Made by a program: the position numbers and the translations under genes. This document shows, piece after piece, positions 1 through 64,000 of a stretch of 64,000 bases of DNA. The notes beneath the pieces were generated by a model, which saw only the letters and a list, made by a program, of their open reading frames with translations, searched no databases and was not told the DNA's origin. Source of the DNA: Octopus sinensis (lineage: Eukaryota); NCBI RefSeq assembly GCF_006345805.1, contig NC_043012.1, positions 8,122,001-8,186,000 on the forward strand, given 5' to 3'. Numbering within the stretch: position 1 is the first letter of the stretch; the number at the start of each line of letters is the position of its first letter.

Positions 1-81
1 AGTAAATAACATTAAAGGGAGACATGTCTGAGGGATATTCAGCCACTTATGCATTCACTCAGGGGCAGGTAATTCAGTTGA

Positions 82-480
82 GGAGGAGTGGCTGTGTAGT
101 AAGTAGCTTGTTTACCAACCACATGGTTCCGGGTCCAGTCCCACTGCGTGGCACCTTGGGCAAGTGTCTTCTACTATAGCCTCGGGCTGACCAAAGCCTT
201 GTGAGTGGATTTGGTAGACGGAAACTGAAAGAAGCCCGTCGTATATATGTATGTATATATATAGGTGCATGTGTGTGTTTGTGTGTCTGTGTTTGTCCCC
301 CTAGCATTGCTTGACAACCGATGCTGCTGTGTTTATGTCCCCGTTACTTAGCGGTTCGGCAAAAGAGACTGATAGAATAAGTACTGGGCTTACAAAAGAA
401 TAAGTCCTGGGGTCGAGTTGCTCGACTAAAGGCGGTGCTCCAGCATGGCCGCAGTCAAATGACTGAAACAAGTAAAAGAG
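82..480 (+). mobile_element. SINE family A (tRNA head, CORE-like domain, internal (TA/TG)n), full length
   Basis: A/B-box-like head GTGGCTGTGTAGTAAG...GGTCCAGTCC; MIR-like GGCACCTTGGGCAAGT; tail TGACTGAAACAAGTAAAAGAG; more than 20 copies in the window. Confidence 0.9.
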
Positions 481-1044
481 ACTGAATCCTTATCGTCAAA
501 TGACAGAGAGCCACCATCACACAAACACATGTAAATGCACACACACACACACACACACACAGTGATAACATATGTAAATGAGTGTGTATACGTGTGTGCA
601 TTTGTATGTATGCTTATTTTTGCTGTCTAAACAATTAAATAGACAGCCACTAGGTAAAAATACAAATAACTTTCATGATTATTTAATTTACTTCCAGAGA
701 AAAGATGCATTTATTTTTTTTTAATTATTCAGCATTTAAATGAGATTTAGTTAAAATAGATAATTAACTGATTAAAACTGTCCATGTATTTTCATAATCT
801 ACTTAGAGGTGGTGATTGATGTGATGGTGGCAGTGGTGGTGGTCGTGGTGGAGTGAGATTTAAGAACATTACATATCACTGCAATGACTCAGCCTTTTGT
901 ACTGCAACTTTCAAAACTACAAATTCATATAAAAAAAAAAGACCATCATCATCATCATCACTACAAATGATTAACGTTGTTGCTTTTATCATTGTCAGTA
1001 CTATCATTGTTGTTGTTGTTGTCGTTATTTATTTATTATTATAG

Positions 1045-2038
1045 CAGTGAGCAGGCAGAACTGGTTAGCATGCAGGACAACAAAAATGCTAAGTAGCATT
1101 TTTGTTATGCCTTTAAGATTTGGAATCCAAATCCCACCAAGGTGAACTTTGCTTTTCGTTCTTTCAGAGTCAATAAAATTAGTACCAGAGGAAAAGTAGG
1201 GTCAGTGTAATCAACTAATCTCCTCCCAGAAAATTACTGACCTTATGTCAAAATTTGAAAACACCATTATTTTCATTATTATTATTATTATTATTATTAT
1301 CATCATCACCATCATCATTATTACTATTATTAGGTTTTCTCCTTTCAATTTTGCTTCCATTTCTTGTCGAGTGTCTTCCTGACACCTAGAGCAAAGAAAC
1401 TCACTGTATACATTGAAACACCGTTAAAATAAACACACCAGACTGTTCTTTTACATAATGAAATGATGTTATGTAGGAAAAAAAAATTATTTACATGGTT
1501 TACTTCTCACAGCGACAATATCCTTCTCAAAACGTATGACATACCAGTTAAAACAATCTTTTGCACTTCTTACAAGGATAGTAAGCCAGGGGTCATTCTC
1601 AGATTATTATTAAAGTAGTGAGAGGGCAGAATCATTAGCACATTGGGCAAAATGCTTAACTCTATTTCATCCGCTGTTATAATCTGGGTTCAAATTACAC
1701 CAAGGTCAACTTTGCCCTTCATCCTTTCAGGGGTCAATAAAACGAGTACCAGTTGAACACTGGTTTCAATGTAATCAACCCATCCCCTCCCCCAAAATTG
1801 CTGGCCTTGTGCCAAAATTTGAAACCATTATTATTATTATTATTAATGTGGCAAGCTTGCAGAATCGTTAGCAGTATTTCATCTGTCTTTAGGCTCTGAC
1901 TTCAAATTCTGCCAGGGTTGACCTCGCTTTTCATTCTTTCATGGTTAATAAAAATAAGTACCAGTTATGCACTGGGGTCGATGTAATCGATTAGCCCCCT
2001 CCCCCAAAATTTCAGGCCTTGTGCTTATTGTAGAAAGG

Positions 2039-2079
<41 letters not shown>

Positions 2080-2290
2080 GGCAGTGAGCTGGTAGAATCA
2101 TTAGCACACTGGGCAAAATGCTTAACTGTATTCCGTTCATCGTTACATTCTGAGTTCAAATTCCACTGAGGTTGACTTTGCCTTTCATCCTTTCAGGGTC
2201 AATAAAATAAGTACCAGTTGAACATTAGGGTCAATGTAATCAAATCATACCTTCCTTCAAAATTGCTGGCCTTGTGGCAAAATTTGAAAC

Positions 2291-2292
<2 letters not shown>
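1045..2292 (+). mobile_element. Head-to-tail array of four SINE family B copies (~210 bp) linked by (TTA)n, with an R4 remnant inside
   Basis: Unit GAGCTGGCAGAATCGTTAGC...GAGTTCAAATTC...GACTTTGCCTTTCATCCTTTC.GGGTCGATAAAATAAGTACCAG...GTGCCAAAATTTGAAACC. The central block resembles the Meta/MESC SINE domain (from memory). Confidence 0.85.
1333..1602 (-). mobile_element. 3' end of an R4/Dong-type RLE non-LTR retrotransposon
   Basis: Minus strand PGLLSL*EVQKIVLTGMSYVLRRILSL*, then a 3' UTR and (TAA)n-type tail. Typical R4-clade C-terminus. Confidence 0.7.
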
Positions 2293-2321
<29 letters not shown>

Positions 2322-3049
2322 GTTATTATTGTTGTTATTAAAATCTAGGTGGACGGGGTTTAGACATGTTACAAAGCAGCAGTTAATGCCCTCGAATATT
2401 CAGTCCCCTTTTTTTTTTGCATGTTCTAAATTTAAATCTAACAAGGAATAGGTCAGGAGGTAGCAGTGGAGGTGTGTGGCAGGGTGATGTTTTTCCCTTC
2501 CAAACTTCTCAAATTAATTAAGTAATTATTAGTCACACACAAATTAATTAATAATTAGTCATACGCAAATAACATTACAAAGTTGTGGCATCGTGCCAAT
2601 GTTACAAAACATTAGTTTCGCAACTAATAAGCAATTAACAGATTAAAAATTATCAACAAATTCACAACTTTATAACAAGTGGAGGAGAGTGGGTAGATTT
2701 GCTGGAGCAGCAGACAAAATGCTTTGTAGCATTTATTCTGACACTCTGTACTCTGAGTTCAAATTCTGCTGAGGTCAACCTTTTATTTTTTTTCTTCATT
2801 TTGAGGGTTGATAAAAAGAAAGCACCAAATTGTCATGGAGGATTGGTGGAACTATAGGAACATGGGATTGGATGCCTTGTGGTATTTGTTTGGGATTTTT
2901 TTGTGTTTTGAGTCCAAATCAAGTGGTAAACTTAATACAGTAATATCTGATACCTTCCGTAATTTTAATGGAGCCCCATCTGCCAGAAGGATGACAACCC
3001 TCCTTCCAATCAGTCATGGAAGTCCTGTCAACCTGTCACTAAAAACCCC

Positions 3050-3400
3050 ACCATATGGTTCCAGGTTCAGTCCCACTTTATGGCACTATGGGCAAGTGTC
3101 TTCTACTATAGCCTCAAGCTGACCAAAGCCCTGTGAGTGGATTTGGTAAACGGAAACTGAAAGAAGCCTGCTGTATATATGTGTGTGTGTGTGTATTTTG
3201 TAACCCCCTCACCACTTGACAACCAGTGTTGGTGTGTTTGTGCCCACGTAACTTAGCAGTTCCGCAAAAGGAGACCAATAGAATAAGTACGAGGCTTAAA
3301 AAATAAGTACTGATTTATTTGACAAAAGAAAAAAACGAAAAAAAATCAAGGTGGTGCCCCAGCATGGCCACAGTCTAATGACAGAAACAAGTAAAAGAAA
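3050..3400 (+). mobile_element. SINE family A, 5'-truncated
   Basis: Colinear with 82-480. Confidence 0.85.
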
Positions 3401-3469
3401 AAAACAAACAAACAAAACCAACTAGTTTCACATTAGTCACACTAAATGCATTTTTGTAATATATACTAA

Positions 3470-3920
3470 TGTGGTAAGCTGGTTGCATCGTAACCATGCC
3501 AGGCAAAATGCTCAGTAGCTTTTCGCCCATCTTTATGTTCTGAGTTCAAATTCTTCCAAAGTCAGCTTTGCTTTTCATCCTTTTGGGATCAATAAAATAA
3601 GTACCAGTTATGTACCGGGGATCGATTTAATTGATTTACCCCTTCCCCTGAACTTGTTGGTCTTGTGCCAAAATTTGAAACCAATATTAGACATATATAA
3701 GGTGGTGAGTGAGCAGGTAGAGCCATTAGCAAACTGGACAAATTGCTTTGTGGCACTTCTCTTGATTTTTTGCATTCTCAGTTCAAATGCTGCTGAGGTC
3801 AACCTTGCTTTTCATCCATTAGGAGCAATAAAATAAGTACCAATTGCAAACTAGGGCTGATGTAATCGAGTAGTCCCCAGCTCCCAAATTTCAGGCTTTG
3901 TATCTACTACAATGGACAGA
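3470..3920 (+). mobile_element. Two tandem SINE B copies
   Basis: Same unit. Confidence 0.8.
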
Positions 3921-4399
3921 AATATTACCCATTTCTATAATTCTAATAAAGAACTCTGTCTATGCCATGTTCTTGAAATCATCTTTTTATTCTGTTTTAT
4001 TGTTCTCAATACAAACTAAACTCTATTTACTCACAATATTGACCGTTCTTGTGTACAAACGAAATATAAGATTCCTAATCTCTTTGTTCACTGTTGAGTC
4101 TGGCTGGTTGAATAGTGACTAACTTGATCACAATATCAATACCACAGCATTAATAACAGGTTCTAAGAGAGGGGGTGGAGCAGAGAGGTACCACTGTGGC
4201 TTCACTGTCTGTACATGTGTGTATGTAATATGTATGTATATATATGTATGCATGTATGTTTAGATTGTTCTATGCTTTACATGTACATCTGGTGGGGATC
4301 ACTGTTAGCACTCAAATAATTAAGACGTATATTAATGATAGAGCGATTGCTAATGAAACGGGAATCAGACAGACTGAAGAATTAGTTGGATCAATTGTT

Positions 4400-4403
4400 A
4401 TAA

Positions 4404-4446
<43 letters not shown>

Positions 4447-4611
4447 CAGCTGTAGGTTAGCCAAAATTGGATTCAATAGAAACTTTGTAAAATGAACTGA
4501 TATATCTATATACACACACATACACACATACAGACGTGCATGCTTGTGCAAGTAAATATACATACTTGTGTATGTTTATGTGTGTACATATATCATCATC
4601 TATCTAGGGAA

Positions 4612-4645
<34 letters not shown>

Positions 4646-4684
4646 CTGTATGTATATATACATGTATATATATATATATATATG

Positions 4685-4740
<56 letters not shown>

Positions 4741-4782
4741 TATATACACTCACACACACACACACATACATATATACATATA

Positions 4783-4823
<41 letters not shown>

Positions 4824-4885
4824 TATACACACACACATATATATATATACACATATATATATACACTCACACACACACATACATA
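4400..4885. repeat. Compound (TG)n/(TA)n/(CA)n microsatellite block, representative of dozens in the window
   Basis: Read directly. Confidence 0.95.
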
Positions 4886-5265
4886 AATAGGGGAGAGACA
4901 GAGGGAGCCAATATTTGTGTATGGTGGCAGATGTCACTCAAATAGGCAGATGTTTGAATATCCATAAATTATTTAAAAATACTGACAGAAATGAAGACCT
5001 CACAGCAAAGCATGACCGTGACATTTCTGTTTAACCTGGCAACCAATTTTTTCCAAAGGATATTGATTGACAGGGAAACGAAAGATTAAGAACAAGAAAG
5101 TGTTTCCAACAGACACTTCAGACCCAATGTTCTGCAGAAATGCTGCAAGTTAATAAAAAAGATGAGATCTGGTTTCATTCAGATCTTCCTGGGTTAGCTA
5201 GGTCTACAACTCCATCAATCAAATATTAGGGTTCATGGCATCAGTTAACACCACTCCCCTTGAAA

Positions 5266-5555
5266 TTATTATTATTATTGATTTGACTCAGGTTCAGTCT
5301 TATTACTGGTAGGATTTATGTGGGTAGCGGCGATACTACCTGTAACTTTAGGTATCCACAAGCTTTCAATAGTCTTTTAAATGCTTAAGGCCCTCCTGAT
5401 AGTCTTTCCCGTCCCTTAGAGGTAAACTTTCTGTAGAAGCTCTACAGGACATTCTATTCAACCATCTATATCTTTGCTTATAGTTCCCAATGCACCAATT
5501 ATTATAGGTACAACCTTTATAATTTTCATATTCCAAATTCTTGCAATTTCAAGGG
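5266..5555 (-). mobile_element. 3' end of a second R4/Dong-type retrotransposon
   Basis: Minus strand LEIARIWNMKIIKVVPIIIGALGTISKDIDG*IECPVELLQKVYL*GTGKTIRRALSI*, then a UTR and (TAA)n. Confidence 0.82.
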
Positions 5556-5666
5556 ATTGTATTTTTGGCAGAATTGTCAAAGCATTAAACAAAATATTCT
5601 GTTATGTCTAAGGAGAGTCATTTTCTTTTTGTGCCTTATAATTTAACACACTCACCGGTAAAATAG

Positions 5667-5768
5667 CCACTTATTTCTTATTTTTATTTTCCTAAAATAG
5701 TCTTGACTATTGAAAAGGTTGCAAGACGCAATGGAAATTTTAGGAAAATAAAAATAAGAAATAAGTGG
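5667..5768. repeat. Perfect 32-bp inverted repeat with a 38-nt structured spacer
   Basis: CCACTTATTTCTTATTTTTATTTTCCTAAAAT (5667-5698) and its reverse complement (5737-5768). Confidence 0.85.
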
Positions 5769-6415
5769 AAAATGACTCTCCCCAGACACAACAGAATATG
5801 CTTCAACACACGAACTCATATAAAGAATCTTGCAAACCAAATCCAAAAACGAAACAAAATATTGTCATATTTTTACTGCATTTCTCCTTTTTTAGTGAGT
5901 TGAAATCCTACCAAGGTCACCTTTGCCTTTCAGTCTTTCAGGGTACCCTTCAAGTACTGGTGGGGGGTCAATGCTCCTTACTCCACTGCTAGAAACTGTT
6001 ATTATTATTATTATTTTATTAGAACCATTACTTTTTAACAATATTCTATGAGTCTTCATTAATTACACTGTGTATTCACTGCATAACTGAGTAAACTTCC
6101 ACAAGACTCACTCGAAATATAAACACGTTTAGAATTAACTGTTGGAAACAAGGTACTCAATACTGTGGTAATGATTAACGATATTTATTTTGGTCAAGTG
6201 AGCTTCTTTCTATAAAACTAGTTTTTAAACAACCAATGGCTATGGGGTTTCACCAGAATAAACTAATGATCAAAAGGTTCCTTAGATATAAAAAAATAAA
6301 AAAATGGTTGAGGACCACTGCCCTGGAATTTGTATGCCTGTGTGTCCCTTTATTTCACCCATTACCCCTATACTAAATGACAAACTCCCTGAGTGCAGAT
6401 TCTTGCAACCTGTAT

Positions 6416-6822
6416 ACTCTTTACTCTTTTACTTGATTCAGTCATTTGACTGTGGCCATGCTGGAGCACCGCCTTTAGTTGAGCAAATCGATCCCAGGAC
6501 TTATTCTTTGTAAGTCTAGTACTTATTCTATCGGTCTCTTTTGCCGAACCGCTAAGTTACGGTGACGTAAACACACCAGCATCGGTTGTCAAGCAATGCT
6601 AGGGGGACAAACACAGACACACAAACATATACACACACATATATATATATATATACATATATATATGACGGGCTTCTTTCAGTTTCCGTCTACCAAATCC
6701 ACTCACAAGGCTTTGGTCGGCCCGAGGCTATAGTAGAAGACACTTGCCCAAGGTACCACACAGTGGGACTGAACCCGGAACCATGTGGTTGGTAAGCAAG
6801 CTACTTACCACACAGCCACTCC
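6416..6822 (-). mobile_element. SINE family A, full length
   Basis: Reverse complement of 82-480, high identity. Confidence 0.9.
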
Positions 6823-7399
6823 TATGTATATTTATTAAAATTTTTTTTTTTTTTTTTTACATTTAGATAAATGATACTGCTGGTTCCTTCAGACATATAA
6901 TTGTCATCTGTTTGCATTAATAAATCTATTTGTAGACATTTTATTGTTTGATGGACTATAATCGTTATCTGCTAATATAATTGGCAGCGTGTCTCTATCT
7001 CCAGCTCTCTCTCTGTTTACCAAATCCCATGACATCTATATCAAAGTCAATTAGTTGCTATGATATTTTCTCTCTACATTTTTCATCAAACCAGTGACAA
7101 TCAAATACTGAGTTAGAAGTCTATGTTGCAGCCTTAGCTATCTGTGCAGAGAGGCTGGAGAGATACTCTTATACTTCAACATTACATATGAATGTGTGTG
7201 TGTGTGTGTGTATATACGTGCATGTGTGAGTGTACATATATAAATATACTGTGTGTGTACCTCAATATTTATTAAAGGTGAAACATACATTTCATCTAAT
7301 TGACTCGTTACAGTTTGCCACAAGCAATTAACTAAAGAAGTGAACATTTATCACCTGTGGAGTAGCGACAGGTATACTCTAGCAATAGTAGTAATAGTC

Positions 7400-7610
7400 C
7401 TTTCTATTATAGGTGCAAGGCCTAAATATTAGGAGAAGAGGTTAGTCAGTCACATGGACCCCTCCCCCAGTATTTAACTAGTACTTACTTTATCGGCCTC
7501 AAAAGGAAGAAAGGCAAAGTTGACCCTGGCAAATTTTGAATTCAGAACGTGAAGACGGCCGAAATACTCCAAGCACTTTGTCTAGCATTTTAACGATTCT
7601 ACCAGCTTGT
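7400..7610 (-). mobile_element. SINE B (another minus copy at 8420-8630)
   Basis: Reverse complement of the unit. Confidence 0.8.
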
Positions 7611-7635
7611 TGATTTAGTAGTAGTAGTAGTAGTA

Positions 7636-7686
<51 letters not shown>

Positions 7687-7689
<3 letters not shown>

Positions 7690-8128
7690 TCTTTTACTAG
7701 CCACAAGGGCTGACAAAAATCAATTATTACATAAAGGGACAAAACAGGATGAAAGGTTACAAAGGGTTTTGTCCGTTTGTGAAAAAATTGAGTAAAAAGG
7801 CAGTTTAACAACGAAAATATAACAACGAAAAACTCCCAATAGGAGGAGGCATTACAAAAGGTTCCTGGTGGAAAAAAACCATAAAAGCCAACGGGAGCCT
7901 GGTCAAAAGTGGGGTAGAAAGCCCCTTTCTCCTTTTATATTACCTTTTTAAATCACAGGTGTAACCTCAGAATGGCTCCTTTCACACTGGCCATTCTTGC
8001 GACATTTATCCACCTTTCAGCAAACTTGCTATCAGACAGCACTTCCCTCTCTACTCTCATCTTCCTTTTCAAGTGAAACTTGAAAAAGTTGATGAGGCCT
8101 GAGCCAAAGAGGAAAGTGTCTGACCTTA
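7687..8128 (-). mobile_element. 5'-truncated L1/Tx1-like LINE (ORF2 C-terminus 7953-8126 plus 3' UTR), inserted in a (TAA)n tract
   Basis: Open frame RSDTFLFGSGLINFFKFHLKRKMRVEREVLSDSKFAERWINVARMASVKGAILRLHL*, with the terminal FxxRW motif typical of Tx1 ORF2. Flanked by (TAA)n on both sides. Confidence 0.7.
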
Positions 8129-8943
8129 TATAATAATAATAATGGCAATGATGGACTATCCTCTCGAAGACGATGGATGAGCATTCAGCTTTTGCCGAAA
8201 AATCTGCACGAATGATTTGTTTATAGTGATCGAATGTGCGTGCTGCATATTAGCTCACTCTCTCCATCAAATCAAAATTGTCTGAAGAGGTGCACAAGTA
8301 TGCTACGCATCAGGGATTTGAAGTGATAGCAGAGCAACATAATGCACCACTCACTCCAGGAATTGAAATCACAATCTAGCGATTGTGAGCACAAACACAT
8401 GAACCACTAGGATTATCAATAATGGTTACAAATTTCGACACAAGGCCAGCAAGTTCAGGGGAGGTAAGTCATTTACATTGACCTCAGTACTCAACTGGTA
8501 GTTATTTTACTGACCCTGGAAGGACGAAAGGTGAAGTCAACCTCAGCGGGATTTGAACTCAGAATGTAAAGGTGGATGAAATGTCACTAAGTGCACTGCT
8601 GAGCATGTTAATGATTCTGCCAGCTCACCAATTGAAATTTAAACATTTAATGTGAAATATCTAAAAGAATTTCTTCCTGACCATTTTCTTTATTTCTGAA
8701 AGTTTTGTATTTTTTCTGTTATTTTCTTTTACTTGTTTCAGTCAATTGACTGTGGCCATGCTGGAGCATCTACCACAGGACTTATTCTTTGTAAGCCTAG
8801 TACTTATTCCAATCAGTCTCCTTTTGTCAAACTGCTAAGTTACGGGGACATAAACAGACCAACATCAGTTGTCAAGCGATGGTGAGGGGGGACAAACACA
8901 GACACACAAATATATACATATATATATGTATGTATATATATAT

Positions 8944-8976
<33 letters not shown>

Positions 8977-8977
8977 C

Positions 8978-9633
8978 ACCATCATCATCATCATCATTTA
9001 ACATCCGCTTTCCATGCTGGCATGGGTTGGACAGTTGAGGGCTGGTGAACCAGAAGGCTGCACCAGTCTCCAGTTTGATCTGGCAAAGTTTCTACAGCTG
9101 GATGCCCTTCCTAACGCCAACCACCCTGAGAGTCTAGTGAGTGCTTTTACATGCCACCGGCACAAGGGCCAGTCAGGCAGTACTAGTATCGGCTACGCTC
9201 AAATGGTGCTTTTTATGTGCCACCTGCACAGGAGCCAGTCTGGCGGCACTGGCAATGATCAAGCTCAAACGGTGCTTTTAACGTTCCACTGGCACAGGTG
9301 CCAATCAGGCGGTACTGTCATCAGACACGACAGTGATTTCACTCAACAGGTCTTCGCAAGCATAGTTTATTGTCCAATGATGGAAGGGTAATCTTAACTG
9401 GGCTGGTTATACAGCACTGGCATAGGCCACAGTTATGGTCTCACTTGGCTTGCTAGGTCTTCTCAAGCACAGCACATCTCAAAGGTCTCAGTCACTTGTC
9501 ATTGCCTCAGTGAGGCCCAATGTTCGATGGTCATGCTTCATAAGTATAACAACCCATCAGCTGGTCAGCTCCTGTCAAACCATCCAACCCATGCCAGCAT
9601 GGAAAATGGATATTAAATGATGATGATGATGAT
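8978..9633. mobile_element. Family E (RTE-related non-autonomous element, (TGA)n tail): long minus copy 8978-9540 facing a short plus 3' end
   Basis: Motifs GGTTGGCGTTAGGAAGGGCATCCAGC and CCAACCCATGCCAGCATGGAAA..GGA.GTTAAATGATGATG; internal ~35-40 bp subrepeats. Confidence 0.8.
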
Positions 9634-10811
9634 GGTATACCCCCACCCACCCAAAGGAAGGAAAGACAAAGTTTATGTAAAGTAACAAGACCGATGGCTA
9701 TGTTACACAGTTTTACAGTGGCACAGAAGACCAGACGTGGCACGTGTAGTAATTATGTCAATGGTGCGTGTGTGTGTGTGTGTTACAAATGAACGTTGTT
9801 AATTCATTCTTAACGACCCAAAACATCACCAGTGGACACAGTTCAAACTATTTATGAAATATCACACATGATTCTCCCTGGTGTTTCCATGACAACAGAA
9901 ATGATGAGTGTTTGATAAATATTAAATTGTAAAGATGAAGAATTTCTTTCATTTCCAGAGATGTGATGGGAGAGCATTCTCCTCAATTATTCATGCAATG
10001 CTTGGAGAAGTTGAATTTGAAATGTCACTTTATACTTCGGTTATTCCACAGACATCTTGATATGGTAAATTGCAGAGGAATTCTACACTTGCTGTAATTC
10101 CATTTCACAGCAGCGGATATTGTTAAATATCATCGACAATTTTCAGTTCCTCAGAGAGTTCACATTAAGAATTACTATCCTATGTATTTCGTGTTTGTCT
10201 CTGCTTTGCCATAAAGTCAAAACTCATTCCCATCAACTCCAACCACCACCACCACCACCACCACTACTACTACTACTACTACAACTGCCGCCGCCGCCGC
10301 CGCACTGATGGTCTGAATGTGACAACAAAAATAGATTGATTTATTGGTTTGTGCCATCTGGCAAAAGCTAAGCTTCTGATGAACAGAGACAGCCAAGTTG
10401 TTTGCTAACCTCTCCACCACAATGCAATCTAACAAGGTGATACCCTGTTAAACCCCCACTACAATTTTTTTTTTTTTATATATCTCTGAATATTTTACAA
10501 TGCCAGTTTTTAAGCAACAGTTTCATTCCGTGAACACATCTAAAATATTTAACCACAAATACTTAACTAAACCTACCCAATTAAAAAGACATTTACCCCA
10601 AAATATGTAACTAAAACTAACCAAAAATGCTTAACTAAAAAGATTCAACTAAAAGATGTTGAACTAGAAAAACTAAACTACCTCTAGTTAAGTATTTATT
10701 AACTATTTTAACTGGAAATACTTAACTATAGCCATAGACTGACTTTTAACCCTGTTTAAGTGTTTTTCTGTGAGAAGCTAATAGTGAAATTAAAAATAAA
10801 ACAGCAGTTAC

Positions 10812-10899
10812 CTGGGTGGGGCCCAATCATGTTTTGTAGCATCTAGTAGCGTTCCGACATACGTTTTCCCTCTCCATGTGACGTTGATAACAAGGACAC
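10812..10899 (-). CDS. ZNF608/ZNF609: Next coding exon (88 bp, phase 1 in, phase 2 out) of the same ZNF608/ZNF609-like gene
   Basis: Minus strand: cattctttgtttatctacag|GT GTC CTT...CCC AG|gtaact. Translates (G)[28 protein letters not shown](R), matching the family motif [30 protein letters not shown]. Phase is compatible with the 26167 exon. Confidence 0.96.
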
Positions 10900-10969
10900 C
10901 TGTAGATAAACAAAGAATGATAAATATATTATTACAGAAGCAATAGAAAGAAGATTATCCGGTAAATAT

Positions 10970-12310
10970 TAATTTCAAATTTTGGCACAAGGCCAGCAGT
11001 TTTTGAGGGGAGGTGTAAGACAGTTATATCGACCCCCACTCCCCAGTGCTCAACAGGTACTTATTTTAACCCTGGAAAGATGAAAGGCAAAGTTGAACTA
11101 GGTGGAATTTGATCCCAGAATGTAAAGATGAATGAAATGTCACCTAGCGTGCTAACAATTCTGCCAGCTTACTGCCGCCTTAATCCTGGAATTTGAACCC
11201 AGAATGTAAAGATGAACAAAATGCTGCTAAGCCATTAGCCCAGGGAGCTAACGATTCTGCCAGCTCACCATGTTGCTGATCTAGTAAATATAACATTATT
11301 AGACTATAATAACAATTACAAGAATTACTAGAAATAATGGTTTCAAATTTTGGCACAAGGCCGGCAATTTTGGGGAAGGGGGCAAGTCGATTACACCAAC
11401 CACCCCCTGCTCAACTGGTACTTATTTTATTGACCCTGAAAGGATGAAAGGCAAAATCAATTTCAGCGGAATTTGAACTCGGAACGTAAAGACTGATGAA
11501 ATGCCACCAAGCATTTTGCCCAGTGTGCTAACGATTCTGCCAGCTCGTCACCTTTAATTGGTAGAAATAATGGTAAATGTTACAACAGTTGGTAGAGATA
11601 AAGACAGAAGATTGTACTAATTGGCAGAAATAACCCGAGAATTATAAATTGTCAGCAAAAATGTGCTGTAATGGAACTAGAATTCCAACCTGATAGATCT
11701 GATTAAAGATTGATGTTGTTGTCGTTGTTGTTGCTGCTAAGCTCCGACTTCAGATCAGGTACATACACACACAATTAGCCTTCAAGCTTCTGGATTTAGT
11801 GCTTAATGCATCAAGTATTTAACTTACAAAAAAACAAATAATCCTTAATGAAATTCAATTGTTACAGTTGATCTGTTTTTATCTTAAATTGTTTATAAAT
11901 ACATCTTAATTAGCTGAATAATTACTACACAATAATTGATGATGAGGACAAATGCAGAGAATGTTGCTGATATTAGCAAGAATATTGGTTTCAAATTTTT
12001 GTACAAGGCCAGCAATGTTAGGGGAAGTGATCTAGTTGGTTACATTGATGCCAGTGATTAACTAATGTTTATTTTATCAACCCCCAAAGGATGAAAAGCA
12101 TAGTCGACTTCAGTGGAATTTGGTCTTGGAACCATAAAGACACATGAAATTCCACAAAGCAATTTTAACCAGAAACACTGCCAGATCAGACTGGAGCCTG
12201 GTGCAGCCTTCTGGCTTCCCAGATCCCCAGTCGAACTGTCCAACCCATGCTAGCATGGAGAACGGACGTTAAATGATGATGATGATGATGATGTGTTAAC
12301 TATTCTGCCA
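10970..12310 (-). mobile_element. Cluster of minus-strand SINE B copies; the last is interrupted by a family E 3' end (12172-12292)
   Basis: Copies at ~10970-11180, 11185-11270, 11337-11555 and 11985-12310. Confidence 0.82.
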
Positions 12311-13255
12311 GCTCGCCACCTTAGCAAGAATTTTGATGATATTAGGTTGTTTATTGCAACAACACACACAACAGGGATTAAAGAAGTCAGAATTCCACAT
12401 TGGAATTGCAACGGAAGACCTGAATTTTCAATCATTATTTCTTATCCGCTGTCTATGCTTCACTGCCATGTATCATCACACAAGCATCACATATAAATCT
12501 CCTACATTCACCATCTATTTTTCACTACCACACACCACTGTGCACACACACACACACACCTCCTACTTACTGTCCCCTTACAATCACAGTCTCATATCAA
12601 TTCCCTCTCATTCTAAAAGGACAGATTCTTTGTTGCTACTGAATCATGTTCACTGCACCATGCCACTCTCTTCTAAACCATCTGCCTCAGCCGTCTCCAC
12701 CACCACCACCACCACCACCACCATCCATTAAAGCCATCCCCGTACTAATTATGTCACCTAGGTAACAAGACATCTCATTAGTCCCCAGTGCGCATTTTAC
12801 TCTGCCTCTACATTACTACACAGCTTAAGTAGGTACACACACACACACACACACAAACACACACATATTTGTGTGTGTGTGTGTGAGATAGATATATAGA
12901 GAGGGAGGTGTGTACACACACACACACACACAAATAAAATAACATATATTATACATACAGACACACACACTCTCGCACAAATGTGCTTATGTAAGTAAAT
13001 ATTTTTGTTGAGCATGTATACACTCAACGTTAATATGTAAGATATTTATGCATGGGTCACAACATATGTATGTCCCCAGACACACAGACACACACATGTA
13101 TGTATAATCAATCATCCAATGACAGCTGTGATAGAATATTAAACACACCTCCAGATACACTCAGACACAGAGTGTCTTGTTAGCATGAGAGAGCAGACTA
13201 GAAATCACCACATCTATTATAGATAACATATATGCATAAAACAAAAGGCTGAGTT

Positions 13256-13323
<68 letters not shown>

Positions 13324-13463
13324 GCACACACAATGTGGTTTGCTAACATAACGAGAACTCTGTTTATGATTTCCTGATCAGTGATTTTAAACCCCTACTG
13401 CAGGGGTTTTTGTAGCTGTAAATGCCGGAAATATTCACCTCTACACAGGTATGCACATGATGC

Positions 13464-13500
<37 letters not shown>

Positions 13501-14104
13501 CATGTATAAGAGAATATGGAAGCACATAAGCATGTGTAATTTATTTGTAGTCACAAGTTCTCATTCAGCAACTCTAATTATTTGCGAGACGAGGGATGAA
13601 GTGATGTGACTAACGATCAAGGAATAAATAGCACAACTGTAGTGTGTGTGGTGTGTGTGTGTGTGTGTGTGAATGTGTGTGTGTGTGTGTGTGTATGTGT
13701 GTGTTAGAAGGATGGAAAGAGAGAGAGAGAAAGAGAGGGGTAGTAGTAATGAGAGTTCAAGGAAGCAGTAGATAATATTAAATGTCTGCTTTTGACAGTT
13801 AAGACTCCACCTAGCCCCTAATGTTATGTCACCACTGCCGCCAGCCGCCACCGGTTAAGGCTCCACCCAGCCCCTAATGTTACATCACCACCAACACCGA
13901 ATTACTGTACTATTTATCTGTGATACAGTTGTTGTTGTTGTCGGTTAAGGACCAAGCTGCTGCCTGTTGTTACACTCTGGCATAACAGCATTACTTCAGC
14001 CTCCTAAAAGGGGAACTGGTGGCAGCAATGATGGTGGTGGTGATGTAATGAAGAACTGGTAGCAGTTCTAAGTGGGGTTATGGTTAAGATAATGGTCATT
14101 CTGG

Positions 14105-14274
14105 CAGGAGTGGCTGTGTGGTAAGTAGCTTGTTTACCAACCACATGGTTCCGGGTTCAGTCCCACTGCGTGGCATCTTGGGCAAGTGTCTTCTACTATA
14201 GCCCCGGGCCGACCAATGCCTTGTGAGTGGATTTCGTAGACAGAAACTGAAAGAAGCCTGTCGTATATATATAT

Positions 14275-14326
<52 letters not shown>

Positions 14327-14530
14327 TTGTATGTATGTGTTTGTCCCCCTAGCATTGCTTGACAACCGATGCTGGTGTGTTTACGTCCCCGTCACTTAGC
14401 AGTTCGGCAAAAGAGACCGATAGAATAAGTACTGGGCTTACAAAAGAATAAGTCCCGGGGTCGATTTGCTCGACTAAAAGGCGGTGCTCCAGCATGGCCG
14501 CAGTCAAATGACTGAAACAAGTAAAAGAGT
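14105..14530 (+). mobile_element. SINE family A, full length
   Basis: Colinear with 82-480. Confidence 0.9.
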
Positions 14531-14639
14531 AATTACAACTTCAATCTATTTGTTAGTTTCTAATCCACTGCAGACAACCAAAGAAAACTGGGCCATCATC
14601 ATCATCATTATTATTATTATTATTAGTGTTATTATATAA

Positions 14640-16152
14640 AACAGTCATCTGGCAGAATCCCAAGCAAACTGAGCAAAAATGCTTGGCAGAATTTCTTCCA
14701 GTTATACAATTCAAATGCCGCTGAGGTCAACTCCACTTTTCATCCTCCCAGGGTTGATAAAATAAAGTACCAGTTGAGTACTGGGGGTCAATGTAATCGA
14801 TTACTCCTTCCCTCCAAATTCCAGGCCTTGTGTCTATAGCAGAAAATATCATCATCGTCGCTGCCGCCGCCACCATCGACATTATTATTAAAGAGGTGAG
14901 CTGGCAGAATCATTACCGCACTGGGCAAAATGCTTAGCAGCATTTTGTTCATCTCTACATTCTGAGTTCAAATTCCACCAAAGCCAACTTTACCTTTCAT
15001 CCTTTTGAGGCCAACAAATTAAGTAAGTACCATTGAAACATTAGGGTCAACGAAACCAGCTAATCCCTTCCCTCCAAATTTCAGGCCCTGTGCCTTTAGT
15101 CAAAAGGACCGTTATTATTACGTTTATATATTTGTTTTGCAAGAAGGCGGCGAGCTGGCAGAAACGTTAGCATGCCGGGCGAAATGCGTAGCCGTATTTC
15201 GTCTGCCGTTACATTCTGAGTTCAAATTCTGCCGAGGAAGACTTTGCCTTTCATCCTTTCGGGGTCGATAAATTAAGTACCAGTTACGCACTGGAGTCAA
15301 TGTAATCGACTTAATCCATTTGTCTGTCTTTGTTTGTCCCCTGTGTTTAGCCCCTTGTGGGTAGTAAAGAAATATATATATTTGTTTTGCAAGATTTTTG
15401 ATATTATTATTATTATTATTACTGTTATTATTTAGACAGTGAGCTGGTAGAATTGTTAGAGCACCAGGTAAAGTGCTTAGCAACATTTCGTTCATCTCTA
15501 CATTCCAAGTTCAAATGCTACCAAGGCTGACTTTGCCTTTCCTCCTTTCAGGGTCAATAAAGTATAGTACCAGTTAACTACTGGGGTCAATGATATCGAT
15601 TATGCCTCTTCCATCAAAATCATTGGCCTTGGCTAAAAATTAGAAAGAATAATCATTGTTACTATTATTATTAAGGTGGTGAGCTGGCAGAATTGTTAAC
15701 ACGCTGGACAAAATGCTTAGCAGCATTTAGCCCATCACTAAGTTTCTGAGTTCAAATTCCACAAAGGCTAACTTTGCCTTTCAACCTTTTGGGGTCGATA
15801 AACTAAGTACCACTAAAACACTATGGTGGTGGGGGTCGATGTAATTGACAAGTCTCCTTCCCTAAAACATTTCAGGCCTTGTGTCTTTAGATGAAAAGAT
15901 TATTATTATAATAATAATAATTATTATTAAGGCAGCAAGCTGGCAGAATCGTTAGCACACTGGGCTAAATGAGTAGCGGGATTTCGCCAGTTGCTACATT
16001 TCTGAGTTCAAATTCTGCTGAGGTCAACTTTGTCTTTCATCCTTTCAGAGTTTGTCTTTCATCCTTTCAGAATTGATAAAAAAAGTACCAACTGAATATA
16101 ATTGACTCGTCCCGTCTTCCAAAATTCCTGCCCTTGTGAAAAAATTTGAAAC
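14640..16152 (+). mobile_element. Head-to-tail array of six SINE B copies separated by (TTA)n/(TCA)n
   Basis: Copies start at ~14640, 14890, 15145, 15437, 15673 and 15929. Confidence 0.88.
15145..15374 (+). mobile_element. Young SINE B2 (alternative 3' tail) with a 20-bp TSD
   Basis: TSD TATATATTTGTTTTGCAAGA at 15125-15144 and 15375-15394; tail ...GTTTGTCCCCTGTGTTTAGCCCCTTGTGGGTAGTAAAGAAA. Confidence 0.9.
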
Positions 16153-16438
16153 CATTATTATTATTCTTGTTGTTATTGACAACTTATATTGATCAGTTAT
16201 TTCATAGGAATTTAATGAGCTCACTTTCAGAAGCATTTTCCCCTTTGCTATTTTTGCTGTTTTTAGGGTTTCCAAAACCATCAACACCATCATTGTCACT
16301 TAATGTCTATTTTAATAAACGAGGAACACAATTACTACTAACATCAAACAATATATACAATCTACATACACGCACACATGTATATCATGTGTATGTAGTA
16401 GCATCTAAAGCAATGATTTATACATTGTGTGTGTGTTT

Positions 16439-16727
16439 GTGGAGGCGCAATGGCCCAGTGGTTAGGCCAGCGGACTTGCGGTTGTGGGATCGCAGTTTTG
16501 ATTCCCAGACCGGGCATTGCGAGTGTTTATTGAGCAAAAACACCTAAAGCTCCACGAGACTCCAGCAGGGGGTGGCGATCCCTGCCGTACTCTTTTTCCA
16601 CAATTTTCTCTCACTCTTTCCTCTGTTGGCCTGCTCGCTTAGCCAGCGAGGTGGCGTGATTTGAAGGCTAAAGCAATGCGAAGCGCATTGTGACCAGTGA
16701 TGTGTAGCAACATCTGATAGCCTGCTC

Positions 16728-16730
<3 letters not shown>
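16439..16730 (+). mobile_element. SINE family C with a different 3' tail
   Basis: First ~185 bp is colinear with the 27988 copy, then an unrelated tail. Confidence 0.85.
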
Positions 16731-16764
<34 letters not shown>

Positions 16765-16899
16765 GATGTTGCAAGGTATTTATGAGATCATTTCACCAGG
16801 CAGCTATAAATGGCTGATGATTTAACATAATGCTTTGTGGAATACAGCAAACTTAGAACTTTCTTGTTTCTCTTTCAGGTGTATTGACAGCATCCAGAA

Positions 16900-17300
16900 A
16901 GATTCCTACCTGAGACAAAGAAACAAAAAAGCATGCTGTGCTTGAGCCTCTAGCTAGCCACTAACCACAGTTTCATGGCCAGTTCCTTGAAGGTGAAACA
17001 AGTCCTTCTCGCATACAGGGTCAGGAGTACAAAAAAAAAAAAAAAACTGGTGGTGATGTCTCTGTTGAGGGATATATTATCATCTGTGGCAAAGGGACAA
17101 AAACACTTTCAGTGATCAGACATCATCAAGACAGCCGAGTCTGTCCAGCAGAAGCAAGAATGAACAACAACTCCTGGTTGCTCAATGGAGGTCATTGTTA
17201 AGCACTTAGAAGTGGGAGAATCCACTATCATAAATATATTGTACAAGGAAGTCAGGTACAAATCCTAAGTAATGTCCTAGGGATAATTCATGCGCAGAAA
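16900..17300 (+). pseudogene. Degraded Tc1/mariner-superfamily (maT/DD37D-like) transposase N-terminus
   Basis: Across stops and frameshifts reads ETKKHAVLEPL...SSVAKGQKHFQ*SDIIKTAESVQQ...PGCSMEVIVKHLEVGESTIINILYKEVRYKS*VM. This resembles the HTH region ending RYKSYVMRRGQFM of maT-type transposases (from memory). Confidence 0.7.
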
Positions 17301-17429
17301 GGGCTAAGATAAACATATAAGAAATGGTCAAAGTGTTTACTGAATAATATATATTATTAAGGCAGAGCTCCAGCACGGCACAGTCAAATGACTGAAACGA
17401 GTAAAAGAATATATATATATATATATATA

Positions 17430-17668
17430 TATAACATAAGGGGGATCAGCCATCTGAATGTGGCTAGGGTCAGGGCGGGGTGGTGGGGGTGTTACTGATG
17501 CATTTAGCCCCAGGCGAACATCAACGTCACCAGAAGAGCTGACACCATCTCGGTGTCAGCTCTTCTGGTGACGTTGATGTTCGCCTGGGGCTAAATGCAT
17601 CAGTAACACCCCCACCACCCCGCCCTGACCCTAGCCACATTCAGATGGCTGATCCCTCTTATGTTATA
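17430..17668. repeat. Near-perfect palindrome, 117-bp arms and 5-nt loop (ATCTC)
   Basis: 17430-17546 vs 17552-17668, one mismatch. Abuts a (TA)n tract. Confidence 0.95.
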
Positions 17669-18255
17669 GAGCAGTTACTGTTTATATCTCGCTCAGAGAT
17701 TTATTATTGTTATATATATATATATATATAAAGCACATAAAAAAGCACCTGTGCTGGTCTTATGTAAAAAGCACTCAGTACACTGTAAAGTTGTTAGCAC
17801 AAGGAGGGGCAACCAGCCATAGAAAGCAAGCCAAAACAGGCAATGGAAGACTGTCGCAACTCTCTGGTTTGTTAGCTCCTGTGAAACCATCAAACCCATA
17901 CCGACAAAGAAAACAGACAGTAAATGGTTTATATCATAATCATCATAACACACCAGCATCGGTTGTCAAGCAATGTTGGGAGGACACACACAAACACACA
18001 TACAACAGGCTTCTTTCAGTTTCCGTCTACCAAATCCCCTTACAAGGCTTTGGTCGGCCTGAGGCTATAGTAGAAGACACTTGCCCAAGGAACCATGTGG
18101 TTGGTAAGCTACTTACCACACAGCCACACCTGCGCCTATATATATATATATATAGATTGATATGTATTATATATGTACACACATACAGCACTGTATGGTG
18201 TGGTATATTACAGATAATACAGACTTGTGTACTGGAAGTCATACAACTATAATAC

Positions 18256-18286
<31 letters not shown>

Positions 18287-19139
18287 CCACCACCATACAA
18301 TGTAATGGAAGTAGTATAAGTGCAAGTAAAGTCCAGTGTAGTGGAAGGTGTACTACTACAGTACAGTTTTATCATGAGGTATTGACTGTACTGACTGCTG
18401 AATTTGATTAGAGCAAAATTAAAAGCTGTCAGAAATGAAAATGTTTTTCCAATGGATTAAATAATCAATTTGTGGAAAACAGCGACAGCTTCACTGTAGC
18501 ATAGCAACAAATAATAAGAATAACAACAACAATAAAGATGATGGTGATTTCTTAACATTAGCCAAGGGGGAGGGAGGGGAGGCCCACACTGCTCATCCTG
18601 TTTGTTTTATTGACCCAAGGAGGATGAAAATCAGAGCTGACCTCAGCACTGGCTGAATTTGAACTCAGAGTGTAATGAGCCAGAACTAAATACCACAGCA
18701 GGGCATTTTTATACCTGGTGCTCTATCAATTCTGTCATCTCCACCACCATCATCATCATCATAATAATTAACCAATCGATCATCATCATCATTATCATCA
18801 TAACCATCGTCTACATAATCTTCTCAGTACAGGTGTTATAGTTCCTGCTGCTATGCTTATGTTCCAGTATCTAAGAAGGGACACACTAACCATCCACCCG
18901 TGCCTTTTTCCAGCACCATCTACCCACAATGTATTTTACTCTAATGCACACATCCTTCCCCACCTACCCCAAACTCCACCCCACCCCTACCTTAGACATG
19001 CCACCCAGACTGTGTGCCATCAATCACCCCCAACCCTTTATTCACATCCCTCCACCCCCGTCATCCACTAAACATCATTCTAAGATGTGATATTGCAATT
19101 ATTATCAAAAGAGGGGAGAGGAGGGGCACAGAATGGAGA

Positions 19140-19291
19140 GCAACCCAGGTATACTGCAACCCAGGTATACTGCAACCCAGGTATACTGCAACCCAGGTAT
19201 ACTGCAACCCAGGTATACTGCAACCCAGGTATACTGCCACCCAGGTATACTGCAACCCAGGTATACTGCAACCCAGGTATACTGCCACCCA
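19140..19291. repeat. Minisatellite, 16-bp unit GCAACCCAGGTATACT x ~9.5
   Basis: Read directly; only an A>C variant in two units. Confidence 0.95.
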
Positions 19292-19679
19292 TATCCCCAA
19301 GTAAATGACTGGTACTAAAAGGAGCATGGAAAGCAAAGTGGATCCTAACAGCGGAACTAAATGGAATATGACACTTTATCAAACACGCCACAGCCTATAC
19401 CCTGACATACACACATTATCAAACACCACACTGTGAATGTATGCATGTGTGTGACTGCATAAGTGTGTATGTATGACTATGTATGAGAGACTGCATGAGT
19501 ATGTGTGTGTGTGTGTGTGTGTGTGTGAAGAGCTGCATAAGTGTGTGTGTGCATAGATGTGTGTATGTGTGCATGAGATAAAATGTGTGTGTAAGACAGC
19601 ATAAGTGTGTGTGTATGACTGCGTGTGTGTGTGTATGACAGTGTGTGTGTGTATGACTGTGTGTGTGTGTATGACTGTG

Positions 19680-19880
19680 TGTGTGTGAGAGACTATATGC
19701 ATGTAAGACTGCATGTGTGTCTCTGTGTGTGTGACAGCATGTGTGATTGTGTCACTGTGTATACGTGAATCTATGATTGTGTGTGTGTGTGTGAGAGACT
19801 ATATGCGTGTAAGATTGCATATGTGTCTCTGTGTGTGTGACAGCATGTGTGATTGTGTCACTGTGTATACGTGAATCTAC

Positions 19881-19926
<46 letters not shown>

Positions 19927-20030
19927 CTATATGCATGTAAGGCTGTGTCTGTGTGTGTGTGTGTGTGTGTGACAGCATGTGTGATTGTCACTGTGTATAC
20001 GTGAATCTATAAGTGTGTGTGTGTGTGTGT
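19680..20030. repeat. Compound (TG)n-containing tandem repeat, ~105-130 bp x3
   Basis: GAGACTATATGC.TGTAAG...CACTGTGTATACGTGAATCTA recurs three times. Confidence 0.8.
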
Positions 20031-20390
20031 TTCCCTCCTTCCAACTATAAAACCAAGGAGTTAACAGAAAACAGTTTTACACAACATTCACACAGAACAG
20101 ATAAAATGGACATTTAACCCACCACCACCTTCTTCCTCTCTTTCTTGCATGCATTCCATGTTGCTGTGCAGTTGCACTTCACTCTACCTCTGTGTGTGTG
20201 TGTGTGTGTCAGTGGGAGCTGACAGGAAATGCAACTCTGACAATACAATATTTGCTGTAGCAAGCAAAGGTGCAGCTTACTGCAGCTTTATTGTGCACTG
20301 TTATTTGATGGCGAATGGATGAACAGAAGATGAAGGACAGAGAGGGAGACGGATGAATGAACATGTGTGTGTGCCTGTTTGTATATATGC

Positions 20391-20437
<47 letters not shown>

Positions 20438-20561
20438 CACACACACACACACGCAAGTATGTGTGTGTGTGTGTGCATGTGTACACAGCAATTATTTGTG
20501 TTTGGACATAACAGTAAAGTTATTGATCACAGCAAGTATTTCTGACAGAAGCTGGTTACAT

Positions 20562-20618
<57 letters not shown>

Positions 20619-21134
20619 TAGTGATGACATTGGGACTTGCAACAACAACAACAGCAGCAGAAGCAGCAACACTGATGGATGAGAGATGAAGCAGTAATGA
20701 TGGCGCTGATGATGAGAAGATGGAAGTGGTGGTTACTGTAGTGGTAGTGGTTGAGAGAGAGAGAGAGAGAGAGAGAAGGAGAGAGAAAGAGAGGGAGAGA
20801 GAGAGAGCAGTGTTCCAGTGGAAGCAGTTCAGAGACAAATACTGTAAATCTGGAATGAAGTGTCAGCTTTTAAAGTGGATTTCCACCTCGCTGTCTCTCA
20901 ACACATCAACACCACTACAACCACCACCACCACTACTACCCTAACCACCATCACTACTACTACTACTACCACTACCCTAGCCACCATCACAACTACCGCC
21001 ACCACCACCGCCACCACCACCGACTATATTAATCTCAACACATTATTACTCTATGCAGCACAGGGGTCCTTGCTCTCGCTATCCTTGCCACCACCATGAG
21101 TCAACATAGGGACCTCTCTATAGGGTGGCTCACC

Positions 21135-21312
21135 CTGCTAGAAACAGCAGCTAAAATATCTCCCTCAAATCTGCACCTTGTCATATTTGAACTGGGCACA
21201 TTAGATATGCCCTAGGTTTCACTGTGGGCAAGAAATAAGGAATCGATGGTCATCGGCGGAATGCCTATGATCACAAGTGTACTCAGTCAGGGGATGTGCT
21301 GGGGTTAAATGA
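21135..21312 (+). mobile_element. Old dispersed repeat family H (also ~34765-34870, 35355-35450, 53100-53330)
   Basis: Shared GCTAGAAA.AGCAGC.AAAT.TCCCTCAAA...GGAATGCCT.TGATCA...GGGG.TAAA motifs. Confidence 0.55.
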
Positions 21313-21714
21313 CCACCACCCCACCACCACGACCACCACTGTTGAAAAGAGCCATATTTCATTAATTGCTATGTTGTTAATATCAAAAGGAGTGAGGAGC
21401 AGATGAGAGGAAGGTGTGTGTATGAGAGGGAGAGAGAGAGAGAGAGGAGAAAAGGAAGGAATAATGTATGTGCATACATGTATGTAAGTGCATGAGTGTG
21501 TATGTAAGACTATATATATATATATGTATGTGCTTATGTATGTAAGCATGTGTGTGTGTGTCTGTGTGTGCAGGTAATGTCTGTGTGTGCCTGTGTAGCT
21601 GTGTAAATCACAAGATAAGAGTAGTGAGTATATATACAGCATTAATTAAAACACCTATGGTTAAAGACTCTCCCGGCTGTGGCCATCACATCTTATATTC
21701 AAAGCATATAGAGA

Positions 21715-22278
21715 TGCAGGCATGGCTGTTGTGGTTAAGACGCTCACTTTGCAACCACTGAGCTTGGGTTCAATCTCATCACATGGCACCTTCAGCAAGA
21801 ATTTTTTTCGACAATAGCCTCGGGCCAATCAAAATCTTTCAAAGTGAGTTTTGTAGACAGAAATGACATGGAAGTTTTTGACTTGCATGTATGTCTTTAT
21901 ATTTGTGTCCCCCACTGTGAGACAACCAGTGTTGGTTTGTTTACATCCCTGTAAATAAACAGTTTAGCAAAAGAGACCCATAGAATAAATATCAGGCATA
22001 AAAGGGGTTGATTTGTTCAACCAAACATCTTCAAGATGGTGCATCTAATGTGAACTGGATTCCTTTTATTATTTTTTAAACTGAAAAAAGTGATATAAGA
22101 GACATTTAGCTGTTATTTCTGGCAAGTTCTATGATCGCATTCAGGCTTCTCCTTCCTGACTGTGTCATGTTGTTAGCAACTGCCACAAGATGTCAGGTGA
22201 TATGTTTTCAATTCCAGCAGGAATTTTCTGTCTGTTAAGGTTTTGTAAAATTTTCTGTAAGTTTTTGCTAAATTTTTG

Positions 22279-22316
<38 letters not shown>

Positions 22317-23281
22317 CTATATATGGCTTTTTTAGTTTCCCTCTACTAAATCCACTCACAAGGCTTTGGAGCAGCTATAGTAGAAAAAATTGTCTAAGGT
22401 GCCACATAGTAGGACTGAACCCAAAAGCATGTGACTGGGAAGTGAACTTAACCACTTAGCCATGCCTATGGTTAAATAAAGTATGCACAAAAACAGTCGT
22501 TTATTTTCACATCCATTGAGTTAAAACAACATGAGTTAGACAAATGCATGTAATTGAAGAATTATTTCATAGCAAGATGCCCATCCTGCTGGCAACTCAT
22601 GTCTCTTTTTCAAGCAAAGGATTTTCATTCCACTCATCTTGGAAAGCGCGAAGCCACTGGACAATTTCTTGACAAAGAAGAACACCAACCAAAGATCATG
22701 CAATCACAGAATGCAAACATTATCAGACAAACAGACAAACACTCACACACACACATTTTTTTCTCTCTCACTCTTTATTTTCTTTCATTCCTTTCTGTCA
22801 AAGAGCATAGGCTCGAAACATCAAAGACTTCCATATTTCCCGAGTGTCAAACTAATTCACGTCATAAGTTGTTCCTTTACCTGTCTGTCTTTTATACATT
22901 TGAATAATATATATATAGGCACAGGAGTGGCTGTGTGATAAGTAGCTTGTTTACCAACCACATGGTTCAGTCCCACTGCGTGGCACCTTGGGCAAGTGTC
23001 TTCTACTATAGCCTCGGGCCGACCAAAGCCTTGTGAGTGGATTTGGTAGACGGAAACTGAAAGAAGCCTGTCGTATATATGTATATATATGCATGTGTGT
23101 GTTTGTGTTTGTCCCCCTAGCATTGATTGACAACCAATGCTGGTGTGTTTATGTCCCCGTTACCTAGCAGTTCGGCAAAAGAGACCGATAGAATAAGTAC
23201 TGGGCTTACAAAAGAATAAGTCATGGAGTCGATTTGGTGCTCCAGCATGGCCGCAGTCAAATGACTGAAACAAGTAAAAGA

Positions 23282-23283
<2 letters not shown>
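21715..23283. mobile_element. SINE A copies: old + (21715-22050), partial - (22320-22470), young + (22918-23283)
   Basis: Similarity to family A. Confidence 0.8.
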
Positions 23284-23320
<37 letters not shown>

Positions 23321-23342
23321 AAAATAAATATAAATAAATATT

Positions 23343-23391
<49 letters not shown>

Positions 23392-23527
23392 TAAATAAAT
23401 ATTTGATATATATATTACACCACCAAACGGTATACACAGGTGCTTATAATTATCAAGTACTCACCCCGAATTTCTATAAATATATATATATAAATATATA
23501 TAAATAAATATTGATATATATATATAT

Positions 23528-23579
<52 letters not shown>

Positions 23580-24221
23580 CATATATGAATATACACATAC
23601 ATATTTTAGTCGCATATATTGAAATGTGTGACAAGGTAAAGAGCCAAGAAGACCACTAAAGCAGAGAACCCCATTAATCATAAGAAATAAGAATTTAGAT
23701 AGGCATGTCTTGAAATATGCAATCCTTCCCTTCTCTCAGACTTGCATGGAATGGTGGAACAGATATAGGAATGGATAAAAATCTCTGTTGAAATATTTCC
23801 ATAGATGTGAAACAGTGTGTAGTCAGCTGTAGCAGAGCAGTAACCTGGAACTGTTAGGGTCGGCATCTATTTACAGATGAAATATTAGTTCGAGTCAAAA
23901 CACACTTTATAGATTTCAGATTCAGTTGCCGTTGTGCCAGAATCAATCTCAGGTAGGTTTTTATTATCTACAACCTAATAGACCAGTTACCAGTTCCACA
24001 GCCATTTTGTAGTAGTTGTTGTTATTGAGATTACTATTATTATTATATTATTATTATTTTTATCATTATCATTATTAAGAAGTAAGCCTGAGGTTATTGA
24101 AATATCTCCACAATGGAGACGAAACAACCTGATAAAGACAGCCAAGTTATGAAGGAAAATTTATAACACACGTGTGTGTGTAGAGAGAGAGAGAAAGAGA
24201 GATAGAGAGAAAGAGAGAGAT

Positions 24222-24260
<39 letters not shown>

Positions 24261-24408
24261 TGTATGTGTGTATTGAAATAGAAGAAACCTACAAACAGCT
24301 AGTCTGGTCATGTCTCTCACAGTGAAGTAGAGATGGGAAAGAGTATAATGGGTCTCTCTCTCTCACACACACACACACACAGACAAATATATGTATGAGC
24401 GAGCGAGC

Positions 24409-24446
<38 letters not shown>

Positions 24447-24949
24447 ACTTCTGCAAAAATGGTGAAATATCTTTATGACAATTGACAGCTCCAGACATGA
24501 CTATTGAAGTAGATATTTACTGAGATAATATATACAGCAGATTATACATTCATGAGTGGTTGTGAGCATATGTGTACATATACACACACACACACACACA
24601 AATGTATGCATTACACACATATACAGGCTAACATACTAATGTATACATTACACACACATAGACACATATATATGGGGAACAGCTGTCCTTTTAAAACTTG
24701 TTATATTGAAAACAAGACTACTACAATTTATTCTTTCTTATTAGTATTAGTATTTCTTATTAGTATTTCATTGTATTCACACATCAGACCCAGCATTTTG
24801 TTCGCAGCAAAACGGTTACCAAGTTCATCTTTATCAGCCTTTCCAGATTAGCCCAACCCCCATGTTTAGTATGCAGATTGGTTTTGGCTTCTGCGCGGCC
24901 TTTCTGTAGAGGGATGTCTCATAAACCATACACCATAAAGCAAAGTTAA

Positions 24950-25170
24950 CCCTTTCGTTACCAACTCGGCCAAAACCGGCTCTGGCTCTGTAGTACAAAT
25001 GTCTTGTTTTCATAAGTTTTGCATTAAAATATACCACCAAACCTTAGTCTCAATTTATGTTCCTAACACTTGTTTAATGATAACTAAGTTATTTTACTAA
25101 ATTCTTTGTTATATTTAAAATAATTGAACGAGACACGGAGCATCTCAAAATAAATACAGTAATGAAAGGG
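24950..25170. mobile_element. piggyBac-type MITE (family P1)
   Basis: TTAA TSD on both sides; TIR CCCTTTCGTTAC / GTAATGAAAGGG. Confidence 0.88.
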
Positions 25171-25897
25171 TTAAATAGGGAAAACATCAGCAAAAAATAC
25201 TTCCATACTTTATGGTGCCCCAGCATGGCCACAGCTCATGAGCTGAAACTGGAATCAATCAATCAATCAATACCCCATAGAAATAGGCTGACTATTGAGG
25301 CATTTCTAATATGGGTAACACAGGGCTACAATTACCTGATAACATACATTCAATGCAACTGGAAATTCAATGACAAAGAACTCTAACTGCTTCAATGGTC
25401 AAATGCTGGTGGCAGAGTCTACATAAACATAAGCTGCTGACTATAAAAGTGCCTGAACAGAAGTCAAAACCACTTCTCATCCTGATAATGAGGCTGAGAT
25501 GGCCTGAGAACATTGACAAAGATGAATTTGGAAAATATACTGTTTTAAAAGAACTACAGGGGTCTGTACATAGATAAAGAGAAAATATTGATAAAAAAAT
25601 ATTAAATTAGAATAGTTATGCTTTCAATACAGCATTTTATACACACACACACACACACACATTTATACATGCGTGTGTACACACACACACACACACACAT
25701 ATATTGATATGTGTACATACATATATATTGATATACTGAGCTTGTGCTTGTTCATAGGAAACCCAATAAAGTATTTTGATACTTCAAACTGTAGAGTTAA
25801 TTGTATTAATTTATTAATGCATAGATTTATGAATCTATAATGCATAAACATGCAATGTTACGTGTATGTATATGTGTATATGTATGTGTGTACATAA

Positions 25898-25960
<63 letters not shown>

Positions 25961-26166
25961 TTTTTTCCCTTCACATTACATACACAGAGTTAACAGACTT
26001 GAATATTAGTAATTTTTAGTCTTTGAGGTATAAACAAAACTCTCTTAAGTAAAATTTCAAATGGTGAGATACTAAGCCATGAAGTAATGAGTGGTGGGTG
26101 AAGAGCAAGGAGTGAAGGGTACTGAGTGAAGAACAATGATGAAGATTGTACAATGTTAGCGCTTAC

Positions 26167-26323
26167 CATTCTCTGTCTCATGCCAGACAATACCCTCTAA
26201 TGTAACACTAGTTCCAGGTTCACATGGTCCAAGACACTCCGGTTCTGTGATAACCCCAACGCTGCAAGTATCTGTCCCCATATCATGTAACTCTGGTTGC
26301 ATTGGTGAACATGCTGCTTCAAC
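26167..26323 (-). CDS. ZNF608/ZNF609: Internal coding exon (157 bp, phase 0 in, phase 1 out) of a ZNF608/ZNF609 (scribbler/brakeless)-family transcriptional coregulator
   Basis: Minus strand: ttgttttaccattgcag|GTT...AATG|gtaagc. Translates [53 protein letters not shown], matching the family motif [24 protein letters not shown]. Canonical AG/GT sites. Confidence 0.95.
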
Positions 26324-27602
26324 CTGCAATGGTAAAACAAATTAAGGTGTGATCAGTTAATGGATCAAAGTATGAATGGCAGAATGGGAATAAACAGTTC
26401 AGCTACATGTTAAAACCAAATCATGTGGGCATTTGGAAGCAATGTAAGTCATAATATCATTATCAACATAGTTTTAATCTCCACTTTCCTGAGGTGGTCA
26501 GACGAGAGTCATTGCCTTTCCTGTCATCAACCATACATGTTTTCAAACAAGATAATATTTCTCAGAGTTTTTCAAATGCAAAAATAGCACAATGGCCAGG
26601 TTTGGTTTCACAGAAAATTGCAGACAATTGACACGTTTTTGTATGAAGGTTGATGTCTGTTTACATTCAACATGAACACACACACACACACATTGGCTTT
26701 TTTAAAAAGTTTTTTCCAGTTTCCATCTACCAAATCCACCAACAAGGCCTTGTCCAAGGTGCCATGCAGAGAAACTAAACTCAAAACCATATGGTTGTGA
26801 AGCGTCACATGTTAGTGCTCAAGAGTAAGCAATCACACTTATGCGTGGTGAACTGTTAAGATGTGTGGCCAAGAGTTAATAGATGTGAATAGTTTGAAAG
26901 GTCTGTGCATGTGTGTTTTCTATTTTTAATCATTTGAGTTCTTCCTATACAGAAGGAGCTGGGTTCTAACAAAGAAACAAAGCCCTGTCACTAGAATTTG
27001 GATAACAATACATGTGCTATGTTGAACTTTGGGCAAGTATTGTATATTTTTATTGTTCGGCTTACAGACTGTTACTAAGAATTTTCACTGATATAACTGA
27101 GTACACCAATAATTATTGGTATGAATTTAAATTTATAATTATGTTGTGTGTGTGTGTGTGCATATATGCAGTATTGTTGTACACACCAGACAGGTTTGTA
27201 AAGCACCTGACCTTTTATAGTTGACAGTAAAGAAAAAGTAAGGGAACACACAGACAGACACTGATAGACTTAATGAGATGTTAATTATTATTGGTTATTG
27301 TTTAATTATGTTGGTTACCTTTAATTGAAAGTTTGCGTAGATCAAGTTACCACAATTCACATATACATCCAGTGACTTAATCTGCATTAAATTACCACAG
27401 CTCAAATATATACCAACAAACTGTACCGACCTCAACCACTGCCCAACCTTGTGTCATATTTACACCCAGCCTTACCTTTCGTGTTCAAATGATATAGATT
27501 TGCCTACAGAAGGAAACAGTTTTCCACCAGCAAACCTTAAAATCAGGACTGGCCCCTATGGCCTACCTACCTCCCTTTATCAAGATTGGAGTATAACAGT
27601 AA

Positions 27603-27988
27603 CTGGGGAAGCACTCCGTCGGTTACGACGATGAGGGTTCCGGTTGATCCGATCAACGGAACAGCCTGCTCGTGAAATTAACGTGTAAGTGGCTGAGCAC
27701 TCCACAGACACGTGTACCCTTAACGTAGTTCTCGGGGATATTCAGCGTGACACAGAGAGTGACAAGGGCGGCCCCTTTGAAATACAGGTACAGCAGAAAC
27801 AGGAAGTAAGAGTGAGAGAAAGTTGTGGTGAAAGAGTACAGCAGGGATCACCACCATCCCCTGCCGGAGCCTCGTGGAGCTTTTAGATGTTTTCGCTCAA
27901 TAAACACTCACAACGCCCGGTCTGGGAATCGAAACCGTGATCCTACGACCGCGAGTCCGCTGCCCTAAATGGGCCATTGCGCCTCCAC
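27603..27988 (-). mobile_element. SINE family C (tRNA-derived), full length, young
   Basis: Minus head GTGGAGGCGCAATGGCCC...GGTTTCGATTCCCAGACC; 10-bp TSD ATAACAGTAA at 27593-27602 and 27989-27998. Confidence 0.9.
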
Positions 27989-28624
27989 ATAACAGTAAAT
28001 TGTTAGGGTGTGACAAACATTTACTGCAAGCTGTTGCTGGTGTGTGTGTGTGTGTGTGTGTGTGCAGGCGCCATTCTAAACGAGTGGGAACATTTATGGT
28101 GAGACAGCTTAAATCACCGCAGAACTCTCAATGTCACCCTTTTTAGCTCTTCTCTGTACTAGAAGAAACCATTCATGAGAATTTACAAACAGACACACAC
28201 ACACACATAAAAGAGGAGAGGAAAAAAAAAGGAGGGAGGCACTGAGTTCACACAGTGTGTTACAAAGCATGGTGTGTGGGGTGTGAAGACTGTGACATGA
28301 CATATATATATATGTGTCTATATATCTCCAACTGGGAAAGGTCAGATACTGATTGGATGATGATGGCTAATAATGCTAGTGATGATGATGATGATGATGA
28401 CTTTATATTCTGCAAATGGATGTGTATTTGCTCACACACACACTCACACACAATTAATCATTTTACATCTGCTTTCCATAATAACAGGAGTTGGGTGGCT
28501 TGACATGACATCATGGGCCTGGACGGAAGTCCATGTCTTCTTCTTCCATCCAGGGTTTCAGTTTCACATGATTTCTGCATATATGTGTACGTATGTGTAT
28601 ATATATATATATATGTATATATAT

Positions 28625-28860
28625 CATCATCATCATTTAGCGTCCGCTTTCCATGCTAGCATGGGTTGGACGGTTCAACTGGGGTCTGTGAAGCCAGAAG
28701 GCTGCATCAGGCCCAGTCTGATCTGGCAGTGTTTCTACGGCTGGATGCCCTTCCTAACGCCAACCACTCCGTGAGTGTAGTGGGTGCTTTTTACGTGCCA
28801 CCCACACAGGTGCCAGACGGAGCTGGCAAACGGCCACGGACGGATGGTGCTTTTTATGTG
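28625..28860 (-). mobile_element. Family E, young copy
   Basis: Near-identical reverse complement of 54430-54663. Confidence 0.85.
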
Positions 28861-29216
28861 CTGATGTATATATATATATATATATATACACATACAAGTA
28901 TGTGTATGTGTGTGCACATACTCCATACGTAATGTTGAATTAATACTAATTGTTGTATTAAAAGAATGTTAAAGTAAAGCTTTGAGCAAAAGCTAAAAGC
29001 AGCCTCAAGTGTTACACACACACACACACACACAACTTGTTTATAGATATCCAGCATAAAACAACTAGTTTACAACTGTAAAGGTTAATTTTTGAAGATA
29101 ATTTTTTTTTTATTTTGATATAAAGATATTTTCTGTTATCAGTGAAATGTATTCCAACAGCAAGTCATTCAGAGAGAGGGGGGCAATGAAAAGAGAAAGA
29201 GAGAGGAAGGGAGAAG

Positions 29217-29257
<41 letters not shown>

Positions 29258-29499
29258 GGACAGTGTTATCGTTGTAATATACACTTACAAACTGTGCATA
29301 TATACATATGTATGACTGTTATCATGGTAATATATTCCTTCTCCCCACCCTCTCTCTCTCTCACACACAGTCTCACATTTAATACAGGGAACTGAAAAAC
29401 CCCAATCAGCAGATTATCCAAGCAACTAATAGACAAAATCTCCCTCTAGGGGAAGAAGTGTTCAAAATCTGGAATTTTACACAATATAGACAATAAAGG

Positions 29500-29795
29500 T
29501 GGTGCATGGCTCAGTGGTTAGGGCATCGGGCTCACAATCATGAGGTAGTGAATTCAATTCCCGGACTGGGCTGCGTGTTGTGTTCTTGAGCAAGACACTT
29601 TATTTCACATTGCTCCAGTTCACTCAGGGCCAAGCTGTATTGGCCTTTGCCTTGGATGACATCGGTGGCATGGAGAAGGGAGGCTGGTATGCATTGATGA
29701 CTGCTGGTCTTCCATTAACCATCTTGAGCAGACTTCTGCCTTGGAGGGGAACTTTCTAGGTGCAATGCCATGGATATTCATAATGAAAGGCAGGC
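29500..29795 (+). mobile_element. SINE family D (tRNA head, V/CORE-like GTGTTCTTGAGCAAGACACT)
   Basis: TGGCTCAGTGGTTAG...AATTCAATTCCC head; homologous to the 33495 and 44685 copies. Confidence 0.85.
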
Positions 29796-29949
29796 TTTTC
29801 ATTATTACTTTACAGGCAATGAAGATTTCAATAGATGTCTGATCTTTAAAGCCGGCAGCTGAAAGCAACAGACATTGTTCTAATCTTAGAATCCCTCAGC
29901 AAAACATTCTACTCAGTTAGCAAAACTAAGAGTAACCTAAATTCTTATA

Positions 29950-30265
29950 TTTGTTGCAGCCATTTGATTGTGGCCATGCTAGAGCATCACCTTCAAGGGT
30001 TTTAGTTGAATAAATCAACCCCAAGGCTTTCTTCTTTTTTTAAAGCCTAGTATTTATTTTATCGGTCTCTTTTGCCAAACTGCTAAGCTATGGGAATGTA
30101 CACACACTAACATCAGTTGTCAAACAGTGATGGGGAGTGGGGACAAACACAAACACACATATATATACATATGACAGGCTTCTTTCAGTTTCCATCTACC
30201 AAATCCACTCACAAGACACTTGTAACACAGTGCCACGCAGTGGGGTGAACCCGAAACCATGTGGT
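29950..30265 (-). mobile_element. SINE family A, diverged
   Basis: Reverse-complement similarity to family A. Confidence 0.8.
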
Positions 30266-30707
30266 TTGGATATACACAGAGCAAAGGAAAAATAAGGAGT
30301 GTTTTGTGAGGATCAGGGATAGTTCTGGAATATATTATTTGGAAGAAATGAAAGGGACATTCCAAGTAGCCATTGGCCAGCCTCACTGGGTTGAAAGTAA
30401 GGTACTTTCACATATGTATGTGGTGGTGGTGAACCCGATTGGAAGGGACTGACCAAGTGTGTGGTGGGAAGTTATGATAAGGTAGGGGTCGGGAAACCCC
30501 TAGTCAAAGGTTACAGGCTTTGGAGGGTGCATTTGTTGAAGAGAAAGAAATCAAGAATGAGATTGAAGAAGGTGTGTGCGTTTGTGTGTGCATGCCTTTC
30601 TCTTTGTGTGCTTGCATTTTCTTGAAATATTACATCAGTCTCCATTTATTTCACACATGCGCACACAGAGAGTGTGTACATCTGTGTGGAGAGAAGAGAG
30701 AGAGAGG

Positions 30708-30743
<36 letters not shown>

Positions 30744-31439
30744 ATAACTACTAAAAGCAGAGAAACATTGAGATGATTGTCTAAACACAGCAACGGTGAT
30801 GGCGGTGGAATGATGATGTTTAGTTAAACATCATTAAGATATGAGACATAACATAAGATAAAGATTTTAATTAAAACAGCGAAAGGTCACACACAACACA
30901 ACGACCCCCAGCACCACCAGCACCTACACCTGCAACAACACCACATCCCAAGTGAGTCGAGAGTAGGGAAGGTATTGAAACTGTGACCACAGAGATTAGT
31001 GTACCCAACAGCAGCAATAGGCTTTGCTGTTAAGTTGATGGAAGAAGGGAGGGTGTGAAAAAGGGGAGAATTGAGGGGTTTAAGGAATAAGATGGAAGTG
31101 AGGTGAAGAGTAATGTGTAAATGTGTGTGCATATATAGTTTATGTGTGTGTATTCATATACATACAAACATATATATACACACATAAATGTAGAGTGTGC
31201 ATGTATATATATATGTGTGTGTGTGTGTGTACATACACTTCTTATCACCAAATTTTATCAATTTGCTTCCACAAGTGAAAATTCCTTAAATAGCAAAAAA
31301 GTGTGAGTAGAAGGTGTTTGTTGTGTTAATGGATGGTGAGTAGAAATAGAGAATGGGTGTAAATGGAGGCTACATGTGAATGGGTGTAAATGGAGGCTAC
31401 ATGTGAATGGAAGTTTGGTTTGTGCGTGTGTGTGTGTGT

Positions 31440-32360
31440 ATTCTTTTATTTGTTTCAGTCAGTTGACTGCAGCCATGCTGGAGCACCACCTTTAGTAGAG
31501 CAAATCAACCCCAGGACTTGTTCTTTGTAAGCCTAGTACTTATTCTATCCGTCTCCTTTTGCTGAACCGCTAAGTTACAGGGGCATAAACACACCAGCAT
31601 TGGTTGTCAAGCGATGTTGGGAGGACCAAACACTGACATACAAACATATACATAGACACACACACATATATAGATAAATATATATATATGATGGGCTTCT
31701 TTCAGTTTCCAACTACTAAATCCATTCACAAGGCTTTGGTCAGCCCCAGGCTATAAAAGACACTTATATTTGTCAAACCTGGTACATATTCTATTGGCCT
31801 CTTCTGCAGAATCACTAAGTTAAAGGGACATAAACACACCAACACTTGTTGTCAAGTGGTGGTCATGGTAGGGAACAAACACAGACATACACGCAGATAT
31901 ATAAATAAATAGTTCTATATTTAAGAGATGAATTATGTTCATTATTTACATTTGACAGATATTTGTCATACGGCATAGTGGTTAAGAGCACAGGCTACTA
32001 ACCCCAAGATTCCGAGTTCAATTCCAGGCAGTGACCTGGTGGCACGTAAAAGCACCCGCTACACTCTCAGAGTGGTTGGCGTTAGGAAGGGCATCTAGCT
32101 GTAAAACCTCTGCCAGATCAAGATTGGAGCCTGGTGCAGCCTTCTGGTTCGCCAGTCCTCAGTCAAATCGCCAACCCATGCTAGCATGGAAAGCAGACGT
32201 TAAAGGATGATGATGATGATGATGGGCTTCTTTCAGTTTTTGTATGCAAGGCTTTGGTTGGCTTGAGGCTATAGTAGAAGGCACTTGACCAATGTGCCAA
32301 GCAGTGGGACTGAACCCAGAAGCATGTGGTTGGGGAGCAAACTTCTTTACCGCACAGCTC
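31440..32360 (-). mobile_element. Two SINE A copies, the second interrupted by a tRNA-headed fragment and a family E element (31900-32223, + strand)
   Basis: The family A body breaks at its internal microsatellite (~31895) and resumes at 32221 (GATGGGCTTCTTTCAG). Confidence 0.8.
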
Positions 32361-33494
32361 TGCACAGCTCTGTCGGCATACCTTTCCCTGACATTAAAAG
32401 ATTACTGAGAAATAAAATGACTAACTTTACAGCTGAGGTTAACAGTTGGTTTAAGGACACAAACAGCAGCAGCACCACCACCACCTTCAAAACACCTCCC
32501 CTCCCCCACCACTACCACAAATATATGTAACACTTTCAACCCCCCACCATCAGAGCCTTCTATAACAATGGTATGGAATTGTCTCAGGGTCTAAGACAAG
32601 TGGGGGCGAGGCGGCAGATAGATAGAAAGGTTGATGTGGTAGGAGCAAAGAAAGGAACTGGAGGATATGATGGTGGGGAGGGTGTGTAATGTGATGGGTG
32701 GGGTGGGGGAAAGACATTGCCCTACCCCACCCCACCCCACCCTGACTTCACTTGAGATTATTACTTACAGGAAATCTCTTTGAAAGCTAGGAAATATTTT
32801 CACATGGGTGTATGTGGGTGTGTATATACACCCACACAAATGTATGCACACACACACACACGCGCACACACAAACACATACATATATAGAGAGAGATGTG
32901 CACACACGATCAGAAGTTCACATTCGTGTGGTGTGAAGTGAGCTGGAAAAAGTACTCAACAGTATTAAGTACTCAGGTGAAATGAAAGACCATACTCAAG
33001 AGTTTTGTCAGTCTTTCATCCACCTGAGGAATAGGGCCAAGAAACTCTGAGTAACAACTTGCTCCAGCATGGGCACATTCCTGAGTCTCAAACACACACT
33101 TTCTGTGTGTGTGTGTGTGTGTGTGTTTCATAACTTGCCTAAAGATTTTATGCAGCCACAGGTGAAACTCAGAGTAGCAAGAGAATGACTCAAGCAAAAT
33201 AAAATATACTATTAATCCCTACTATGGAACTGAATACTCTTTTTTTTTCTCTCTCTGACAACACTAAATGAGTATATATACATATGTGTGTGTGTGTGTG
33301 TATATATATATATTTATATAAAGCTCTTTATGGATGTGAAAGCATTGATCACTCCTTGACCACAGGACACATATTTAACTGCATATAAATACATTACTGC
33401 TTCTTAGAGTGTGCTTCTTTTTCAGATATACAATACACTGACGATATATATATGTATGTATGTATGTATGTATATATCTTACTTTTTTTTTGTG

Positions 33495-33813
33495 ACCCCC
33501 TTCAGTCATGAACAATCATGGTATTGCACCTAGAAAGTTACCCTCCAGGGCAGAAGTCTGCACAAGGTTGTTTATAGAAGACCAGCAGTCAGCCATGCAT
33601 GCCTGCCTCCCCCTCTCCACGCCACCAGTGTTATCCAAGGGAAAGGCAAAAGCCGATACAGCTTGGCACCTGTGACATCGCAACTCATTTCTACAGCTGA
33701 GTGAACTGGAGCAACAGGAAATAAAGTGTCTTGCTCAAGGACACATCACACAGCCCGGTCTGGGAATCAAACTCACAACATCACGATCGTAAGCTCAATG
33801 CTCTAACCACTTA

Positions 33814-33818
<5 letters not shown>
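33495..33818 (-). mobile_element. SINE family D
   Basis: Reverse complement of 44685-45020. Confidence 0.85.
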
Positions 33819-33851
<33 letters not shown>

Positions 33852-33992
33852 TAGTTGAATGAATTATCCTAGTATGGATAATTCGGTTAACTGATACCCG
33901 GGTAGCAAATTCACGTCAGAAAAACACGGTTGAAGCTACATGCCAAGGGCAGAGATCATGTGCTTTCGTGTGGGAATTTGTGTGTTTTTTTA

Positions 33993-34261
33993 ATACAAAT
34001 AAATGAAAGAATGGAGTTGAACGACGATTTAACAAAATTCCTTTATTCTCGACATATGTTTCGAAGGCTGCATATTCCTAATTTCGAAGGAATAAGGGGT
34101 GCATTATGCCGCCTTCTCATCAGGAAAGACAAGATGAGAAGGCGGCATAATGCACCCCTTATTCCTTCGAAATTAGGAATATGCAGCCTTCGAAACATAT
34201 GTCGAGAATAAAGGAATTTTGTTAAATCGTCGTTCAATTCCATTCTTTCATTTATTTGTAT
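33993..34261. repeat. Near-perfect inverted repeat, 129-bp arms and 11-nt loop; probable inverted Penelope pseudo-LTR pair
   Basis: 33993-34121 is the reverse complement of 34133-34261 with one mismatch. It contains the hammerhead. Confidence 0.93.
34043..34132 (-). ncRNA. Type I minimal hammerhead ribozyme (Penelope-like element type)
   Basis: Minus strand: TTGTCTTTC-CTGATGA-GAAGGC...GCCTTC-GAAAC-ATAT-GTC^GAGAATAA. Intact CUGAUGA/GAAA/GUC core, 6-bp stem II with extension, palindromic stem III (ACATATGT), stem I of about 8 bp with a bulge. Predicted cleavage is between 34051 and 34050. Confidence 0.85.
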
Positions 34262-34980
34262 GTATGTATGTATGTATGTATTATTCTTAAACGAGGATAT
34301 TACTCACATTTACTTTGAAGTTTGGGTCAGTTAAGCAGCTAACTTCGAAGTCACTGTCAACGATAGTCTTGTTTAAGAATAATAAATTTGTATTCAAGAA
34401 AAGTATGGAGTAACCCAGCAGATTAATGTAAAGCTGTTTTTATTATAACTGAACATAAAACAAACATTAACACACACATTAACTCGTGTGTGTGTGTGTG
34501 CCACAGATTTCCAGCAGCAAACTATTTGGAATAGTTTCTTGGGGGGGTCACAGAGTACAGAATGTGGTGGTGGTGGTGGTGGTGGTGGTGGTGAGAATGG
34601 TACTAGCTAACTATGACGGGGGGGGGATATTAATAGTGGTGGTGGTGGTGGTGGTGATGGTAATAGTGCTTCTAGTAGTTCTGATTACATTAGTGGTGGG
34701 GGTAATAGTAGTAAAAACAGAGTAGCAGTAGTAGTAGGAACAGCAGCAGCAGCAACTAGTAGTAGTTGTTTAGCCCTTGGTCAGCCTTGATAAAGGCAGA
34801 CATACAATCAAAAGTATTCCAAACAGGACCATCCACCATTTTACATACGTTGGACTATATGATCCAGTGTAGTTCAACTGCCAGCACCACCACCCCAGCT
34901 TCATTCTGTGGTAAAAAAAATAGTTGATACTAATTCAATTCTCATCCAGCTTCACTAATTAACAGGATTCATAATTAGTA

Positions 34981-35353
34981 GGCATAGGAGTGGCTGTGTG
35001 GTAAATAGCATGCTTACAAACCACATAGTTCTGGGTTCAGTTCCACTGTGTGGCACCTTGGCCAAGTGTCTTCTACTATAGCCTCGGCCCAACCAAAGCC
35101 TTGTGAGTGGATTTGGTAGATGGAAACTAAAAGAAGCCCGTCGTATATATGTATGTGTGTTTGTCCGTCCCCCCCAACAACGCCTGACAACCGATGCTGG
35201 TGTGTTTACGTCCCCGTAACTTAGCAGTTCGGCCGATAGAATAAGTACAAGGCTTACAAAGAATAAGTCCTGGGGTCGATTTGCTCAACTAAAGGCAGTG
35301 CTCCAGCATGGCCACAGTCAAATGACTGAAACAAGTAAAAAAAAGTAAAAGAG
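34981..35353 (+). mobile_element. SINE family A, full length
   Basis: Colinear with 82-480. Confidence 0.9.
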
Positions 35354-36261
35354 TCATTTAGCCCAAGGTTAATCCTGTAACATAGGAAGGACCAAAGACA
35401 ATCCAGATGTGGCCTTCCTATGTTTCATAAGGCTATTATGACATCTTATCTAAGGGGGCAAGCTGGCAGAATTGTTAGCATGCTGTATAAAATGCTTAGC
35501 AGTATTTCATTTGCCATTACATTCCTGAGTTCAAATTCTGCAGGGGACAACTTTACCTTTCATTCTTTCGGGGTCAATAAAATAAGTTCCAATTGAACAC
35601 TGGGGTTGATATAATTGTGCCCAAAACTGAAACCATTATTACAGTATATCAAAGACTAGCATTATTCTATTTCTTCCAGGCGACGGGGTGTAATATAAGG
35701 GAGATTTGGTTGCTATTTCTAGAATGTTGTTCCACCTTATAGCGGCTCTCTTGTTGGGGTTAAGTACATTTACTGTATTACATAGTGAAACAACAAAATA
35801 AATGAATACAGAATTATCAAACCTCAAAATAATTAGCCAACAAATCAAACAGACACATTAAAGCGATAACGAGATGAATAAATTATGAAGTGAGACAGAC
35901 AGACAGGCAGGCAGGCAGGTAGAGAACCTGGTAGCAACATATTTCATTAGAAGCGAGTGTATGTATATATATATATATATTAAGCCTATATAAGACAGTA
36001 CTTGTTGCTATGGGTGAGGGAGAGAAAGAGAAAAATATATGCACACACACAAAATTATAACTTTCTACCCCCCACATAAACTGTCAATCCTCTCACCATC
36101 CCCACCAAACTTAGATATGTTTTATACATACATAGATAGATATATGTATATAGATTACACATATATATTACAGACTGTAATATATATATAAATATGGAGA
36201 TAGGGAGAGAGAGAGAGAGATATTATTCTTAAATATTCACAGTGTGGGTGTGTGTGTACAT

Positions 36262-36654
36262 ATTCTTTTACTTGTTTCAGTCATTTGATTACAGCCATGC
36301 TGGAGCACTGCTTTTAGTTGACCACAGGACTTCTTTGTAAGCCAACTACTTATTCTATTTTGTCGGCCTCTTTTGCCGAACTGCTAAGTTACAGGGACGT
36401 AAACACACAAACAGCAGTTGTCATGTGATGAAGGGGGTACAAACACAGACACACACAAATATATATATATATAAACATACAACGGGCTTCTTTCAGTTTC
36501 CGTCTACCAAATCCACTCACAAGGCTTTGGTTGGCCCGAGGCTATAACAGAAGACACTTGCTCAAGGTGCCACATCATGGGACTGAACCCAGAATCATGT
36601 GGTTGGGAAGCAAGCTACTTACCACACAGCAACTCCTGTGCCTATATATATATA

Positions 36655-36709
<55 letters not shown>

Positions 36710-36870
36710 AAACTATATATATATATAACTGACCCTAGTATTTATTTTTTAAAGCCTGGTACTTAATCTCTTTTGCTGAACCACTAAGTAACAGGGACAT
36801 CGACACACCAGCACTGGTTGTCAAGGTGGTGGGAGGACACAAACACACACACAACAGGCTTCTTTCAGGC
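36262..36870 (-). mobile_element. SINE family A full copy (36262-36643) plus a partial copy
   Basis: Reverse-complement similarity. Confidence 0.85.
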
Positions 36871-37262
36871 ACTATGTAAAAAGCCCCCATGTTGGTGTCA
36901 CATAAAAAGCACTCATTACACTCTGTAGAATGGTTGGTAGCAGGAAGGGCATCCAGTTGCAGAAACCATGCCAAAACAGACAATTGGAGCCTGGTGTAGC
37001 TCTCCAGTTTCTGTCAAACCGTCCAACCCATGTCACATGGCAAATGGATGTTACATGATGATGATGATGATGATGCATTTAGGGTAGAGAGATGCAGTGT
37101 GTGTGTGTGAAGGTCGAAAGGAAAAGAATTAAGCACAATCTGCTGGATGTGCTTAATAATGAAGAATGAGGCACAGATGAGCTGAGAGAAAAACTGAGTA
37201 TGAGAGGAATCGGTTGAAATGTGCAGAAGGGAAATAAATGGCTTCCCTTGGTATGTAGATGT

Positions 37263-37495
37263 TGAGGAGGAGGAGGAGGAAGAAGTGGAAGATGAAGAGG
37301 AGGAAGAAGAAGTGGAAGATGAAGAGGAGGAGGAAGAAGAAGTGGAAGATGAAGAGGAGGAAGAAGTGGAAGATGAAGAGGAGGAAGAAGTGGAAGATGA
37401 AGAGGAGGAAGAAGTGGAAGATGAAGAGGAGGCAGAAGTGGAAGATGAAGAGGAGGAAGAAGTGGAAGATGAAGAGGAGGAAGAAGAGGAAGAGG
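37263..37495. repeat. Purine-rich minisatellite, 24-30 bp unit GAGGAAGAAGTGGAAGATGAAGAG
   Basis: Read directly. Confidence 0.92.
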
Positions 37496-38234
37496 TCATT
37501 GAAGTGCCAAGGTATTGATGTGGAAGAAATTGGTGGCAAAGGAAGACTGAAGAATCATCATCATTTAACATCCATTGTCCTTACTAGCATGTGTTGGACG
37601 GTTTGACCAGGGTTGGCAAAGAAGTGGTAAGAGCCGAAAACTCAGGAAACTTAGACTTTATATAAAACAGATGACAAAGGAACACAAGGAGTGGCGGAAT
37701 TTCGTGCCGGAGAAGGCCAGACCAATCCATGCCAGCATGGAAAAATCACTGCCAAAATGATTATGACAATATGGGTGTATAAATACACATAGACATGTTT
37801 TTATACATCATTAGCATCATCATTTTAATGTCCACTTTTCCATGTTCAAATGGGGCAGACAGAATTTGTTGAGGCAGATTTTCTATGGCTGGAAACCCTT
37901 CCTGTTACGGACCCTCACCTGTTTCTAAGTCAGCTAATATTCTGCCATGGCCAGACATGTTTTCATGGAAGATTGGAAATGCAGTACTGTGTGTGTGTAC
38001 AAGTTGGCAATGCTCATTTACAACTACCACACAATATGAAGACAGAGAGACACACACACACATGTATATATGACAGTTTGCAAGTACCAAATCCACTCAC
38101 AAGATACTTGTTCAAAGTGTCACACAGTAGGACTGAACCTGAAACCATGCACTCATAGTTCTCAACCACACAGCCATGCTTGTGCATCTTATAGATGGAT
38201 GGATGGATCGATCGATCGATAGATGTGTGTGCAT

Positions 38235-38590
38235 TCGCTTGTTTCAGTCATTAGCTTGTGGCCATGCTGGGGCACCACCCTGAAGAATATTAGTTGAAAG
38301 AATCAACCCCAGGTAATTTTTAAACCTAGTACTTATTATATTGGTATTCTTTTGATGAACCACTAAGTTACAGGGACATAAACACACCAATACTGGCTGT
38401 CAAGCAGCGGTCGGGGACAAACACAGATATATGAACATACATACTCACAACAGGCTTCTTTCAGTTTCTATCTCACCGAATCCAGCAACAAGGCTTTGGT
38501 CAACCCGAAACTGTAGTAGAAAGTACTCACCCAAAGTGCCATGCAGTGGGACTGAACCTGGAACCATGTGGTTGGGAAGCAAATTTCTTA
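38235..38590 (-). mobile_element. SINE family A, diverged
   Basis: Reverse-complement similarity. Confidence 0.8.
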
Positions 38591-39339
38591 CCAGACACTC
38601 ACGTGTGTGTGTGTGTGTGTGTAATAGTTACTATGCACAATAAACCATTATCTTGTGGTGTAGGTTTGATGCTTAGAGTAAGATGTGAGGGCTATAATTA
38701 CACAACCACATAACTCACTATATAGTATAAAAGTGTGCTCTATGGTGAATTACAAAATCTTCCTTGACTAATTAAAGATGTGTAAATTTACGCAGTTAAT
38801 TTAGCCAGATCTAGCAGCTGCAGATGTTGGAATATCATTACCAGCATCTGTTTGGGGGTGTGATGAAATAAATATATCAAGTGATATCAAGGGAAAGGAG
38901 ATAATTGCACACGACGGGTTGTGTTGTTATGTTTAAGAGTTGTGAGTTTGTTAAAAAGAGGAGGACAGAAGAGGTAAGGCGGGAGGAGAAAGAGGAAGAG
39001 ACAATAAATCGATAATATAATATATTGATGATTGTAAGTTACTGAAGTGAGATCAGAGGAAGAGATAAGGTGGTGGAGGGGAATGGAAAAATAAAAGAAA
39101 TTATTTATTTAATATCAACAGAGAATGTCTACTGGCTAGAGAAAGTAATAAATGGTTTATATAATCTATAATATATGGCTGTGGGGTTATGATGTTCGCT
39201 TCCCAACATCAAGGTCTAAAGTTCAATCCTACTGCACAGCACCTAGGGGCAAATGCCTTCTGCTGTAGACCCCAAGCTGACCAGAGCAGTGTAAATGAAT
39301 TTGGTAAAGAGAAAACAAGCCAGTCAGTTATAATAATGA

Positions 39340-40082
39340 TTACAAACTTCGACACAAGGCCAGCAATTCTGGGGGGAGGGAGATGAGGGTAAGTTGATTA
39401 CATTGATCGCAATATCTAACGGGAACTTATTTTATTCATCCTGAAAGGATAAAAGACAAAGATGGCTGAAATGGAAGTTGAGCTCAGAGCATGAAGACGG
39501 ATGAAATGCTGTCAAGTTAAAAAAAAAAAAAAGAAGTGGATGCTAAAATGTTAATGATGGTGAACTGATGTCTTTAAAGAAATGATTATTCATTAAATAG
39601 ACTAATAATCATAATAGCTATTTCCAACATAGGCACAAAGCCAAAAATTTGGTGGGGACACATTAGTCAATACCAGTGACCTCAGTAGCTGACTGGTCCT
39701 TCCTTTTATCAGCCCTGAAAGGACAAAAGGTAAAGATGCCCTCAATTGGATTTGAACACAGAACATAAACAAGCATAAGACATTTTACCCAAAGCTCAAC
39801 CAGTTCTACCTTTGATCCACTGATCTTTAATAATCGTTTCTAATGAGGCACAATGGAGGGCGTTAGACAATCTTATCAACTCCAGTATTTCACTAGTGCT
39901 TAATTTATCAATCATCATTGTCATCATCACCATCACTTAACTGATACTAATTTTATTGACTCCAGAAAGGATGAAAGGCAAAGTCAACCATGGTGGAATT
40001 TGAACTCAGAACGTGAAGGCGGACAAAACGCCACTAGACATTTTGCCCAGCGTGCTAATGATTCTGACAGCTCATTACCTTA
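39340..40082 (-). mobile_element. Array of diverged minus-strand SINE B copies
   Basis: Repeated GAAAGGATGAAAGGCAAAGTC-like core. Confidence 0.75.
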
Positions 40083-40646
40083 CAAATAATAATTATGATG
40101 ATGATGATGATATATACATTTATACATTTTTATCTGATTATTCCCTCCACTAACCTAACTTGTATCTCTACAGGTTACCCTTGAAACTTGTCCCAACCCA
40201 CCCTAACACAAATAACATAACTCTAATAATACATCACACACACACACACACACATATATAAACACACACACATACATGCATACACTTGTCAGTTAATGAA
40301 TGTATGTTATGTCAGCTGTGCAGATTGCAGTTTACTCTTCATTATGTTGCTTCACTAAACAACACCCCCCCCACCCGTCTTTCACTCCACCCACCCACCC
40401 AGTGTTGTAAGAATGTGTGGAGGTTATTCAAATTTCTGTTTACTTCTTACAAATATTTGCCCCAACCAACATCACCCTCATCACACTTACACACACACAC
40501 ATACACACACAAACTTATACCTGCTAAATGTCAATTAGTACCCCCTAACCTTTTCCATTGCTTCCTTAATGAAGCAACTTTAAAGAAGAACTTTAGCATA
40601 TCAGCGCATCACTCTGTTACTATAACACAAACTGAGCCAGCGTAAA

Positions 40647-40863
40647 CCCTTTAGCAATATAAACCAGCTAAATCTGGCTCAAATACTCTGCATGTTTTAC
40701 ATCCAAGCTGATCATACATAGCCTCTCAAACCTAACCTACACTGACATTTTAAAAAAAATTAACAATCCCCTCATCAAAACCTCAAAGCTTTTAAGATAA
40801 TGCATGATTAATTCAAAATAATTTTAATAAAAAAGCATAAGATTTGGCTGAGTAACCTGAAAG
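40647..40863. mobile_element. piggyBac-type MITE (family P2), degraded
   Basis: Starts CCCTTTAGCA; body is colinear with the copies at 56728 and 62207. Confidence 0.6.
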
Positions 40864-41203
40864 TTGATTAAACTAGCTCTCTTTCATCATCATCATCATC
40901 ATCATCAATGTTTAATGTGTGTTTTCCATGCTAGCATGAGTGGGACAGTACCCCAAGATTTGGCCAGGCCAAAGCCTGCACCAGACTTCTGTGTCTGTTT
41001 TTGGCAGAATTTTTACAGCTAGATGCCCTTCTTAACACCAACCACTCAACAGAATGGACTGAGTGCTTTTTACATGGCACAAGCACAGATGATGTAAGTA
41101 GAGCTTTTTACGTGGCACAAGCACAGGCGAAGATCATCATCATCGTTTGATGCCCGTCTTCATCGTTTAATACACATTAGATATACATACACTCCATAAT
41201 ATA

Positions 41204-41769
41204 TTGGGTTGTCCAGAAAGTTTGTGCCGATTTATAGAAGCTTACATTCCGACTTATTTTAGACCATGGTTGAGTCCATAAAATAGGATTTTACTACACC
41301 TCCATTTAGAGCGCAGTTTAAGATATCTTTTCATGAAAGAAGGTTTATGTTCCTATAACCTGTGTTAATTCTGTAACCCTTTAAAATGGAAGATAAGAAA
41401 GTTCATTTTCGGCACTTGATGCTTTGGGAACCAGAGAAAAATTGCTGCAGCTCGGCTGGAATGTGTTACCCCACCCTCCATATTCACCAGATATTGCTCC
41501 TTCGGATTTCCACTTATTCAGATCTCTGCAGAATAGTCTTAATGGTATAAATTTCAATTCCTTGGATGACATAAAGAGATACCTTGATGAACTCTTTGCC
41601 ATGAAACCACCTCAATTCTGGGAAGAGGGTATTTTCAAGTTAAAGGAAAGATGGAGACGCATTGTACAACAAAATGGTTCATATTTGATTGATTAAAAAT
41701 GTAATGGCAAGTATTTATTGACCTTTTTCTTTCCTTTAAATATCGGTACAGACTTTCCAGACAATCCAA
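41204..41769 (+). mobile_element. Internally deleted mariner (DD34D) transposon, mellifera-subfamily-like
   Basis: TA TSDs; TIRs TTGGGTTGTCCAGAAAGTTTGTGCCGAT / ATCGGTACAGACTTTCCAGACAATCCAA. Transposase N-terminus MEDKKVHFRHLMLWE (41386) is fused out of frame to the C-terminus ...LPHPPYSPDIAPSDFHLFRSLQN...QNGSYLID*. Confidence 0.93.
41386..41696 (+). pseudogene. Mariner transposase remnant (first 15 and last ~88 codons)
   Basis: YSPDIAPSD motif is present; most of the catalytic domain is deleted at ~41430. Confidence 0.92.
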
Positions 41770-41794
41770 TAGTTTTATTCATATTCAGAAGTCG

Positions 41795-42093
41795 AATTTT
41801 TTATACCGGGTACTTATTCTATTGGTCACTTTTGCTGAACTGCTAAGTAAAAAGGACATAAACACACCAACATTGGTTGTCACATAGTGGTAGGGGGACA
41901 AAAACAGACATACACACACACACATATATATGTACGCAAGGTTTTCTTTCAGTTTCTCTCCATCAAATCCACTCACAAGGCTTTGGTTGTACCAAAGTTA
42001 CAATAGAAAACATTTGCTCAAAATGTCATGCAATGGGACTGAACCTTGAAGCATGTGGTTGGGAAACAAGCTTAATACCACACAGCCATGCCT
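41795..42093 (-). mobile_element. SINE family A, diverged
   Basis: Reverse-complement similarity. Confidence 0.8.
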
Positions 42094-42874
42094 ACAACAC
42101 CTAGAATGGTTAAGTCAATCAATCCCTAAGTAGTTTCCCTCACAGCCATACAACTATTACAATACTCAGCTTGATACATAAAGGGTATGTACAGACTAAA
42201 GAAATGTATAAATTTACAGCACCATCAAACCCACACAACTTTAGTAGGAAATAATCTTCATAATCAAAATGGTGGTGGTGGCAGTGGTAGTGGAGTAACA
42301 GTAATAGCTGTAATGATAGAGGTGTTGATGGTAACGGTTACGGCAATGAGAGGAGGTGGCAGCAGTGGTGGTAATAGGGGATATAGTGATAAAATTAGTG
42401 GTAGATAAATGGTGGGGGTGGAATTCCCGGGCACAGGGCACAGAAGACTGAAGAATTTGTCAAGAAAAAGAAAAGGAAAAAGAAAAAAAAGGGCAAAAGA
42501 GAAACATACAAACAAACAAAAGCATTCCTTGCAAGAAAGGGTTAAATGGTAAAACCCCGAAATTCCATTCAGTTTAGTTTTGAAATTTAAGGAATCAGTA
42601 AAGTAAAAATTACTAGAAGAGCTAATAACATATTTTCTGATTGTAAGAACTCTTGAGATGCATGTAACCTTTGTAGGTCATTAGGAGGAGGAGGAGAAGC
42701 TGGGGGTATGTAATGTTTGAGACAGCATACACACACACACACACACACACACTATGTTCTTTGACATGTTCCAATAACTGACATATTTATATAGTCTGGG
42801 AATGTTCTGATAAGCTACCACCATTTGTACCTCATACTTCATGAAATTATTATTATTATTATTCCAAAGGTGAT

Positions 42875-43340
42875 AAAGTGGCAAGTTGGCAGAATCGTTA
42901 GCATGCCAGACAAGCTGCTTAACAACATTTTGCCTGCCTTTACGTTCTGGGTTCTTATTCTGCTAAGGTCAACTTTGCTTTTCTCCTTTTTGGAGGGGGG
43001 TGGGTCGATAAAATAAGTACCATTTGAGCACTGGGGTCGATGTAACTGACTCAGCCTCCTCTTACAAAATAGCTGGCTTTGCATCAAAACTTGAATTCCC
43101 TTATTACTGAAGATGGCATGCTGGCAGAATTGTTAGAATGCTTCGTGGCATTTTGCCTGTCTTTACAATCTGAGTTCAAATTCCGCCGAGGTCAACTCTG
43201 CCTTTCATCCTGTCAGGGTTGATAAAATAAATATCAGTTGAGCACTGTGGTCAATGTAATCGACTCAGCTGGCCTCATGTCAAAATTTTGAACCATTATT
43301 ACTGAAGGTGGCAAACTGGCAGAATCGTTAGCATACAGGC
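42875..43340 (+). mobile_element. Tandem SINE B copies (two full, one head)
   Basis: Same unit with short TTA linkers. Confidence 0.82.
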
Positions 43341-43361
43341 CAAAATTCTCGTGTCTATAGT

Positions 43362-43588
43362 ATTCTTTTATCCTTTTATTTGTTTCAGTCATCTGACCAT
43401 GGCCATGCTGGAACACCACCTTTAGTCAAACAAAGTGACCTCAAGACTTATTCTTTGTGAGCCTAGTATTTATCCTATTGGTGTCTTTTGCTGAACTGCG
43501 AAGTTATGGGGATGTAAACACACCAACATCAGTTGTCAAGCGATGATGGGTGGACAAACAAAGACACACAAACATACTCACACACACG

Positions 43589-43632
<44 letters not shown>

Positions 43633-43797
43633 CGACAGGCTTCTTTTAGTTTCTGTCTATCAAATCCACTCACAAGGTTTTCGTTGGCCTGAGGCTATAG
43701 TAGAAGACACTTGCCCAAAGTGCCACGCAGTGGGACTGAACCCGGAACCATGTGGTTGGTTAGCAAGCTACTTACCACACAGCCACTCCTGCGCCTA
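43362..43797 (-). mobile_element. SINE family A, full length
   Basis: Reverse-complement similarity. Confidence 0.88.
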
Positions 43798-44684
43798 TGA
43801 TCATTTATTTTTTAGAACGATGTTCTAGGTCAGGTGTTAGTGGCTGGGTCTGGCTGGTCTGAACATAAAACAGGCAGAATATTTTGGCACCATGTAAAAA
43901 GCACCCATGCTGGCACCACATAAAAAGTTCCTGTGCTGATGCCACATTAAAAGCACCCAGTGCACTCTGTGAAGTGGTTGGCATTAAGAAGGGCATCCAG
44001 CTATAGAAACCATACAAAAACAGTTGGAGCCTGGTGCAGCTCTCCAACTTGCCAGCTCCTATCAAACTATCCAACCCACACCAGCACAGAAAACAGACGT
44101 ATGATGACAATGGTGGTGGTGGTGATATGACCAGTTTAGAGTCTAAAGAAGTATATGACTAATAAAATGGTTCTTTCACAAAGTAATTCTTCCAGTATCA
44201 ACACAGCTATCTCAGAACAAGTCATTTGCCAAATATTTACAACTCCAAAAATACGTTCCTTATGTCTTAGAAAAATGTAGGAATGTCACTCAAACACATT
44301 ATTAGTCTTTTTCTAAAGAAAAAAATATCATTGGAAAAAAAAACAAAAAAAACCAATCTTTGATTCTATCCAAATTTGAGTTTTCTGCAAAATAGCTAGA
44401 GCAGCAGTACCAAGAGAATATTCTTCAAAAAATCCCTTTATCTGTTCTTAAGTGAACCATGTTAAGGTAATTTTTGCCTTTCATCTTTGAGTTGATAAAT
44501 GGGCTGAAAGTATTAATAATATACTATGGTCAAGTACTAACTCTACTCTAGTTCTTACACTTAGAAAAAAATAGAGATCATTTGTGTGTTAATGCAAGAC
44601 TTTGAAAATAAGTTTGTTTCAGCGGAGGGTCAAGGGAATGAAGTATAATTTACACAGCAACAACATTATCAACAAGAATGTCAA

Positions 44685-45020
44685 GGTGCATGGCTCAGTG
44701 GTTAGAGTGTCAGGCTCACAATCATAATGTAGTGAGTTCAATTCCTGGATGAGACGGTGTGCTGTGTTCTTGAGCAAGACACTTTATTTCATGTTGCTCC
44801 AGTTCACTCAGCTGCAGAATTGAGTAGCAACATCACTGGTGCCAAGCTGTATCAGCGTTCACCTTTCCCTTGGATAAGATTGGCATCATGGAGAAGGCAG
44901 GCCGGTATGCATGGGTGACTGCTGCTCTTCCATAAACAATCTGGCCCAGACTTGTGCCTTGGGGGATAATTTTCTAGGTACAATCCCATGGTCATTCATG
45001 ACTGAAAGGGGTCTTTACCT
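44685..45020 (+). mobile_element. SINE family D, full length
   Basis: As above. Confidence 0.85.
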
Positions 45021-45164
45021 TATCAACAAGAAACAATACCAATAACCTAACAAGTAAATACTATACAACACCTACCACATCATAAACTATCAGATACTAT
45101 TAGACACCATGGTATACCTACTATATCATATAGTATGTACTGTAGTAGGCCTACTATAGCATTG

Positions 45165-45300
45165 CTTGATGTCATGCCAGACTGATTATATCTTTCCCAG
45201 ACACTATACTGTTTTGCAGCATCACTGTTAGATTCTTCCTGTTGATTTTAATGCAATAACTTCATCACGTTTAACTGGAGACGCCATATTTGTTGAGGAG
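45165..45300 (-). pseudogene. Possible Tc1/maT-like transposase N-terminal fragment
   Basis: Minus strand MASPVKRDEVIALKSTG / ESNSDAAKQYSVWERYNQSG; weak resemblance to a transposase first HTH. Confidence 0.4.
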
Positions 45301-45549
45301 ATTATCACAGTCAAACAAAAACTGTAAACACTTAAAGCTGAGAGATTCACAAATCACAGTGCAGGATCGAAAATATAATTGCTTTATCTAATAATTTTCA
45401 AGAATCTTTTTTTAATCATAGGTAAATCTTTCTGAGACACCAGTGTGTGTGTGTGTGTGTGTGTGTCTGTGTAAACAAACAAACATTTGTTTTTTTACAA
45501 GCATCGAAATGTGTATTGTACGATACAAATAAAAAGATATTTTTCCAAC

Positions 45550-46380
45550 ACACTATTTAGTACATTTTGTAAAATATGTACTCGTTAGTACCTACTGTAC
45601 TATACATGTACTAATTAATGCATACATCTTTAGCATCTAAATTTGAAAATGAATTTGTCAACGGGCTGTTTAGCTTAATGGTAAAGCACTTAGCCAGAGT
45701 CTTGGGGGATGTGGGTTTGAGTCCCATGGTTGGTTGTTGACAAATTTTTCTGCTTTGTAAGGATAATTTACCCAACATTTCTGCTGTTCTAACTGCAATT
45801 CTGCATTCAAAAAATATCGTATTTGTATTGTAAAGTGTGTGTATGTGGGGAGGTGTCTGTTGTTAGTCTTGCAAGGGATCTGGGTCTGCACCTTGAAATT
45901 CTTGCTTAGGTTTTGTTGGCAGAGCCATATTCACAGTACTTTAGAGACACTTTGTACAGTAATATGTTGTATGTACTATTAAGTACCTGCTATGCTATAT
46001 CTGCACTATTTAGTACATATTGTAACATGCATACTGTTTAGTACCTACTGTACTATATAATATGTACTAATTAATACACACAGTTTAGTTTGTAGTATGT
46101 ATTACTTAGTACCTACTATACAATATAGAATGTACAAAATAGCCCATGTTGTATCACGTTACATGTACTATATGATAGCTACTATTGAATATAGTCTGTT
46201 CCATTTAGTATGTCTTATGATATTTAGTATAAAATATTTAGTAACTATTGCACTACATAGAATGTACTAAATAAACACTATAAAATTTTGTATGTACTAT
46301 ATTTAGTACCTACTATAGTATGTAGGCTGTACAATATAGCCTGATTTATGGTATGTTACATTTAATATGTAATAAAAGTA
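45550..46380. repeat. Degenerate AT-rich tandem repeat (TGTACTATTTAGTACCTACT-like), interrupted by the tRNA-like insert
   Basis: 45551-45630 recurs at ~46003-46085; the TAGTACCTACT motif is repeated. Confidence 0.65.
45663..45735 (+). pseudogene. tRNA-like sequence (decayed tRNA or SINE head)
   Basis: D-arm TAGCTTAATGGTAAAGC and T-arm GTGGG-TTTGAGT-CCCAT are present; the acceptor and anticodon stems do not pair. Confidence 0.55.
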
Positions 46381-46772
46381 TATTTCCTCTTTTATAAATA
46401 TCACAGCATATAAAATTTATTACATTATGATAATAAATACTGGAATAAGTGGAATGGTAGGTATTGCCAGATTGCTTAAATGTCTTTTTCACATTCTTAC
46501 ATCATGAGACTCTTTACACAACAATAATTTACCATTTAATGGTGGAGAATTAATATAACTGTTTTCCACAAAGAATAAAGGACTCCACCTATGTGTCTCC
46601 CTCGAAACTCTAAAGAATGCCATATTATTTTCCTTTTAGTGTTCCAGACCAAACATTTGGGAGCTGTTATAACAAGGGTAGAACAGTGTCCCCTAATTAG
46701 ATGAGTGAACAACTAATGATTTCAAACATAAAAAACAACAACAGCAGCAACAACCAAATTGGATCACAGGAT

Positions 46773-46982
46773 ACTCTTACTCTTTTACTTGTTTCAGTCA
46801 TTTGACTGCGGCCATGCTGGAGCACCGCCTTTAGTCAAGCAAATCGACCCCGGGACTTATTCTTTGTAAGCCCAGTGCTTATTCTATCGGTCTCTTTTGC
46901 CGAACCGCTAAGTGACGGGGACGTAAACACACCAGCATTGGTTGTCAAGCAATGCTAGGGGGACAAACACAGACACAAACAT

Positions 46983-47027
<45 letters not shown>

Positions 47028-47720
47028 TATATACGACAGGCTTCTTTCAGTTTCCATCTACCAAATCCACTCACAAGGCATTGGTCGGCCTGGGGCTATA
47101 GCAGAAGACACTTGCCCAAGATGCCACGCAGTGGGACTGAACCCGGAACCATGTGGTTGGTTAGCAAGCTACTTACCACACAGCCACTCCTGCACCTATA
47201 CAGAAAACACACACAACACCACTATACATGGTGTGCTCCAGCTTGCCCTTAATGGTAATGACAAAAACAAGTGCTACTGCATGTAACTGCTGCAATGTAC
47301 CCTAATCAATGCTTTTGTTTAACATGTTTCAGTTGTTTGATTGCAGCCATGCTGGAGCACCACTTTGAAGGGTTTTAGTTGAACAAATCAACCCCAGTAC
47401 TTATTTTTCTCTTAAGCCTAGTACTTATTCTATCAGTCTCTTCTGCTGAACCGCTAAGTTACGGGGACATAAACACACCAACACCGGTTGTCAAGCAGTG
47501 AAGTGGGGACAACACAGATACACACACACACACACACACAAACACACATACATACATATGATAAGCTTCTTTCAGTTTCTGTCTACTAAATAGATTCACA
47601 AGGTTTTGTCAGCCCTAGGCTATAGTAAAAAGCACTTGCCCAAGGTGCACACAGTGGGACTGAACCTGGGACCATGGGGTTGGGAAGCAAGCTTCTTACC
47701 ACACAGTCACGCCTGTGCCT
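46773..47720 (-). mobile_element. Two SINE A copies (46773-47198 young; 47325-47720 older)
   Basis: Reverse-complement similarity. Confidence 0.88.
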
Positions 47721-47764
47721 ACTACATCTTGAAATTTTCTCCAACCACTGAGCAAAAATATTTA

Positions 47765-47982
47765 AATCCTTTGTTACCAGATTTTTGCTTAAACACTGGC
47801 TTTGTTTCCCAATTAACTTGGAGAATAAGGAAGAATTTAGTAAAATAACTTTATTATCACAGAGCAGGGGTTTAGAGCATAAAATAGCATTTCGACAGCT
47901 TTCAATTTAGACCACTTTAAAACAGGAAGTTTACTGTCAGAGAAGCGGAGATGGTCTCAGATGGGTTGGGATCAAAAGGATT
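47765..47982. mobile_element. Degraded P1 MITE in the opposite orientation (partial further copy ~48030-48150)
   Basis: Shares GAAGAATTTAGTAAAATAACT and decayed termini with 24950-25170. Confidence 0.55.
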
Positions 47983-48845
47983 ACGACAAGCATGATGGAA
48001 AGATCTAGAAGCTAAATGATATATCTAGAACATTTCTGTTGAAATATACTGCTTTTTTTTTTCAATTAAATTTGAAAACTATGAAGAATTTAGTAACATA
48101 TTTTTGTTTGGAACATAAATAATCTTGAAATTTTTATGGGTTTTAATTCACATCATCATCACCATTTAATTTCAGTTTTCCATGCTGACATGGGTTTGAT
48201 GGTTTGACAGGAGCTGCACCAAGTACCATTGTCTGTTTTGGTCTGGTTTCTACAGCTGGATGCCCTTCCTAATGCCAACCACTTCACAGAGCATATTGGG
48301 CGTTTCTTATGTGGAACAAGCACCAGTACTGACAGGGTCAAGTACCTTGCAAAACAAAAACTCCTCAACTGGGACGAGAGTGGGGACAGTCTCAAGTAGG
48401 TTTGTATCAATAGGGTTAAAACAGGATGTTAGTTCCAAAGAACCAAAAGTGGTCTCGGGCAGGTGAGTACCAATCAAAAGGTAACACACTCAGAGCAAAG
48501 TGCATGACATCCACACTTTCCTGCAGCTTGTCAACGGCACCTTTGTGAATTCGTGAATAAAAAATGAGCAACAACATTTAGATGTGTGCAGCACCAATAC
48601 ATTGACTGGACGGCAACATCCCACCAGCTGTGGCTTGGAGGGAATGCTGACTTCAGCACATCAGTGAAATATATATGTTTGCAGAGAAGAAAACAAACTA
48701 GAAAAACATATAACGTTAGTTCCATGTTTTCTGTGGTAAGTGAGACTGGAGGAATAAGAGCTATTCTGTGGTCAATAAACAATATTTGGAATGCTAAAGG
48801 GAAAACAACATAAACGTACACAGACAGACATGATCACACACAGAC

Positions 48846-48883
<38 letters not shown>

Positions 48884-49184
48884 ACACACATGCACATATG
48901 CACACCAGAAATATGTAGAAAACCAGTGTCAATTTGGTTGAAAGGAAGTGGATTGCAATTGTTAAATCAATAAAGAAAAAAAAGTTAAAGAGATCAATAC
49001 CTGACCAAACAGTGAGCTTTGATTAGTCTATGTTGTATTGGTTTCTTAGAAATGAAGATTCCTGCTTTAATTTCCTGTCAAAAGAACTGTCTTTGCTTGT
49101 GGCGCCAAAGTAACTGATTGATTGAACCAATTGGCTTCTATATTAGACCAATCATATACAGAGTTTATTATTCTTTGATGTTTT

Positions 49185-49352
49185 CTAGCTTGGTGCTGAA
49201 GATAATGGTATCTTACCGTAGACACATGATCAGTCTTTGTGGCTTGGTGCTGAAGATAACGGTGGATCATGCCAGCTATGGTCACATGATCAGCCCTGTA
49301 GCTTGGTGCTGAAGTTAATGGTATGTTATGCCAACTCTAGTCACATGATAGA
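49185..49352. repeat. Tandem repeat ~55-60 bp x3
   Basis: GCTTGGTGCTGAAG.TAA.GGT...CACATGAT repeated. Confidence 0.8.
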
Positions 49353-49840
49353 CTAAGCAGGACTGTGAAACTTAATCATTTCTTATGATGGTCGTATCCA
49401 GCATGCAGTTACCTGCCCCCATTCAGAGACAGTACAGTTCAGTTAATCCAACCCCTTTGGACCAGGGTAGAGTCAGATTATCAAATATGTCATTGTATTG
49501 ACATTTATTCTTACAAAACCAACAAAATTATGTTGTTTTTTTTTAACCAAGTCATCAAATATTCAGCTATGGACACACTATGGCTGAATGGTTAAAATGT
49601 TTGATTCTCAATCACAAGATCCAGAGTTCAATCTGTGTGGCATCATGGGTAAGAGTCTTTTACTATAGTCTCAGATCAACCCTGCATTGTGAAACAGAGT
49701 AGATGGAAACTATAAGGAAACCCAATAATTCAAAAAGGTCTAGTCTTGTCATATTCATGCCATCTAAGAATTACATTAATAGTAAAATACATGCTAATTC
49801 AGTGACTAAATGACTGCAAAACCCATTATCAGAAATTGTG

Positions 49841-50014
49841 AGTTATGCACTGGGGTCGATGTAATCAACTTAATCCGTTTGTCTGTCCTTGTTTGTCCCC
49901 TCTGTGTTTAGCCCCTTGTGGGTAGTAAACAAATAGGTATTTTATCTGCCGTTATGTTCTGAGGTCAAATTCCACCAAGGTCGACTTCATCCTTTCGGAG
50001 TTGTTAAATTAAGT
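49841..50014 (+). mobile_element. Circularly permuted, head-less SINE B2 unit
   Basis: The 3' half precedes the middle part; flanked by GAAATTGTGA / GAAATGGTGA. Confidence 0.7.
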
Positions 50015-50177
50015 GAAATGGTGAAATGAAAAAAAGAGAGGAAAATGCCAGATAATCAGGTCAACTGGTGTATTGAATAAGGGATAAAGGAATTTCACTG
50101 GATCTAGAGTAAAGGTAGATGACTTATGAAAACATGAACTACCTGGCTGTTATCACATGTATATAAAACATGTATAG

Positions 50178-50407
50178 CAGTGGTTCCCAAAGTGGGCGGT
50201 AGAAAGATCTAATAATGGGGTGGCGATGGATGTAAAAGAAAATCCAAAATAATGAAGTTAATTAGATTTATTTGTGAAATACAGTTGTTTTGAATTTGCT
50301 GCAGAAAATGGTCTGTGTTTGTGGTGGTGAGTGGTTGGGAGGAAGGGCTAGGAATGTGGCCTGGGTGTCAAGGGGGGCAGCAGCCTGAAAAAGTTCAGGA
50401 ACCACTG
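50178..50407. mobile_element. hAT (Charlie-like) MITE
   Basis: TIR CAGTGGTTCC / GGAACCACTG; 8-bp TSD ATGTATAG / ATGCATAG. Confidence 0.8.
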
Positions 50408-50589
50408 ATGCATAGTTATCACACATATATAAAGGTATGATGGAAAGTTAGTTGATTCATAGCAACTCTACAGAATCACTGCTACATGTCTAAAAACCAT
50501 AGAAACGCCTGGTATTGAAGATCAAGAAAATGACGAAGTAAAAGAGAAAAGAATGGTTTGGTGGTAAGTTACAGAAGAATTTATTGGAA

Positions 50590-50930
50590 AACTATAGAAA
50601 TGGCACCTGTGCCAGTGACACATAAAAAGTACCCATTACACTCTTGGAGTGGTAGGCATTTGGAAGAGTATCAAGCCATAGAAATCATGCCAAATCAGAC
50701 TGGAAACCAGTGCAGCTCCCCGGATTACCAGTTCCAGTAAAACTGCCTACCCCACGCCGGCATGGAAAGTGGGTATTAAATGATGATGATGATGGGAAGG
50801 GCATCCAACTGTAGAAGCCATGCTAAATCAGACTGGAACTTGGGGCAGCTCTCTGGCTTACCAGTTCCAGTGAAACTGTCTGACCCATGCCAGCATAGAA
50901 AGCAGACGCTAAATGATGATAACGATAATG
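50590..50930 (+). mobile_element. Two tandem family E 3' ends
   Basis: The second copy begins directly in the (GAT)n tail of the first. Confidence 0.8.
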
Positions 50931-51727
50931 ATGTTTATTGGTAACTTACAGAACGGTTAGGTAGAAGCTTACAGAACAGTTTGGCAGAAAATTTCAGCAG
51001 AGTTTTGCAGTAAATTACAAAATTATTTGGCGGTGTCTTTATGGAATAGTTTAACAGTAGTTTACAAAAAGGTTCAGCGGTAATGAAATGGCAAGGAAAG
51101 GATACTCCTCCAAATTGAAAGAAGGCAGAGTGAGTGAGTGGAATGAATTGTTGAAATAACTTGCTGTAGGAAGACAAAGGAAGAACATAAGAGACTAACA
51201 AATGGCGGTGAAGATTATAGTAATTAACAGCACTAATTGTGACAAACTGTTGCTGTAATTTTCTTGTCACCTTACAAAAGGTAGGTAATGGGTCAGGTAT
51301 ACTGGGGGGGGGGGAACTATTAGAGATTGTTAGGTTAACATAGGAAATAACAAAAAACAATAATAATCAGTAACATTCTTTCTAATAGCATTTAATTTTG
51401 TTAATGTCCACGTTAGCACAAGGAAGACCAGCTTTAATCCAGGAGGAGGAGGAGGAGGAGTGAGTGTGTGTGTGTGTTAGCACGCCGGGCGAAATGCTTA
51501 GCGGTATTTCGTCTGCCGTTACGTTCTGAGTTCAAATTCCGCCGAGGTCAACTTTGCCTTTCATCCTTTCGAGTGTGTTTTTGTGTGATGTAGTGTGCGT
51601 AGTGTATGGACATATTCACACAATATATGTGCGCATGTTTTGTATGGTATTTGCATGTATGTTTGTGTGCATGGTGTGTATATAAACAAGTGTGTCTATG
51701 GCAGAGGTGTAGATTATCACCATATGC

Positions 51728-51878
51728 GTCTGTGTGGTAAGTAGCTTGCATACAAACCACATGGTTCCAGGTTCATTCCCACAGCGTGGCAACTTGGGCA
51801 AGTTTCTTCTACTATAGCATCGGGCCAACCAAAGCCTTGTGAGTGGATTTGGTAGACGGAAACTGTAAGAAGCCCGTC

Positions 51879-51929
<51 letters not shown>

Positions 51930-52130
51930 GTTTGTGTGTCTGTTTGTCCCCCAACTTCACTTGACAACTGATGCTGGTGTGTTTATGTCCCTGTAACTTA
52001 GCAGTTCAGCAAAAGAGACCAATAGAATAAGTACTAGGTTTACAAAGAATAAGTCCTGGGGTCGATTTGCTCGACTAAAAGGCGGTGCTTCAGCATGGCC
52101 ACAGTCAAATGACTGAAACAAGTAAAAGAG
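51728..52130 (+). mobile_element. SINE family A
   Basis: Colinear with 82-480. Confidence 0.88.
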
Positions 52131-53432
52131 AGTATATGTGTATGTATATGGTATTTGCATATATATATCAATGTGTGTGTATGTATGTGTGTGCGCATAC
52201 GCATAGTGTAGATTTTCACTTTGTGTACATATGCATGCACTGTATATGTATGCATATGTTGTGTGTGTGTGCATATAGCGTGAGTGTGTGTGTGTGTGGT
52301 GCATGTACATGTGTGTTGTATGTGTGCGCATGTGGTGTAGATTTCTCCCCTGTATGCAAATGACATATGTCACTCAGTGTATAAATATAAGTCAACCAGG
52401 AAAAAAGATCTCCTATAAATAGCCATGTTGATATCCATTTCCTCTCCATCAAGACGACTGGCTGCTCAACGGTATTTTAAGGTTTCTTCAATAATCAAAT
52501 GGTAAAAATAGTCAACGAACAAATCTGAATCAAATTTAAACATCCCCCCCTCCCTCACTGCCCCGTCGCAACCTTTCTTTTAAATGTTTCAGTTTCTCTT
52601 CAGAAAGTTTTTTTTTTTTCTAATTAATTAATTTACTTTCTACTACCACAAGCACTTACTGACCTTTCTTGACCTTTTCAACTCAGAACCCCCACCCAGA
52701 TTATTATTTGTCTTTATGTCCCCCCCCACTTCCATCTGTTGTTTCATAGCAACAAAGAGGTTTGTGAGTGTGTGTGTGTGTGTAGTAGAGGTTTAAAAAC
52801 CTCCACCACCGTCAAACAGAAACCCTCCAATGTCCTCAGGATAAGATATTAACTAACCAAGTTCCTCACATGCAATTCACAACTCTAATTCTTCAAGTGG
52901 CATATGGTAAGTCTGAAACACTCCACAGAATGATGGTCACCAGTACCTTCCTGTCTCAACTACCCCTTCCATTCCCATCCTACCCCACCCCATTCCATCC
53001 TACCCCTGCCTTCCTATAGTTTTTGTTTTCCGTGTAAAATACTAAGATGTTAACCTACAAGAAATAGCACACCGCCACCACTGCCACCACCACTACCACA
53101 GATGCACCATGGCTAGGACTGCTTTGATCATAAATCTGCTGGATTAGGATTGACCTATGGTTAAGCAATAACTGCAAATAATGAAAGAGACTCGACATAA
53201 TTGTTTGACCAGCTGGAAAAAAGAGACCAAATTTCTCTCAAACCAGATACAAAATGAAGTGGTGATGGTCAAAGCTGGAATGCTTTGATTCAAAGGTTTC
53301 TAAGATCAGTGCTAACGAGGGCCTAAACAACATCTTTAGGTTAGCTAAATATAGTCTCTCACCAACAATGAGAAGAATATTTCAATAGGTTTCACAAGCC
53401 ATATTAACCAATAAGGCCACAAAGAGACAGAT

Positions 53433-53640
53433 TCTACCTCCTCCTGGCCCCAGATAAATAAGCTACCTCACTAAAATTCATCTTATATAATACAAGGGGA
53501 CAAACTCTGCCTCCTCGTGACCCCAGATAAACAAGCTACTTCACTAAAATTTGTCTTATATAATGCCACAAGGTGATAGACTGCCTCCTCCAGGCCCCAG
53601 ATAAACAAGCTACCTCACTGAAATTCGTTTATATAAAACA
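53433..53640. repeat. Tandem repeat ~73 bp x3
   Basis: CCTCCTC..GGCCCCAGATAAA.AAGCTAC.TCACT.AAATT repeated. Confidence 0.85.
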
Positions 53641-53884
53641 TGTCAATATTTAAATTAAAAGTAAGGCAGAAAGCTAGCAGATCTTTAACACACCAGACAA
53701 AATGCATCATGTCAATTCCTCTGCTTTTATGTTCTCAGTTCAAATTCTGCAAAGGTTGACTTTGCCTTTCATCCTGCTGAGGTCAGTTAAGTACAGGAGT
53801 TGATGTAATAAACTTACTCTGTCCTCCTTGAAATTGCTGGACTTGTGCCAAAATTTGAAATCAGTATTTGAATTAAAAACTCAA

Positions 53885-54235
53885 AACCAGTCAGCGTCTA
53901 CCTACTACTATTACACTCTTGGCCCTCCATCTATCCATGCCCTCACTTCTTTAGTCATCAATCTCTACTATTCATCTTCACCTGGATCATCACCTTTCAA
54001 AGATCACTCTGTATGGTGAACTCTCCTCTGGTCACCTTGATAGAAGAGCACCAAAGAAGACATATAAGGACTCCCTAAAGAAATCCCCTTGTACCTGCCT
54101 GATGAGCCTATCTCCCCATGCAGCCTCTGTGCTCGTGCCTTTTTGTTCCAAATCAGATTCGTTGGGTATCGGCAGGCTTGCAACAGATTTGGACATTCCC
54201 ATTTGTAAATCTGGGCTCACAAACCAAAGTCAAGA
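53885..54235 (+). mobile_element. Degraded RTE/BovB-type LINE 3' remnant
   Basis: LSKITLYGELSSGHLDRRAPKKTYKDSLKKS, then a decayed CxxC zinc-finger segment (CSLCARAF...RQACNR). Confidence 0.8.
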
Positions 54236-54384
54236 AAATAGAATAATGCATTTAGAAGTGGTAGTAACAAAAATATTTTATTTGGTTAAGTAATGTGTAA
54301 TTGGGCATGAATTAATAGCTTATTTCAATTGGTAATTAATTAATCAATGAGAGGGACAAAGAAATAAGTCAGATATTTTGTCAC

Positions 54385-54663
54385 CATGCCAGCATCGGTC
54401 CGTTGCCAGCATCGCCTGGCCCCGTGCCGGTGACACGTAAAAGCACCATCCGTTCGTGGCCGTTCGCCAGCTCTGTCTGGCACCTGTGCAGGTGGCACGT
54501 AAAAAACACCCACTACACTCGCGGAGTGGTTGGCGTTAGGAAGGGCATCCAGCCGTAGAAACACTGCCAGATCTGACTGGGCCTAACGAAGCCTTCCAGC
54601 TTCACAGACCCCAGTTGACCCGTCCAACCCATGCTAGCATGGAAAGCGGACGCTAAACGATGA
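54385..54663 (+). mobile_element. Family E, young copy (older copies at ~17730, 36870, 37815, 40885, 43885, 48150, 57655, 63095)
   Basis: Same diagnostic motifs. Confidence 0.85.
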
Positions 54664-55309
54664 ATGGCACCATCTCCAAATATGCAAAAACGGTTTCCAA
54701 ACATTCCCATTCCAGTGATCTGCTGCTAAACTTCTACAGTAACAACTCAACAGCCAAATCCTATAGAAACAAGACAGGACATTCTTTATGCACTGAGCAT
54801 GAGAAATTGTCCCAAAAGCCATTTTATCAGCTGGATGTTGAAGTGATTCCAGCTGCTGAAAACTGGACCAAAATTGCAATAATGAAGAACTAATATTCAA
54901 AACTTTTAACACGTAATGCCCAAGTTATACAACTTTTTAAAGGCACTGTGTGTTCCATTTTATTTTTTATTTTATACTCTCCTCCCCCTCCTGTTTAACA
55001 TACTTTCTCTTTCTCTCTCTCTCTCTCACACACACAAACACACTGATTCACCCATCCATTCCTCCCATACCCTGCACTAATAACTATATCTGAGTTCTTC
55101 CTCTTCAGAACACTGGCCCTCTGAAATTCCCTCCCTGCTCATATCTTTCCTGTAAGGATCAACTTTCAGCAGTGTAAACAGCATTCTCACCAGTCTTGGA
55201 GGCTCTGCAAAAGCCATTGCCACTGATCTCTCTTATAAACACAGCAAGTTATAAATAAAATAAAATCCACTACTGTTCCCTGTTAACCAGCCAGCTGACT
55301 AATACATCT

Positions 55310-55680
55310 TATCTTTCACTTGTTTCAGCCATTGGACGGCAGCTGTGCTGGGACAGCCCTCGCTAACAGGTTTTTAGTCATACAAATCGACTCCAATATT
55401 TATATTTTAAAGCCTCATACTTATGCTATTGGTCTCTTTTGGCACTGGGATGTTACAAGGATATAAACAAACCAACACCGGTTGTCAAGTAATGGTGGGG
55501 GGACAAATACCTAAAAACACACACACACACACACACATCTATATATAACAGGTCTTTTTCCAGTTTCTACAAAATCTACTCACAAGGCTTTAGTGAGCAA
55601 GACACTTGCCCAAGGTGGCATACAAATGGGACTAAACCTGAAACCATGCAGTTGGGAAGCAAGCTACTCACCACACATCC
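55310..55680 (-). mobile_element. SINE family A, diverged
   Basis: Reverse-complement similarity. Confidence 0.75.
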
Positions 55681-56086
55681 AAGGCTATATCTATGATGAC
55701 TAAATTGAGTAGAGTTTACAACAAGAATAAGACAACAACCGCATAAAGTGGCAAACATACTTTCCAGCCAAGTTGGTATTTAAAGAGTTAATCATTAATA
55801 ATTAGCATTAATTATTAATAATGAGAAATATTAAAATACTTCAATGAAAAGAAAACGTGACTTTTCTAAGATATTTGGGAATATAAACCAGCAGATTCTA
55901 GCCTTGTCTCTTATTCTTGACATTTGGCATTCATCCCTAATTTTTCATAAGAAACTAGAATAAGCAATTTGTCCGAAAATTCTTTCTTTGCATTGTGGGA
56001 GCCATTTTACAGCCAAGTTGACTGAGATAAATAGAACAATGCTTTAAGTTGGATTCATTGTACGAGTTACATACAAATATATCCAA

Positions 56087-56412
56087 GCTCTGACACTAAT
56101 GTGTCAGAGCTATGCCATCGGGAACTTCGGTTCCTGGTAGGGCCACCCAAGGCAGATTGGTCTGACACCGAGTGGTATTAGGGCCACAACCCGGCAGACG
56201 GGGCTCTGGTGAAAAATCCTCGGAGTGTCTGCTTCAGCAACCGACGGCTCCTCGGTTGTTCTGTCCCTGCGTCTGCAGACAATCTGCGGCAAACAGGATG
56301 TCTCCACATGCGGGATTGTTGGGGACCGCTTGTGAAATCCACATATTCCCACAAACATTCTTGAGTAGAAGCCGACTCAACCCGCCCAGGGTGAGTGTTG
56401 CCACAAGTAAGT
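56087..56412 (+). mobile_element. Young non-autonomous RTE-derived retroelement with a 12-bp TSD
   Basis: TSD AAATATATCCAA at 56075-56086 and 56413-56424; RTE/BovB 5'UTR-like motif GAGCTATGCC...GGTAGGGCCACCCAAG; (AAGT)n tail; CpG-rich. Confidence 0.78.
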
Positions 56413-56480
56413 AAATATATCCAAAGCCAGAGTCAAGCCAGCTATTTAGCCAAAGGCTTAAATATTTAGCCAATGTCTAA

Positions 56481-56932
56481 CCTTTCAGCATTCAGATTAC
56501 CCTGGCAAATGTGATACTTGTTTATTCACAAAGTTTTTAGTTAATCATGCATCGTCTCGTAGCTTTCAGAGTTCAATGATGTGATTAATTTTAGTGTGAC
56601 ATTGTAGGGTAGGTATAAGAGGCCAAATCTGGCTGATCTGATCATAAAATAGTCAGGATATTTGGACCAGGCATGGCCAGTTTCAATGTTCAAAGGTTAA
56701 CAGAACTGTCATTTAAAGACAATTAAACCCTTTAGCGTTTAAACTGGTCACATCCAGCCCAGATATTCCACTTGTTTGACATTCAAATCAGCCACATCCT
56801 GTCACTCACACCTACTCTACATTCTAAAAATATGCAATCGTAATCTTGAAGCTACAAGATAATACATGATTATCCGAAACAAGGAGAATAAATAAGCATT
56901 ACATTTGACAAAATAATCTGAATGCTAAAGAG
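56481..56932. mobile_element. Two P2 MITEs in inverted orientation (56481-56696 and 56728-56932)
   Basis: CCCTTTAGC...GCTAAAG(A/G)G termini; the bodies are diverged reverse complements of each other. Confidence 0.7.
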
Positions 56933-56989
56933 TTGGACATTAAAAGAAAGGAAAAAGAAAAGAAATAGAGGGAGAAAGAGAGGTAGAGG

Positions 56990-57034
<45 letters not shown>

Positions 57035-58584
57035 CATAATAGTCAGAGAAACAGACAGGAAGGTCATGTGCGTTACACATCGCACCTCATGTTTTCTATT
57101 ATATATTATTGCAGCTTTAATCAAATTTCATGAGAATTTATCAAGTTATTTCTATCTTCTCCTCCTCTCTAATAACACCTCTCTCTCTCTCATTTACCAT
57201 ATTAATACTACTAGCACCACTCTTGGTGGTTCTCCTGTTCATTCTCATATATTCCTGTTTGAATGCTAGTTTGAATATCTTTCACATCATAGCCACTTGG
57301 CTTCTTAAGTCTTTAGATGTCCAAGAGTTATGTTGCTCTGTTGCAGAGGTTAGCATAGCTAAACAATTTACAGCACAAGTGGTTTTTGATGCTGCCAAGT
57401 CAGTGGTTCTCAAACAGGGTTCATATGACTTTTAAGGGTCCCTATAAGATTTTGTTGTAAAAATTTATATGCAATAAACTGGTTGTATTTCTACAGGGCA
57501 TCAAATATTTCAACAATTGTTTTTAATACAAACTCCTAATAATGTTTAACTGAAGCAACTTATTCTCTGTGTGGGGGGTGGGGGGTTTATAAATAAATGA
57601 AGAAGAAAGAGAGGGTGAGATGCCTGGTGAAAACAGGCAGCAATGGTACACATTATCATCATTTAACATCTGTTGTCCAGGCTGGCATGGGTTGGACAGT
57701 TTGACCAGGCTGGCACACTGGAAGGCTTACATCAGACTCCAGTCATGGTTTTCTATGAGTGGATGCTCTTCCTAACACCAACCACTCAGAGAGAGTAATG
57801 GGTGCGTTTACATACCACCAGCACGGGTGCCATTTGCATGACACCTGAATGCTTTTACATGCCACCAGCATGGGTGCCAATTTGTGTGACACTGGTATGT
57901 GCCACATCTGCAATTTTGCTCGGCTTCATGGATCTTCTCCTCAAGCACAACATAATGCTAAAAGTCTTGGTCATTGTCTCCGTGAGGCCCAACACTCAAA
58001 ATGAACTCGGCTACTTTACCTCCATGAGGCCCAATGCGATATATATATATATCTACAGAAGTTCCTAATATGATAATCCAGGCTTACTTGGAAGAAACAC
58101 AGTAACCAATGGCTTACAGTCAGAAAACACAACAGACAATTCAAACACCCGGTTGCCTGACTACTACTGCTGCTGTTTAGCTTTCAATGAAAGCTGAATC
58201 AATAATATTAAGTAGCTGGAAGATTAAAGGACTTAGGAATTATCAATCCAGAGAATGTAAATCCATAATTCCTTGCAGTGGCATTATTCCTACCCCACCC
58301 TACCCTCAACATCATCTCTCTTTCTCTTTCTCTGTAGGCAATATAGTTCTACCTGCCTCAGTTCAACACAGGAAATTCTCCACTGATAGACCAAATCCTA
58401 TCCAGTAGGAACTGTGTCTCACATCTGTTTGATATTGTGAGTGAGGAAACAAAAAAATTTCAGATAATGTCCTCTTGTACTCTTTAGCAACGCTCCTTTG
58501 TATTAGTTAACAATGTCTCTTCCTCATATTTTGAGTTCAAATCCTGCTGGAGCCATTGTTTAAGAGCTGATGAAATCAAACTGT

Positions 58585-58808
58585 CAAGGTATCGGTCACT
58601 CCCCAACAGGTTTATGGTCGAGCCTATGGTAGTTGAGACCTTTGGACCAGAACTTTGCTCACTGCTATTGGGGTGGAGATTGCTGTCCGCAAATGCGAGG
58701 CCCTGCGAGTCAGAGTGGCTGTTCCAGTGCATCTCCCTCGCCATCCTCCAGGACAGCGCCTTTTCCATTTTGTCTGCTGGTATCGTGAGGTATGTTTCTA
58801 TATTGTGA
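58585..58808 (+). mobile_element. CRE-clade RLE non-LTR retrotransposon C-terminal remnant
   Basis: YRSLPNRFMVEPMVVETFGPE...ESEWLFQCISLAILQDSAFSILSAG resembles the CRE end motif PxAVETxG...WLFQRISxAxQRGNAxSI. Confidence 0.72.
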
Positions 58809-59780
58809 GAGGCATTTATAGTCAGAAAAGTTGGTGAACAAGAGAATGGTAAATGAATTGTCAGACAAGAATAGTTACACACACAAAATCAATAATAACA
58901 ATAATATACTAAGGATGATATAAGTAACACTACTTCCACCCTTCCTCCTCCTCCTACATGTGTGTGGGTAGCATGGTGGAGGCGGTGGAGGTGATGGAGT
59001 GACAGAGATGGTGGCGCAGCAGAATGTAATTAATGACTTGCAGTATTTCATCACATCTTGTTATGTTCGGAGTTCAAATCCTGATGACCCCATATGCTTG
59101 CTGGCTCAACTGGTAGCACTTGCATGTGCAAGCTGTTTGCAAAACATCATGGTCAACTTTACCTCTTTTTGTTCAGGGGTTAGTAGCAGTTATGTACTGG
59201 GGTCAATATATATTTACAATAGTTAACTGCACCATCTGTACCCCCACTCCACTGTCAACCATTTGCTAATCTCACTACCTGAGCAGATCTCACTACCAAG
59301 TGAAAGAAAGCAGCCACTACATCATCATAATCATCAGGGTCCATCTATTTATGTTAGGTTTGGACCCTAAAGGGACCCCAATAACAAGTGAAAGCAATGA
59401 CAACTCCATCTTCTGAGTTCTCTCCTCTGACACCAAAAGTGGGGATAACTGAGATGACACAGCAACAGAGAGGTGAAAAAGACAAAATGAGAAAGAATTT
59501 AATTAAATATTCAATGATGATAAAAACTAATCAATTTTCTGGTTGACTTTGTTTCATTGGAATATCTTAGCGAACGTTGAGACAGACTTAATTGGACACT
59601 TCACTGAATCTAAGAGAGAAATGAGGATTTAGTGATAAATCTAGAAAGTTTTTTATTAAAAAGAACATAAAAAAAAACACTGTAAGAGAGGGAAGAGGCG
59701 AAGAAGAGAATGAAAAGTGAAAGAAACAGATAAATAAAAGAATAACGGAAAAAGACAAGTATGTATACTAATATATACTA

Positions 59781-59838
<58 letters not shown>

Positions 59839-60584
59839 GCATGCATGTATATGTGTATGTATACACTATGTGAGAGCGCACATGGGTGTGGGTGTGTGTG
59901 TATAATTATATATATATGAAATAATCTTTGTCTAAGTAGTAAGTAGAAATGGTAAATGAGAATTCTGGCAGTTTTAAAGATAACCACCAATATAATCAAA
60001 ATGCCTCCAACATTTTATATTGCAAAATATAAATATAAATTTTAAAAAATAAAAGTTGCTTTTTTTTTTCTTTTGTTTCTAATTAATGTTTCGTCATCAT
60101 AAACTTAATTAAATCGGCCAGGACAATTCCCTTCATTTGCTTTTATTTCTTTTCTTTTTTTTTTTCAAATAAAAAAAAAAAGTATGAGAGGAGGGAGGGG
60201 GGGGGGGGGTCAATCTTCCCTCTCATCCCTACCCCCAGCTGCTTGTTTGTTGGGGTTTTTTTTAATAGTTTTGGGTTTTTTTTGTTGCTGGTTTTCCTTT
60301 TCTTTTTTTTATTAATTAAGTGTTAAGTTTCTTTGGAGACAAATTCAATTTGGACACAAGATATGATAAAGATATTTATTCCATTATGGCAAACACCATT
60401 TAGAAATTATCAGCATTTCTCTCCCACCTCTCTCCCCTCCCGATTACCACCATCACCAGTTTAATTATTAACAGTGTAAAAGGGACAACATGGTTTAAAT
60501 AGGTGGGGGGTGATGAAGGGGACAGTTTAAATTGTTGCGAGTGAAGGCAGTATAAATAGATGAAAAAGGCAGAGGGAGCAATTG

Positions 60585-61063
60585 AAATAGATGAGAGAAG
60601 GGGACAGTTTAAATAAGGAAATAGTTTAAATAGATGTGAGAAGGGGACAGTTTATACAGATGCGAGAAGGGCACAGCTTAGATAAGGAAATAGTTTAAAT
60701 AGATGTGAGAAGGGGACAGTTTATACAGATGCAAGAAGGGGACAGTTTAGATAAGGAAATAGTTTAAATAGATGTGAGAAGGGGACAGTTTATACAGATG
60801 CGAGAAGGGGACAGTTTAGATAAGGAAATAGTTTAAATAGATGTGAGAAGGGGACAGTTTATACAGATGCAAGAAGGGGACAGCTTAAATAAGGAAATAG
60901 TTTAAATAGATGAGAGAAGGGAACAGTTTATACAGATGCGAGAAGGGGACAGCTTAAATAAGGAAATAGTTTAAATAGATGAGAGAAGAGGACAGTTTAT
61001 ACAGATGCGAGAAGGGGACAGCTTAAATAAGGAAATAGTTTAAATAGATGTGAGAAGGGGACA
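60585..61063. repeat. 69-bp higher-order minisatellite (26+26+17) x ~7
   Basis: AAGGAAATAG at 60615, 60684, 60753, 60822, 60891, 60960 and 61029. Confidence 0.93.
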
Positions 61064-61354
61064 GGTTTTAAATCAGTGGTTTTCAACCAAGGTCCATACA
61101 AGATTTTGTTGTTAAAAATCACAAGAAACATATTGGTTATACTTAATGCACAAAATATTTTAATAACAAATACACATATTTGATCTTCACTTCAGCATTA
61201 TTATTATTATTATTATCATTACTATTTGTTTATTTGTCATCACATATTCTGTGACCTCCTCAATATCTATCTGTTCTTCTCTGTGTCTCTTCTTCTCTCT
61301 GGTCTTGTCATGTCTCCTGAGATGAGAGAACGCTGACAAATAAACTAATAATAT

Positions 61355-61570
61355 ATTTCTTTACTGTCCACAAGGGGCTAAACAAGGACAGACAAATGGA
61401 TTAAGCCGATTACATCAACTCTAGTGCGAAACTGGTGCTTTATTTATCGACCTTGAAAGGATGAAAGGCAAAGTCGACTTCGACGGAATTTGAACTCAGA
61501 ATGTAACGACAGACGAAATACCACTAAGCATTTCACCCGGCACGCTAACGTTTCTGCCAGCTCGCCGCCT
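61355..61570 (-). mobile_element. SINE B2 copy (other isolated B copies at ~2690, 35452, 51475, 53660)
   Basis: Reverse complement of 15145-15374. Confidence 0.85.
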
Positions 61571-61714
61571 CAAAGCCAAAATGAAGATCAAATAAACAGT
61601 GCACGTGTCTTTATTGGCAAAATGACCGTCCCCAAATATAACAATATTTCACATCAAGAATCTGGCAAAACAAATACATAAAATGCAATTTTAACAATTT
61701 TTCTTAACACAATT

Positions 61715-62118
61715 CTTTTATTCTTTTACTTGTTTTAGTTATTTGACTGCAGCCATGCTGGAGCACTGCCTTAAAGGGTTTTTTAGAGGAAGAAATTGAC
61801 CTCAGGACTTACTCTTTGTAAGACTAGTACTTATTTCATCAGTCTCTTTTGCTGAACTGCTAAGTTACAGGGACATAAACACATCAGCGTTGGTTGTCAA
61901 GTGATGGGCGGGGAGTAAACAGGCACACACACCTAAACATACACACACACACACACACAGAACAGGCTTGTTTCAGTTTCCATCTGCCAAATCCACTCAT
62001 GAGACTTTGGTCGGCCCGAGGCAATAGTAGAAAACACATGCCCAAAGTGTCATGCAGTGGGACTGAACCTGGGACCATGTGGTTGGGAAGCAAACTTCTT
62101 TACTACACAGCCACACCA
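61715..62118 (-). mobile_element. SINE family A
   Basis: Reverse-complement similarity. Confidence 0.85.
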
Positions 62119-62206
62119 ATAGGATTTTTTTAAAACATCAAATGGCTGTGTGGGTCCAGCAGAGTAGAATAGGAATCAAAGGTTAAAAAAATAGTTGGGA
62201 ACCACT

Positions 62207-62425
62207 CCTTTAGTATTTAAACTGGCCATATGCAGCCAAAACATTCTGCTTGCTCTATGTTCAGGCTGGCCACAACTGGCCTTTCACACCTACCCTACAA
62301 CGTGATTCTAAAAATAAACAATTACACCAACAAAATCTCAAAGCTACAAAGTAATGCATGATTGATTCAGAACAACATGAACAGACAAGCATTATATTTG
62401 AGAGAATTATGTGAATGCTAAAGGG
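62207..62425. mobile_element. P2 MITE (partial further copy ~62860-63000)
   Basis: Ends GAATGCTAAAGGG-TTAA; colinear with the 56728 copy. Confidence 0.7.
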
Positions 62426-62483
62426 TTAAAAAGATGAGCAAATGCATCAGTTTAAATTCATGTGAAGGGGAGGACTGTTTAAA

Positions 62484-62727
62484 TAGGGCTGTGGAGTCGG
62501 AGTTGTGGAGTCATCAGAAACAATACCAACTCCGACTCGCAATGTCTTTATTCTTTGATATAATGAACCAGTTATAACATAGAGGCTTATCCAAAGTACA
62601 AGTGCATGCATATGCTTTATGAGATATGTAGACCACAATCATTTAATTACATAAAGAAGAGTCGGAGTCAGAGGTGCCAATAGTAGAGGAGTTGGAGTCA
62701 AAGTTTTTTGTTTTGACTCGAGTCCTG
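62484..62727. mobile_element. Non-autonomous hAT-like element with GGAGTC subterminal repeats
   Basis: Starts AGGGCTGTGGAGTCGGAGT; multiple GGAGTC/GACTC motifs; decayed right end GACTCGAGTCCTG. Confidence 0.6.
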
Positions 62728-63279
62728 GCAAAGAGGAGAATAATGTCAACAATAGTCATGGACATTGCTTAATGGGAGGTGAACCATGGAACAACAACAA
62801 CAACAGTTCTAAGAGGAAGTTGTTACACTTCTTAGAACAATTGTTAAAGGCTAATTGATTAGCCTTTAAACTGACCATATCCGGCCCAAATATTCTTCCT
62901 GATTCATGTTCAAATCAGCCACCCAACAATGTCATTCCTGAAGTAAAGAGTCACATCACTGAAATGATAAAGCTTACAAGACCATGCAGGGATAATTGAA
63001 AATAATGTAAATATATATATAGGTGCAGGAGTGGCTGTGTGGTAAGTAACAATGGCTAATTAGAAAAGTGTAGAAGTAAGAATTATCGAGATATGGAAGG
63101 TTGTTGACAGGAAGAGTATCCAGCCACAGAAACCAGGCTAAGTGACATGTATGAACATCAGTCTTAAGGAACAGCAGCTCCCTATAAGAAAAGGGATTGT
63201 GATGAGCAGTCCAACTCATGCCAGCATGGAACGCACACAAAATAACAATGATGATGACAATAGTGATGATGCATAAATA

Positions 63280-63490
63280 CAAGGGGCTGCTGAAAAGTTC
63301 CTGGATTTGGGTGAAAGAAAATACAGGAGGATCAGTTAATTATGATTTTAACGAACCTATTCCTCTTTCAGGTTCAGACAATTCAGTGGTCCACGGCCTT
63401 TCTAAGCCCTGTAAGAGAACTCGGAAGGCTGGACCCCATCTAGGTCTTTCGTGATACCCTTAGAGCCAGGAACTTTACAGCATCCCATTG
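63280..63490. mobile_element. Mariner-derived MITE
   Basis: TA-CAAGGGGCTGCTGAAAAGTTCCTGG ... CCAGGAACTTTACAGCATCCCATTG imperfect TIRs. Confidence 0.7.
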
Positions 63491-64000
63491 TGTGTGTGCA
63501 TGTGCATGCACGGAAAAGCAGATCATGAAGATGGTGATGATGATGTAGAGGAGGGGCCGTCACAGTCTTTAACGGTGTCCATAAAGTGTGCAGTTTAACA
63601 TGAATGTGACATTATTGTTAATTTAATTAACTAAAGAGGAGGGAGGGCTGGAGATGGAGAGCAGGTGAGGGGACGGCAATGATATGAATGAAAAACCAAG
63701 TGTGTCCTTGACGTTCTAGACAATTCAGTAAGAGTCAACGCCCACCTCCCCTTCGCACCGAAACTACATTCAGGTCATTGACATACGAAGGAGGAGGCAG
63801 GTGTGGGGGAGTGGGGCAGATACTCCCCCCCACCAACTTTGGGTGCACACCAGAGCAAATGTGCAACAAAGAGAGAGAGAGAGAGAGATAGCTGCATCAG
63901 CACACAGCCTGAAAATGCAGTTTGGCAGGAAGCCAACGACTGATGCAAGTGTGCAGCTATATACACACACGTGTGTGTATATTTAGACACAATAACAACA

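Follow-up and report, generated by a model that had tools for sequence, protein, structure and literature searches.

An intron of a ZNF608/609-like gene of Octopus sinensis contains a long, almost perfect inverted repeat that carries a hammerhead ribozyme motif on the strand of the pre-mRNA. The question raised by this locus is whether the paired ribozyme serves the gene or is what a mobile element left behind on insertion. The window, that is the whole analysed stretch of 64,000 nucleotides (NC_043012.1, positions 8,122,001 to 8,186,000), is numbered from its first letter. In our judgement it is very probable that a Penelope-like element (PLE) inserted here, short and head-to-head, into a TA repeat of the intron, with a hairpin that is likely a neutral by-product and a hammerhead that is predicted to be silent.

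The insertion and its host intron

The inverted repeat is composed of two 129-nt arms (33993-34121 and 34133-34261), which are 99% complementary, differ by one mismatched base and are separated by an 11-nt loop; the predicted RNA fold of the hairpin (33993-34261) has -224.6 kcal/mol and a z of -36. The boundaries 33993..34261 proposed earlier hold for the palindrome but not for the full insertion, as the sense arm runs on to about 33850, where it stops at (TA)n, and a 155-nt tail lies beyond the boundary noted before. The long arm (33850..34133, minus strand), delimited by blastn against a natural long copy, is a 5'-truncated pseudo-LTR plus tail. It spans family positions -83 to +211, counted from the hammerhead cut site, and is 97.9% identical to copies L004 and L005. 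Its outer end at 33850 is the distal start site of the reverse transcriptase (RT) at +211. The unpaired part of the tail (33850..33992, minus strand) corresponds to the sequence before the ORF ATG in L073, L074 and L079, and represents the leader by which tandem copies separate the pseudo-LTR from the ORF. The short inverted arm (34133..34261, plus strand) spans positions -71 to +56 and is devoid of C3 and U4 of the core and of the 5' strand of stem I. The head-to-head junction with the hairpin loop occupies 34122..34133, one base (34133) being common to both arms. A (TA)n target-type repeat (33818..33849) flanks the long arm and a (TATG)n repeat (34262..34280) the short arm, and no target-site duplication is discernible at the flanks of the insertion. 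In the 164 kb around the window this is the one copy of the family. Adjoining it is a weaker inverted repeat of 47 nt and 77% (34276-34387), which is another repeat, and further on a long low-complexity tandem tract of the TCT/TCC type (37014-37580) gives rise to Ser-rich open frames.

The exons with similarity to ZNF608/609 are all encoded by the minus strand. The next one downstream of the insertion (26323-26165, acceptor at 26324) and the subsequent one (10906-10811), both conserved, were recognised by protein homology. The upstream coding exon (C16:8247603-8247728) was mapped from a 93%-identical cephalopod-type protein and has a GT donor which joins in phase. Because these exons flank it with an in-phase donor, the insertion is placed, on gene structure as read from the DNA, within the intron and in sense. 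On the same grounds the earlier claim that the full core lies on the strand of the ZNF608/609 pre-mRNA appears correct. The intron measures about 99.3 kb as judged from protein homology, not from reads, and the insertion is situated about 7.5 kb before its 3' end.

A Hydra-like family of Penelope-like elements

The arm of the window copy is repetitive, with 1,718 first-look candidates, and a 27-nt word from its core has 1,057 exact matches genome-wide (reversed control: 0). Parent copies with an ORF encode an RT (RVT_1, E 0.0012, with YRDD and DKT) followed, at the C-terminus, by an endonuclease (EN) domain of the GIY-YIG type (E 0.00069); both Pfam matches are weak and under the curated cut-offs, while the motifs are clear. 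The pseudo-LTR with its tail is located before the ORF in L074, L078 and L079 and after it in L066 and L069, and partial tandems carry pseudo-LTRs with a hammerhead at both ends. An inverted 5'-truncated copy with a one-sided tail, which is standard PLE anatomy in the consulted parts of the literature (PMC8557442, PMC3846280), is present at 48/79 sampled loci, and TA-type repeats come after 118 out of the 127 3' ends in the sample, in keeping with a preference for (TA)n. The window insertion is thus a Penelope-like element, and the recognition of a Penelope-like pseudo-LTR from a hammerhead with palindromic stem III, made in the earlier note, is supported by the RT and GIY-YIG parent copies. 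Non-LTR retrozymes are tandem noncoding repeats, each with a hammerhead; the window in contrast has a single, dispersed head-to-head insert with no second copy on the same strand nearby.

The closest described elements are those of the Hydra clade of C-terminal EN+ PLEs (Craig et al. 2021, PMC8557442), which includes Hydra-1_Obim of Octopus bimaculoides. As far as the available part of that description goes, clade and octopus family share an RT followed by a C-terminal GIY-YIG domain, DKT, an RW-motif near the N-terminus, and, flanking the E and N that are conserved in the EN domain, CxxC and CxH. Also in common are the pseudo-LTR hammerhead, (TA)n targets, the inverted 5'-truncated copy and the one-sided tail. 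In distinction to the same description, the RWK position reads RWL or RWF in the family protein, the tail has 155 nt instead of 30-40, the hammerhead has a 41-nt loop II that is unlike the motif listed for Hydra-1_Obim, and the element is longer than 3 kb. A further difference concerns the CxCX5C linker between RT and EN, which is present in 11 out of 12 relatives examined (the twelfth is truncated) and absent in L013, L068, L069, L070, L134 and L148. An Asn-rich stretch replaces this finger in the ORFs of L013, L068, L069 and L070, where TA targeting is retained; (TA)n targeting thus persists without the zinc-finger linker proposed to mediate it. N-rich inserts have been reported in rotifer Penelopes (PMC3846280, consulted in part). 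Since the motifs match those of the Hydra clade except for the replaced linker, the family is filed, by its protein motifs, as Hydra-like and not as a member of the clade. Our literature search found no paper on an octopus PLE hammerhead beyond Hydra-1_Obim; subscription papers, Repbase/Dfam and bioRxiv supplements may describe this family.

Near the long PLE copies we observed unrelated mobile elements (L069:25-3185, L066:653-1372, L070:1952-2389 and L031:3668-4120), with LINE-type endonuclease/RT frames and mariner-like fragments, labelled by eye from translations. In public octopus proteomes, pieces of the PLE protein occur under the names 'myb-like protein I' and 'GATA zinc finger domain-containing protein' (P0121, P0125 and P0187), which are likely misannotations.

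Two fixed ends and the origin of the inverted arms

The family sample takes in all clusters formed by the first 100 matches listed for the core word, from C1 and the initial 66 Mb of C2. Four duplicate partner loci were removed and two were merged, which left 79 loci, with a bias to loci that have an intact cut-site word in one arm. At least 48 out of 79 have head-to-head arms at a distance within 400 bp, a minimum number as long copies extend beyond the fetched stretch. The 5' ends are variable, whereas the 3' ends fall at two fixed distances from the cut site, +56 (52 exact) and +211 (65 exact). Among the 48 head-to-head pairs, 44 combine a short with a long arm, two a short with a clipped long arm and two are long with long, while no pair is short with short. 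The 46 pairs with a short and a long or clipped long arm compare to an expectation of one half (p 8e-12). Arms overlap by at least 30 nt in 32 pairs and do not overlap in 16, and arm-to-arm identity is 94-100% even in subfamilies at 74-85% from the reference. This one-short/one-long rule is genomic evidence on how Penelope elements form their inverted ends.

Two-ended priming, taken by itself, appears to us a fairly likely explanation. The GIY-YIG domain of the element would nick both strands of the TA repeat, and the RT would prime on uncut sense RNA from one DNA end at +211 and from the other at +56. Both cDNAs would stop early; the stops would be variable or would lie at -150 to -157, where transcription likely starts. 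Their 5' ends would be joined via micro-homology. Where the two cDNAs overlap, the transcript of the overlap would form a perfect hairpin. In the window, stops at -83 and -71 would leave one core, clip the distal helix I and bury the core in the duplex. The 16 non-overlapping pairs fit priming on a single RNA; for the 32 pairs with overlap, re-copying would be required, or else two RNAs from one source, and the high arm identity is consistent with this.

The same 16 pairs bear on a very improbable alternative, in which the palindrome is an assembly artefact from a fold-back read, or the product of self-priming on an antisense template as proposed for rotifer PLEs (PMC3846280, in the part available). 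Among the assembled contigs listed none spans the junction, and none contradicts it; apparent assembly duplicates do occur (L011/L023, L122, L140). Pairs without overlap, however, are impossible to obtain by fold-back or hairpin self-priming and therefore argue against both, and the same rule is followed by 44/48 pairs. Given the one-base difference between its arms, its two different family-fixed ends with different flanks, and this family-wide rule, the palindrome is unlikely to be an artefact.

A lizard element offers a comparison. For PAc/Poseidon of Anolis (Frangieh et al. 2024, PMC11167929), the part of the paper at hand describes, as in the octopus family, a tail bounded by two sites at which the RT starts, both of them downstream of the hammerhead, together with AT-rich targets and an uncut RNA as template. 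The octopus sites differ: 155 nt lie between them, both are upstream of the ORF start, and each arm uses one of them. As a counterpoint, the RT start site of PAc showed no difference between strands in vitro (PMC11167929, same part); the one-short/one-long rule requires such a difference.

L1 elements provide another precedent, twin priming, in which two primers on opposite DNA ends generate an inverted 5' segment. The octopus family shares the inverted 5' segment, and its 16/48 non-overlapping pairs are as expected under such a scheme. As differences, its two priming sites would both be at fixed positions within the RNA, and 32/48 pairs overlap. We did not find twin priming applied to PLEs in the literature searched; subscription papers or bioRxiv supplements may hold such a model.

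At the 5' side, a hotspot at -150 to -157 accounts for 27/109 short-range ends. L066 (minus strand) carries, some 190-150 nt before its cut site, TGACGTCA, TATAA and, 20 nt on, CTCATT; these CRE-, TATA- and initiator-like motifs sit just ahead of the hotspot. They are likely the promoter of the element with a transcription start at -150 to -157, in which case the RT would have run off the 5' end of the RNA in making many of the solo copies. The junctions of L144 (-70/-82) and L135 (-71/-75) are nearly equal to that of the window (-71/-83), and a junction at -70 to -77 may be recurrent or a hotspot (8/109 ends). L144 (G000:C1:184398411-184398830), with a junction within one base of the window's, derives from a slightly different source variant.

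On the plus strand the window reads AAGATGA (34131-34137), as the plus arm begins at G5 of the core. The earlier note correctly saw that this second copy is cut inside the core, with AAGATGA for CTGATGA. Such cuts are common across the family. Genome-wide, 12, 14, 4 and 12 arms end at positions 0, +2, -3 and -5, respectively (12/52 matches at the cut site, 14/26 at +2, 4/12 at -3 and 12/30 at -5 start exactly there; three or four of the +2 ends resemble small indels and two of the -3 ends are internal deletions). With about 12 arm ends per nucleotide tested, cuts within the 7-nt core are therefore expected many times. Across these four positions the genomic 5' ends do not accumulate at the hammerhead cut site, which agrees with a template RNA that is uncut. 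A single case, L211 (G000:C8:5499446-5499494), is a palindromic insert with 5 nt between its arms, each of which starts precisely at the cut site. In L291/L292 (G000:C14:12598550-12598769) both arms share one internal deletion, which takes out most of the hammerhead, so that a source RNA lacking the ribozyme could still transpose.

Self-complementary loci make up 32 of the 79, with a full core on both strands in 14, on one strand in 13 and on none in five. The form seen in the window, one full core caged by the other arm, is accordingly found at 13/79 sampled loci, which extrapolates to roughly a hundred or more window-like copies; the locus itself tells little about control of ZNF608/609.

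The hammerhead, its duplex and the host gene

The type I hammerhead of the window copy (34047..34127, minus strand) is recognised by its motif, by an Rfam match and by compensatory changes in relatives. It has the core CUGAUGA (34123-34117), a 6-bp stem II GAAGGC/GCCUUC (34116-34111/34068-34063) with a 41-nt loop, and a 3' part GAAA-C-AUAU-G-UC with a palindromic stem III; the cut site lies between 34051 and 34050. The core elements CUGANGA, GAAA and NUH and the three helices that define a type I hammerhead are all present. Rfam Hammerhead_1, which the earlier note suggested as a check, matches 34045-34129(-) at 19.9 bits (E 0.015 in a narrow search of 191 nt), below its gathering score of 34. 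A whole-window Rfam scan gave no hammerhead match, and all its miRNA matches over the hairpin were under their gathering scores. With the hammerheads of metazoan PLEs and with the non-LTR retrozymes (Cervera and de la Pena 2014, PMC4209133; bioRxiv 10.64898/2026.07.22.740005; both in the parts available) it shares the type I topology and a short palindromic helix III suiting dimers. Unlike them, the octopus family has a long loop II and a bulged, extended helix I.

A complete type I hammerhead, as first described, stands as regards the core and the palindrome of stem III; intact it is not, its distal helix I being clipped. Stem I of the window copy has only 4 contiguous pairs. In untruncated copies it is prolonged past an internal loop by a distal helix of 7 pairs, four of which are taken away by the window junction and three remain. 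The predicted probability of stem I is 0.013 in the monomer and 0.004 in the dimer of the freed window arm, compared to 0.09-0.86 and 0.07-0.20, respectively, in untruncated copies. L005, with a proximal sequence equal to that of the window, reaches 0.11 and 0.20, L013 0.09 and 0.07, and L002 0.86, with a double hammerhead as the minimum free energy fold of its dimer. The window copy is thus predicted, from folding, to be without a stable helix I even when freed from its antisense arm.

For the family the picture is different. In an alignment of 10 copies of different subfamilies, 97.5% of stem I cells and 91.7% of stem II cells are paired, as are 70% of those of the distal helix I (window row counted). 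Stems I and II show eight two-sided (compensatory) changes, a number reached by 2/500 shuffles, which kinship among the sequences may by itself beat. Because of this covarying, conserved fold and the one untruncated copy predicted to form a double-hammerhead dimer, the family ribozyme would probably be functional somewhere.

The duplex was proposed earlier to sequester the ribozyme through the complementary upstream arm, and this is what folding predicts: the hammerhead fold lies about 110 kcal/mol above the hairpin with the antisense arm, also for the nascent transcript. The further idea that the cage lets the host tolerate the ribozyme finds no support, as 32/79 loci are self-complementary anyway and the freed arm is predicted to be without stem I. 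Nor is a need for the cage supported, given an uncaged, sense-strand hammerhead motif in the same intron and reports that PLE hammerheads are inactive as monomers or depend on protein. In the parts of the sources consulted, metazoan PLE hammerheads showed no monomer and low dimer cleavage in vitro (PMC4209133), and cleavage by the lizard hammerhead depended on the protein of the element (PMC11167929).

These points weigh on an explanation which we regard as unlikely. It assumes that insertion is random, that active hammerheads in sense within introns are purged unless caged or clipped, and that the window copy survived as a caged one. It would agree with the full core on the pre-mRNA strand and with the complementary arm being transcribed first. 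Related hammerhead retrozymes are, in the available part of the report, somewhat depleted from introns of Xenopus (bioRxiv 10.64898/2026.07.22.740005). By analogy this suggests that some selection against genic hammerheads exists, a counterpoint to neutrality. The CPEB3 ribozyme, like the window motif self-cleaving, in sense and in an intron of a regulatory gene, can lower its host mRNA (PMC10274809, consulted in part). CPEB3 is, however, active, single-copy and of demonstrated effect, in contrast to the young, clipped and caged repeat copy of the window. Against the explanation stand also the prior of caging, near 40%, the predicted failure of the freed arm to fold, the reported inactivity of solo PLE hammerheads (PMC4209133, same part) and the tolerated uncaged motif of another family in the same intron, the stem II of which appears weakened. 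Adaptive caging of the window hammerhead is thus unsupported. A broader version is possible at low probability, in which the two fixed priming sites mass-produce self-caged hairpins, introns preferentially keep caged copies, and the family constitutes a big source of ADAR substrates and a genomic record of PLE inversions. The hundreds of natural loci of the family could bear on selection against intronic hammerheads.

Release of the hammerhead from its duplex by ADAR editing or by a helicase, so that it cuts the ZNF608/609 pre-mRNA as a switch, was also raised in the earlier note and is very unlikely. A near-perfect duplex of 129 bp is a textbook ADAR substrate, and hyper-editing is very high in the dsRNA-rich octopus and a lizard Penelope is heavily edited (PMC5625713, in the part available). 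Yet if none of the 44 adenosines in the antisense arm is allowed to pair, the predicted ribozyme fold remains about 63 kcal/mol uphill, or 100 with inosine taken as G. Editing would also reach the five adenosines of the core that the duplex encloses, and editing of hammerhead core adenosines kills activity. Moreover the distal helix I is clipped, no dimer partner is nearby, and the copy is young (about 98% to its siblings) and one among many alike. Passive editing of the hairpin by ADAR is plausible, given these findings on octopus and on the lizard Penelope. Assembled contigs from two putative RNA runs contain family words but nothing locus-specific, and allow no assignment of an A-to-G pattern. 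To return to the by-product of an element insertion, which we take the window hairpin likely to be rather than a gene switch, it would act as a passive ADAR substrate and be removed with the intron.

The second hammerhead of the intron lies outside the window (G000:C16:8200789-8200878; L034:4789-4878, minus strand) and was one of two motifs from a descriptor search of the 164 kb around it, compared to none in five block shuffles. It is of type I with a 6-bp stem I, in sense to the host gene, has no inverted arm within about 1 kb, and belongs to another repeat family with 2,424 first-look candidates. Its layout, CUGAAGAU...UGAA, is similar to that of listed Hydra hammerheads.
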